Shown: in pieces, positions 1 through 64,000 of the stretch | Numbering within the stretch: the first letter of the stretch is position 1 | How the letters are laid out: each line of letters begins with the position of its first letter | Assembly: GCA_964057225.1 (NCBI GenBank) | Contig: OZ059897.1 | Coordinates: 9,610,001 to 9,674,000, forward strand | DNA length: 64,000 nucleotides | Source of the DNA: Auanema rhodensis | Taxonomy: Eukaryota; Animalia; Nematoda | Direction: 5' to 3' | Made by a program: the position numbers and the translations under genes | Notes under the pieces: generated by a model | Told to the model about the DNA's origin: nothing | Databases searched by the model: none | Seen by the model: only the letters and a program-made list of their open reading frames with translations

Positions 1-902
1 GAAATAAGAAAAAAAGAAAGAAAGGTATTATATGTTATAAAGAAATGTACAAATTGGATTTGACAGGCTGACAACTTGCTGACGACTGTGAGGAGCACCC
101 CAGACGACAAACAAAGAAAGCGATATATGTAGTTTTCATAGATTTCAGCTTTCATCTATCAAATAAGGAAAAATAATTGAAAACTAAATTTTGTTTACAA
201 TGTGATGATAATCTCCACATTCTAATGTATTATCTTGACTTGTCTTTGTCCATTAAAGTCAAACCTCAACTCTGAAACTACAGTTCTACTGTCATTTTGA
301 TATTTTTTGAATAAATAATTTTCTCGTTTTGATTTCTTAATTCATATATGTGTGTATTGATAGTAATCATTCTCTTATTATCTATCTATTTTCTGTGTTT
401 CTGTCATAAATCTACCAGAAAAACCAAACGTTCAACCCCCCCCCCCTTCTTAATCAAATTAGCGGCCACCGGTGCATGAAGCAAATATTTTCGTAATTAG
501 ATCAAAACCTTCTCTCTTTTCCACCTCTTCTCTGTCTTACGGCATTCTTAAGACAAATAGTAGATTATATATGTATATATATATATATAACTATACATAT
601 AGTAAAAATACATAATTAGAATATAGTTTATAAACGAATGTTTAAATACGAAATAATCGACAACTTCTTCATTAGAGACTTGTTCCTAATTTGTTATTGA
701 TTCATTAATTCTACCTTGTTTTTCAAGCTAATTTTATGAAACCAAATTCTGTATGAAAACATTTACTAGGCCAACACTCTCTCAACTTCTTCTGATTTTT
801 CAAGCAAAACTATCAGTTGTTCCCTGAACTTGTATGTTTGTTAACATTTTGTTCCAAACGTATATCAGAAAGATAACGTGATCAGATGGCATCGATTTGT
901 AT

Positions 903-960
903 GGATAGGGATCGTCTGTGTTTCGCTTCATTGAGCATGCTCAATGAACGATCCCTATCC
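903..960. repeat. Interrupted perfect palindrome (46 bp palindrome with a 12-nt insert in the left arm)
   Basis: GGATAGGGATCG-[TCTGTGTTTCGC]-TTCATTGAGCATGCTCAATGAA-CGATCCCTATCC. The outer 12-mers are exact reverse complements and the inner 22-mer is self-complementary. Confidence 0.9.
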
Positions 961-3900
961 TCTTTAATAGACCGATATGATCTTACAATCTTATCGTAGA
1001 TTAGGAAAATATGTTTTTTTCAAATAAAAGTTTTTAAAATCTACAGAAAACTACAAAAAAATTACATTGTTCTCTCTTATGACTTCCAGGAAGAAAACGT
1101 TCCTACAACGTCGAATAATCAGATGATTTGTCTTGTTAACTCATCGTTATAATTCAATGAACAAAAGGACAAGAACTTGAAATTTCAACAATAATCTTAG
1201 CTATCTGTATAAATATTTATTGAAATTAAACATACAAAATTATAATAAAAATAGTAAAAAAATTTATATAATTGTGAATAATTTTCAAATTTTTGATAAT
1301 TTTAATAGAATTTCCATTTTTTTCCCAAACTTTTAAGGAAAATGTTGGTCTTTCTCAAAATTTTCATCGTTATATATGCTTTGGAAAAGTTAATGAACTG
1401 ATATATGTATCACACACTTTATAGATGAATTTTATTATTTATTATTATTTATTTATTATTTTGATTTTCAATTTTTTTGTTAAAAAAATCTTAATTTGAT
1501 TCAATTTATGTAGTTTACCGTTGGATGGCCTTTACATGTCGACCCCCCCCCCTTCCCAAAGGTATACGGTAGAACTTTGTGTCGTCGTCAGTCTTTATAT
1601 GCTTATCGTCATTCTCTTCAGGCCAAGTTCTAATGAGAAAAGTTTGAGATGAAAAGCTGAAAATCTGATAAGAAACAGAACAACAGAAGAGAATATGTTT
1701 CGTGAAATTTTATTTAATTATAAATAAATTGATTTGTACATAATCTATATTTATGTCTTCATGGTCTGCATCTTCATTTCGCTACCATCCATAACAAGCA
1801 CGAATGACTTTGAACTTTTGTGATTAATATGATGATTAGACAAGCATCACGGAGTTAAGATATGCTTTTCTGATTTTTTGATTTTCACATTTGCAAATGT
1901 CCTATGTTCAAACTCTAGTTTATCATTAAAAAATTTGTTTGTTTCCCAATTTTTTAGTTTAACAAGATAATGTTTCTGTTCATACAATATGTATGTATCT
2001 GTCGGCTAATCCGACGTAGTCCGCTCAATTACAGTGTCCAACTCATCGAATGACGCAACCCATATATAGAGTATTACAGACTTGAAGAGGATAAGGCTAA
2101 GGGGATAAGAGACTTAGATTCTTGCTACTGATACTCATCCTCATTTGCTAGGACACACCAACTACTCCTCTTTAACAATCATTAGAATGAGATAATGACG
2201 TAACTATTACTCCTAGCACCTCTCTAACTTATAGTTGGGTGTCTCTCTTCATTCTCACTCTTTATTCATTTCTTAATAACGTTTGAAGAAACGGAGAGAG
2301 ATATACGGATATACAGAGAGATATGATGAGAGGAAGAGAGAGATAGATGAAGAAAGATAGGCAAAGAGGGGGAGAGTAGAAAAAGTTGTCAGTGAGGAGT
2401 GAAATACATAAGTAACTCTGAAAAGGTTAAGTGGTTATCTTCAAAGTACTTCTCAAAACTTTGATTATACCGAATACAATGATATTTGAGGTTACTGTAG
2501 TTTTGCTCTATTCTGTTCATTATCGTCACAGTTCTAACCAGGAAGTTGTTTCATCGTTTTTAGTAATTTAGAAGTCAAAACTATATAATTATTATGCATT
2601 GTTTATAGTTTAATGTAAAGTATTATATGATTTTTTCCACAAATAAATATTTCTCTTTGTCATTTCACTAATTAGATTATCATTTAGCATCCTGATTTGT
2701 CGTTACAATTGAAATAAGAACATGACATAAAGAGAAAATGTAGCATACATGACTCAAGTTTTTCTTTCTAATTTTAATGTTTATAAACAAGGTTGCAATA
2801 TGCTTCTTCTTATTATTAAAATTCTTGCTTATCATCATCGTTTTTCATAATCAAATTACCTGAATAGCTAAAGAGATACAAATCAACCGGTCATCTAATT
2901 GCTACAGTTAGAAATGATATTATTCCTAGATGGCACTTCACGTGCAATTGACGTGCATCAACTGAGCTCAACCAAGAAAAAGACATTTCAAAGGATTTTT
3001 TTCACTTGCTCATTAGTGATTGTCAGCTGCTGAACAAACAGTTGATATAATGATAAGGGCTTCTGATGTCTTAAGACCAGCTGCTTTGTGTATTTAACCG
3101 ATTGACCGGAATTCCTTCTTTCATCAAGACCGACCGTAACACACTGATAAAATGCAAGACGTGGACTCCAGAATAGGACATCAGTTGATTTGCCAAATTG
3201 ATTTCCAGATGGCTTCTGTATACAGTCGGTATGATGAAAACGGGCGCAAAATCAACTATCAGTTAATCGTTCATGTAAACAAAATTAATAAATGATTAAT
3301 GATATTCTTTAACAGTTACAATATAATAATAAAAATCAAGAAAAAAGAAACAAAACAAAAAAAAACTTTCAAGGTATATGCTGATATGTTTATGATCAAA
3401 GACTATATGACGGCATATAATTAGTATGTAAACCAACTTTAATATTCATAACAAACTAATTTTATTTTTATTTTTATTACCTATTAATGACAGAGAGTCT
3501 AAAGAAAATGTTCAATTGAAGTGCTCAATGCACATCTATATCTACGTATACCATCAGTTGTCATCCTCTTTTATCTCAACCGCCACCAGCTAGACCTTGT
3601 CAACAGAAATGTAGAAAGAACAGATAGTAAATCAATTTATTGTCAATCGTGTTATAATATAGAAGGAAAAAATTTAGAGATGAAGATGGCAACAGAGTTT
3701 TCCTTTTTTTCTTGTTTTCATACATTTTTTTTGCCAAAAATATAACATAAATATACATCAAATACATATAAAACATTACAGTATGATAGAAATAAACTGT
3801 GAAGCCCAAAAAATGATTTGGAAATATGAAATGCAACCGGAAAACAAATGGAAAGAAGCAAAGACTGAGAAAGAATAAGAAGCTCTAGAGGTTTTATTTT

Positions 3901-4411
3901 CTCTGTTTCAATAAAATTATTATTTTTTTTGGAAAGTAGATGAAGGTATTGTGTAAGATTTGCAATTGTTGGAAATATCATTGCATGTACCAGAATATTC
4001 GATGAATTTCACAAAACAAATGTAAGAAATGTGATAATGAAGATACAATTTGAACACATAGTATATAAGATATAAATATATTTATATAACATTCAAAGAT
4101 GAAAAAAAGTTTTTTTTAAATAATAATAAAAAAAGAAGAAGATCATTTGTAATACACGTGTTGTTTTTGGGTGGGAGGATGGAGTAGTGGAAAGTTTTTT
4201 CATGAAAAAAAGCTGACATGTTATATTTAAACAATAAAATATATTGCACTTCAGTTCACCAAAAAACTTGACACGATTCAGCGAACCTGGCCGATTCCTA
4301 CATTCAACTGGAGACGATAATCGTTTTAAGGGAAAAAATGAAAAAATCACGTGAACATAAGTTCCATGTTCTCATGGACCACTATTCCACATGATATTCT
4401 CAACGAAAGAG

Positions 4412-7071
4412 TTAAGCGATTTTCGGATCGGGAACGCTAACTGAGGTAGTATCAGGTAAATCGGATGTGGATAATGCTGCTGTCTGAGCACTTGGATGCT
4501 GCTGCATTCGAGCCATGGCAGCTAAGAATTCTTGTGGATCCATGGGATTGACCATTGGGAAGAAAAAGGGCAGATGACGTGGTCCTAGACCACCGATAGC
4601 CATGGCAGCCGCTGCAGCCGGTCCAGCAGCTGCTGGATTTAGCGGTGCCAGCGGAGGGGAAAGATTTGTTCCTATGTTAGACGGTACAACCGGAAGGATT
4701 GGGCGCATCATAGGCACACGTGGGCCAGAAGCTGCAGCTACCATTGCGGGCATTCCAGGAAGAAAGCTGCTGAACTGAAGTCCTTGTAAGTCAGAATTAT
4801 CAGGTTGACGCTTGAATCTGAAATAAATGAAAATAAATGAATGAAAATTGAATAAATATAGAAGAAGTGGGCAAAAATCAAATAAAATCGATAATAGAGA
4901 TAAGTTATTTTTCTTTGAAATAATTGTTTTCATATTATTATTATTACTATTGATTCGATTATAATTTAACTATACTAACCAAACAACTATTCTATCAATT
5001 CATAATATAATTTATGTGAGTATATTAGCTGAAAAAAGTAAATTCAACTGATCACTTCGCTACTTGGAATAAAATGTTTTTTGATTTTTCTTTTTAGAAG
5101 CTGCAAGTGTTAATGTATTTAACATTGCTTCGATATATTGGATATATGTATATATGTGTAAGCTTTATAAAAGAAGCAAAAAATGAGAAGATTTAAAAGA
5201 GAAAAGATGAAAAGATATTCGTAAAAAAATGAGAAAACATGAAAAATTACATATTTTTAGCACATATTGAAATGAATTAAGCAGATACAACATATGTCAT
5301 TTGATGAGTATACGAGGATCAGTATGTGAGTGTGTATGTGTATATCTGAGTGTATGTGATGTGTATATCTGTGTGTTGTCTATGTGGCTGTTGTTCAAGC
5401 AAGTTGGCATACGGTAGTCGAAATCAACAACCATTCACACCTTTAAGCCAAAGTCATAACTATTGAAGTTGGAAATAAATTTTCTTTTGAAATAAAATTA
5501 TAAAAGTGAATAGGATTATAAGATAATATACAAATACAGAATATATATATTTATATTTCTATATATGTATATGTATATGTATATATATTTTAAATACTGT
5601 CATCCAATGATGATGATTACGGTAGAATGTTCGAAAATTATCATCCATAGGATACAATTTTGCGATATGAATGATAAAAGGTCATTATAGATTATATTAG
5701 AAAAGACATTTTTATCATATAATCATATTATATATATATATAACTATAACTATATATATATATATATATATATATGACTTTTCTGTGAGATTTCAATGAT
5801 TTATGTAACGTTGATGCTCTCGAAATATGATGAAAGTTGTCATTCCTTTCATGAGCATAATAAAGAAAATATGAAGTAACAAGGAATAGTAACACGAAAT
5901 GAACAAACCGTTTGCGTCGACGTAGAAATGAACCGTTATCAAACATTCCTTCGGATTTGGGATCTAATCCCCAGTAATTACCCTTTCCAGGGTTTCCTGG
6001 CTCTCGTGGAATCTGGAAATAGTTACGATAAGAATCATTATTGAATATATATAGTAAGAAATGTTTACCTTCATGAAACAGTCATTCAAACTTAGATTAT
6101 GCCTGATGGAATTTTGCCATGCCGGAAATTTGTCACTGAAAATTAAATTCTAAGTATAGTAACTGTTTAAGATTCTCCCCTTAGAGAGAAAAAATTTAGA
6201 AAATTAATGAAAATCATGTATACTAATCATGTGAATTGATAGTTAAATGATTGATGATGATAGTTATGTTGATCAAAAAATTAAATTTACCGATAGTATG
6301 GGAAGCGGTTGATGATAAAATCACATATTTGGCTGAGTGTCAGTTTCTTTTCGGGTGAATTTAGAATAGCCATTGCTATTAAGGCTATATAACTATATGG
6401 TGGTTTCGATCCGTCAGACTTTGAACGATGCGATGACATTCCACCGGATTTTCTATCAGGTGTAACCGAATTTCCGTTTGACATTGATGTCATTTGACCG
6501 GTTGGATCAACTCCAGAAGCACTATTAGCTGGCGACGTTACTGTACATGGACTGTAAAATTATTGTGTAATAAAATATTTTATATTATTTCATTTTAAAA
6601 ATGCTTTAAAGTTCGGTTGGCGTAACTTTCACAATTAAGTTTTGTGGATAGAAAATAGTACCTGGGTGAATCATCATCTGATAAATCTCCACCATCCTTC
6701 TTGTCATCGTCTACTGCTGAGGAAGCTTCATGCAAATCCTCTTTGTAAACTACAGAATTCACAAAGGTAGCTGAATGCAGATCATCCTCTTCATCCAATT
6801 CGTCGTCAATTTCATCCAGTTCATCATCATCTTCCTCTTCATCATCTCTTTTCACATCTTCATTTGATGATGTGGATGGTTCTCGTGAGTAGCTAACTTC
6901 ACGTGAACTAGCGGAAAACGAATCCGAACCAAAATCTGCTCTAGCTACACGTTTATGAACAACTTCTTCTTCCTCATCATCAAGTTGAAGAGATAGATGT
7001 CGTTTTCTGGACTGTGAATCTTTTGAAGCTGATAGAATAGAATCCATTGAGAAACGAACTTGTGTCGTCAT
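4412..7071 (-). CDS. unc-130: Forkhead box D-class transcription factor, 5 coding exons (7071-6662, 6551-6291, 6135-6069, 6012-5909, 4817-4412)
   Basis: The spliced frame gives [99 protein letters not shown], a FoxD-type forkhead domain. There is an N-terminal eh1-like motif FSMDSIL, an acidic tract and a Pro/Ala-rich tail. All introns are GT-AG with matching phases, and TTTCTAG lies 2 nt before the ATG. Confidence 0.93.
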
Positions 7072-8106
7072 TTCTAGAAATAAACGAATAAATCAGTTGA
7101 AATAGCTGAAACAATTTGAAGAAAACGATGAAGCACAATGAAAAAATAAACATTTTGTTTAAAACGAAACAATACAATTATAAAGAAATATTTTCGTGTA
7201 TGCGCATCAGCCAATAAATTTCAGTTACTGATTGATCAAGACATAAACTTGTCAGGCTCTTCATCAGTAAAGCCAATTGCTTGTTGGCTAGACGTCTTGT
7301 TTGTTTATTTGATCCATCAAATCTCTAACAATCCGAAGATATCGTAAGCTTTTCATCATGTCTTTTATCTCAAAATTGGTAATGAAAAGAAGGAAAAAAA
7401 CGAAAAGAAAAGATTTTAAGTAGCTAAGCTATACGTCTAATATATGTGTGTATAAGTGGTGGTTAGATTAGCACTAAACGTGAATAGGACAAACTAACAG
7501 AGTCTCTTCATAACTGATAAGAAAATATAAAAAGATGAAAAAGCAATCTAAAATACATATAAAGAGACATAGAAATCTTGGAAAAAAAAGAAAAAATAAA
7601 TAAAAGAAATGACAAAATTAATGGATTATATGTAAATCTATAAACATCTTGTAATAATATATAAATTTAAAAATATAATTAAAATGATATATCATCTATA
7701 TATAGTTACAAATTGAATATAATTGCTGGAAAATAAGGTTCAATGTTGTATGGGTTGATTGAAAAATGTTTTTCTTATCATTATTTTGTACATAAAGTTG
7801 TGAATTAATGTTATAAAATAAACTTTCAGAGAATATATAGCATGAATACCAATATATAAGAGAATGAGAAAATAGAAAGAATATGTAATTCTAGCCCTTT
7901 TCAGTAGAATAGAATATGATAGATTGAGTATGTCTATGATACAGACATTGAGCTTTACCTACAACTTAGAATGTGCAACCGATAAGTTTTACTTGTATTA
8001 CCGTAATCACACATAAATATTTATTTAACAAAATAGATGTTGTCAATCTGTTAATCGAAACATAGAAGAAAGAAGATGTCTGCTGTTCTTCGGACGTAAA
8101 ACCTTA

Positions 8107-8230
8107 CAGTGGGCGTGGCCAACGCTGCTAATTGGATGAAGACGATACGTTGTGCCACGCCTACTGGGCCCTGAGCCCGCCCACTTATGTGGCGCCAGCA
8201 CCAACAATCACACAAGCCAGCCATTGGTTT
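8107..8230. promoter_or_regulatory. GC-rich island with GC boxes and CCAAT motifs; candidate FoxD promoter about 1 kb upstream of the ATG
   Basis: GGGCGTGG, GCCACGCC, GCCCGCCCA and two ATTGG (CCAAT on the - strand) cluster in ~120 bp within very AT-rich flanks. The function is inferred. Confidence 0.45.
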
Positions 8231-10806
8231 GGTCTTTTTTAACTTCAATTTGCAAAGCAAAGGAAAGCTAGATCGATTATTTAAACTTTTAAGAGAATAT
8301 GTAGAAAATTGTCTATTTATTATGTGAAAAATACATTGTCGATAAGTTATATTTTGAATATAATTTTTTTCTTATCGTATGTATTGAATTAAGATTTTCT
8401 GCTAAAATAATGAATCGTATTTTCAATTTTAATGTAATTTTGTAATGTACTGAACTAATTTGTGATTTGTTTTCTTATATAAGACGAATTGCTTCTTCTA
8501 TTTCGAAACAGTTTTCGTATAATCGACCTGAATGTCTTCTGATTGTCTTGTCGACATCGTAGTTATCGAAGTCAGCAATCGGTTGTCATCATGGTAAAAT
8601 CAACAAAAGCCGGTCACACTTCTCATAGAAACACAGTACTCCGGAAGAAATGAGGAAAAACCGAGGACGATTTTCACTCGTTGCCGATCACTTCTTGAGA
8701 CAACAAGAGTGATTTTTCTTTTATTCTCGTATAAACTTGATACGGCAACTTAAAGTTTATAATTAGGCTTAAGTATAACGTATTACAAATTAACTTTATA
8801 ATTTTATAATAAAAATGACCTCGGCTATTAGGTAATCTTGCTAAAAGATGATGACGTAAATGCATTCTGAATAGATTCATCGACGTCAGTATTGCTTAAC
8901 CATCTACGATCTAGTATATGATGTGTCTCTGATATCTGCTCTACACACTACGAGGTGAAGAAGAGGTGCTGATATGATATAAAGACAAGATGTCATCATC
9001 AAGAGACATTGTCATCTCATTTCTGAATACCCAAAATAGACGTACTATACTAAAGAAATAGAAATATTTCTGAATAATAATCGAATGTCATCCTTTTTTT
9101 TATATTTGTCACCTACTACGGTAGACGTTGGGAAAAGAAAAATTATTTTTAAATACAGCGAAAATACAAGTATGTTAGCAAAATAGAAATTAATAATGAA
9201 GGATGAATAAGCTGAATGAAATAATATATAGTATAACTGCATCAATGGCTATATCATTCTACAACAGGGCGAAAGTCAATGAGACAAGTGTGGAGAGGGC
9301 TGGAGAGGTAGAAATGTAAAATATCAGTTGGCTCAGGCAAAACATTTATCCAGGGGATCTAGTAAAACAATCACTTTTCATCAGCTTTCCCCCCATCTCT
9401 CGCTCAAAATTTTTTTTCAATTTCCGGATGACGTTAGGATATCTAACATGATGAGTACGAGATGTTGAAACTTCATTTCATTTTTTTTTGTTCATGAAAA
9501 CGTTGTTGGGTTTGTACTTTCTAATGAAAAGATAGAACGATACGATGAGAATCAGGTATGTTATCTCGAGAACACTCTTTTTTTTTTTTTTAAAAAACAG
9601 AATACATTATAACTATTTGATCTGTGAAATATAAAAAAACCGATGAACTACTGCACTTTCGAGTAAATCCACACGATGTGCTAGTTGATGAAACAGATTT
9701 GTCATAAAGATTAGAGACATTAAAGAAAAAGTACATGGCTAATAGTCTAGAAATTTTAAAATAAATGCCGCTTCTCACAATTCTAAATTATGAAACTTTC
9801 ACGCAAATATTATGTTAATTTCGTGTGATAACACGTTTACGTACACGTACATACACGTATACACATACAGCAAATTTCATTTTAAATGTTTGTTTGAAAG
9901 TGAAACGGTTGAGATTTTAAAAAACAATAAAATTATTCTTTTAGTCTTATAAACATGACTAACTAATTAAAATTTAAAAAAAATAAATTTTTTTGTTAAT
10001 ATGATTAGTGATGGAACTGATTGTTAAGACGTATTGTTTACTGTGGTTGAATGTCATCTAGCGCACTGATCAACGTAATTGGCAACATGGCTGATTGATT
10101 CTGATAATCAGATCAGACCGTACGAAGCAATTCAGACACATATAGAGGAGGTCTGACCGCTAGTTGAAGCAAATGATTCGATGAATAGACTGAAAAAGAA
10201 GAGAAAAACGATGATATGTGATGTGACAGACAGCCAGTTTTCTTCTGAGTCTTGTCATTCAGGACTCAGAGTTTTCAATTGTTTTATTACAATACATGAA
10301 AAAAAGAAATTTTCATAATTTTGTTATATAATTCGAATAAATATAATAATTTTGCAACCTTTCTTCCTGGTTTTAATTTATTTTTGTTGATTTAACATGA
10401 AAAAAAGAAGATTGTTTGCATAAAGCATTAAGATGAAAAGAAAATATTTTAAAAAGTATAACACTGATTGGTAACAGATTGTGTGTTGAGGCAGAAAGAT
10501 TGGCAAAAGTTTTTTTTATTCTCCTAATTCATACAATCTATCTATTAGGTGATGATGATATTGTCATCGTGATATTGGCAACTGTTGCCAAAACAATCAG
10601 CTTATTGTAACATATGAATTGACGAGAATATCTAAAGATAGTTTAATGAAATAGTATAGATACCGAAGAGATTGATGATAAAGCTTAGACCAATGAATTC
10701 AATTGAGCTGGAGCAGCAATCAGAGATCTGACTCATTCATCATCTAATCACCGCGACACGACAAATCGGTCGAGCAAGGAGACCCCACCCTATCTTTCAC
10801 TCACTC

Positions 10807-10809
<3 letters not shown>

Positions 10810-10841
<32 letters not shown>
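10810..10841. repeat. (CT)n microsatellite
   Basis: Uninterrupted TC/CT run. Confidence 0.95.
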
Positions 10842-10847
<6 letters not shown>

Positions 10848-13800
10848 TTCTTTCTCTTTCTCTTTCTCTCTTAGTCTTACCTTATTTCTGTTATGTTATC
10901 ACTATTTCTCTCAAATACACTGGAAGGGACGACGACGACGACGTCGACTATGATGAAGATGATGATGATGATGAGGACAGTGATGAGAAGACGTAGCAAG
11001 AGAAATTGAACAAATGGTGACGGATTGGTAGCGATCCTTAGGTATGCACCTAATCTCTCATATTCCGGTCAAGAATCCGGAAACATATATAATGAATCCC
11101 AAACAGATTATGGAAATGAGACGTATATTTACAGTTCAAATACGGTAGAAGGTTTATAAGTAAGAGAGAATAGAAAGGAAAGTAATCTACGTATAAGAAT
11201 GATGACAATAATTTCATATTCAACATCAGATGTTGGTAGGAAATTCAAATATTTTAAGATTTTTCATTGAATTTTTTCACAAATGGAAGTAAATTTTCCC
11301 TTAATATTAGAAAAATGTTGAAGGAAAAAACGAAAACACCAAAATATACATGTGAGATAAAAGAATAAGAAATGAAGAATATTCGTTCGAAAAAAGCAAA
11401 ATGGGATGAAAATTTGAACAATATTATAAGATTTTCACTTAAAATGCTAAGAATTTCAAATAAATTTCAAGTATATTATATTCGTATAAATAATAAAAAG
11501 CTTTTTGGATAATATTATTTACAGAATTTTTTGTTATCATATAAGAAATAATAATAATGTGGCAAAGTTTTATAATAAATGAACCATAACTGCATATTAC
11601 AAATTATTTTGCGATCATATATCTTTGTATATATATATATATATATATATAGAATTTTTATAATAAATAATTAAAATAAATAAAGTTGATAATCATAACG
11701 ACTTAAATTGCTAATTTTATTTCAGTATTTTCTCTTTACATTAATTTGATATTCAAGGAAAAACAGCCATATTAAGCTTAGACTATTACCTATATTATGC
11801 TAGTTAATTTGATAACTTTCATCGGATATAGTATGTGTCTATCAAAATAAATTTCGTAAAATAAATGGTTGGCTGGTAGTACTAGGTTATAGATTATCAT
11901 ATTTCAAAATTCAAACGTTTATTTAGTTTTTTTTTTTTTACTGGACCCAGATTGATTATAAAGATTTTGGTAAGTAGTTTAGGCAAAAGGTACATCGTTA
12001 CATACGTGTTGTGAATTTAGGAATACAAACAGCTGTATAAACAAACTGTAAATCATCTGTCTTAGATTGTAACCAACCTTCTTCGAGATTTCTAAAAGTA
12101 CTTGGTTAGATTCGGTTAGATAAAAGATGTTGAGAATGGCAGTTTCTCTTGTATCTCTTCTATTCAAAACTTCTCTATTACGCTCTCTTTATCTTTAATT
12201 CTCTCACTCATCAAGTAGTTACCGATTACTCTCTAATTCATAGTCATATCCTTATATTGTTTCTTCTTCCTAACCTATCCACTAGAGATACCGAATTATA
12301 GATTATGTCTTAAGACACACCTCTTTGAAACCTTTCTCACTTTCATATATAGAACATGCAGTTAGTGGAGAGTTCAGAGAAAAAAAGAATTGGTTGACAG
12401 TACCTGTCATGTCGGCGCTAATCTAACACAAGCTCATCTATTTCACATCCAAGATTACCATCTTTGGTCAGAAGTCGGTACAAAAACGGAAAAGAAGATA
12501 GATTATGCGGTTGGAAGAGAAATCACACAGTCAGTTAGTTCACTGCCGGATTTCCGTTTATTAAAAGTTTTCCGTTAAGTACTCATGAGGATGGGAATTT
12601 CATATTTTTAGAAAAGGATGCCGCTCTACTGATGAACTCAAAGTTAGAATAATGTTGACGTGAAATATTAAGTAGATCATCATCATGATCATAGCTCATG
12701 TTTAATTTTATTTTCAATTAAATACATAGATAAGAAAGGTTAGGAGGGGGGGGGTTAAGAAAAGTTAAAATAGAGAGGAAGAGAAAGAAAGAGACAAAGC
12801 AAGAGAAATAGGGAATAACGAGCGATTGTGTGAATATGTATGTGTCTTGTTAGTCAAGTTTTCGTATTTTTGAACAAAAAAGTTTTCTCAAAACTAATGT
12901 TATAATTAGACAATTAATTTAATTCATTTTGATTTGTTAATCATGGTAAGATTGAAATATGAAATATTGACGTATTATTGGAAGATGGAAACAAGATTGT
13001 CTATACACACATACACACATACACATACAGACATTCACAGAGGACAGGTGTGTTAATTTGACGTCAATATCGGCTGGTATCTAGATCCCATTTATGGAAT
13101 TTAGCTTATAGATACTAACAAGATAAAATGCAAATATTAAATGGAAAATAAGACAAAGTACAGTGAGAATGATTGCTATTTGCATGAAAAAGAATCAGAA
13201 AAGAATATATGTGTCTTGATAATATACTGTAATAATATCTTAATCGAATACAAAAACTTTAAGAATTATACTGAATGAAAATGGATTTATATACATATAT
13301 GAAGAAAGAAAGAGAGAGAAAGACAGAGAGAAAGAGAGAGAGAGGGAGAGAGAGAAATTGAACTAAGCGCAGAATATTTTACTGAAAGCCAGCCTGCTTT
13401 CTAACGGAATGATGATGTTATGGAAATACTAAAAGTTAAGAAGACGAGCCTTCAAACACAAACTCACAGAATGAAGAAAAAACGAACGATATTTACGAAG
13501 ATGAGCCATCTAAACCTGCCACGTACCAGTTGTGTTTATGTAATTGGAGACAAAACTGAAAGATTGTTGGACAGAGAGCAGAACGACGGTAGTGGCGATG
13601 ACGATAAGATGGCTGACTGAGTAAGCCTCCTGTCTGTATTAGTGCTGACGATAAAGATGGAGAGAAGAACATAAATTATCTAATTTATTCGCATGATATA
13701 TATATTAGTTAGAAGAGAAAAATTATTTTGAAGCTCTCTCTTTCTCGTAATGAATCTTCAAATTTTCATAAATATTATGATTCAAGTATGTTCTCACTGT

Positions 13801-16800
13801 GAGATTGGTGCAATAGTCCTAACAAATGCTTCATCCAGCCAATACTCCCACTAGGAAGATAAGAAATTCAACAAATTATTCACAAATTCTATATATGAGA
13901 TCGTTTGTTTGTTGCTAAAATCGAGATCTAAACTGGCTAATAAGAACAAATTGAAAAGAATTTTCTTTTCCAGTATTCATGGGGCTTTTAAGTAGGCTTT
14001 TGTGAGTAAAATATCGGAACATATTGTTATAGATAGGTACAAAGTTTAATAGTAATTTTCAACTTGTTAGTAACTTCTTAAGCAAAAAAAATTTGTGAAA
14101 ATGACTATTTCGCTATAGTTCTCCTGATTACGTCGGCCTGTTTTCAAAGTGTTCAGTTTCTTTTCTTAACACATGAAATGATTTTTTGTTTAAGAAAATT
14201 GATACTTGATCCTCTTCTACTCATATCATAACATAAAACATCATCAAAAAAACTTTTTTACTCTTCAAAAAGATCTTATCCACTACTCAAAAACTTTACG
14301 TATAGTTAAGTAGTTAGTTAGTTATGTCATTCATGCATGTCTACGTATCCATAACGGAATAATTAACCTGTCATATCATATATATGTATTATTACTAAGA
14401 AAGAAATTAAATACTTAACTCTTTCTGGGGGGATGAAAAAAAAACAAAAACAAATCTTTTATCAGATGACCTTGGTTGCGGGATTTCAATACGAAATGTC
14501 AGCTGGGATTAGTATGAGGAGCGAAGAGCGGAAGTTTTATCTCGGTCAGTCATCTTCCTGTCATCTTACTAACTATTCTAACAAATGGTAAAAAATCTTA
14601 TTAATTACTGTAATATTTACTATTTTCATGAAAAGAAAATATTTTTTGCCAAATTTCAGTCGACTTTGTTTTCGTGATCAAAAGCCAAGTTTAAGATGTT
14701 GCTGGCAAGTTCATTCATTCATATTCATCATAGATTTTTCATTAAAGCTGCAAACCTATATCATGAAAATAAGAAATGAGAAAGGTCAAAGCCGAATAGC
14801 AAACAAGATTTGAGTGATTCTTAAAAGGATTTTCAATCACAATCCATGCACAATGCGAGGTCAAGCTTCATGGATAAACGGCTAATCATATTCATGTGGA
14901 GCAGCACTGTCATGTACAAGCCGATGGGAAAGTTCCAGATGTGTCTCAAGCATGACAGATATCATCGAACATGCGATATATTCGTTTTTTAAACAAAATA
15001 TTCTGTACAGTATAATTAGAGTTGTGGTCGGTGAAAATAAATAAAAAGCGGATTAGATTGTAGGCTACCTGTGCGACATCAACACAAGTACTTGAGATGA
15101 TGGCAGGAGAAAATCAAAGTTTTTGTGGGTAAGTGAACAAAAATTTAGATAGAAAACCACTTATATTAATCCTTTTGATTAAGTAACCGACAATAGATTT
15201 TCTCAATAAAAACTTGATGAAAGTTGTTTGAAGAAAAGATTATTAACACTTAAAGATGTATTCTGTATTCAATTTTTATATAATTATGGTCAAAAAGGGT
15301 TAAACAAACAAATAATGTTTTAGATTAAATAAACTTAAAGCTTTACAAAGGAACTTGCCAAAATTATATTTCTGTATGGTTTATCATCATTTATCAAAGT
15401 TTTTTTAATAGAATTTAACGATGTTATCAGGAAAATTAGAGAAAATACAGAAGCATTTGAAAGCTTAAAAAAATGGTTGAAAACGGATGAAAACGAGAGT
15501 ATAACTTGAATTCAAACATCACCAACAGCATAATTTTAGAAAAATATAGTTAAAGAATAGAAATATAATGTTATGAATAAGCTGAATTAGGCTATAATCA
15601 GAAAGAGAGAATGAAATCAAAAGATATACGAAGAGTATATCGTGATAGTTTATATATTTGATATAATGAAGTTTTAGAAAATAAATTGAATGCCAAGATT
15701 CTTGCAAAATGTAATAAAGTTTATTAAATTCTTTAAAAAAGAAAATTAAGCAAAATTGTGTATAACAATAGTAACCTTTTATGGCTGTTTATATAAGAAG
15801 TTTGTCGATTTGTCCTTACGATAATTCGAAAAGCTATAAAAATTTTTCGTCGTTGTCTATTTCTCATCTGATTCTCTTCATTCCCAGAATCAAAAGGTAT
15901 CTTTACATACATAAATATATAAAAGAATGAAAAGACGACATGAGAAGACGATAGATTGAAGATGGACGAGGCGAGGTTGATGACGACGATGGCTACGGGG
16001 ACACAGCCAGGACGACGGTTACGACGGTGAATGTTAGACGAATACACGAAGAACGACAACGACGACGGCGCTCAGCATCTGTCTAAATACTATTTTTATG
16101 ATCCATTAAAGGAAGTTGAAAAGGAAAACGCTGGAAAGATAATTTGGTGCAGAGTGGCTGAGGAGGAATCATCCGATGAAATGTGGATATGCAGACGACT
16201 TCAGTTATATGTCAGTCAAAATATCGTATACATAATATCATTGTCGTCAACGTCGCCGCCGCCGCAGCCACCGCCACCGTCGTTGTTGTCGTCGTCGTCG
16301 TCATCATTGCCATTTTTGATTTCTTCAATAATTAACTTGTTGAAAAACGAAACAATACGAACGTAAACGTCTGCATCTGAATGATGTCAGATACAGTAAA
16401 ATTTTCATTTCATATTAATAACGTCAAGACGTGAAATGAGGCAAAACTAAAGAAAGTGAGAGATTAAATTGAAGTTTAATTGCAGTTTATTTAATGTAAT
16501 TTTTAGCGAAAAAACGTCAGCAGTAAATGATAAATTTTATGATCAGTGGTTATCAATTTGAAGTTTTAAATTGTTCGAACACCGTGTTTAGAGATAGGAC
16601 AAGTTCATAAAACTATCTCACGTGCGGTCTTCTGAAGTCATAAAGCTGTCAGGTTTTGAACTTCTTTAAGTCTGAGAAAAGACTTTGAAATGCTATCAGT
16701 TGTATCACTTTTTTCATTTGACATCATTTTTTTGTTGTTTTTTCCATTTAATTTACATTTTGTGACTTGAAAGAAGATTTGAAATAAAAAAAAAACGTCT

Positions 16801-19619
16801 TAACGTAAATTTTTCATTCAAAATTTGTAATGAATATGATGAGTTAAATAGACACTTTGGTCATCGGATGGCTTGTGAACTTTGGCCAATCATACCTATT
16901 CAATTTAGAAATTAACCATTTTGTGATGGCAATTAGTAGACAGATAGTTAAAAGTATCCGCTTTGTATCGGTAAACATGAAAAAGAGATTGTTATCTGGA
17001 GGGTTCGTAAGACACTACCAAAAGGCAGGAAAGTTTGAAGAAACAGAGGGCATTTTTAACTTCTTGAAAGGGAAAAAAAGGAATTAGAAGTGCACAAAGA
17101 GCTAAGTTATCTTGTCGATAGCCTTGAATGTAAATATATGATGTTGGATAATAATGACCTTCTATAACGTAATGAAGAACATCATTATCTGTTCAAAAAA
17201 TGTTATATTATGAGATTATTTGGAAATTTTTATAACAAAAACAAAGATATATAGTACTTCAAATAAGCTTATTCTTTAAAAAAATAAAAGAAAATTGAAT
17301 GTAGATTTCGCGAAAATTTGCTAAATCATCGTCAATGTGACAGATCAATTGACAGTATCCGATTAGACGATTTTCATATTTTTTAATGAGAAAAGGAAAA
17401 TTGTTCGAAAAGAAATAACTTTTTCATTTTTTTACTTAATTTATCCTCCACTCCATCTAAAATCTATTCTTTTCTTTTGGCGGTGATGTGTTTTTGTTGA
17501 TCTGCGAAGGACTATTTAACGACAAGTTGTCCTGACGGATGAGTTTATCTCCTCAAAATCTTCTTGATGAATCTGTCCTCTATGTTTTTCACACTTATTT
17601 ATAAAATATATACATACATTTACACATAAATATATATTTATATTTAAAAAAAATGATTAAAGTAATTTTATCCTAGAAATACAACCGATCTTTGAGCATG
17701 AAATCATAAAATTAATTCGCTTTCACGTGAATAAGTGTTACGTCAACATCGTAGAGATCATGTCAACATGCTTTGTCGTACAAATTGGAATATTTAAGAT
17801 TGAAATACAAATATAACTGAAATGTGATTAGAATAATTGAAATAAAAAATTAAATTAGGAGAAAAGCTAAACAAAGATCTGATTGTTTATAGAAAAAGTA
17901 TGAATAGAGATTTATGTGAATAGGTAGATTGAAAGTTATAATTAGCTCGGCTATAAGCCTAATAGAGTTATTTCGATAAAATATACAATTTATTCTATTG
18001 TATATATAACACTTCAACAGTTTTTTTAACCTTGAGTTTTGCTTCAAGTTATAACACTCACTTGACCTGCTTGGGTTAACGCTAAAGTTGAAACAATTGC
18101 CAGATAGTCAAAGAAGTAACTAAATTAGATATGTGCCCGACAATATAACTATGTCATCTAGCCTACCCGATAATTATGTCAGACAGTTTATTATTTGGAG
18201 GGATCTGCTTTGATGGATGTGACTCATTTGACTGATTTCTTAATGTTTTTCATTTCCCTATTCACATATTCATTCGGTCATTCTCCATAAAACTGAAAGT
18301 TTAAAGAGAAATACATTAAGTACAAACTTGTCATTTCATTTTTTTTCTGATCATCAATGAAAGAAATAAAAGTTAACAATAGATTTTCATGGTTAACTAA
18401 TAGATTTCAATCCTCTGTCCTTAAGACATAAACCACTAAAACAAAACAGCCATATCATTCAACTATTTCAGCATTTCTACCAGCCTATTTCAACCTGTGC
18501 AGATGTACAAGGAATTTTGTGAAGCATCCACGAAAATATTCAAAGACCATCTCTCTAAACGTTCTCTCTTCCACCAAATTTTTTTTTCTCTTCAGAACAA
18601 CAACAAGATTTTCATTTTTTCTACATGGCATGTTGCATATGTTTCAACGAAAACAACGAATACACATCTGTTATGGAATTTGAAATCGCCTGGTATTAAG
18701 CAACTAAGAAGAAAAAAGGAGAAGAAGAAGAAGAATCATAGATTATAACATGTATCATTAAAACTTTTCTCTCTCTCTTTGAATATATATGAACCAGATA
18801 TATTAATAAATCTCGAAAATAAGATTCATTCAATAATTCTTTTTAAAAATTTCTTTTTTTAAATTAAAAAAAAAGGTTATAAAATCTATAATAAACTAAT
18901 ATAATCCCGAAATATACTAATCAAGTTGATATTTTCATTTTATATAAAGTATATGTCAAAGTAATCTTTTTTTTTGTTCATCAAACAGAAGTATTCGTTG
19001 TTATATATCAGAAATATTCTTTGTGTTCCATTATAAAACAAGCGGCTCGGAAATTGGGAAGAAAGAGACTCACTCTGGGAATACATTCGCCGTTGTTTCG
19101 GATCAATCTACGTGCTCGAGCACCGAAAATGCCCCCTCCGAAATGTGGATGAAACACCAAATCGACCACATTCCCAAACGCAACTCGCTCAGTTGTGCTT
19201 CCGTTTTTTTTTCTGAGCACAAGACATGCATTACATTCCCTTCAGTAGATGAAACCTAAACTTTTTATCCCATATATGCATGTATGTGTATATGTATGTA
19301 CATATTCAAAGTTTAAATAACTACAAAATATTTAAGCAGTTTGTCAAAATCATATCAATTTATCAGTTTTCTGTAAAAAGTTTGTGAATTCTCATGAAAA
19401 TGAGAAGAAAAAAACATTTTTTTTAAATATTCCTTATAGTTTATTCAACAGAAATTATTCTATTTGAAACATTTTCATATTTTGCTTTTGAGTATGATTA
19501 GAAGCAGTCAACCACATGAAACTTGTTGAAATACCGAACTAAGATCAGCAGCAGTTAGTCGCATCACTTTTGTTTTTGATCAAAATTTATCCATTTTCTT
19601 CCTCTATATTCATCTTCTT

Positions 19620-20048
19620 GAACATTTTTTAAACATTTAAAAGAAATCATTTCAATTTTTCTCATTGATTTTTCATTCGAAGCAACTGTTCACATCTCTC
19701 TTTCTGCATTCACCCTCTCAATCTCTTTTCTCTTCCTCTCATTTTCAATTCAATGTATCCTTCATGTACTTTTTACTCCTAATCTCTTAATCTTTTGAGC
19801 ATATTCTCTTCACTTTATTTAGTTATTAACTTCGGATTTTCACAAAACATTTCTTTTATTTTACCATCACAAGCTTCATGAATGAAAAACATGTCGATCT
19901 TAAGTTCACTAGCTTCTGAACTTTGCTCCTTCAACCCCTCAATAAAAAAATTTGCGTGGCATGCCATTGTAGAACGGCTTATATTTCGATAGCATTCTCT
20001 CTCTTCTTTTTCCTTATTTGTAGCTTGGTTCTTGTTAAAATCTTCCAT
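19620..20048 (-). pseudogene. Decayed intronless Glu/Lys/Arg-rich ORF (pseudogene or retroelement ORF relic)
   Basis: The 77-aa ORF continues in the same frame past its stop as *SEENMLKRLRD*E*KVHEGYIELKMRGREKRLRG*MQKERCEQLLRMKNQ*EKLK*, which is coiled-coil-like and broken by stops. Confidence 0.4.
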
Positions 20049-20644
20049 GAAACATAATGGTCAGATCGTTGATGAACGTCATTTACACTGCTTAAACACC
20101 AAAAGCTTACATTATTAATTCTAAAGTAAATGACCCTGTTTGGTATTCAGTTGCACTCATCATTTCACATTTCATCAAACAACGTTTTTTTTCCTCCAAA
20201 AAACATCCATTCTTCTGTTTCTATTCATTCAACCATATGTAATATGTTTACTTTAGTAGAACGTCCCTCTGAAATAAATACAGAAGAACCACTCTCTCTT
20301 TCACTTCTTCATGCCCCCTCTCTCTCTCTCTCTCTCTCTCTTACTTCTTTATTACTACTACGTGATACAACTTTATATTATCGTGATTTTATCTTTAATA
20401 ATTCAAAAGCTTTTTAATATAAGTATTTATACGTCCATATTTATTTTTTACTCATTTTTTCTTTACTATATCATATAAATTTTCGTGTTGTAACTCCAAA
20501 AACATCATTTTGACGTGAATTGCCACGCAAGTTATTTTAACTTTTCATTTTTCATTTGAACTGCAACAGTTTGCATAGTCGGCTGTGGATATCTCCAAAT
20601 ATTTTTTTTTCAAATTTCAATTTTGAACTTTTGTTTTTCAGAAC

Positions 20645-22974
20645 ATGGCTAAAGTACAGCTTCACCAGTCACTCCTTAGCTTTCATGAAAGTCCAGAAGT
20701 ATTTGATTCGCCCGTCACACCAGATTCAATTTTATCAAAACTTGGTGGGACATTGTAGTTGTACGTGTAGCATGTGTATGCGTCATGCATTTCAGGCAGT
20801 AATTGGAAACTTCGATCAGTTGTTGTACTTGCATCTCTATCATGGTGCTTTGGAGCTTCATCTTTAATGACAAGCGCATTTTTCTCAATAGATACTCAGC
20901 ATACAAATATTTCCATGTATACTGTAGTAGATGAAGTATGAATTTATATATAAATTTCCTTATATCTCTTCAATAACTTAGTTTGACTTGAGAAATGAAC
21001 GAGCTTATCTAGCTGATTGGAGTACGTCAGCTTTCATGATCGGCAACATGATCGGTGGAGCAGTGTTATCACATCTATCCGATAGGTTAATGCGTTCAGA
21101 TCAGTGAGTGTTTTTTAATTTTTGATTTTAAGATTAGGACGAAAGCCTATATTTCTTACATGTGCTGTAATACAATCAATAGTTGGTATATTAGCAGCAT
21201 TTTCTACCAACTTTTGGATGTTCACATTCTTACGAGGCTGTCAAGGAGCAACATATTTGGTATAGTTCTATTTCAAAATATTGCATCTCATTAACAACAC
21301 TTGATCTTTCAGGGTACATCACTAATAGCTTGGGTTCTCGGCTATGAGCATTCAAGCATCGATTTTCGATCTCATACAACCTTACTTTTTGGAATAGCTT
21401 GGGTTATAGGGTATTGTTTAGTAGCTCCAACAGCATATGTATCATCATCATGGAGATATCTCATGTTTTTTGGTGCAGCTCCTCTAGTAATCTATGCCAT
21501 AATTGGATTTTTGTAAGAATTATCAATTTTTACTTAAAGCATTTCATATAAGCATATTCAGATTTGTACCAGAAACTCTTCATTTCTTAATTTCAAAAAA
21601 TAAAATGAAAGAAATATATGAATTCATCCAATCAATAGATAAATCAGCTAATCTTGACATGGAATTAGAGTTATTACAAAAACAAAAACTTCAGGATGAA
21701 TCAGAGAAGTATGTGAAGAAGGAATTTTCTATTTGATTTCTTAATTTCAGTGAAAAAGTCTCATTTCTTCATGAAATTTGGGAAAATAAGAAATTTCTTG
21801 TCTACTGTTTAGTTCAATTATTTTTATGGTTAATATATATATATAATATATAATTATTATTATTATAATTATTTCTTTAGGACATGTGATAATTTCATTT
21901 ATTTTGGATTATCTCTATACAGTACACAATTAGCTGGAAATATTTATGTCAATTATATTTTAATGGGTCTTGTTGAATTACCAGCTTATATTATTATTCC
22001 TTATAGTTTGGATAAGTGAGTTTGTTTTTAATTTTCTTAAAGATTTTCTCATAAAACAATTAAATATTTTAAACGAATTTGTGAATGTGTTTGTATTAGG
22101 GGTTACACGACTAACTAGTTCGATATACCCGGAAATTCCGTTGTTGTAAGTGGTACTCGGAAAACGAAGCTTTTGTCTGGGTTCAGAATGAAGTTTTTAA
22201 CAATGAAAGCACCGTAACTTTTCTTAAAATAAAAGAAATTTTATCTAATTTGGGCTACGAGTAACCTTTTTTTTTAAAAAATGATTCGATTCCATATTTG
22301 GGGCTGTTGAAAATTTGAAAATCCGGATTCAACTCTCTCATTTTCAAAAATTTCTTCGGTTTGAGTAGCCATTGATATGTGTAAAAGTACAAAAGCATAT
22401 AATACAATAAGTAAATTAAAAATAGACAACAATCTAATTATATGTTACAACTTAAAAAAAACAAATTAATTTTTATTCTTAAGATATGGTCGAAAATTAA
22501 TTGTAGCTGGATCTCATTTAATAGCTGCTAAATGTTTCTTAATTTTACTCTTCTTACCTGGTAAATCTTTATACATAATTCAAACATATTCAACTCTTGC
22601 TTTGCAGAAAATCATGTTTTGAGTTTAGCCTGTTGGTTTATAGGCAAATTTGCTATATCTTGTTCATTTATGTCCTTATTTGTATATGCTAGTGAAGTAT
22701 TTCCTACTAATATCCGAAATGCTTCTATTGGTATGTGTTCGGTATTAGCACGAATTGGCGGTATTTTGGCTCCATATGTGCGTCTGTTGGTAAGTTTTTG
22801 CTATATGAATTTCAAAAAATATAAATGTGTTTATCTTTTCAGTCAAGCTTCTCAGCAACGTTACCTACTCTGGTTTTCTTTACAATGTCACTTTTAGCTG
22901 GATTATTAACATTCCTTCTCCCAGAAACGAATAAAAAACCGCTACCATCATCAATTAAAAATCCTAAAAATTAA
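20645..22974 (+). CDS. MFS transporter, SLC22/organic cation transporter-like, multi-exon
   Basis: TTTTCAG-aac-ATG start. Spliced motifs: TVVDE/FDL, FMIGNMIGG, LSDR/LGRKP, SSWRYL, VPETLHFL, YFGLSL, GLVELPAY, DK/YGRK, YASEVFPTNIRN, ARIGGILAP, LPETNKKPLP. Stop TAA at 22972-22974. Confidence 0.9.
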
Positions 22975-24242
22975 TATATGTATATATATACATAAATATA
23001 TATATATGTTTATATGTATATGTATACTTATGTGTTTATTGAATGTTATACGAGTTGTTAAAAACCCATAAATTCCAAGACATTCATGTCAATGAATGAA
23101 TGTCTAATTTGAATTCAACCTCAATTCCAAGATAAAAAACATTTGTACAAAAGTATTGTTAGAATTCAGTGCATAAATTGAAAATCTTCATGTATACATC
23201 TATTTTAAAATTAAATAAATAATCATTTGTTACCTTTTCAACAATGAATTTCAGTCAACTAATTCACAATTTTATGATCAATTTACGTATAGATCGTCTT
23301 TACAATCAAGTCACTCTAGATACATTGTGGGTTTTCGGTTTGATAGGATAATTTGAGTTAAATCTCTTCTTACTCTCTTATTCAATACATGTCTGACCAT
23401 CCGTCAGTCTATTTATGACAGTTCAAATAAAAATTCATACAACTCTCTAGCTATGCGCAACTGAACATTTTTACTTTTCTCTCTCTCTTTTCAACAAAAT
23501 TTTTTTTTAACAAACATTGGAAATTCACTAGCCATTCATTTAAATGAAAGTATGATAGGTCAAATATATTTGTCCTTCGTGTTCTTCAGAGATTTCAACT
23601 AGTTTGAAACATTTTTCATCAACTTTTCAAATGTTTTATCAAAGTAATTATAATAAAATTAAAAAAAAAAAAGTAAAAGTTACGAAAGCAAATAATGAAT
23701 TGGCATCTTGTTTTTTCATGTTATAATCCAGTTTTTACATTCATTATCTAATTTACTTAGTTTCTATTTAACTTAAATTAATAAAACTTGCAAGCTAACT
23801 CAAAAGACAGATTTCAATAATAGATAGGAAGAAGATGAACTATTTGTATTAAATAATTTTAAATTTTCAGAATAAACAATCATAATTTCTTCTTAAATCC
23901 CAAAGATATTTGAACAGACATAAAAGGATCTTCTGATGAAAATAAATATTTAGATGAGGTGAACTGATTACTCAATTAGATTTCTGTTGTTCGGCCATCT
24001 CTTTTCTCTTTAACGCTCATAATCTTCTTCGATTTCCGAATTGTTCTTCCTGTCATCATAAGATTTTCCTCTCCGCCCTCAAGCTACCACATGCATACAG
24101 ATTCACAGAGGACGGTCGTCTAGAAGTATAAGCAGATTTTATCTGGATAGGACCATTTTAGCTAGTTCACGACTAAAAGAACGAGTTAAATCATTATATT
24201 CCATTTGATCTAATTGACTTTTTTATTTTATTTTCTTAACAA

Positions 24243-27200
24243 ATGCTAGCTAATGTAAGAATATATTCAAATTTTTTTATTATTTTATCATTTATTAGCT
24301 ATTTTCAACAAATTTCATGTCAGGTAAGTTCATTTACTAATTAAGATTCACTTTCATTATATATCCAGCAAAATAAGCTTGAAGTTGTTTGTGAAAAATA
24401 TTTGAATTGCCGTCGTGAATTAGAAGAAAAAATTTGGAATTGTTCTAATAAAGCTCGGAAAGGTTCTCAATATGCTTGTAAGAGTCAACTACTAATAGAG
24501 TAAGTCTTTAAATGCATTTTACTTGTAAACACAGATCCTTTTCAACATTTTTCACAACTTTCCTTCAAGATTAGCAAATAATATTTTTTATTCTCTTACA
24601 TTTTCACAAGATTAGTGAGATATGTTGTATGTTATTTCCTCAATTTCAAGCATAATTTCTAAAAAGGACATAGTTAGATCGCTATCTATGCGGTCATTCG
24701 ATGTCACTCACTTTCTCTGAAAAAAAAAAATAAATATAAATCTAAAGAAAGACAATCAATATTGAATAACAACAAAGGATATAACCATATCCTATAAATT
24801 CTATTTGTTAAGATTTAATTGACTTAGAGTATAGTATATAGTTTATGAAAATTTCCGAAAAACTGTTAATACCATCATTTTCAGAGAGTTTTATGATAGT
24901 GTTATAGCTAAAGGAAAATTTTTAACAAAATGTCATTTAGCCAAAAAGTCTATAATACGTAAAACAAAGGTAATATTCAACTAAATATAAATTTAATAAA
25001 GTTTTATTATTCAATAAAGGTTTGTAATGTTGAAAAAACTGAATGGCCAGCATTTGATAATTGCTCATCCATAGTTAGTCATCAAGCAGTTTGTATGAAA
25101 TTACGAGATTGTTGCCCAGAAATCAATAAGTAAGTAATTTACTTTTATCTTTTTTGATTCAAAAATTTGCAAATTCAGATGTACTCATACTGCCTCTTTC
25201 AAACTTTTATCCAAAAAAATGAAAGATAAGAAAGATATTGTATTGAAGCAGTTATATAAGTGTTCAAATGATATGGAAAAAGTTGTTTCAGCTAATATGT
25301 CCAGGTTTACTTTCAATTTCCTTCACAACTTTGTATTTATTCCCAAAAACTTTAGAGATGATACTGATATTGCTGTTAATGTCATGGATTCGAATGAAAT
25401 CGTTATTGCAATGGTTGTTGAAGTCGGCCATATTGCCAAGAAAGTAAGTGAAACTACAAATCTTGACTATATTATCTTTATAAATCTTCAGAAATCTATG
25501 TCTAAACATATGAAAAAAACAATGACACTAAAAACTGTAAGTTTCAAACATTGCGGTTCTGAAAACGAAAATGAGATTTAGCCACCACGACTAGAACGTG
25601 GAGATTCGCTGGATAAAATTTTTGGTACACCGTTACTAAATGGAAGTAGTTATGTGCAGAATACCTCTGACACTGATAGAAACGGTTTGAATTTTGATTG
25701 TATAATGTTTTATTATTGGAACTTCTGAAGGAACAGCTTTGCTATTGCGATTAGAATCATCAGATTCCGCTGGAACAAAGGATATGATGAGTGGTCAGAT
25801 GAAATCATACAGACATCGCAGTGAAAAGATCACGAATTCTCCTGCGAAACTAGATGTTTCGCTTTCAAATTATCATCCAACTACTATTAGTAATATTGTT
25901 TTTCCTTTAATAATTCACAGTAATAACTTCAAACTTTTACAGAAACTAAGAAATCGAAGGATTATTTACGATCAAAAGATCCGGTAAACATTTCCAAATG
26001 TATTTCATATATAACCATTTGTAGCATCGTGTATTTACAATAAGAAGACCGTGGTCATCAAGTCGACAAATTGCTACATCAAGGGGAAACTCCAAAAAGC
26101 CATCTCGTGCTGTGAGGATATAGATATGCTTCTTCATTTATTTAAATATTTTTTAGACAAAAACTATTTATACTGGACATCTTCCAATCAAAACAAAACA
26201 TGAACCAAAAGAATGGATTACTTTAAGTTCACAGGATGAAGATTCAACAACAAACTTGCCTGTAGCACCTAAGAGTATAAAGCCAACGCCTGGATCAAAC
26301 AAGAAACTTGAAGATTCGGAGCTGAATGATTTGGAAAAAGATATTTTAGACATACTTGTATTGGAGAAAAAGTCATTAGAACATACTATTGACTATCAAA
26401 TAGATAATGAAGTAAGTTTTTTTTCAGAAATATAACAATCAAATTTAATTTTGGCAAAAATCAAAGAAAATATGCAAAAACATCCGCTGTATGGTGTTCT
26501 GTTTTAAAAAATAAAATCTCATTGTTTATGCTTATTATATTTCTTATAATCACGTATTTAGGATGATTTTGAGAAGAATTTACAAAAGAATTCAGATACT
26601 TTAGTCACATTTGCCAAGAATGCTATTCCATTACCAATGAAAAATAGTATAAATAATGGAGGTAATGATGGAGAAAGCAGTGAACTTAATTCGAATAATA
26701 ACTTGTAGGATCAGGTCCAAATAATATTGAAACTGATATGGAAGCAGTAATTGATGGTGGTGGTACATGGACAATGATTCCAAAGTATCCGACAACAGAC
26801 AGGTAGATGTTGTTTTGTTTTGAAGTATTTCATAACTCTTCATTCAGTCCAACGGGTGGCAGTCCCTTAGAAAATTTCATTGAACAAGAAAAGATGAATG
26901 TAGCTGATATTAGTGATCTTAATACTCATCTTCCAATATTAGTTGATGATCGTTCGACATTGAGCAATATACGCAATGAGGTATGAGATTTTCTTTTCAA
27001 TTTTTGTTGAGCATTCGAGAATATTTAGGTTGAAGGAAATGCTAAAGCAAAGTTTGACTTATCCAAAAATGATTCTACTCGAAAATCTATATTAACTATT
27101 GATAGTAAAACAAGTAACATTGAACAGGTTGCAGCTTTATCAGCATTTTTTAAGTAATTGAGCTTACTTTCAGAAGACAAATGATAATCTATGGCCATTC

Positions 27201-28017
27201 ATAAGACATCGACGACTATTTGGCACACGTATTGAAGATGGGTATGAATCTAAAACAATCTCTAATACTATTTTATATTTTTAGAAAAAGTTTGAATGAT
27301 AACGATAAAAAGGCAAAATGGATAGATATTCTCAGAAATCCTCAAGTATGTATTACATGTCCAAGGCTTCAAAAACATAAAACATTTTTAGAAATCTACT
27401 CATTGTGATCTCACACTAGCTTGCAAACAATTGTATTCAGAAGAAAAATATAATTGTGAATCACCTGCCAGTAGTATTTTTATCCCAGATATAACAAAGA
27501 AACTACGTTTTTCGAAGTGTAGTTCTACACTTTCTCCTGAGAATCAAGTAAAGAAATATTAGATGAAAGTCATAATTCTCATTATATTCAGGAATTAAAG
27601 CAATTAACCAAAACATTGGATGAAAAAATTCTTAATTGCCTTCAAACAACACAGGGAACGAAAGTAGATCCAATGTTTAAGTTTTTATAAATTTCTGGTT
27701 TCTCTCCCTTTCAGATTGCTACGTGTTCAGATGATATTCCTTCACTACCTCATTTCGATCATCTATCAGAATGTGCAAACAGGCTTCTATATTTGAATTT
27801 ACATTGCGAAAAATTATCAGCTTGTTGTACTGCTTCATCACAGTATTACCGAATCCAATTTCCATTTCCATAATCTTGTATTTACAGATGTCATCGTAGT
27901 GTTAGTACTTCAGACGTATATGCAGAAATTAAGAAGAAAAAGCAGGAATTATTCAAGAAATCACAAGAATGTCAACTTAAATCTTTCCAAACATATAAAC
28001 AATTACCTAATGAGTAA
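24243..28017 (+). CDS. Predicted secreted protein with N- and C-terminal Cys-rich helical modules separated by a long low-complexity region; many short exons
   Basis: Signal-peptide-like first exon MLANVRIYSNFFIILSFISYFQQISCQ ending at a GTAAGT donor. N-module has CEKYLNC...C...VCMKLRDCCPEINRC; C-module has CDLTLAC...C...HCEKLSACCTASSQC. Regular ~45-nt introns; stop TAA at 28015-28017. Not every internal junction was resolved. Confidence 0.75.
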
Positions 28018-28269
28018 TTAATAAAATATAATATGCTTATTAAAGATTATATTAAAAATCTTTTTTCTCTTTCAAACTAAATTCAGAAGAGAAATGTATT
28101 ACATCAGGAATTATATAGATGAATGTTTTAACTAGAAAACTTTGAATGTTTAGAGCTTATTCTCATTATTTCATATCATTTTAAACTTTTTTTTCTGCAA
28201 TTTATTCATTTTATATGATAGGATATCTATTTACATTTTCATTTTTCATAATGTTTATTAATAAAACAT

Positions 28270-28886
28270 TTATTTACTTGAATGCCTTTTTTCAATATGT
28301 CCTGATAGAAACTCTTGAGTAAGAAAAAATTTGCTGCAAGCCCAACACTGAAATACAGATATACCGTTTTGATTGAATTCACTCATTTTAAACTCCATTT
28401 ACCTTATATAACTCCTGATTCTCATCTTTTTCCAATTTAGCCTTTAAACATCGAATTTCCTTTTTGCGTAAAGCTAGTTCTGTTTGCTTCGTTTCTAATT
28501 CTGCTACAAGTTGGCTTTGCGATTTCTGAAAGTTGGAAAGAAGTACATTTCTTAATTCGAATCAAGATATACCAAAGCATGTTCAATCTGCATCTGTGCT
28601 ATACGCAGTAGTTTCGGTAATTTCTCTTTCTGATCTGAGCTCAAGCTTAGGGGATCAACAGATAACAGGCTGGGCAACAGAGCTTGCAGAGTTTCGAATC
28701 GAGCAATCCCTTGCTCAAGAAGAGGCAAACTGACTTCATCTATAAAATACTTAGAATTATATTGATTACAATTAAATTAATTGTATAGTCAAAGCCATTT
28801 ATCTTTTGTATAAGCACTGTGTATAAGCACTAACCTATAAGCTCCCAGTTGGGCAATTTGAGCGTTATATTTTCAGAATTGTTCAT
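28270..28886 (-). CDS. DZIP1/Iguana-like protein: Dzip N-terminal domain, short coiled coil and one C2H2 finger; 4 exons (28886-28835, 28739-28573, 28525-28403, 28347-28270), 139 aa
   Basis: Spliced product: MNNSENITLKLPNWELID/EVSLPLLEQGIARFETLQALLPSLLSVDPLSLSSDQKEKLPKLLRIAQMQIEHAL/KSQSQLVAELETKQTELALRKKEIRCLKAKLEKDENQELYK/CWACSKFFLTQEFLSGHIEKRHSSK*. All introns are GT-AG, the total is 420 nt in frame, and AATAAA follows the stop. It matches the DZIP pattern W..I..(V/I) ... KL.R.AQ..IE..L.SQ ... C..C.K.F....FL..HI..RH. Confidence 0.82.
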
Positions 28887-29049
28887 ATAATTAGTGTTCA
28901 CAGTATACAACTATTCAAACAGCTAGTTATCCACTTACGAATACGATAATAGTAATAAAAATTGAAATTAATTGAAAAATTGAAATTAAATAAGAAATCT
29001 AAAATCGAGTATGTATGTTTAGATGTAATATCATATAATTGGTTCCCCG

Positions 29050-29063
29050 GTTGCCATGGCAAC
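29050..29063. promoter_or_regulatory. X-box (RFX/DAF-19 binding site)
   Basis: The perfect palindrome GTTGCCATGGCAAC lies 164 bp upstream of the DZIP1-like ATG, a typical sequence and position for nematode ciliary-gene X-boxes. Confidence 0.88.
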
Positions 29064-29336
29064 AAATCGTATGACATCTGGCATCTGTTCCTATAGCCAA
29101 ATACACAATATGTACAATCGAATACTTGTTTTTTCCAGAGATAGAAACATCTCAAATTCATTTTTTTAAACAAAAAGAAAGAAGAAGATATTGTTTTATC
29201 AAATAATTTATTATTATAGGTTGTGTGTATAGTAGATAGATAGATAATAATAACTTTTTTATATTTCTTTTGCATGACAACAAAGGTATGAGCTGAATAA
29301 TGAAACAACAACTTAGAAAAAAATACACAGATTCTC

Positions 29337-30941
29337 TTATATAAATCCAACTTTCTCCATATTCGTCTTGAAAACTGTTTCCACACATGACTCAATTACA
29401 CGATCAATGTTTTTTGTTTCGGTTGCATTTGTAAAATGACAGTAAACAGGACGATCTCTTTGAATATCAGAGCTTACCAACCTCGAGAATCTGTCTTGTA
29501 TGTACGAAGCACTTTGATCAAAGCCGTTAGTTCCTTAGAAAGCAAAGGTTAAATTTTTCAAATTTTCGAATTCATATTACCTTTGTAATCCTTAAAACAA
29601 ACAGAAATACTTGTTTTCTTTAATTTTTCTCGAAATATGTCAATTTTATTTAAAAACAGAATCATAGCAGTTTTTTTTCCAAAACACTTATTATTGAATA
29701 TGCGTTTGAATAATCTCATGCTGTACTTCAATCGATTCTAAAAAAAATAAACAAATTGCTTAATAGGGGAGAAGCAGTCAATCGGATTTACCATTTCGGA
29801 TGTTTTCTTGCCATTTGTAAGAACTTTCATGATTTCATCTCCATCATCTATTCTAAAATTATTATGTTTATTTATCAAATTTGGAATAGCAAACTTCATA
29901 TTATATGCTGAAATTTCTGCAATAAACAATATTCCGTTTACGTTATCGAAACAGTGGATCCATTTTCGTTGTTCACTTCTCTGGCCACCAACATCAACCA
30001 TTCTACAAATAGAAAAAAAAACATTATTTATGCATATTTCAAAGTATCAAGATTATATTCAATACCTTAGAATATACTGTTTAAACGGAAATTCTATCTC
30101 ATTAATTCCTGAAGTTGCAGCTCGTGCACGTAGTACATCTTGCTCATTAGCCCTATACTCAGGAGCACTAATTCTATCGATATCATCCAAAAAGCTAAAA
30201 AAACCGTATGAAATGAACAAATGAGCATTCATTCTTACTATAATGCTGAATCCAGCAAGTCTATTTCATCTTTGCGCTCAATTGTTTTCTGGATAAAATC
30301 AGAATGATAAATAGCTTGTATGCTCCTTGCTAATTCATATGAAATTTCAATTTCATTTTTTTGAACTTGTCGCTTGTAGGCTTTAAAGTACTCAACATGC
30401 TGCTGCAAATATCCAACCATGTTAAATATACTCTCAAAATTTCTTTAATTTACTCTGATGCTTAGATCTTCATCCATCTCAATATCACATTTTTCAGCTC
30501 CACACAACAACTGCTCCAAAGACTCTACTGCATTGGCTTGTACCAGATACCGAAAATTTAAAAAATCCAAATCACTGAATCCATCTAAATGAAGAATTCT
30601 AGAAAAACAAATTTTGTTAGGTGTGGACATCCAATTTAAAAATGATATACCTCATTTGCTTAAAAATAGTACTTTTGCCAGATTCAGGTCCCCCTAAAAG
30701 AATTCAATTGCTTTTCTTTTTTTTTACTTTTTTTAACTACCTAGAAGTAAAATTTTATAAGTTCTGCGCATTCTAACTCGAGCTTGCTCAATCTCATTGT
30801 CAATTTCTATTGATTTCTGGACGAGCTTCCGAGGGTCAACATAGGAAGTGGATAAACTGAAATAATAAAAAAATTATAAAATAATAGGAAAAAATAAATT
30901 AATTAAGCTAACTTATTTGAAAATTGTCCAGTGAAATGCAT
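29337..30941 (-). CDS. gpa-11: Heterotrimeric G-protein alpha subunit, nematode-specific GPA-11 type; true start uncertain
   Basis: [82 protein letters not shown] and C-terminus MEKVGFI*. The GGPE P-loop, GFSDLD and EKVGF features match C. elegans GPA-11 as I recall it. 30941 is the first in-frame ATG found. Confidence 0.87.
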
Positions 30942-33094
30942 TCCACAAAAAAGCAATCGAAAATTGAAAGTGGATGAAGCTTGAGAAGATCCTTGATTTT
31001 GAATTAAATCAACTATAGAACTTATGAATCATTAAGATTAACTTGAATTCCGGGTACCTGGCTTCTTTTCTTCAGTCACAACAAAACCGTTGTTTCTGGT
31101 TGTAATCGGCTGATCAGCCGAATAAGTGCTATCGGGCCACAGGCTTAACCGAGTAATGATAAACGGCGTTTCAAAAAATGACGGAAAGTTGCTGAAACGT
31201 AATAAGCAAATAGAGCATTACTATGAAGTACGGTAAATACGAAAATAACAAACACTTACAAATTTGTTTCAGAATGTTTACGAAATCTCTATGAAATCTG
31301 ATGTTAAGCTATGGACACGTATATTACAGACTGCAAAATATACAAAAACGATATAAACTGATTATTTGTTTAAATTTGTATCAATTAAAGTGTAAGAACA
31401 ACTTAACAAATACAATTAAATTAATAAATGTAGTCTTATAATTTTCTATTATAAAAAGTATAAATAGAGGAAACAATTCAACTATATTAGCTTATTAAGT
31501 TTGTAGGTTGATAATAGCTACTATTCAAAATACTGAGATATATAGCATTTTAATTTTTTTTTATATTTGATGAAAACAAAATTATAGCCAATGAGTTAAA
31601 AGAGTTAAAAGAGTAGTTTTTGTTTGGTAAAATTGGGATAAAATTATCAAACTTTGACAACAAACTGATATGGAATCAAAACAGGAATGCAAGTTGTATG
31701 GTAAAGAAAATCTCAAAGAGCACACTATATTTGAATTATTCTGACATCAAATGATTTTCTATATTACATAATTGGAGTTATATATGTTATGTTATATGGT
31801 AACATATCGAAGTATTAAAAGAGAAATAAAATGAAAAATAGATGCAGATACATATGGAGTAAAGTTTCTATATCAGAAGATCATATGCAACGAATGAAAA
31901 GTGTCGAAGAAAAGAAGCGAATTAACAAATTAAGCAGGTGATTTGAAGAATTAAGGTATGTAAAACAAATATATTTATATATATTTAATATATGTACGTT
32001 ATAACTGGAATTACATCATAAAAATAATAATAGAATTAACAGATAGCAACGACGTTATAGCTCTGAAATTATAAAAAAAGTTTAGCTATAACTTTAGAAT
32101 AAACTAAATCATTTCGTATCTGAATAGTCCATTATGAGAAACGTTTTGATACAATTTACTTTCAAGAGAAAAGAAGTGGAAAGAGAAGGAAGATCAAAAT
32201 TTACTTTAATTATATCTTTTCTCAAATTGCAATGAAGAAATCATTCTAGCGAAACAGCGCAGAATGAAATAGGAGGTGGGAGCTGGGTTGAATGCTAGAT
32301 TTGAATCTAAAATAATAATAATAACGTTTTCATCTCAGATACTGATAACTATTATTATTTTACCTTTCAGACACTATAATGATGTTTTTCAATCATATCT
32401 TTCAAAGAATTAATATTTTAATCATATTCTTACTTACTAACTTATGTTCGTAGAAAACGTTAGCATGAATGTGTAAAGTTTTTAGATGATAAGCAAAACA
32501 TTCAGCATAATGTTTTCAAACAAACGGTAATATGTGAATAACTTTTGTTAACAAGTATATCATTCACTGTAAACGCCCACAAAGTAGCTACATTTACATT
32601 GAATAAGAAATTCTCGATCACGTGCAACACTAATTTCTGATAATAGCAAGTACTACAATAACTTTCTGCAAAATTGAACAATCATCTTAACAATGCAGCT
32701 TTATACAACTGTTGAATCCGCGTCATCAATTTGTTTCAAAAATCAAGCTAAGTATAAACAGGCTATGGGTTTTCCGTCAATGTAATACATCTCATATAAT
32801 ATGTCTACGTCATAAACGTACGGTTGCTCTTTGTATTATTACTATTTAAATTCTAAATAAATTTCATAATTGTAGATATGAAAGGATGTTTGAAAATTTT
32901 AAAGTACATAGGAAACTATTTCAAATGTTCATTAGCATACGATAAACGGACCGGGGGCATTTTTAAATGTGTAAGTTGTTTACGAATTTAACTGTAATGA
33001 GTGCAGAAGCATTAAGATTTGATTGATATATTCATCGCATTTTTAATTGTCTTGCATATTCGCATTTTTCTATTTAATTATTGTCTTTGAAGAT

Positions 33095-34761
33095 ATGAGT
33101 GAAGCACTTTGCTTAAGTCCGGATACCTGCAATTGTGCGAGTAATGAGAATGAACGTCGGGAAAAGCATCTTATTAAAAGTCAGTTTTATTTTAAAAGTA
33201 CGGAAAGAACTGTTTTTTCTCTCCAGAGAAGTACAATTCTGACAGCGTTTTTGCTCTTGTTTTGGCTCTTAATAAGAAAGGCATATTGAAAGATAAAAGA
33301 TTTTTAGCTCAATTAACTGAAAAAAATTTTCATGTAAGTTTAAGTGTTATGATACATTTATTTTTTTATTAATGGCTCAGGAGTTGAAACCTTCTCCAGC
33401 ATCTCAAGATCCTTATGTGTTCGCTAGCACCAACAATGATGTTGATAGTTTTTCAATACAAGATTCTCTTGCTGATCGAACATTTGAAAGTATTACAGGT
33501 TAGTTGGCATATTTTTATAAAATCAAATAGAAGCGCATTATAGATGCTATTACAATACAAGGGGATAATACGATATCTTCTTCAAGATCCAGTTGTGATA
33601 GGTAGCTTTCATACTTATTTTTCTTGAATGTTATTCTATTTTTAGAATGGAAAGGGAACACTCTAGTAGTCAGACGGTTTCGCTTAGCCGTAGAACGTCA
33701 CTCAGAACAATGAATAGTCGAAGATCATCGGCCGTTCCTGATGCGGTCAGTCTTGATGCTTCTATCCGTCGGAGTGTAAGTCGGACTTCGACTATTAGCC
33801 GCAGATCTCGTAGTCAGAGCCCAGCTTCATCTTCTGACTCTCAATCAGGAGCTTATGCAGTGAAGCGACGCAAGAAAAATAAGAGCAAAACAAAAGTTAG
33901 TAATTCATTTAGTAGTATTTTGATTTTTTAAAAGATTAGAAAAGCAAATTGCCACCAAAGAGCTGCACTAGACTAGGTACCGATATCAGAAGTGTGCTCA
34001 CCTATCAAAAAGAATTTATGAGGTAATATCCTAAATTTTTCAAATCATATCATTATTTGAATCAGAAAACTAACTGAGGGCTCATCTACTCAGAAAGAGA
34101 TTACGGAACATATATCAATTTGGTTTAATTTTGTGGCTGCGAAGTGCTGTTCTCTTACAGTAATTATAACTATCATTTTAATTTCAAGAATATATTGTTC
34201 AGGTTAATACATTTAACATGCACAATACACTTACCTCAGTTCTCGTTAACACTATGAAACTATTTGATATAGAAACTTCTAGAGGAAATATGGTAGCGAT
34301 TTTCGATGTGATGTTCATTAAGATACGATTTAGACGGCTGCTCACGAGATAGAGACCTTTATAAAAACAATTTTATTGAAGTTCATAAAGCATTCTTCAC
34401 ATATCAGTAGCACTTCTAGACGTTGGTTGTTCGCATATGAGGTAAAACGCAAATATTTATCCGTTAAAGCATCAATATTTAGGTTTTACGTACCAGTATT
34501 CAAATGATAACTCAACCCAAAATTTTAATGGGGATTGAAGCTTTTCTTTTGGAATTCCATATGAAGTGGGTATTATGTAGTATAACTGTTAAACTTTTTT
34601 TTTAAAGGTTTGTCAAGTTCGCTTGTGTTTCAAAAAGGGCTCCAACTCGTGAAAATCTTGAGCATACTTCCTATGTTTCTCAACAATTGGGAAGCTTAGT
34701 GCAGGAAGCTGCGACAAGTCTTAGCAACATAGCTAAGAAAATAAAATATAATATTGCATAG
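33095..34761 (+). CDS. Protein of unknown function with a Ser/Arg-rich central region, a basic NLS-like motif and a helical C-terminal region; 5' end uncertain
   Basis: A chain of phase-compatible short exons includes SRRSRSQSPASSSDS and KRRKKNKSK. The last exon reads ...SLSNIAKKIKYNIA* (TAG 34759-34761). Further upstream exons are possible near 32700-32970. Confidence 0.6.
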
Positions 34762-34806
34762 TACAAAACCGTTTTATCCAAAAAAAATTTACAGTATTTA
34801 CTTCTG

Positions 34807-37090
34807 TTATTGTTTTTCCTTTTTTTTCCTTTGTTTTTTTAGATCTGCATTCTCTTTGCACAACTGAAAATTTCCTGTACTTTTTGTTAAGATCGAATCT
34901 TACCTGTTCAAATTCTTCTGTAGCTCTTATGAAGGCTCTCTGATCTTCTTTAAGTTGCGAGTATTCCTCTGCGAGGTCACTTTTTTCCTTTTCTAAAGTC
35001 TTCGAATTAGCTTCTATCTGAATTAATAATGTTATGTTTTTTGTTTAAAATCTTATAATGTACCTTCTCCATGTTCAATTCAATTCCTTTCAGAATATTT
35101 TGTAGGTTTTGAATGAATGAGTCTTGAAAAGGCTCCGATGTGGCCCTGGGATAGTTTTTAATAAAGATAGAAAGCTTATACATACTTAGGTAAAATATCT
35201 TCGATATTTGATAATAAGTCTATTTGTTTTTTGGTAAAATTTTTTACGTGAAGTATTGTGTTATAAACAGAATAATACTCCTTTGTTTGGAGATGCTTGT
35301 TGGACACTAAAAATGAAAAATATCATGAACTCAACATATTATCAAGTTACTCTGATTATACAGTTCCAAAAATCGTTGCTGATATTGCGCAATTTCTGTA
35401 TGAGACGGAATTTCATCAGCCTGTTGCTGCAGCTCATAGAACCTCTTTGCAGTCTGAATTGGTAGTAGTTTGTATAATACCATATGTCTCTTGTTTTACC
35501 TCAGCATAACTTGATCGCTGTGACACTAGTTCCTCTTCTTTAATTTTCAAGATTGCCTTAAGTTGAATAATACGATCATCCTAAATTGTAAAAACATTAA
35601 ATACACAAAGCCAAATAGAGTCACTAGCCAGTCGACCGACGGACAAAAGCTTTTCAGTTCTTTCAAGTTCTTCTTCTAATTTCTCTACTTCAGCACTACA
35701 TGAATTCTCAAATTCTTTATCTTTCAAAACTTGCAAATCATGCTCATCGAGCAGCTCTTGAAACTCTTTCACCAGTCTGAAGAAATTTAATACAGCCGAA
35801 ACAGTTTGAATAATTACTTTGGATCTGCATTCTGAATGAAGTCCGTCATTTTCTGAGTTTCCGAACGGAAAATGTTAACTTTTTCTTGAAGCCTTTCAAT
35901 TTCTTCTTTCTCCTTCTCTATTTCCTGGTCCAATATTTCATTCTGTTTGGTGGCCTGAATTTAATGACTAAGAAAACATCCGGTTAACATTTTCACCTTT
36001 TTAATCTTCATATCTAAAATTTCTTCTTCTGTCATTCCGTACTAAACCAAAAAATAATGTATATTGTTTATGATCAAAAAATATACTAACAGCATTATCA
36101 TCCGAAATTACCACATTATCGAAAATTTTTTTTAAAACTTTGGTTGAGACTTTATCTCTTGTAACTGATTCTTCCATTGTATCAAGAGCCTCTTCCATTG
36201 TAGGATTCTCTGAAGTATCAGGCTTTGAAAATGTGGATCTGAATGCATCAGAGTTTTTAAAAATGTTTAATAATTCAACCTTGAATATTCAGCTAAAGTA
36301 CACAGAGCATTATCTAAGATATCTTTAGTAACCGTATTAGGGCCTCTTTTGAAATATCTCTCAGGGTATGATTTAGAGAGTAACGTAGTATAATGGCTAA
36401 TTTCGTTCTGAAATAACAAGCAAATGTATAATTTCATAATATAATGAAATACCTCGTCATTTTCATGACTCGTTTGTTTATAATTAAATGTAGAATAGGA
36501 TTCCAAATCATCCCCATGCTCTTTTTTAGCTTCAATTGTTTTCTTTACTAACCACTATAATACTCATTACTTCAACCCACAAAGTTTGATAATACCTGAA
36601 TCACGGGGAAAATGTGAATAAAATCAAGGCCTTGGATTTGATGAGGTTGAATGGCAAACGGGCATTTTAATAAATTTAAAACCTCAACTATTTTCTCAGT
36701 TAAATTACTATAATAAGAGTATCAGATAATGAAATTTCAGGAAGTTATCACATTCGTTCTCCTATTGTTGAATTTTCGGAATGTAATAAATCAACATCTA
36801 CAGAATAATTGCACATCGATATGCACCATACGATTCCACCAACAATCTGAAAGTTCCTTGTTCAGTTTCTATATTTATATTTTTTATATATTTGATTCAC
36901 TTTATCGAACGGTGCGAGGCCCTTAATACGAGCACGAAAATACCCACAAGCAACTAGGAGATCAATGCAGTCTTGGAATTTAATTTGTTGCTCTTCATCT
37001 TCACGGATGTCTGCCTAATATTAAAATCAGATTCTAGAGAATTTCAATAGGACTATATCTACTTACTGTTGCTCTTGAAGCTGCTGACAT
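34807..37090 (-). CDS. CCDC93: Coiled-coil domain-containing protein 93 (CCC/Commander endosomal recycling complex subunit)
   Basis: [45 protein letters not shown]...VDVDLL.SENSTIG...[21 protein letters not shown] matches the CCDC93 N-terminus. A long coiled coil follows, and the last exon is [18 protein letters not shown]. Confidence 0.92.
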
Positions 37091-37299
37091 TTGGAATTAT
37101 TTAAGATTACTATTTTAATTATTAACCCGAAGAATAAATTGTTGTTCCCAAAAGTTCTTATTAGCAAAGCTCATTTCGGTAGTACGGTAATCCACCATTT
37201 TTAGTCAAACGCATTTTTTTTCGAATTTGAAAATTTCAGTTCAGTTTGAAGTAAGCGGTTCACATATTACATCTTCGTATTATAATAACATAATCAGAT
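37091..37299. promoter_or_regulatory. Compact divergent (bidirectional) promoter region between CCDC93 and Bin3/MePCE
   Basis: Only 209 bp separate the two divergent ATGs. Confidence 0.65.
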
Positions 37300-38929
37300 A
37301 TGTCAGCGGAATGCTCCACCAGAAGTCCAAGAAAAGGAAGTTTTGGGAGTAGGGGCAAACGTAAGTTTTACGTTCAAGTTTGAAGCTTATATTGAAACTT
37401 AGGTGATAACAGAAGGCATGGTGAACACTATTACCCTGGTGGTTCTCGTGAAGATCCTCTTAATTTGAAAAATGCTCCTGTACCAGAAGAGTGCCAGAAA
37501 GAATTATCTGTACTAGTTCTTTGAAGTTCTTCTTTATATAACAGCTTTTTAGATTGCTATACCTACTTCGAATGATACAGAAAATAAATCCAGAAAACGA
37601 TCGAAAACAAACGATACTTTATCTCCTGTGGCCAAAAAAGTTTGTTAATTGCAAACCTTAGTTATGGACTTATTCAATTGTAGGGGCGCAGCTGTAGTAA
37701 TAGTCCAATGAAAGCAAAAATTGCAAGTGCCGCTTCATCACCTAAACCTGCCTCATCTTCTAATCCAACTGTTGACAAGAAGTCAAAGAAAGAGTATTAC
37801 AATAAAAAGTAAGCCTATCGTTTTCTTCGAAGTACTTCTTATATTCTCCTTCAGGTATTCATATGGTAACTTTGATCGTTATTACGGTACTAGATTAGAT
37901 CCTGGCCGAAGTGATACTAGATTAACTGTTTTAAAACGGGATTGGTTTGAAAGACAAACAGTGCTTGATATTGGTGAACATGATTTAAAAAAAAAAATTT
38001 TTAATAGTTTCTAAATTCAGGCTGCAATGTTGGATTTTTAACATTATCAATTGCTAGAGATTTCCAACCACGAAGAATTTTGGGTATTGATATTGATGAA
38101 CATCTGATTGGCGTAGCTCGTAAGAATATCAGACATTATTGCGACAAAAATACAGAGGTACAAAATTTTCTTTAACCTCATTTTAGTCCTCATTCTTTTC
38201 TAGTTTTATGGAAAGTTTCCTGCTTCTTTCTGTAATTCATTTGGTCCTGTATCGCAACAGTCAACTTTTTTCAAAAATAAATTCCCAGACAATGTTTGGT
38301 TTAGAACAGAAAATTATGTTCTTGATTCTGATGAGTTAGTAGACACAGTAAGTGTTATTATTGTTAATTTATACTGAAACTTATCCGAAATGATTAACAG
38401 GTTATTGAAGAATTTGACGTTATTCTTGCCCTTTCCATTACAAAATGGATACACCTAAATTGGGGAGATGATGGAATGAGAAGATTTTTCAAACGTGTAT
38501 TTAAACATCTTCGTCCTGGTGGAAAATTTATTATTGAGCCTCAACCTTATGAGTCATACAGAAAAAGAGCTAAAATGACGGTATATATACTATGCATCTC
38601 GAATTCTTATATCTATTCTATACATTATAGGAAACGCTAAAGAAAAACTTTGATGCTATTGAGTTTAAACCTGACGATTTTGAAATGTATCTGTTGGAAG
38701 AAATAGGTTTTCATAAAGTTGAACATCTTGGAGTGCCTAATGCTAAGTCTAAAGGTAATCTATCTAACACGCCTGCCATTTCAAGATTTATTATGTTACA
38801 GGCTTCGAGAGACCAATAGACGTGTATTTCAAAGAGGAGCCCAAGTTTTTAACCAAAAAACACTTAATTACCACAGAGGACACTCCTGTTCCTGAGGAAT
38901 CCGAAGATATGTCTGAAAAAACTGTATGA
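37300..38929 (+). CDS. MEPCE: Bin3/MePCE-type SAM-dependent RNA methyltransferase (7SK snRNA methylphosphate capping enzyme family)
   Basis: [96 protein letters not shown]. Stop TGA at 38927-38929. Confidence 0.93.
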
Positions 38930-39327
38930 AAATAATGTTTGATCCTCACTTGTCTTTGTTAATTTTTTGCATGTTGTTTAATAGCTTTGTTAAAGAGTTT
39001 TAAGTTACATAATAAATATTTTATTTGACTTGAGTCTTGGGAATTAGTGCGTTGGGTGTTCGCCATACCTTCAAGCCATTTCTCTCTCGTCGAGGAGAGT
39101 GCAGAGAAACACGCGAGTCCCAATCGATATTACGACCAATTGTGTTAAATTATGATTCAAATTATTTTTTGGATGTTCTGTATCACAATCTGATCTTTTA
39201 TTCGGGCATTGTAAATTATATTTTCAATTATATAATTATAATCTTGCTAGTTGTTGTATTTCTTTTAAACGTTTGATGCTCAGGTGCGGTAAGGCGCGAG
39301 AATTTTTTTTTGAATTACAGGTATATT

Positions 39328-42209
39328 ATGTCCCAAGTTCCACCAAGGAAAATTCCTAGAATTATATCACGGGTGAAGAATAAATCAGAACAGAAATTGG
39401 ATTGCAATGGTAATAATTGATAAAGTGAAAAAAACAGTATCGAACATGCTGTAAGCGCAAGATGGTGACGAAATTTTCAAAACGCTTTTATACCTTGAAA
39501 ATAAAAGTTATCTACTGTAGGATCATGTATAAATAATTCTTAAGTTCGTAATAAGAAATATATATGATTATACAAATGTAAAGCAACGAACAGGAAATAA
39601 TATATACTGAGTTATCATGTGAAGTTTTGAATATTTTCAAATTGCAGATCGTAGCGATCTTTTACGGGGAGATCATACAGACTTAGTTAGGAATGAACAA
39701 TTAGTTGATGAATTAAATTCCGAGAAAGTGGTTATAAGAGATGGTGTTGTTGTGGCAGTTCAACATTTGGATAAAGAAAGACCGGTAGGTAGAATTAATG
39801 TACTGTTTTATTCATTTTTGAACTTACCGATAGTTTAGTTCATTTTCATCTGGTTATTCACATTATCATTTTTTAACGTAATGTATTGTATTGTAATTGT
39901 ATTTGTTCTTCAGCATACTTCGAGCCATTCCAGTAGGAGAGTTATTATTGATGCAGGCCTGCCTATTCAAGAGCATGATATGTACACTGAAACTCCTCTT
40001 CCTGGTTAGTAATTTACAGAAATAATATTTCTGAATCTAATATTTTTGAAGGATGTGCAGATGAAGTTGAATCTTACCCTTGTAAATACTGTCCCAATCA
40101 CGTATTCTTAACTACATTAGGATTAGAGAAGCATGCTCGAGAATTTCATATTGAACAACTACAAGAGGTTTGCCCTCAATTTTTATTTTCCTACTGAAGA
40201 ATTATAGATAATGGAATATATGAATACAATACAAGAAGAATGGATAAGAAGAGAAAGAGAACGTGCTCGACAACGTGAACGAGCACAGTTAGCTAAAATA
40301 CGGCAAGAGTCAATAGCCCATGCTGCGGTTCGAAACTCTGCGTTACGACTAGGTGATATGGAAGTTGGGCAAGGTAATCATCAACTGTTTTTTCGAAACA
40401 AAGAAAGAAATTATTTTGTTCGATATAATTTATTCAAGTTTTAACAATTATTTTCAGAGATATCTATATCAGACCAACCGGAAGAGGAGCATTTCGAAGC
40501 TTGCAGGATATGTACCCTTTTGATTAACTCCAACCACCCCACTGCAATGGAAAATCACTTGAGAGCACACAAAAAAAACGACGAACTGCGAAGCCAATTG
40601 TTAGCCGAATATGGCTCTGAGGTATTGGAAATTAATCTTACATCGTTCAAATGTTTCTCCTAGATTGTTGGCAGGTTAACGTGTCATGATTGCCATTTGG
40701 TTTTCACGGATGACAGTAAATTAGCTTTGCATATAGAACATACACATGTAAGAAGGCGGAGATTTGTATGTAAGTGGTGCGGGCATCTATGTGCTTCCAT
40801 GACCGATTTGAATAATCATAAAGCTGATGTTCACGCAATGCCAGCTTGTCAGAGTCGACAAGAAAGAGCGGTATATAGTTTTGAAGAAACTTTTTAGATA
40901 CTGCAATCCTATTTTAGTTAATAATGAGAAACAATGCCATAAGAGCACGAGCTCGTTTGCGAGCAGAACAATTTATTGAGAGATGTTACGGACCTGGTTC
41001 AGAAGATGCTGTGTGCAGGTGATATTTCTTTAGTATTTTATTTTAAATAATTCCTTGTTAGAACTAACTGTGAAGAATGTGGGCTTAGGTTGTTGCGACC
41101 ATCCCTACTCATAAGGCATATGCTGAGAGTTCATTCCAAGGAATCCTTCTCGTGCAAAGTTTGTAATTTTACAATTTTTTCGTAATAGAATATGTTTTAG
41201 ATTGAAACTTCGGGTGTTGAACCATTCCGGATAGAAGTAGATCAGGCTAGGATACGATGGGTTTGCTGTGAAGCTAAATATATTGACAAGTTTGTTTATG
41301 ATAATATGCAAAATTATGCTTGTTTATTGTTTCAGACAGGAGTTTAATTTCCACAGGCGAACAGAGCATCTAGAAAAAATGTCTCAAGCTCAGCAATCTG
41401 AAAAACAAATTATGCCTCAAGAAGCTCCAGCGATTAATGGTAACTTGTTTTTAGTTTTGGTGAGGGACATTCCTTTTTTAGATCTTACCACCTCTGAACT
41501 GCCTATTCAACCAGGAACAGCAGCGTACACTGGCCAAATTGTACATAACGAAGATGGATCAATGCAGGTAGATTTTCAGTTATTATATTTTTATTTATTT
41601 ATTTTGTTAGGTTGTTCTCCCTGAAGGTATTGATACTTCTGGCGATATCTATGTTGTTATGCTGGATGAGAATATGGATATTTCAAAGGTTATCTAATTT
41701 TTTCATTTTATTCTAATTATTCAAGTTTCAGAATCCTCAAACTTCATATGATGTGAATGCTTCTTCTTCCCAAGAGGCTATCCAAATTCAAGGCGAACAT
41801 CAAATGACAATCGACGACGAGGTAAATTGCTTTAATGGTATGATGTTTGAATATCTTTTCAGGCCGATACTGTTGCTATTACTGAAGAACAATACCAACA
41901 ACTACGAGAACAATATGGAGATGATCTCAATGATTTGGTATTTGCTTGTATGTCTATAACAATTATCATCTATTTTTCCAGCAAATTGTGTTTATGAGTG
42001 ATGACATTGATCAAGGCGGACATATTGTGCCGCATCAGCACGGTGCCGATATGGATGTCATCGAATCAAATAGTATGCAACAGACCCACCAACATTCTCA
42101 CTCACATTCTCACTCTCATAATCCTCATCCTCAAAATCTTAACATTCAACAACACAATTTAGTGTCCCAACAACCCGAACTAACAAATGAGGAAATTTTT
42201 GAGCCGTGA
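39328..42209 (+). CDS. Multi-C2H2 zinc-finger protein (about six fingers) with an acidic, Gln/His-rich C-terminus
   Basis: Fingers: CKYCPNHVFLTTLGLEKHAREFH; CRICTLL...MENHLRAH; CHDCHLVFTDDSKLALHIEHTH; CKWCGHLCASMTDLNNHKADVH; CEECGLRLLRPSLLIRHMLRVH; and the atypical WVCCEAKYIDK/QEFNFHRRTEH. An acceptor TTACAG lies 7 nt before the ATG. Confidence 0.87.
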
Positions 42210-42773
42210 AAAGTTACATGTTTCATATTTAGTATATTTATAAGTTATAACTCTTCATAACCTAAAAATGGTCGACACGATCTCTTCTTACTTCGCCTCA
42301 CGGGTGTGATCTTTCTGTAAATCTGAATCGAAGTGATATCCCAATTAATCAACCGGTAGTGAATGAATGAATATTCGTGAACCCACGAATTTTATCACGT
42401 TTGAATAAAAGTAAGAGTATAACATTTTTTGAGCGTTGTAATTCAGTGGATTAATGGAAGCAACCAATTTGCCTGTTTATTGTATGCAACCGATCTGTGG
42501 GTCATATAAGTAGCAAGCTTGTCATATTAAACATTTATTACATTACAAAGAAATTTCCATTCTCGAAAGATGGTATCACAGAACTGAGAAAAATGCTAAA
42601 ACATATCAGCACATGATATATACAGCTAAATGTTTTGGATTAAAAAGATACATATAATAATTATGGCCAATTAATTTCACCGGATATGAATAATACCCGG
42701 ATATTCATCTAAAGCGATATGGAATGTAATCGAAGTTTGAGATTATTTCATAATGAAATTATGGCGGGTGAAG

Positions 42774-43262
42774 TTAAATAATGAGGTGAGACTTCAAGTT
42801 ACCGGATTTTTTTCGAGGTGGGAGATCTGAACAGCTAAGAGGCAGAGGACCGAGAACATCAATACATTCTTCTGAATTGCTTGGAGATATCTTGATTACC
42901 TGAAAATAGCTTATAGAACAAGTATCGGAAAGCTGGTGAAGGTAGGACATAGGCTTTGTTCTTTACGAGCGCGTGCTTTGTGCTTTACAAACACTAACAA
43001 GGACACAAGTGTAAGCTCAATCAAAGGGAAATTATAGAATAACAAAGGCAAATGCAAAACGGAGGAATAGGATACAACACTATGTATAACTCTACCCACC
43101 ATCTGCTCATCTTCAAATAGCTGAAAAAAATTAGTTTGCTTATCAATCTGTTGAATCTACATTGAATCTACTTCAGGTACACAATGATAAACTCGAAAAA
43201 AGGAAAGTAAAATCATGATATCTTACCCCACTATGACAGCTTGTTCTCAGTCCTCGTGGTAG
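42774..43262 (-). other. Candidate spliced stop-readthrough extension of shk-1 (43262-43227, 43120-43100, 42899-42774)
   Basis: After the TGA the frame continues CTA CCA CGA...AGT GGG to a phase-0 GTAAGA donor. Two TTTTCAG acceptors follow, each opening an in-frame segment. Confidence 0.55.
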
Positions 43263-46200
43263 TCAGCTGTCCGTCGAGCCCATTCGATCTCCATTTATGG
43301 AATCATTATCACCTCCTTGTTCAATGTCATCGACATCTTTCCCAACTGAACGCATAGTAGCCAGACGATTTTCTTGACGATAGAAGTGTTTGAAGTTGGC
43401 AACCTACGAAAAGGAAATAAATCATATCATTGTAACCAAGTTATGATGTTTATAAAGAAGAATTCTACTCACGATGATAGGAACGGGCAAAGCCAATGTG
43501 AGCACACCAATTAATGCACACATTGAACCAACAATTTTTCCCTGTGGACTAATAGGTACTAAATCACCATATCCAACAGTTGTCATTGTAACCTATAACC
43601 ATGTATAACTTGAGATACTGGCATAATATTTAACAAACATACCAGTACAAACCAAAATGAAGCTGGAATAGAAGTGAATTTTGTATTCGGATCTCCCTGT
43701 TCTGCAAAATATATTCCGGAAGCAAACAGAACAAGAGCAATAGCCATAAAGAATATGAGCAGACAAAATTCTTGTACTGATGCTCGGAATGTTTTTCCCA
43801 GAATTTGCAAGCCAACAGAATGTCTGTGCATATCGAAAAGCGTATTAAATTGTGAAAGGCAAAACATACCGACTCAATTTGAAGATTCTGAACACTCGAA
43901 CCAATCTTAATACTCGAAGTACGGCAAATGACATTGACGAACTCGATTTATTCATGTCAGCCCTTAAAGCACTGATAACATATCAGTTGAGGAATCACAA
44001 CACGATATTTAAATTAAAATGAATATAACTTACCAAAATAAATTCACGAAAAATGGAGCTATGGCAACAAAATCAATAATATTTAAAAATGATGTCATGA
44101 AAGAATATTTTGAAGGACAACTGATGAATCGTAAAAATAATTCTGAAATGAAATTTCATATAAACTGATGTAAACATTGTTTATACTGACCTATGGTAAA
44201 CCATAAGATACAAACAAGCTCAATCCAGAAGAATGGATTATTAAATCGTCCATCTTCCTTTTCAGTAGAATCTGATGGATGTAATACATCAATAGACGGC
44301 ATGGTTGGTGATAATACTGATGATGGTACAGTTTCCCAACAGAATGAAACAATTGAACTGTAATTTCATCACATGAAGCACTTATGAGGATGATATGTTA
44401 ACTTACACGATAATAACCGCAATCGAAATAAAAGCTATAACTCTTGCTGATAACGATGAGTCTGGATATTCCATCAATTCCCATATTCGCCTCATAGTAG
44501 GATTATGAGGCATCTTAGCTTCAGGAGGTTTCTCGTATCCCTCAGCAATCCAAAATTCTTCCAAAAGCTCTTCTCCCATCTACAAAACTCGAGTTATTTG
44601 AACTTTTAGAATCTAATTTATGTCAATAGTTTGCATCGATAATAAATACTTACCTGATAAAAGTGCATTTCGGAGAGAAAAACATCAATAGGCACAGCTT
44701 CTGGTCGCTTAACTCGGCCATGACTCTGATAGATATAGAGAATCGATTCAAATCTAAAACAAATGAATAAAATAATTAGTAGTGAAATGACATTGATTTA
44801 AAATAAAATCTCTGATAGATGTATATTTAATGTTTAAATCTTGAGATATTCGATTTAACACTTTATCCAACAACCCCTCTCCTCTTTATCGCAAACATTA
44901 TATATTTTATATAATGTATATAAAAATTGAAAGAATATAATTTCAAAAAATTTTATATAATTCATATAAAGCATAAGAAAAACTATATATTTTCTATTAT
45001 TCAACCCTTATTATCAAAGTTTTTGAAAGGTTAATCAGGTTAGCCTAAAAGTGATATATTATAAAAGATAATATATATATTTATAATTTTAATATCTATT
45101 AAGTTCATTAATCATTTTGATTGTCAGAAATCAACTGGTATTCTTTAAATATTGCTCTATAGTGTTTAGAGGCAATGATTATATGCAAATCGTAGGACCT
45201 CACATAGCAGAGCAACAGCTGACAGATGAATCGCTTTTATGTGATCAATCACATGGAGTTTAGACTAGATAACTAAACGTTTTTACACTTTTGATATTCC
45301 AATAGAAAAAATTATGTTTGAATTCTCTTTCTCTCTCTCTCTTTCTCTCTCTCTCTCTTTCTCTCTTTCTTTCTTTCTTTCCCTCTCTTTTCACTCCCTT
45401 CTCCCCGCTTATCGTATAATCGAAATGTATAGTTTGACATATGTATATCAAGTAGTTTCTTTTCAAAACAAACTCACGTTGATCGATGACGGTCAAAGAA
45501 AAATTCTTTGGTATCTTCCACCCAATAATGTTCTCGTTTCGATCGATCACCAAGTAATGTATTTGGATATCTGAAAAGAAGCTCATGGAATAATTGAATA
45601 AACTATATCTTTACAGTTGTACTGTAAATAAATTAAATTATCTCAAATTTACCTTGCTAACGTGGATTCGAACGTTTGAAATCGCAAGCCTGACACATTT
45701 ATTGTAATAAGCTCATTTGATGAGAGGCTAAAATAGCAAAATTTGATGAATAAGAACTCTTTTCATCAGATATTCTTACACATGATCATAGAATGGAGTT
45801 CCTCGTTGAGGACTACTGCTCTTTTCATCATCATTCACCAACAAGATACCATTTGTCTCGTCCATAATAGGACGTCTGAAATAAGAAAAATTCAAATAGA
45901 ATGAATATAAATAACTTGATTAAAAATATTTTTGTTTTATTTATATAAATTTCATAAGTTACATTTCATAAGTACGAGTAAACATACATATATGCCTTTA
46001 TATGAAATTTATTGAATTTTGAGTATGATTTGCATAATAAGTCTGTATGCTAATTAGATATTTTGTGACATTTTTGACAAAAATTGTAAAGCTTCTTACT
46101 ACTATACTATTTAACAAAGTTTACTCACACGAACATCAACACCAATTATTTTTTAAATGTAAACATCGTTTGGTGTCATCATGTATCACAAAATCTTTTT

Positions 46201-48918
46201 AAAAAATTTGAAACATTCTCTGAATTCGTTTACAATTAGAATCTTGGATTTTCAGCAACCGCTGCTTCGTAGTACACATTTTGAAATGATGCTTTTACAC
46301 GAATTGCCACGAACAACCATTCTAGATAACTCTTGAAATTGAAGCGTCGCCAAGAGTCTTTTAAGTAAATTAAAATGGATTAAGCTTATATAAAGCGTCA
46401 TGAAGACAACTGTTTTTGTACAGCAGTAAAGTGGAAGTGTTTTAAGATTCCGGGATTATTAATTGATTACAAGAAAGCTAAATTGCTTTTATAATCAAAG
46501 AATTCATCTTTAAATAACTCTTAGAGTTGACTTACGAGAAAAAATCATGTATATCTGCGCAAACGGATGTCGAAAACATGACTTGAAATGGATAAAGAAG
46601 GGTAATAGCCTCGGCAAAACGAAGAAGATATGTATGTAGAATGGTGGATAACACATAGGTATAAGATACTTGTCTAACATAAAGGTGAGAGATATAGCAT
46701 GTATGTACATAAGAAATACAACATGAGACGAACAAACATGTGAGATACAATGTTTAAGAATTTTGAAGAGAATTTTTCAAAAAAATTGACAAGAAAAAAG
46801 TAAAAAAAAGGTTTCTTAAAATATCTCATTCGTTCATATGTTGATATAACATACTATAATATTATTCTTCAATCTTTCTTAACTTTGTTTGACAAGAGAA
46901 GGAACTGGTGTGGATATCAAGAATCTTTTTTTCATTAATATTCAAGCTTGATCTATTGTTGTTCCTCGAAACAATGTCCAATTTTTGTTCTCGATTAAAA
47001 TTTTAAGACAACAAAACAAATTGACGTAAAAGAGGAAGTATTAGATGTGCTTTCTGATGTCCACATGCATAGGCAATGTGTTCAAAACTTTAACAGCCCA
47101 TGTAGCTCAAGAACAGTTACTACTGTCTGTGTGTATGTGTGTGTGTGTGTGTTTGAGATTTTATCGGAAGTATCTTTAAGAAAAACGTAAAGCATCACAT
47201 TTAAATATCTAGTTAGCATATCCAGCTGGCACTTAGAAGTAAGAAAAAACAATTTGCTGACGTAAAAAGTTGAAGACAGATGATGTCTTAGACTTTGCAA
47301 ATCATTTAAACCATTAATATATTTAAGTTTTTAAAGAAATGCTATATCATATTACTGTTGTTAACATTTCGTGTATATCATTTGCAAAAAAAAATTGAAG
47401 AAAACAAATAAACAAAATAAAATCCTAAACGACATGAAAATAGTAAAATGTAACGTGTTTTTAGATGCTTTACTATATGTTATTATGTTTGAATTCTAGT
47501 TAATTCATTGCAAATTAAATTGAAACAATTAACAAAAAACAAGAGAAAAGTAGTTTCTAGTGAGAAATAAAAACAAATATTAGTTGTAAAAGATAATTGT
47601 AAATCCTCTTCATACCTGGATGCAACTTCAGATTCTGAGTTGTCCTGAGGTAAAGAATCTGACGGAACCTCTTCTGGTAATACATCCATCAAGAATGCGA
47701 TTACTTTTTAGGATTGTTTTCTTGCAAGAATTCAATTTAGGCAAAGAAACAAGAGGAAAAGTGAAACAACTGAAGCTGCGAGTGTTCAGGCTCATCCGGG
47801 AGGATGAACAGGCGGTGAAAATGACTGACATCACAGCTGCAGTCTCATCTCTCTTTTCAATTTTATCTCCCGAGTTTCTCTAGATCCCATACTAATCATT
47901 AGTCAACTCAATACGAAATCATGTTGCATTTCACGTTTCACATGAGTAAGCAACTGATTCTCATTTTTTTCGCCAACTCATCATATTACTAGACGAAGTT
48001 TGAGTAAAACACCAATACAATAAGCCTTTTATGTTTCAATATCGTCGGAACTCAAATAAAAAATTCCAAAAAAAGAGATATCAACTAAGTTTGATCGGTC
48101 GAGGCTATAAAGTATGGCTTGTTTGACGTGAGCATTAGATAAAAAACTCAAATACATGGTTAGCTGCTCATCTGGGATTTATCTCATTCAGCTATTAGCA
48201 GCATTTATGTGTATATGTTTACATTTTTTCATATTTTATGTAACAATATAAGTTATTTGCTAAAAGAGAAATATTTTCTTTCAAGTTTCAATTTTCAGAC
48301 CTTCCGGGACGACGTCTGCCAAACTTCCACATATTATGGTCACGTGAGCAAGTTCACATATAGAAATTTCGTTCGAGAAACTAATAAAAGAACTGAATAA
48401 ATTAAATTAATGTAATATAAAAGAAGATATATAATTCTATTAGTTATATAGTTAAAAAATGAATGAATATAACAAAGTAGTATTAAGATATACAGATGTT
48501 GAAGCATTGTTAACAGGAGTATATGAACTAATCTAAGCGTATTTGGCAAGATGCCGTGAAGCGGAATGAATTTTCCCCATCACCGTCATAAGCCCATATA
48601 GGACATAGTAACGATTTAAACGAAAGTCATTCTACACAGAAGTCATATTAAAAATCTAAAATAATCTTTTTTTTTGTTGTAAAATGATGAGATCGTGGAT
48701 ATAAATGTATAAGGACTGGAGATTGGAATGAATGAATGTCTTTAAAAGATTGCAAAGTTGAAAACATATAGAGAACTGAGAGAAAGAGTGGGAAAGAGTA
48801 AGAAATAGAGGCATGAAGACATATCATATATGCTTTTGAAAGTAAGTAAAACATAGAAAGGAGAGCGAGCCTCTCGTTCTCTCTTTTTCTCTATCTGGAT
48901 CTCTATCTCGTTCCCTCT

Positions 48919-48974
<56 letters not shown>

Positions 48975-51050
48975 TTCTCTCTCTGAAAATACTATGAATG
49001 ACAAGAAGATGAAATAAAAATTAAATTAAAAGCATAGTACATAGTTAGCGAATACCCAAAACGTGAATTTTGCATTTGATTATAATTTCAACTTTTAAAA
49101 GTTTTTTTACACAAAGTTAATAAGGAATATGAACTGAATAATCAACGAAAAACTTTTGTCAGTGAAAGTACTCATTCTGCTCATTGGCGATTGGCGAATG
49201 ATTTATATTTAGTTGCTATGGAGGTGAGAATAGTAGAGTTTGAAAAGCTTCATGCAATAATCGGCGAAGGAGATATAGAAATTTCGAAAAATAGAATGGA
49301 AAAATAAAATAATATTAAGAACGTTAGCTCGTACTTAACTATGCTAAGCATGTGAAGCTTTATAAGAACATTCCTCAACTTGAAGATAAAGTTCAGACAG
49401 ATATCAGATTTTTTGAAACAAGCTTCCGGAGACAAGAAGGTCATCCGTCGGGAACGGGCCTTTCACAGACAGGCGATACATGACGACGCCTAACGCTTGA
49501 CATGATGGATAACATGGCATCGGGCTGTCTTTCTCATTCTATTGTTCTTTATTTTCTTTTTTTTTCTTTTTTTTTGTCCTCCTCCGATGCTTCTACCACT
49601 GTTGATTTCTCCTGCCTATATTTGGGGATAAACTAGTGCTTTGATTTCAATCCAACTACTACGAAACGCAAAGCAAAATGAATTCGTTTGCGATGCTTGA
49701 TTCTGAATGTTTTTTTTCAATTTTCATGATGCCTCTTCATAGGCGGATAAGAAGAAAAGAAAGAAGGAGGAAAACGACCGTCATTCCTATATATACATAG
49801 ATGTATATATATATATATATAGATCTATATAGATGAATATATTTATAAACAAGCTATATATTAAAGGTTTTATTTTGATATTAGAAGCATTTCTTATTCT
49901 CAATCTCTTCTAGTAACACACAAACATTTAATTAGATTTGATGATAATGAAGAAGAAAAGCAATTCAAATGATTAGCAGATAGGTTTGAAGCATGGACAG
50001 TAGAGAAATCAGCTCAAGTTACTGATTGATTTACGTCAAATGCATACATTTTTTAATAATTAGAGGCTTACTGTTTGCTTCCTCTGTTTTTTATATAAGA
50101 AGGGCTAGTATGAAAATGAATGTTATGTCTTTGTTTTTTTTCTTTGTTTTTACTGAAAATGAGCATGAGATGACGAAATGAAAAACATTAGATTATCAAA
50201 GAATCTAGTGATTGAAGTTCCTAAATGAAAAAAGTAAAATGGCAGATAAAAACCATTAACTTCATCTCTATCTTTCCGATAGATCAGTAAAGACAAGCCA
50301 TCTATTAGAAGTCAGACTAATTATATTAAGGACATTGATATGTATGAAGCTATTGGCCAACACATAAATATCGATACAAGCTTCCTCTTTTCCTTCGTTT
50401 TTTTTTGGATCTTGTTTCGAGACATTTCATGTTTCTTTTATTAGGTTAGTGTCTAGTCCAGTCGACATATGAATTTCTTTTCTTTCTTTTTTTCTTGTGG
50501 AAAAATACAACGATTATGAAAATATTTCCACTTAACTTCTCAGAAAGGAAACTATTAAGCATTTCAAAATAGAAATCGGTATAAAGTTGAGAAAAGTGTA
50601 AAGAAGAGGATTTAAAAGTTGCAGCTAACACGTAAAAGGCTATATTGTGCAATGTTTAAGAGTTTAATGATTCAGCAAATGCTTCTAAGGCATTCAATAA
50701 GAGTATCATTAATTCAATATAATTGTTTCCTGTTATGAAAGAATGAAAAAACGCAAAAAAAAACTTTGTGCAGAATAAAAAGGAAGAAACATGAAGGAAC
50801 GATGATGAGAAGAGCATTAGGTAGCTGAAAAACCGACAAAATGAGATAAACACAAAAGAAGATAATAGCAAATGAATGTATATGCATATGGATCTTATTG
50901 ATGCCCAAATAGATATAAGTAAAATGTGATGTGATGCGGATTGGCTTGATATGCTGCATGTCATCATAAAATATTGGCGAAACTTTAGAAAAATTCATAT
51001 TTATTAGTATTGAATAGGGTCAAATGCTTTAGTTTTTATAGTAGTGTATA

Positions 51051-51097
<47 letters not shown>

Positions 51098-54000
51098 CAA
51101 GAAAACGAAAATGTTGTGAAGTAGTAACAGCTTAGCTCCGGTATCATCATGGCTTTTTGATTTGTTTTTCCACATGCAACCAGCACGTACACCCGCTTTA
51201 ATGAAACTTAAAATGACTTGATCACCTACGAAAGAAATCCTAGTCGACCACACATGGAATACGGGCCGACGTATTATATAATCCCATCGTGGAATCAAAC
51301 ATCTCAAGAGATGGTAATGAAAATTTGAAAAACAAATGTTCCTCTTCATATTTTTAGAATTAACATCGGATTTAATTTTTTTTTGCGTACTTTGAGTACT
51401 GGAAGTTCTTTTTCATTTTTTTGTTCAACTTCAGCTAACCACTGATGTCATTCAAATTCTGAAGGAAGTAGATAGATTACCGACGCAGTAAAAGATCAGA
51501 GAGCTCTGCTGCTTCAAGTCAAATGCTATTACATACTGATGAGGCAGATGACAAAGCAATAGTGAAACTGGAGGGAAAAGCCAACGATTTTCTATCTTGG
51601 GATATATGGTGTTGTAGTCATCTGACATCATGCAAATGACAATTTTTCTTTTCAGAAAATTCTGAGCTCAATGAACATACAGCGTGTACATTTCGAACAT
51701 AATTGCAATCAAATTAATAGAATGAATGCGTATACATGTACCTATGTACATATATTCTATTTTTTTTGTATGTTTTTCTCAAATGTATGTTCTATGAATA
51801 TTAAAAACTAACAGTGCAGGCTCCACAGATTGCGCTCGAACTTGTTGTTGTTCCTCAGGAACGAGCACTGGCGTTGTGTGACGTGATACACGTGTTGACC
51901 GGCTGATTTCATTCGGTTGTCGTCGTCTACGCTGTTCTTGCTGTTGGTACTTTTCAGGATGCACGTTCAGTGCTTGTTCGAGACGTCTGAAACAAAAATT
52001 TGTTTAGGATATGCAAGTTATTAAGTATTTCAATCAACATTTTTCTTTTTCAAATATTCTTTCTTTTGTATAATTTTCATAGGAATAAACTTCTGTGGGT
52101 ATGTTTCCAAAAAAAAAGAAGAATTATAGTCATGCTTTATATCATTTTATATAACTTATTCATATAGTATAATATATAAAATAAAATTGCCTTTTGACAT
52201 GGAAATATGATTCAATGGTTCTTTAGTTTTCATATTTTTGGTTTCTTAGCTAAATTATATAGTTTTGCATCATCTTTGAATTTATTTTTAGTTCAAACTT
52301 GCATACTAGATGGCATTTTTCTTTAAATTGATCTGTATAATTCTTGTAAATATTCAAAATTTCTTGTCTACACTTAAAAAGAAAAAAGTTCCTTTTTTTT
52401 TCGTTTTTTTTTGAAAAACAAACAATCTTAGTTGAATGAAATAATTTGAGGAAATTTTTTCGTTTTTCATGCTTGATATTTTCTTAGAAAATTTCTTCAT
52501 CTTGCAAATATTCTACAAGTAATTTGAGGAATGTGTGCTTTTCCCTTCAAATCCAATCAGTTTGTATGCATTTATGTATTTTGACCAACATGTCAGATAA
52601 TAGGATGATTTCATGGTAATCCTCAACACATGTATTATGAAAGACAAGCTTGTCATTCAGGTTTTTCAAAAAAAATCTCAAAATGCTCCTTTTCTAAATT
52701 GAACTGAGATGTTTTCTAGAGTGAGAATCAGTCAGATTTAAGGCCTTGATGGCTTAAATTTTGGATAAGAGACTAAGCTCATCACTCAATCGAGCTTATA
52801 TATGGCGCTTATAAACGGAACTGAATTGAAGCACATCTGCTCTAAACAGAGAATAAGTTCTGTAAATTGGCGGTTAATCTTTTTTTTTGCAGAGGAAAAA
52901 ACAGAAATTTTCTTTCGGTTTCAAATGTTTCATTATCGAATAAATATCTAAATATCGATGTTCAGTTACTACGAAAGAATTTGTTTTGAAATTCAATGTC
53001 AGCACAAAGATATCACAGAAAAAGAAAAAGAAAAAAAAGACTTGAGATATCACCCCATAAAATAGAAAAATAGACACCAAAAAATCTGAGTGCTTTGGCT
53101 ATTTTTTTGGAAAGACGTGAGAAAAAAAAAAGTAATTATACATTGGTGAGCTAATAAACTTTAAAAATAGTTGGATAATAAACATTTTTCATTTTCTATC
53201 TTATTTTTTTGTTGTAAACTATCACAAAAAAAATTTAACCTTTTTTTGGTTATATGATAAACATTGCTGTTAAATAAAAATTATTTTGATATATTATTGC
53301 CATATATGGTCGATTGAAGTTGATCTGAATGACAGAAAACGAATCAACTTAAATACATATTTTGCTTAGTTCATCTAAGGAACAACATGAACTTCTGATG
53401 AAAACACATGAGTTACTTAAAGAAAAAGCGAAGGGTAACACCCAAAATAAGATTTAATGAGAATATAAGACATGCAGTTGTCTCTGACTTTTCCTTGCAA
53501 AAAAAAAACTTTTACCAAAGGCAACTATTTTTTTGTGTTTTTGGTTGCTGTCTGCTCCGAGATTTTACACTTTTTTTACAAGAATTCTAGACGGAGAAGA
53601 GAAAAACAATAACAGAGCAGCTATATGATTTCATTCTCATTACTTCTTGAAGTTTCAAGTTTTATTTCATATGCCTTTAACTGATTGCAAGTTTGCAGAC
53701 AGATTCAGAAGCCTTTTCTTTTAAATTTCAAAAACGATGTGCTAAGGCTGTACGAAACATTCAGGCTTCCAAGTTGAATATTTGAATTATGTTAATTTTG
53801 TTTAAAATAAAGTCGTTTGAATCTAATAAGACTTCATTAAACTGAAGAAAGCAGCTTGATGAGACAGATGGCAAATAAGGATAGTTTCCCCCCAAGATAC
53901 GGGTCAGAGAAAAAGGCTAAAATGAACTTTAGTTTACAAGATTGAAAGCAAAGTATCGGGTTCTCTTTAACATTAACTGATTATGATGTCATTTTCACAC

Positions 54001-56023
54001 ATCAAATCAAATAATATAAATTATTTTTAAAATAATAAATAATAATTGACATAATTAAGCTGTCAGATTAAATCAGTAAGAAATCATTTATGATAAATTA
54101 ACTAAAATGATAAAAAACGAATAGAAAGTATTATTTGAAAAAAGAAAAAAAATATATATACATACATTAAAATCTTTAAATATACATTCGCTCCCCATTT
54201 TTTTATTTTTTTTTTGTGCTCAAAAGAAAAATAACAATTCGCTTAAAATGAAGGAAATCGAAAAAGAATAATTAATCTAGCTCACTTTAACTACGAAAAT
54301 CTTAAACTCAACGTTTTATAAGAATCTATGTACGTATCTCGAAATTGGGGAGAATTCAGGAAAAAATATTTGAGGAAATGCAAACGAAATGAAAAACGTT
54401 TTTTTGGCTCCAAATGCTTACCTGATAAGACCATTGAGCATGTGTATTGGTGTCCAATAAAGGTATGCTTAACCTCAAAAAAGGAAATTAGGCGTAAATA
54501 GGTTAAAAGTTCCGGAAATGGGTGGTCTGTCAGAACTTTTGGAGTGTAAGAAGATTAGGTTCAAACACCGAGTAGGCGGATCACAAGCTTACGCTGTGAA
54601 GAGCTCAGCTCTCTGTGGTTTCGAGAAAAGGAGATAGAGGTGACTTGAAATAATGCCTCAGAGCATGTAGCATGGACCGCCCCTTTCTGATGGAAAATAG
54701 ATTGAAGAGATGCAAACGAATAGTATTGATGGCCTGGTAGTTTAGTCCACTATCAAAACGTTCAGATCTCCAGGGAAGAGAAAGGGGAGAATGAGGTGAC
54801 GACGCAGTTATGAGAGATGAGGGGATTAGAGTGAAAGGGGAGGGAAATAAAGAGAGAGAGAGGCTGAGAGAGAAAGAGAAAGGGAAACACTGGAAACTTG
54901 TATACGAGACGACAGACAAAAACAGAGAGAACGAGTGAAGGACAGAGAGAAGAAAAAAAGAAAAGTGAATAAAAGCAACCGGTCATCGTTGTTGCAACAA
55001 ATTAAATAAATTCACGTGTGTACTGCACTCACGTGAGTTGCACGAGAAAACCATATCTGGAAAATATATTTTGAAAATTGAATTGAGATGAAAATTCACA
55101 TTGAACGCAATTTTCACAATGAAATAGCATTATAATGATTGGATTGAAAATGAAAATTAATATGATGCCTATCCTCTCATGACCAGATGCTCTTTGCCAA
55201 TATAATTAGATATGGAGCTGAGCCTTCCTGAGGGTAAGCAGAAAGATGAGCTGTGAGTGAGAAGTTGACTTGAGGTCTCCCCTTTTGAGCCTATGCAATA
55301 AGGGAACATAGCCTGACCATTTATGACGATTAGTGGCAGTGTTTATAGGAGTCAAAAAGGTTTTTGCGCATTTTCTCAACTTTATGCAGGCTGTTAGATG
55401 CTTTTAAACGAGCAGATACATGTTGCAAACTATTAAGAAGAGCCAAGAGATTATTGTTGAATCATAAGTATAAAGATTCATCAAAACGAACATCTTTTGT
55501 AGAAGTTTTGACTTTTAAAGAAAAAAATTAATGTTATATAGCAAAATATAAATATTTCAAGTGTATGCATAGTAAGTTAGTGTATGTACGACATCAGTGT
55601 GATTGGTTTTTCATCGTCATCTTCATCATCATCACACAATTGAGGTAGACATCACGAGCACAAATGACGTCATAGCTCACAATTTTAAGTTTTAAGGAAT
55701 ATATTTTAAGCATTGATGCCTATGTATAATGGAGATGACAGTAATAAATCATCGAACAAGTCTGCACTTACCTATAAAGCTTCTGATGCCATTCGCTATC
55801 GCGTACGTTATTTGATTTCTCACTATATACACTGGTCTTCCGTGTACCCATGGCCTTCTGTTGCTATTATATATGCATATTTATACATTAGATATATATA
55901 TATATTTATATTGATATATATATAATTTTTTTAAAAAATGAAAGAAAAGTTGAATTGAATTAAGTTAATTTACACATATTTGAGATGATGAAAATAAAAA
56001 ATAACAGGCAAAATGAAAGATAC

Positions 56024-56092
<69 letters not shown>

Positions 56093-59000
56093 GAGAGAGA
56101 TATTAGAATTTTTTTTTAGAATACACATTAGATGGATTACTTTTCCCTATTATTTCTCCTCATCTTCTAACTTTAATGAAATTGAAAATAAAAGAAAACC
56201 ACTGAATATAGTTATTAATATAATTATAGTAAAGCTATTAGGTTGAATGTTCATCACAAGACAAAAAAAATTGAATATGATGCATGTCGATGCTATTCTT
56301 TCTTCAAGGAAAAATCTTTTCTCGCATGAATTTTTGAATTGATTCTTCGAAAATTCTTTTGTAACTTCTATTCTCTCGAGAATTATAATAGATCTTGATG
56401 AGAATAAATCAGATTATCCCTCTTCTGTTCGTGAATATAAAAAAGATTTTCATGTAGTTTTCTGTTTACAAGTTCGAAAAAAAAAATTTTTTTCCCTAAA
56501 TCTTAAGTTTATGTTGGACCAAATAATGTCTGCTGTCTGGTGGTTTGAATTCTTACATGCATGTACCGTTTCCTTCCTATTATCGATAACTTCAAGGAAT
56601 AGATGAAGATATTTACCAAGCACAATACTCAAAACTTCAAATTCATCTTACAAAGAAATATTCATTGTGTAGGCGGATGAAGAACAATATCAGAAAAGAA
56701 CTGAACAGCACTAACGGGTTTGACAGAGATGACACCATGTGCTTTCTTTCTCTCTTCATCATCTTAGTAAAATTTTTTAAAACTTATATATGTATACAGA
56801 TTACACATTCAATCACAATACTTCTTTACTTTCATTATATGCTGTAATTCTGTATTCATCTTGAACCTAAAAGGTTTGAGCCAAAATTCATTAAAAATAC
56901 TTTTTTCACATCCCACCCTGTTGTCAAGTTATTTTGTAATGACAACTGCTGTCTTAATTTTTATTTATTTCGCTTTTCCATATTTTCCTTTATAAGCTTA
57001 AAATGACATTTGTCTTAAAAAGTGCCAATGTACTATTTTTCAAATTGGCTCAAATGAGTATTTGCAATATCAGGAAAACATGAAAAAACTCTGCCTCATA
57101 ACTAAGCAGAAAATGGGATTAACCTTCTCTCTCTCTCTCTCTGTATAAAACTGTGTATTTGCTTATTTCAAGTTTAATATGTTTAGTTATAAACTTCATA
57201 GTATCATGCTTAAATACATAATAATATCAGATTTTTAAGAAAATTATGATTTCAGGTGAATTATTGGGAATTTGTAAGATGAAACCAAGGATACATCAAT
57301 ATTTGATGTAAGTCGGTTACAATGATGCAATAGAATATTCGTCTAAATATAATTGGAAGAGATAAGTATAGTCGCAAAAATCCCACGATGCACTTAGTTA
57401 TGTTTGAGTTTTCAAATGAAAAAAAAAGAAGAAGAGAAAATTAGCCAAATATGAATAAAGGAAAAGTTTGAGAAATACTAAATTCTTGATCATCGACTTA
57501 TACATATTGAAAAAAAATTTCCAGGAAGTACAAACGAAGATAGAAACATATCCGCTTTGTCAGTCAAAAATAATGAAATAAAGCGGTGTTCAATTTGCAA
57601 CCTATGCCGAAAGTGCACAACATACATCCGAGGGGGAGAGAACACGTAAAGTGATCAACAACGGATGTACAATAGGATAAAAACATGAAAAACAAAATGA
57701 ACGTGAGGTTTATGATTGGGAAAATCAAAAAATAGCTCAACCGATTGAATAGCTGGTATTTCCATACATATCATTACAACATATGAAACGGATAGAGAAA
57801 GAGAGAGGGAGAGAGAGAAAGAGAAGAAAAGATAGAAAGATAACGGAAATGAAACAAAACGTCTCCAGAATAGTTGAAATCTGAGAAGGCGTATTCAATA
57901 ACTCATAACTTGTATAAGATTTTAATTTCATTAATCATTGAAACAAAAGAAAATTATGCATGAGCTGGTTGAATCTCAGTACTTTAAGATCTATCCAATC
58001 GATTATCTGTCTAACTTTTCCGTGAAAATAATAAGAAAGAAAAGTGGATGGAAAAATTTTTCATTGAAATGAGCAGCTGCCTAAGTCATTCTCCTTCTTC
58101 AATTCTTCTTCATTTTTTTCTTTTCATCTCAACATTTCTTTCATTATTTCTGATGTCATGATTGATCTAAAGCTACATGACTTTGCTCCTCCTTGATATC
58201 ATCAAAAAACCAGCAAAAAAATTAGATTTTATGCCAAAACAACGAAGTAAATGAGCAACAGGTACATATTTAGTTATTCGGATATAATATATATAAAGAG
58301 AGAAATGTTTTAAATTAGAAAATAAATGATAAATGCTCATCAATCTAGATAACTAATTATATTTTATTCGGAATTTATCAGATTATATATTATCTATGGA
58401 ATGAGATAGAAAGATAGATTTGCATGTGTGAAGCTCATTAAAATAATTGGATAATTATCATTTTTTAATACATTAATACTATGCTATGATCAGAAAACAA
58501 TTGATATTTAATCAATTATGGATTCTAACTTTTTATTTTTCTAGTTATTATACTACAAATCATGTTCTCTATTCATTCTATTGAGAAGCATCTGACTAAT
58601 ATCATCTTATGCTCCTCCTTCTTCTTCTTCATCTTCTTCTTCATCTCTCATCTTGTACCTGCGTGTGAGCCAAGCGCTTTCGATGTAATTTGGTTTTTGG
58701 TGAAATTCCTGAATTTCAATTCAGCTGGAAATTCAGAGTATATCGAAAGTTCGAAAAAAAATTAGTTAAGAAGCAACGTAATTGAACCAAAATTTCTTCT
58801 ATTAGAAAACGAACTTTGATTATCCTATCTAAACGATGCACACATGAATTAATTCAGCTTTCTCAGCATGTATCACACATGAAAACAAAGGTTCTGACAC
58901 TTTTTTTTCAACATTAGCGCTTCAGATTTCACAACGAAAAGCCTTTTTCTGCTCGTCACCTAGTCTGACCAAGGCGTCTTTGAATCTCTTCAGAACAAAG

Positions 59001-59366
59001 AGAATTTTTTATTTTCAGTATGGAGATTATAGAACTTATGAAGCAAAAACTGAATTCTAAAATACTCTTTATTGTCTCGTAAGCCTTCTATCAGCTTCAC
59101 CAGCGCCTGGTCATTTGGCGTTGAAATTGAACGTGTGTTGCTCACGCAGAACTATTTTTCACAAAAAAAAATTCTGTCAAAGGTTAAAAATTTAGTGAAA
59201 ATTACATTTTTGGTCTTATTTCATTGCAAATTATTTGAATGTTTGAGGAAAACCTGTTTGCATCTAAATTTCATGATATTCCGTTCAAAAAGCATTTCCA
59301 CTATGGTAAAATATTTTTTTCATTAAATACTTGAAAAACTTACCCTCGACGGGTGAAACGAAACAT
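43263..59366 (-). CDS. shk-1: Shaker (Kv1) voltage-gated potassium channel; constant exons in 45875-43263, alternative 5' exons up to 59366
   Basis: T1 domain [27 protein letters not shown]...FFFDRHR; S4 [31 protein letters not shown]; pore TMTTVGYGD; S6 [20 protein letters not shown]. First stop TGA at 43265-43263. The core is high confidence; the distal start is inferred from splice phase. Confidence 0.9.
45327..45390. repeat. Imperfect (CT)n/(CTTT)n tract in a shk-1 intron
   Basis: Pyrimidine-only repeat next to an exon donor. Confidence 0.9.
47616..47689 (-). CDS. shk-1: Candidate proximal alternative first coding exon of shk-1 (acidic N-terminus)
   Basis: [24 protein letters not shown] then AG/GTATGA, a phase-2 donor that matches the phase-2 acceptor at 45875. 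Confidence 0.6.
48921..48983. repeat. (CT)n microsatellite
   Basis: About 30 CT units with two T substitutions. Confidence 0.95.
51054..51095. repeat. (TA)n microsatellite
   Basis: Uninterrupted AT run of about 21 units. Confidence 0.95.
51813..51986 (-). CDS. shk-1: Internal 174-nt phase-2/phase-2 exon assigned to long shk-1 isoforms
   Basis: TTTCAG acceptor, open frame [63 protein letters not shown] donor. Length is divisible by 3 and the segment is GC-rich against its flanks. Confidence 0.72.
54422..54441 (-). CDS. shk-1: Candidate alternative first coding micro-exon of shk-1 (MLNGLIR)
   Basis: ATG CTC AAT GGT CTT ATC AG/GTAAGC is a strong phase-2 donor. Confidence 0.5.
56026..56100. 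repeat. (GA)n microsatellite
   Basis: Long imperfect GA run; it explains the spurious RERERE ORF. Confidence 0.95.
59344..59366 (-). CDS. shk-1: Candidate distal alternative first coding exon of shk-1 (MFRFTRRG)
   Basis: TTTTTACAG acceptor (exon begins at 59391), a 25-nt leader, then ATG TTT CGT TTC ACC CGT CGA GG/GTAAGT, a consensus phase-2 donor. Confidence 0.6.
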
Positions 59367-60957
59367 GCCAAATCGAAGCGACCGAATTTGGCTGTAAAAA
59401 CAGCGTTGAACTTATAGATCTCTAAAAAACAGAAAAAACAATTTTATCAAAGATATGCAAAGTAATGTTTTCTACTAAGAAATTAGTTCACTTTAGAACT
59501 AATCAAATGCAACCACAAGATTCAAAGTATTTTGCGAAAATATTAACGGAAGAATGAATAACAAAGCAATCAGATCAGGCGTTTTCTAATTAGAAACATA
59601 AAAGATTCACAAACAAAAAATGATAAAGCAACAAAGAATGGATTAGAATCCAATAAACTTATGAATAATAATTCAAAAATAAAAGATAACTATATAGATA
59701 TATATAGTTAGATATGGATGCAGTATGAAGATTGAAAGAGGCTTCTGGTCAGACATCTAGAGTATGCAAGGTAGAGTAGGAAGAAGCTATAGAATATGGA
59801 GAATGAAGCTCATGATTCTCATGATTCTCATACAGCATGATAAAGATAACATTTAACATGCAGACATGTAGAAAGAATCTTGCTGATTTATAAAGATAAA
59901 TCTTGCGAATTGGTATTAGAAAACAATAATCACTCAAGAAAATTATAATTTTCAAACTGAAAGCTTTATATATCCACATACACATATATATTAGTTTAAT
60001 CCAATATTCCATTGTCTCTTTTAAAAATAAAAAAAGATTTATATGTCAACATAAAGGTCTAAGCATAAACTAAACTAGCAGTTTTAATGAGTGTAATTAA
60101 AAAACGGAAGCAACACAGTCATATTTTTTAGATTTTTGGATTTGAAAAAAAAACAAATCTTTTTATTTTTTTCAAAGAAACGATAAAATATGAGGAAAAT
60201 ATATGAAAACGGAATAATTAAAGAACGAAAATTCTGATATTAAAAATTTTAAAAAATATTTTTTTATTTTATGATTAATCTAAACGTTTTTCAGCTAAAG
60301 GAAAATAACAAACCAAATTCATTGTATGTATCATTTGATAAATATTTCACAAACAGTTGAAAATGGTATAACGGACATACAGCACGCAGAATCAGTAGTG
60401 TGAATATAGCTTTGCATAGATAAACTAGAAGCTCAATTTATTAAAAAATAACTTCAAACATAGAAGAGATATATCTAAAGATGTTTTGCAGTGCCAGATA
60501 GATAAGTTTTTCAAATTACGAAATATATATGAGATGAATGTAACTTAAATCAATCAAACTGACAATATGCTAATTATTTGATGAGTTATTGATTGAAATG
60601 AAATCTACGAAAAATTAAGAAAAGTAGTGATCATCTAAAATCAATTTGTTTATTATAGTTTGAGCTATATTTCTGGAATAATCACAAAGTACGTTACAAA
60701 TTTGACACAAGTACACAATTTAAAACTTATTCGTTTATCTATTACTCTGGTGGGTATTTTACAACTTGTTTAAGATTTCTGTTTGAAAGAAAAGGAATGT
60801 TTTGTATGAATTAATTATATGACCATATAATAATTCATATCCTTATTGTATTTTTCGAAGTCTCTTTTGTTAAAACCTATTCAAATTGATATGCTCATAA
60901 TTTCGTTTTGTTTTTTAAAGTTCGTTTTAGATGTGTATATTCTTTGTGATTATAGAA

Positions 60958-63082
60958 ATGCCGTCAGTATTTAGCCATAAGCATGACCTCACTAAAAAAC
61001 GAAAAACTAATAATGAGTCTGATCTATATGATCGTTTTGAGAGTAGCCAAATGGGTTATGTTCCAGCCCATTTTGATGATAAAGATGACGACTTAATTGA
61101 AATTGTAGTAAAATCTTGGGAGCCTGGAATTGGCATTGCTGGAGTAGACAAAATATTTAAACGTTTGCTTATGAGACCACAGGTACTTTAGCGATCAAAC
61201 TTTAATGTATGTTCATCTTCAGACGTCACCCAGATGTAAAACATATCGAAACGATCATAACTCACTTCAACGATTATATGAAATATTCGTAATTGCGACT
61301 GAAATAAATTCAGTGCGAACACAAAAAATCTCAGAACAAGTACGTACCAATGGAATAATTTATAAATTAAGAATGTTTCAGTGCTTTAATGGAATTCAGT
61401 TGTTGCCAACATTAGAATTTTTTTTATTAGCTAAATATCCTCTGTTTGATCCTAGAATAATACTTTGTACTTCCTCATTTAAAAAGCCAAATTTTGAATT
61501 TCCATTTATGAAAAAAATGAAAGGGCGGTATGATATGGGAGATAATTCAGTAATTTCAGTCAGTAACAATGTTTTACATTTTAAGAAGATTCAACTCTGC
61601 AGATAGTCGCTAATGGCAAATGTTTGATTGAAAATTCGAAGTCAGCTGCAACATTCGATTCTGAACAAATTTTTAAAATTGCGGAAGAATATCAGTAAGT
61701 TCCTATTAATAAAACTAACTAATCATGTTTCGTTTTATAGTTCTCCAACAGAGAAAAAACACAGAATTTTTCGCAAAGTTGTTCGAGTAGGAGAAGATGA
61801 TTGGGATAAATGTATTTTGCATGCAGTTGCCGCAATATATTTGTGCCGAGAATGTTCAAAACATATTCTTTATCAATGGTCCAAACTGCATTATGATCAG
61901 AAAAAGGATTGCCAAAGATGGACCGAAATCTTACATATAGCTTTAGGATCTGTTAATGTAGCTTCTTTATACTGTTTTTATCATTAAATAACTGTTAAGG
62001 AACCTGTTGGACGTGTTTTTATGGAGAAGCATATTGGGGCATCCCAGGCTGATCTTTACGTAATCCCATCAGAATGGGAAATTGATGGAAATGAAGATGT
62101 GAAAGAATTTTTCAATTTACCGGAATCTCCAAATTCTACAACAGTAAATCATCAGGTATATTAAAATCTTCTGCTCCATTTGTACACTCAGTAATTCAGT
62201 TTTTCGAAAAAGATACTACTCTTCGTGAAAAGAGTACCATAGAAATTAATAATGATACATTATATCACGAGGTATGTGGTATCTTTGATCTTTTATTAAA
62301 CTAAGAAATAAATAATTTAAGGATTTGTCTGCGAATGATGATGCATTTTCAACAGTAGGCAAAAACACTCAACACGGCAGCCAGGTATGATATTAGACAT
62401 TTTTTAGATGTTTTAATTTATATTTAAGGCATTATCTTCGAGTTATATCTATATATCTGATATCGATAACAATTCACTTTTGAGTTCTTATTCATGTAAT
62501 CCAGATAATTTACAGACTCAAGAAAATCGTAATGATATAGAGGTTAGTTGATTTTGTTTTTATTTTATGACCTATGTAATCACACTGCCATCTCTCTGAA
62601 GCCCTACATTCAATTCAAATTTGCATTGTGTCTATGACATTGTGTTTGAATATCGTATTGTTAAGTTATTAACACAGTCCGACTTTTAGAAAACGACAAC
62701 ATCGCAACCATGTAGTTCTCACTTTGCGATAGAAGATATAAATAAAACCGATGAGTTAAACTTTTCAGCTTTATCAAGTATGATTCACATTTTTGTTTTT
62801 AAATACTAAATATCTTTAAGATTTCACCAATGATTCCAAGTTTTCCGTTTCAACGTTTTTGTTTGTTTTCTTTTAATTTTTTAAAATTTTTATTCCAATT
62901 TAAGAGATTCATTAAATGAGATGGAGAAGATATTCAAAAAAACATCTAAACTTCTTGAAACAAGATTAGATGTAGAAACTGCTTCAGAAGTAGCCCGGAA
63001 ACTCAATTATGATAATATTGCTACATTAAACAAAATTTTCGAAGTTACTTCAGAAAATTTAAAAGAATTCTTAAAACAATAA
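60958..63082 (+). CDS. Multi-exon protein of unknown function (globular N-terminal half, acidic/Ser-rich middle, short helical C-terminus)
   Basis: TTATAG-aa-ATG start, regular ~40-nt GT-AG introns linking open frames, KKRK near the N-terminus, and last exon ...SENLKEFLKQ* (TAA 63080-63082). No family recognised. Confidence 0.7.
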
Positions 63083-63265
63083 CTCTTTACGATCGTCTTA
63101 TTCGCATGATTTATTCGAGAAAAAATTTGAAGTATCTCCTTAGGACCGTTTTATGTGTTGTGAAGAAAAAGTTCCGATAGAAATTGATATATTTATAAAC
63201 GTTATGTTCAATATACAATGTTGAAAATTTGTTCGGATGAAATAACATATAGAGAAACAGGTATA

Positions 63266-63731
63266 TTAGGTGGGTCCAGCTGGTCGCATCAAGTTATGTG
63301 GATATTCACCCTTAGTCTTAGGAGAGAACAATAAGTTTGACCTGAAAAGGTTGAAAAAGAATAAATAAAGAGAAACCAAGTTTATATCTTCAATTTACCT
63401 GTGAGGAATCGGATCATGAGGTCCAGGGGTAGGTACATGCCCAGCACAATATACCTAAGTAAAATGGTTAGTTCAATTATTTTCAAAAAGGTGGCAATGT
63501 TTACCTCCAAATCTTGTGTGTCATTACGGTTATTATGATAAGTTTTAAGAGAAAGTCGAGTACCACAAATCCAACATTTGAAACAACCTTTATGGAACAT
63601 AGCTCCATCTTTTAACGGGCCCATCTAAATGAATTAGCATTCAGTTTTTCAGTTGTTTCATTTTTTTATATTTGACAAACCTTATCATTAAAATATGTTG
63701 GGCGTTTACAACGAAAGCAAGGTTCCTTCAT
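63266..63731 (-). CDS. LIM-only protein with a hillarin/LTD-1-type LIM domain; 4 exons (63731-63681, 63624-63505, 63454-63399, 63341-63266), 100 aa
   Basis: MKEPCFRCKRPTYFNDK/MGPLKDGAMFHKGCFKCWICGTRLSLKTYHNNRNDTQDLE/VYCAGHVPTPGPHDPIPHR/SNLLFSPKTKGEYPHNLMRPAGPT* contains the full C-C-H-C-C-C-C-H ligand set. Confidence 0.88.
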
Positions 63732-64000
63732 ATCTAAAACTTCTAATTCAGGAAGCGATCTAATCAATAAAAAAAATTAAAAACAACGAATTCTTGAAGA
63801 AAAAATAACAAGAAACAACAATGTTAAAATACATAAAAACATATACATAAAGAAATGTGTATATACAAGAAATAAGACAAAGCTAAGAATGTGATGAGAA
63901 ATACAGATCAAGGAGAGAGCTTAGTGGCTCCGACTGACGACAAGAACGAGGACTAGACAACGAGAAAAGACTGTTGAAGAGAATTCAGAAGATAGCAGGA

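What the first reader, a model, noticed from the sequence alone, without database searches (positions are those of the whole stretch)
28270..29063. Hidden miniature DZIP1/Iguana-like ciliary gene with a perfect X-box
Seen: four short exons missed by the ORF track splice to a 139-aa protein that ends three residues after its single C2H2 finger. A poly(A) signal follows, and the convergent gene's stop is only ~250 bp away. GTTGCCATGGCAAC lies 164 bp upstream. Established: DZIP1/Iguana proteins are basal-body/transition-zone factors of several hundred residues whose long C-terminal coiled-coil region works with the Chibby-FAM92 module, and X-boxes mark RFX/DAF-19 ciliary targets. Inference: this nematode keeps a stripped-down DZIP1 lacking the whole C-terminal region. 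That would suggest a Chibby/FAM92-independent role for the N-domain in sensory cilia. I cannot tell from here whether an orthologue is already annotated in C. elegans.
Basis: partly seen in the sequence, partly recalled or inferred. Interest (0 to 1): 0.85.

Follow-up and report, generated by a model that had tools for sequence, protein, structure and literature searches.

The report
Orthologue of worm ciliary-base protein DZIP-1

Summary
A minus-strand gene of four exons (28886-28270) splices through three GT..AG introns into a 139-aa protein. It ends three residues after its single C2H2 finger. Spliced RNA contigs from four public runs show all three introns removed. A perfect X-box, GTTGCCATGGCAAC (29050-29063), lies 164 bp upstream of the ATG and about 53 bp beyond the farthest RNA contig end.

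The protein is the orthologue of C. elegans C01G5.7/DZIP-1 (156 aa). Chen et al. 2024 (PMC11200010) identified it as the sole worm homologue of DZIP1L. They showed it is a transition-fibre protein that acts with ANKR-26 in ciliary gating.

Proteins of 134-205 aa with the same layout occur across nematode clades III, IV and V. Several are annotated as Dzip1 or Dzip-like_N. None of the 49 with an intact finger has the long C-terminal region. The nearest relative (Auanema sp. JU1783, 53% identity) ends one residue after the finger and has the same G-alpha gene upstream.

One small addition: the promoter-proximal X-box is conserved in seven other genera. I could not find it at C. elegans or C. briggsae dzip-1, nor in two filarial species.

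The 3' end is not covered by RNA. The spliced protein was not run directly against Pfam.

The parts
29050..29063 (.). Perfect palindromic X-box GTTGCCATGGCAAC, the putative RFX/DAF-19 site. It lies 164 bp upstream of the ATG and about 53 bp upstream of the farthest RNA contig end.
   Evidence: unique in the window, 0.03 expected by chance with up to 2 mismatches; an X-box sits at the equivalent place in seven orthologous loci.
28887..28997 (-). 5' UTR, minimum extent. RNA contigs run unspliced from exon 1 up to 28977 (X3) and 28997 (X4).
   Evidence: records 9 and 14.
28835..28886 (-). Coding exon 1 (ATG at 28886; 17 codons plus 1 nt). It carries the conserved LPNWxLID motif.
   Evidence: The exon 1 to exon 2 junction is shown by contig loose ends.
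28573..28739 (-). Coding exon 2, the core of the Dzip-like N-domain. It includes the KLLRIAQMQIEH motif with the A-Q pair.
   Evidence: RNA contig X4 record 13.
28403..28525 (-). Coding exon 3, the continuation of the long helix (coiled-coil-like).
   Evidence: RNA contig X4 record 13. The model of the Auanema orthologue has one helix over residues 61-116.
28270..28347 (-). Coding exon 4: the single C2H2 finger (CWAC...HIEKRH), a 3-residue tail and TAA at 28272-28270.
   Evidence: Bin depths show the first 42 nt in spliced RNA. Weak zf-C2H2 family hits for the exon alone.
28201..28274 (-). Three AATAAA poly(A) signals (28274-28269 overlapping the stop, 28259-28254, 28206-28201). The 3' end itself is not mapped.
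   Evidence: One search also finds an AATAAA on the plus strand at 28260, which may serve the convergent gene.

Best explanation
This is the orthologue of C. elegans dzip-1 (C01G5.7), a complete and expressed gene for the miniature nematode form of DZIP1/DZIP1L. The protein has a Dzip-like N-domain, one long helix and a single C2H2 finger. By homology with C. elegans DZIP-1, it should sit at the transition fibres at the base of sensory cilia. There it should act with ANKR-26 to recruit DYF-19/FBF1 and TALP-3, so that IFT particles and membrane receptors can pass the ciliary gate. Its localisation should depend on the conserved RIAQ(L/M)QIE segment. Transcription in ciliated neurons is probably driven by the RFX factor DAF-19 binding the X-box upstream. 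Shown here: gene structure, splicing, orthology and X-box conservation. Inferred: localisation, partners and RFX dependence.
For: Gene model and RNA. Exon 2 alone retrieves ten short nematode proteins from 1.8 billion representatives, and a profile retrieves 53, all nematode where a source name is given, including C. elegans NP_001293705.1/C01G5.7. The spliced protein matches Auanema sp. JU1783 at E 2e-41 (53% identity, end to end) and C. elegans DZIP-1 at E 3e-25 (43% over 137 columns); E-values are scaled to 5.8 billion sequences. In the gene tree the window protein is sister to Auanema (100/99) inside the clade V group (99/99), and the tree broadly follows nematode taxonomy. Pfam Dzip-like_N is above the gathering score for Heterorhabditis, Ditylenchus, Acanthocheilonema and Bursaphelenchus members, at 38-48 bits. 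An HMM built only from clade III/IV members scores the window protein at 127 bits and its N-domain alone at 90 bits, while 2000 shuffles reach at most 11. The A-Q pair, whose mutation abolishes transition-fibre localisation of C. elegans DZIP-1, is kept at residues 65-66. In all 49 family members with an intact finger, the tail after the finger is 1-55 residues. The G-alpha gene sits upstream on the same strand in both the window and Auanema. X-box conservation. Function in C. elegans: PMC11200010.
Against: The whole 139-aa protein could not be submitted to Pfam because it has no reference. The exons submitted separately gave no Dzip-like_N hit. The closest relatives score just below Pfam's cut-off of 27.9 bits: Auanema 24.2, C. 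elegans 21.9. The structural match to human, mouse and fly DZIP1 is collinear and ranks first, but it is weak (E 0.2, TM 0.38) and was made with the Auanema orthologue's model. No RNA covers the stop codon or the poly(A) site. C. elegans and C. briggsae dzip-1 show no canonical X-box within 3-4 kb, so RFX control is not proven for the family.
Confidence: 0.93

Rival explanations
1. The gene is longer than 139 aa. The GTAAAT at 28277 would act as a splice donor, and further exons would encode a C-terminal region as in DZIP1.
For: TCAA|GTAAAT is a plausible donor sequence, and RNA contigs stop at 28306, before the stop codon.
Against: Of 121 possible AG acceptors within 2.7 kb, the longest extension is 72 residues. 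It lies about 1.9 kb downstream, within the span of the convergent plus-strand gene. The short-intron options add 1-34 residues. The convergent gene's RNA reaches 28215. The nearest orthologue ends 1 residue after the finger, and no family member has more than 55.
Confidence: 0.04
2. It is a decaying fragment or pseudogene of a full-length DZIP1, not a functional gene.
For: It is much shorter than the 737-867 aa DZIP1 and DZIP1L entries of human, mouse and fly.
Against: The open frame is intact and the splice sites are canonical. The RNA is spliced. It aligns end to end with orthologues in three nematode clades, and the invariant residues are kept. The gene tree broadly follows nematode taxonomy. 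The C. elegans orthologue of the same size is functional (PMC11200010).
Confidence: 0.02
3. It is an ordinary single-finger C2H2 DNA- or RNA-binding regulator, and the similarity to DZIP1 is a coiled-coil artefact.
For: PDB and several Pfam hits are to generic C2H2 fingers and coiled-coil families.
Against: Conservation is highest in the N-terminal region before the main helix (LPNWxLID, PLLE, LQxxLPS, RIAQLQIE), not in a heptad pattern. Relatives exceed Pfam's curated cut-off for Dzip-like_N. C. elegans DZIP-1 localises to the ciliary base.
Confidence: 0.01

Closest known systems
C. elegans DZIP-1 (C01G5.7; NP_001293705.1; Chen et al. 2024, PMC11200010)
   Same: Same layout: N-domain with LPNW, PLLE and RIAQLQIEH motifs, a long helix, then one C2H2 finger. 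Identity is 43% over 137 aligned columns. The A-Q pair needed for transition-fibre localisation is kept. Both are single short proteins without the DZIP1 C-terminal region.
   Different: The window protein has 139 aa against 156, and a 3-residue tail after the finger against 10. It has a perfect X-box 164 bp upstream, whereas no canonical X-box was found within 4 kb upstream of, or inside, the C. elegans gene. The neighbouring genes differ: G-alpha upstream here, Glyco_transf_92 downstream in C. elegans.
Auanema sp. JU1783 unnamed protein (P0031, 146 aa)
   Same: It is the nearest relative found: 53% identity and sister in the tree at 100/99. It ends 1 residue after the finger. A G-alpha gene lies upstream on the same strand, and the X-box GTTACCATAGCAAC lies 83 bp upstream of the ATG.
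   Different: It comes from a different, fairly distant species, and its N-terminus is 9 residues longer.
Vertebrate DZIP1/DZIP1L (Iguana) and Drosophila Dzip1 (CG13617)
   Same: They share the Dzip-like N-domain followed by a single C2H2 finger. The predicted structure of the Auanema orthologue aligns collinearly with human DZIP1 residues 68-221 and fly DZIP1L residues 27-168. They act at the ciliary base.
   Different: They have 737-867 residues. In Drosophila, Dzip1 forms a complex with Cby and Fam92. In nematodes the long C-terminal part is missing, and CBY and FAM92 are reported absent from C. elegans.

Membership tests
DZIP1/DZIP1L family (Pfam PF13815 Dzip-like_N plus C2H2) | Dzip-like_N domain detectable by profile | tested here: met
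   The evidence is indirect. The spliced protein had no reference and was not sent to Pfam, and single exons gave no hit. Orthologues pass the gathering score at 38-48 bits. An HMM built from Pfam-positive clade III/IV members scores the window protein at 127 bits, against at most 11 for shuffles. The closest relatives alone are sub-threshold at 22-26 bits.
DZIP1/DZIP1L family (Pfam PF13815 Dzip-like_N plus C2H2) | Single C2H2 zinc finger following the N-domain and helix | tested here: met
   C-x2-C-x12-H-x4-H at residues 115-136. The Cys and His columns are invariant across 33 family members.
DZIP1/DZIP1L family (Pfam PF13815 Dzip-like_N plus C2H2) | Conserved Ala-Gln pair (human DZIP1L A90/Q91, the ARPKD residues) in the 28-residue core | tested here: met
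   RIAQMQIEH with A65-Q66. The role of these residues is taken from PMC11200010. The human sequence itself was not aligned here.
DZIP1/DZIP1L family (Pfam PF13815 Dzip-like_N plus C2H2) | Long C-terminal coiled-coil region | tested here: not met
   The protein ends 3 residues after the finger, and no coding continuation exists. C. elegans DZIP-1, an accepted member, lacks this region too, so it does not define the family in nematodes.
Nematode DZIP-1 (C01G5.7) orthologue group | Best matches, full-length alignment and tree position within the group | tested here: met
   Every retrieved homologue that carries a source name is a nematode protein (five carry none); lengths are 90-246 aa, 134-233 aa for those with an intact finger. 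The window protein nests in clade V beside Auanema.
Nematode DZIP-1 (C01G5.7) orthologue group | Localisation to transition fibres and genetic interaction with ankr-26 | not testable with these tools
   Known only for C. elegans.
X-box (RFX/DAF-19) ciliary target genes | Promoter-proximal 14-bp X-box matching the consensus | tested here: met
   A perfect palindrome at 29050-29063. X-boxes with up to 1 half-site mismatch lie within 150 bp of the start in Auanema, Steinernema, Ditylenchus, Gnathostoma and Haemonchus, and weaker ones in Ancylostoma and Bursaphelenchus. That is about 6 such hits in 2.4 kb of promoter, against about 8 in the other 95 kb scanned.
X-box (RFX/DAF-19) ciliary target genes | Expression in ciliated neurons that depends on DAF-19/RFX | not testable with these tools
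   The RNA contigs show only that the gene is transcribed at low depth.

The most novel reading that the evidence does not exclude
RFX/X-box control of dzip-1 is ancestral in chromadorean nematodes, since it is seen in clades III, IV and V. It has been lost or replaced by a non-canonical element in Caenorhabditis and in filariae. In addition, the window and Auanema proteins, which end 1-3 residues after the finger, define the minimal natural DZIP unit: N-domain, helix and finger. That would show everything after the finger to be dispensable for transition-fibre function.
Probability: 0.45. Interest if true: 0.25.

Novelty: already known. Interest (0 to 1): 0.15.

Why it matters
The finding adds one well-supported gene model, which is absent from the protein collections searched, to a family whose function was worked out in C. 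elegans in 2024. It shows that the short DZIP-1 form is shared by nematode clades III, IV and V and is not a peculiarity of C. elegans. It also corrects the older statement that nematodes lack DZIP1 (PMC6904220). The only new point is regulatory: a conserved promoter-proximal X-box in many genera, but none detectable at the Caenorhabditis genes. That is a modest lead for people who study how RFX target sets evolve.

Tried and rejected
- **Pfam on the three in-frame exons separately:** no Dzip-like_N hit, because the pieces are too short.
- **ESM Atlas with exon 2:** only chance bacterial clusters.
- **PDB sequence search with the family profile:** only generic C2H2 fingers. No DZIP1 structure turned up.
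- **Foldseek against Swiss-Prot models:** DZIP1 ranks first, but at E 0.2 and TM 0.38 this is weak support only.
- **Loose X-box consensus RTHNYYWTRRNRAC in the window:** 6 matches against 6.4 expected, so the other matches (for example 10584-10597) are not meaningful.
- **Earlier scan notes:** nothing relevant.
- **Literature search for DZIP1 together with X-box and daf-19:** no paper.
- **Whole 139-aa protein:** it has no reference, so it was not typed into any database tool. It was compared only inside scripts.
- **Chibby and FAM92 in this genome:** could not be searched, because only this 64-kb window is available.
- **Species of origin:** not identified. The run names are coded, and the nearest relative is only 53% identical.

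Full report
**1. What is in the sequence**

The gene lies on the minus strand. Its exons are 28886-28835, 28739-28573, 28525-28403 and 28347-28270. They are joined across GT..AG introns of 95, 47 and 55 nt. The result is a 420-nt open frame encoding 139 residues plus TAA.

The last exon holds a single C2H2 finger at residues 115-136, and only three residues follow it. AATAAA overlaps the stop codon and occurs twice more within 70 nt. GTTGCCATGGCAAC occupies 29063-29050, 164 bp upstream of the ATG. It is the only match in the 64-kb window even when two mismatches are allowed, where 0.03 matches are expected by chance.

The convergent plus-strand gene's ORF ends at 28021, 248 bp from this gene's stop.

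**2. Is it transcribed and spliced this way?**

Four small public runs of one study hold spliced contigs of the region.

- **Exon 1 to exon 2:** contigs in X3 and X4 run from 28835 to 28977 and 28997. Their loose ends, reverse-complemented, read as the first bases of exon 2.
- **Exon 2 to exon 3:** X4 record 13 (334 nt) joins 28573-28741 directly to 28403-28525.
- **Exon 3 to exon 4:** the remaining 42 nt of that record, together with the bin depths, fit exon 4 down to 28306, with intron 3 absent. The arithmetic is 96 covered nt in bin 28312-28462, 104 in 28463-28613 and 6 in 28161-28311.

So all three introns are removed in RNA, and the 5' UTR reaches at least 28997, about 53 bp from the X-box. 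The last 36 nt of the CDS and the 3' end are not covered.

The neighbouring genes are spliced in the same contigs, so these are RNA runs. The convergent gene's contig reaches 28215.

**3. Could the gene go on?**

I joined the possible donor at 28278|28277 to each of the 121 AG acceptors within 2.7 kb. The longest extension is 72 residues. It lies about 1.9 kb downstream, within the span of the convergent plus-strand gene. Introns of normal size for this genome add only 1-34 residues. There is no hidden C-terminal region.

**4. What family is it?**

Separate exons gave no Pfam hit. The spliced protein has no reference, so I did not type it into any database tool. I searched with exon 2 instead.

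- Among 1.84 billion representative proteins, exon 2 found ten short proteins at 46-62% identity. Those with a source name come from Heterorhabditis, Necator, Steinernema, Ditylenchus, Mesorhabditis and others.
- A profile of these retrieved 53 proteins of 90-246 aa from nematode clades III, IV and V (those with a source name). One of them is C. elegans NP_001293705.1, locus C01G5.7, 156 aa.
- Several are already annotated as 'zinc finger protein Dzip1', 'Cilium assembly protein DZIP1 N-terminal domain-containing protein' or 'Iguana/Dzip1-like ... family protein'.

Inside scripts, the spliced window protein matches:

| Relative | E-value | Identity |
|---|---|---|
| Auanema sp. JU1783 | 2e-41 | 53%, end to end |
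| C. elegans C01G5.7 | 3e-25 | 43% over 137 columns |

These E-values are scaled to 5.8 billion sequences.

Pfam Dzip-like_N is above its curated cut-off (27.9 bits) for the Heterorhabditis, Ditylenchus, Acanthocheilonema and Bursaphelenchus proteins, at 38-48 bits. It is just below the cut-off for Auanema (24.2), C. remanei (25.5) and C. elegans (21.9). This may be why the C. elegans protein carries only the name 'C2H2-type domain-containing protein'.

An HMM built only from clade III/IV members scores the window protein at 127 bits and its N-domain alone at 90 bits. 2000 shuffles reach at most 11 bits.

An AlphaFold model of the Auanema orthologue (pLDDT 79) shows short N-terminal helices, one helix over residues 61-116, and the finger. 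Its best Swiss-Prot structural match is human DZIP1 residues 68-221, with fly DZIP1L and mouse DZIP1 also listed. The scores are weak, at E 0.2 and TM 0.38.

The gene tree puts the window protein beside Auanema (100/99) within the clade V group (99/99). It broadly follows nematode taxonomy, as expected for a vertically inherited gene.

**5. Is the short form real for the family?**

Among 49 family members with an intact finger, the tail after the last histidine is 1-55 residues. It is 1 residue in Auanema, 4 in Trichostrongylus and Gnathostoma, and 10 in Caenorhabditis. Clade IV proteins have 25-55 residues, several ending in an S-V-W-like motif. None has a long coiled-coil C-terminus. The window's three-residue tail sits at the short end of this range and matches its nearest relative.

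**6. What is already known**

Lapart et al. 2019 state that DZIP1, FAM92 and CBY1 are absent from the C. elegans genome (PMC6904220).

Chen et al. 2024 (PMC11200010) overturned this for DZIP1:

- Using the DZIP-like domain and the finger in BLAST, they identified C01G5.7 as the sole homologue of DZIP1L and named it dzip-1.
- They noted that it is far shorter than human DZIP1L (156 against 756 aa).
- It localises to the transition fibres, below the transition zone.
- The N-terminal parts of human DZIP1 and DZIP1L localise to the worm ciliary base.
- Mutating the conserved Ala-Gln pair, the ARPKD positions, abolishes localisation.

The window protein keeps that Ala-Gln pair within RIAQMQIEH.

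**7. The X-box**

I fetched eleven orthologous loci and scanned them together with the window.

| Species | X-box | Position |
|---|---|---|
| Auanema | GTTACCATAGCAAC | 83 bp upstream of ATG |
| Steinernema hermaphroditum | GTTGCTGTGGCAAC | 47 bp upstream |
| Gnathostoma spinigerum | GTTACCATGGCTAC | 69 bp upstream |
| Ditylenchus destructor | GTTGCCATTGGAAAC (perfect half-sites, 3-nt spacer) | 147 bp upstream |
| Ancylostoma ceylanicum | ATCGCCATGGCAAC | 66 bp upstream |
| Bursaphelenchus xylophilus | GTAACCATAGAGAC | 44 bp upstream |
| Haemonchus contortus | GTCTCCATGGCAAC | 4 nt after the annotated ATG |

The Haemonchus protein is predicted with an N-terminus about 30 residues longer than its relatives. 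Its start codon is therefore probably called too far upstream.

About six hits with up to one half-site mismatch fall in the 2.4 kb of promoter-proximal sequence. About eight fall in the remaining 95 kb.

No comparable motif was found in the 9.3-kb C. elegans locus or the 7-kb C. briggsae locus. The two filarial loci have only weak candidates. The 2024 paper does not mention X-box or daf-19.

So RFX control is well supported by conservation for this gene and most of the family. The Caenorhabditis genes must be driven differently or by a degenerate site. This is inference; no expression test was possible.

**8. Surroundings**

Upstream on the same strand is a G-alpha gene. Pfam G-alpha scores 56.8 bits for the ORF at 29738-30001. 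Its last coding ORF ends at 29337, and spliced RNA is present. Auanema has the same order, G-alpha followed by dzip-1, on one strand. C. elegans does not.

The gap of about 300 bp between the G-alpha RNA (to 29299) and the dzip-1 RNA (from 28997) contains the X-box. This argues for a separate promoter and against an operon.

**9. Verdict**

This is the orthologue of a characterised C. elegans gene, and a member of a family already annotated in many nematodes. The gene model itself did not appear in the protein collections searched, so it may be unannotated in this genome.

The remaining uncertainties are the exact 3' end, the direct Pfam score of this protein, and whether the X-box is functional.

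Noticed in passing
L001 (C. elegans, gene at 4001-5329) and L003 (C. briggsae, gene at 3001-3954): There is no canonical X-box anywhere in the 9.3-kb and 7-kb loci around Caenorhabditis dzip-1. Orthologues in seven other genera have one within 150 bp of the start. This suggests a regulatory change in Caenorhabditis. The filarial loci L005 and L010 also lack a good one.
   Followed up: partly
window 29299-30600, minus strand: A G-protein alpha-subunit gene with spliced RNA support ends about 450 bp upstream of the dzip-1 ATG. The order G-alpha then dzip-1 on one strand is shared with Auanema sp. JU1783 (L002, 1805-3619 and 4001-5217) but not with C. elegans.
   Followed up: partly
L011 (Haemonchus contortus) 3001-3018: The annotated ATG of the 179-aa H. 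contortus protein lies 4 nt before an X-box (GTCTCCATGGCAAC). The predicted protein has an N-terminus about 30 residues longer than its relatives. The start codon is probably called too far upstream.
   Followed up: no
P0010, P0044, P0028, P0030, P0057 (clade IV proteins): Clade IV DZIP-1 proteins carry a 25-55 residue tail after the finger. Several end in a short S-V-W-(K/R/T)-like motif. This motif is absent from the clade III and V proteins and from the window.
   Followed up: no
window 28021-28280: The 3' ends of the two convergent genes nearly or actually overlap. The plus-strand gene's RNA contig reaches 28215, and a plus-strand AATAAA lies at 28260, only 10 nt from the dzip-1 stop codon at 28270.
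   Followed up: no
PMC11200010 against P0026: The paper numbers the mutated C. elegans residues A67/Q68. The only A-Q pair in the 156-aa NP_001293705.1 sequence is at 71-72. This is a numbering discrepancy of four residues.
   Followed up: no

What the first reader, a model, noticed from the sequence alone, without database searches (positions are those of the whole stretch)
42774..43265. shk-1 stop-codon readthrough candidate (UGA-CUA) continuing across spliced exons
Seen: the channel frame ends ...GSTDS-TGA, followed at once by CTA and 11 more sense codons (LPRGLRTSCHSG) up to a phase-0 GTAAGA donor. Two TTTTCAG acceptors then open in-frame segments LFEDEQM and VIKISPSNSEECIDVLGPLPLSCSDLPPRKKSGNLKSHLII*. 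An alternative donor would give ...MVGNQDISKQFRRMY*. Established: UGA-CUA is the best-known leaky stop context, and introns downstream of a true stop are uncommon. I recall C. elegans shk-1 being flagged as a readthrough candidate by comparative genomics, which needs checking. Inference: programmed readthrough adds a ~60-aa tail with a hydrophobic C-terminus that could change channel anchoring, since the short form lacks a Shaker-type PDZ ligand.
Basis: partly seen in the sequence, partly recalled or inferred. Interest (0 to 1): 0.75.

Follow-up and report, generated by a model that had tools for sequence, protein, structure and literature searches.

The report
Conserved spliced readthrough tail on SHK-1
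A nematode Shaker potassium-channel gene ends at a leaky-looking UGA, and a further 60 codons, spread over three spliced exons, stay in frame and evolve like protein in ten nematode sequences, so some channels probably carry an extra regulated tail.

Summary

**In the window (minus strand)**
- The Shaker/SHK-1 frame ends at TGA (43265-43263), followed by CTA.
- Twelve more codons run to a phase-0 GTAAGA donor.
- Transcript contigs from 4 samples of one study carry the TGA unchanged.
- Three of the four show exactly the predicted junctions, 43227>43120 and 43100>42899. An unspliced form is also present.

**Against the closest relative found, Auanema sp. JU1783**
- Introns are 38-49% identical.
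- The 12 post-stop codons differ at 2 bases, both synonymous.
- The 41-codon tail exon is 80% identical, has no gaps, and its changes fall mostly at third codon positions (pN/pS 0.22, P=1.6e-4).

**Across the other taxa**
- The stop is TGA in all 10 sequences examined, counting two near-identical metagenome contigs once: Auanema, Necator, two further strongylids, Mesorhabditis, two Diploscapter-type sequences and two Caenorhabditis-type sequences.
- The next codon is CTA (6), CGG (2), CTG (1) or TGG (1).
- A Gly-Leu-(Arg/Thr) motif follows, written with varying synonymous codons.
- Strongylid and Caenorhabditis-like cDNA contigs carry the open extension directly after the TGA.
- No SECIS element, conserved ATG or bypassing splice was found.

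**Limits**
- Translation through the stop is inferred, not shown.
- That C. elegans shk-1 was flagged in 2011 is recalled only; I could not obtain that paper's text.
- The scan had not noted this locus before.

The parts
43266..43403 (-). Pre-stop part of the last channel exon (46 codons, VANFKHFY...GSTDS), directly after the S6 segment
   Evidence: The exon is joined to upstream exons in transcript contigs. It is 83% identical to Auanema sp. JU1783 with dN/dS 0.07.
43263..43265 (-). First stop, TGA, followed by CTA: the candidate leaky stop
   Evidence: Unchanged in RNA contigs of 4 runs. TGA sits at the same position in L001, L003-L009 and L013.
43227..43262 (-). Twelve post-stop codons, LPRGLRTSCHSG, ending at a phase-0 donor
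   Evidence: 34 of 36 bases are identical to L005:7235-7270 and both differences are synonymous. The Gly-Leu-(Arg/Thr) motif is kept in all taxa with varying synonymous codons.
43121..43226 (-). Intron A (106 nt, GTAAGA...TTTTTCAG), downstream of the first stop
   Evidence: Joint 43120/43227 in X1, X3 and X4; an unspliced contig, 42871-43252, is also present. Identity to JU1783 is 42%.
43100..43120 (-). 21-nt phase 0-0 microexon (LFEDEQM)
   Evidence: Both of its junctions lie in one contig. JU1783 has a 21-nt exon, PKEDEQM, at L005:7357-7377.
42900..43099 (-). Intron B (200 nt, GTGGGT...TTTTCAG). Its first 45 nt (43055-43099) are almost invariant and contain GUGUUGUA.
   Evidence: Joint 42899/43100. 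The first 45 nt are 96% identical to JU1783, against 44% for the rest of the intron. GUGUUGUA matches 7 of 8 positions of the UNC-75/CELF element (G/U)UGUUGUG.
42777..42899 (-). Tail exon, 41 codons in the channel frame
   Evidence: 80% identical to L005:7563-7685 with no gaps. Differences by codon position are 6/4/15; pS 0.49, pN 0.11; binomial P=1.6e-4. Homologous tails occur in strongylids, Mesorhabditis, Diploscapter and Caenorhabditis.
42774..42776 (-). Second stop (TAA), the end of the extension
   Evidence: JU1783 stops at the same codon position with TGA. Identity falls to 65% and then 48% beyond it.
42534..42773 (-). 3' UTR of the extended form, with AATAAA at 42539-42534
   Evidence: Contigs reach 42546-42564. 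The AATAAA block aligns with JU1783.

Best explanation
This is the SHK-1 (Shaker/Kv1) orthologue of an Auanema-like rhabditid nematode.

**Proposed mechanism**
- Most ribosomes terminate at UGA 43265-43263.
- A fraction decode this UGA with a near-cognate tRNA, favoured by the UGA-CUA context.
- Those ribosomes translate 60 more codons: 12 in the same exon, 7 in a 21-nt microexon and 41 in a terminal exon, ending at UAA 42776-42774.
- The result is a channel with a 61-residue C-terminal extension.

**Conserved features of the extension**
- A Gly-Leu-(Arg/Thr) motif just after the stop.
- A Ser/acid-rich patch.
- An invariant R-x-x-S a few residues before a mostly hydrophobic C-terminus.

These look like short regulatory or trafficking motifs.

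**Shown:** the TGA is real, both downstream introns are spliced, and the frame is conserved with a coding signature.

**Inferred:** translation through the stop, its efficiency, and what the tail does.
For: **RNA evidence in the window's species**
- Transcript contigs carry the TGA and both downstream junctions.

**Window against Auanema sp. JU1783**
- Introns are 38-49% identical, the post-stop 36 nt are 94% identical, and the tail exon is 80% identical without gaps.
- Tail differences are 14.8 synonymous against 10.2 non-synonymous where 30 and 93 sites are available. Differences by codon position are 6/4/15; P=1.6e-4.

**Across ten sequences**
- The stop is TGA in all ten. The next codon is CTA 6 times, CGG 2, CTG 1 and TGG 1.
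- CUA and CGG are the known leaky contexts after UGA (PMC4132726).
- After the stop, Gly is written GGA, GGG, GGT or GGC. Leu is CTG, CTC or TTG. Arg is AGA, CGA or CGT.

**cDNA contigs**
- Strongylid cDNA contigs L009-L012 read straight from the TGA into a 51-codon open extension.
- The last 39 codons of that extension match a Necator exon that sits behind a TTTTCAG acceptor 1.7 kb downstream.
- Caenorhabditis-like cDNA L013 has 62 open codons. C. briggsae genomic DNA has 51 without an intron.

**Motifs and exclusions**
- R and S of the R-x-x-S motif are invariant in the 9 aligned tails.
- Rfam finds no SECIS element.
Against: - There is no direct evidence of translation: no ribosome profiling, peptide or reporter data.
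- All RNA evidence for the window's species comes from contigs of one study. Contigs cannot show rare isoforms, RNA editing or transcript levels.
- Every exon boundary here is phase 0, so an undetected exon-skipping isoform could also put the tail exons in frame.
- The fourth base after the stop is C, not the G of the efficient mammalian UGA-CUAG motif.
- One species, Diploscapter pachys, has UGA-U.
- Tail divergence among strongylids is high (pN/pS 0.4-0.7 at saturated pS).
- No significant RNA structure was found near the stop.
Confidence: 0.8

Rival explanations
1. The tail exons are ordinary alternative 3' coding exons. A splice variant that removes the TGA reaches them, for example by skipping the 177-nt exon 43227-43403 or by using a donor upstream of the stop. 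No readthrough is needed.
For: All exons concerned are phase 0-0, so skipping would stay in frame. Contigs can miss rare isoforms, and one joint was not listed.
Against: - The only junction seen into the microexon starts at 43227, downstream of the TGA.
- The 12 codons between the stop and the donor are conserved as protein, and no acceptor separates them from the TGA.
- The one plausible upstream donor (GGTGAT) is absent in JU1783.
- Caenorhabditis-type sequences have the extension with no intron at all.
- Skipping would delete the conserved post-S6 segment.
Confidence: 0.07
2. The UGA is recoded by another route: either A-to-I editing to UGG (Trp) or selenocysteine insertion.
For: The stop is strictly TGA in all taxa. 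Shaker-family mRNAs are known editing targets, and an Rfam K_chan_RES match lies in the neighbouring exon.
Against: No SECIS element was found in the window or in six orthologous loci. RNA-derived contigs read TGA with no variant, although contigs drop minority variants. Strict TGA plus a following C is also the usual signature of readthrough.
Confidence: 0.05
3. The region is an untranslated, intron-containing 3' UTR whose conservation reflects RNA-level signals only.
For: Two blocks are conserved more strongly than coding sequence: the post-stop 36 nt at 94% and the start of intron B at 96%. This shows that RNA-level constraint exists here.
Against: RNA-level constraint does not explain the third-position bias and gap-free alignment of the tail exon. 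It also does not explain synonymous codon turnover at conserved Gly, Leu and Arg, nor an open frame of 47-62 codons kept in ten taxa with different intron layouts.
Confidence: 0.05

Closest known systems
C. elegans readthrough candidates from comparative genomics (Jungreis et al. 2011, Genome Res 21:2096; five worm genes)
   Same: A conserved in-frame coding signature beyond a conserved TGA-C stop. From memory, shk-1 is one of the five genes. The C. briggsae orthologue examined here shows TGA-CGG plus 51 open codons.
   Different: That paper's text could not be read, so the membership of shk-1 is unverified. Here the extension is interrupted by two introns, including a 21-nt microexon. It is traced beyond Caenorhabditis to Auanema, Mesorhabditis, Diploscapter and Strongylida.
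Vertebrate UGA-CUAG readthrough genes (OPRL1, OPRK1, AQP4, MAPK10; PMC4132726)
   Same: UGA followed by CUA, conserved across a clade. Extra nucleotide-level conservation over the 12 or so bases after the stop. Extensions that add short C-terminal motifs to membrane proteins.
   Different: The fourth base here is C, not G. The extension is longer and spliced. No efficiency has been measured.
Viral UGA-CGG / UGA-CUA readthrough class (alphaviruses; summarised in PMC4132726)
   Same: The nematode orthologues alternate between exactly these two contexts after UGA.
   Different: This is a cellular gene. No downstream structure was detected.
Drosophila/Anopheles abundant readthrough (PMC5100048)
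   Same: A long neuronal gene with a TGA-C stop and a disordered-looking extension that evolves faster than the main reading frame.
   Different: Those screens tended to reassign second ORFs containing an exon break to alternative splicing, unless the stretch before the break scored as coding. Here that stretch does look coding.

Membership tests
Functional (programmed) stop-codon readthrough gene | An in-frame open reading frame beyond the annotated stop, maintained across species | tested here: met
   47-62 open codons in ten sequences, while the other frames are closed.
Functional (programmed) stop-codon readthrough gene | A protein-coding substitution pattern in frame 0 downstream of the stop, including the stretch before any exon break | tested here: met
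   Tail pN/pS is 0.22 with a third-position bias, P=1.6e-4. Both post-stop differences are synonymous, and synonymous codons turn over at Gly, Leu and Arg across taxa.
Functional (programmed) stop-codon readthrough gene | A conserved stop codon in a leaky context (TGA followed by C) | tested here: met
   TGA in 10 of 10 sequences and a following C in 9 of 10.
Functional (programmed) stop-codon readthrough gene | Other routes excluded: splice variant, downstream ATG, dicistronic message, Sec, editing | tested here: inconclusive
   No bypassing junction, no conserved ATG and no SECIS element were found. Contigs cannot exclude rare isoforms or editing.
Functional (programmed) stop-codon readthrough gene | Direct evidence that ribosomes pass the stop | not testable with these tools
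   No ribosome profiling, proteomic or reporter data were available.
Shaker/Kv1 channel (SHK-1 orthologue) | T1/BTB domain, six-TM Ion_trans core and the TVGYGD pore signature | tested here: met
   Exon-wise Pfam hits to BTB_2 (weak, below the curated cut-off), Ion_trans and Ion_trans_2. The exon translations show the pore motif. The nearest proteins are nematode SHK-1 and Shaker.
UGA-CUAG high-efficiency motif | CUAG directly after UGA | tested here: not met
   The window reads UGA CUA C.
Selenoprotein gene | A SECIS element in the 3' UTR | tested here: not met
   No Rfam match at E<=1 in 42300-43500, nor at E<=0.1 in six orthologous loci.

The most novel reading that the evidence does not exclude
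Splicing downstream of the leaky stop may choose which readthrough tail is made. The variable events would be inclusion of the 21-nt microexon and retention of intron A or B. An almost invariant 45-nt intronic element resembling a CELF/UNC-75 site could steer them. Recoding and tissue-specific splicing would then combine to set the C-terminal trafficking or phosphorylation motifs of a Kv1 channel.
Probability: 0.2. Interest if true: 0.7.

Novelty: new member of a known kind. Interest (0 to 1): 0.5.

Why it matters
Few animal readthrough candidates outside insects have strong support. A Kv1 channel is a tractable case, because both electrophysiology and genetics can be applied to it.

The comparison shows the extension is old, shared by Caenorhabditis, Auanema, Mesorhabditis, Diploscapter and strongylid parasites. 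It also shows the extension can be split by introns. Gene annotation would therefore label those introns as 3' UTR introns and miss the isoform.

The invariant R-x-x-S and the hydrophobic end give concrete residues to mutate in C. elegans shk-1.

Tried and rejected
**Literature**
- The 2011 paper that would confirm the shk-1 listing is not held.
- Full-text searches for shk-1 with readthrough terms, and for the other worm gene names, found nothing.

**Protein and locus searches**
- The representative-protein search with the 46-residue pre-stop piece gave only 5 hits, all fragments. These still led to the orthologous loci.
- Look-ups for the Heterorhabditis, C. elegans isoform a and Haemonchus proteins found no contig, so C. 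elegans DNA itself was not examined.
- Direct tblastn of the window's tail against hookworm loci was uninformative. Homology appeared only through the strongylid cDNA and the multiple alignment.

**RNA structure**
- Folding and duplex tests of the two highly conserved blocks gave no significant structure.

**Rejected models**
- An independent small ORF starting at the microexon ATG was rejected. Strongylid and Caenorhabditis tails have no corresponding ATG, and the ATG-less post-stop codons are themselves conserved.

Pieces were handled apart.

Full report
**1. Observation**

On the minus strand the channel frame ends ...GSTDS, then TGA (43265-43263), then CTA. Twelve further sense codons run to a GTAAGA donor after 43227. 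A TTTTCAG acceptor opens a 21-nt exon (43120-43100). A second TTTTCAG opens 41 codons (42899-42777), ending at TAA.

All boundaries are phase 0. The two other frames are closed in each piece. Shuffling gives about 0.027 for the three pieces staying open by chance. Exon-wise Pfam scans and the TVGYGD pore motif identify a Shaker-type channel.

**2. RNA evidence**

Four runs of one study hold this locus as spliced contigs, so they derive from RNA.
- The contigs join all the channel exons.
- They carry the TGA exon without a single base difference.
- In three runs they contain both predicted junctions: 43227>43120, and 43100>42899 after the tool's cut adjustment. Both have GT..AG ends.
- A contig covering 42871-43252 unspliced is also present in all four runs.
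- Coverage continues to about 42546, next to an AATAAA at 42539-42534.

Contigs give no levels, starts or rare variants.

**3. Relatives**

A search with the pre-stop piece, followed by a search with the best hit, found nematode SHK-1 proteins. Nearly all annotated proteins end at the same position. The closest is Auanema sp. JU1783, so the window comes from an Auanema-like rhabditid.

Loci or cDNA contigs were fetched for:
- Auanema sp. JU1783 (L005)
- C. briggsae (L006)
- Mesorhabditis spiculigera (L007)
- Diploscapter pachys (L008)
- Necator americanus (L003)
- a second strongylid assembly (L004)
- a Diploscapter-like metagenome contig (L001/L002)
- strongylid transcript contigs (L009-L012)
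- a Caenorhabditis-like transcript contig (L013)

**4. Conservation beyond the stop**

*Window against JU1783*

| Segment | Identity |
|---|---|
| Channel exons | 69-83% |
| Introns | 38-49% (one exception, see section 8) |
| 36 post-stop bases | 94% |
| Microexon | 81% |
| Tail exon | 80%, no gaps |
| After the second stop | 65%, then 48% |

- In the channel exons, synonymous sites are close to saturation (pS 0.70-0.83).
- Both differences in the 36 post-stop bases are synonymous.
- In the tail exon, differences by codon position are 6/4/15. Synonymous changes number 14.8 on 30 sites. Non-synonymous changes number 10.2 on 93 sites. The binomial P is 1.6e-4.

*Across all ten sequences*

- The stop is TGA in every one.
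- The next codon is CTA in six, CGG in two, CTG in one and TGG in one. CUA and CGG are the two contexts after UGA known from viral and vertebrate readthrough (PMC4132726).
- Three to four codons after the stop, every sequence has Gly-Leu-(Arg/Thr). Gly is written with all four codons, Leu with three, and Arg with both codon families. That is what selection on a peptide produces.
- In seven sequences the 12-13 post-stop codons end at a phase-0 donor. In C. briggsae the frame simply continues.

**5. The tail in other lineages**

The strongylid cDNA contigs read from the TGA through 51 open codons (L009:1659-1814). The last 39 of those codons match a Necator exon behind a TTTTCAG acceptor 1.7 kb downstream of the stop (L003:12123-12257, tblastn E 1e-7). 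They also match a candidate exon in L004. So the post-stop intron is spliced in strongylids too.

L013 has 62 open codons and C. briggsae has 51. Candidate tail exons follow good acceptors in Mesorhabditis and Diploscapter.

An alignment of nine tails (A1) shows:
- a Ser/acid-rich start;
- an invariant Arg and Ser three residues apart (RKKS, RSGS, RRPS and similar);
- a mostly hydrophobic end.

Among strongylids the tail evolves fast (pN/pS 0.4-0.7). That fits a disordered region carrying short motifs.

**6. Mechanism and rivals**

Readthrough is the only model that explains a conserved peptide starting directly after a conserved stop with no acceptor or ATG in between. I give it 0.8.

- **TGA-bypassing splice variant.** Not seen. 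It would not translate the 12 post-stop codons. The one plausible upstream donor is not conserved.
- **Selenocysteine.** No SECIS element was found.
- **A-to-I editing of the stop.** Cannot be excluded from contigs.
- **A purely RNA-level role.** Does not explain the codon-position pattern.

Translation itself, its efficiency and the function of the tail are inferences. The R-x-x-S plus hydrophobic C-terminus resembles phosphorylation-controlled trafficking or class II PDZ-type signals. That is an analogy only.

**7. What is known**

Held papers confirm that a 2011 comparative study flagged five C. elegans genes, C18B2.6 among them. The paper itself is not held, and no held paper links shk-1 with readthrough. 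That shk-1 is on that list is therefore my recollection only.

If the recollection is right, this is the orthologue of a known candidate. What appears to be added here is:
- the spliced architecture, with RNA support in two lineages;
- the reach across Rhabditina including parasites;
- the conserved motifs.

Later screens tended to reassign second ORFs containing an exon break to alternative splicing, unless the stretch before the break scored as coding (PMC5100048). Here it does.

**8. Side observations**

- The last 15 nt of the microexon are identical to JU1783 and the next 45 nt of intron B are 96% identical to it, well above the level in coding sequence. The block contains GUGUUGUA, one base off the UNC-75/CELF element that activates upstream exons from downstream introns (PMC3627589). 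No significant fold was found. I read it as a splicing control element for the weak GTGGGT donor, with low confidence.
- Rfam's potassium-channel editing-signal model scores above its threshold on the S6 exon here and in the orthologues. This may mostly reflect coding conservation.

Noticed in passing
window 43055-43120 (minus strand): The last 15 nt of the microexon are identical to Auanema sp. JU1783 and the first 45 nt of the following intron are 96% identical (43 of 45), although synonymous sites elsewhere are near saturation. The block contains GUGUUGUA, a 7-of-8 match to the UNC-75/CELF element. No significant structure was found.
   Followed up: partly
window 43464-43577 (minus strand); also L005-L009 and L013: Rfam K_chan_RES (the potassium-channel RNA editing signal) scores 64 bits against a threshold of 51 over the S6-coding exon and 9 nt of the next intron. 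Several model pairs are non-standard, so the match may mostly reflect coding conservation. Whether an Ile codon is edited here is untested.
   Followed up: partly
window 43963-44033 (minus strand): This intron, before the S4 exon, is 74% identical to JU1783, against 38-49% for the other introns. It holds an exact GUGUUGUG and precedes a weak CTTTAAG acceptor, which suggests regulated splicing of the S4 exon.
   Followed up: no
window 41686-42522 (plus strand): A convergent neighbour gene with three small spliced introns and a His/Gln-rich reading frame. Its transcript contigs end at 42488-42522, only about 25-60 nt from the end of the channel transcript contigs (42546-42564).
   Followed up: no
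window 45875 and upstream: The channel transcript contigs continue 5' of 45875 into sequence that does not lie within 41500-47400. Three different loose ends were seen, suggesting alternative 5' exons or promoters, as reported for C. elegans shk-1 isoforms.
   Followed up: no
L001/L002 (ENA metagenome contigs): A prokaryote-style gene call read the nematode TGA as Trp, producing a database protein (P0003) that runs through the stop into the intron. In this lineage the intron before the last channel exon is absent.
   Followed up: partly
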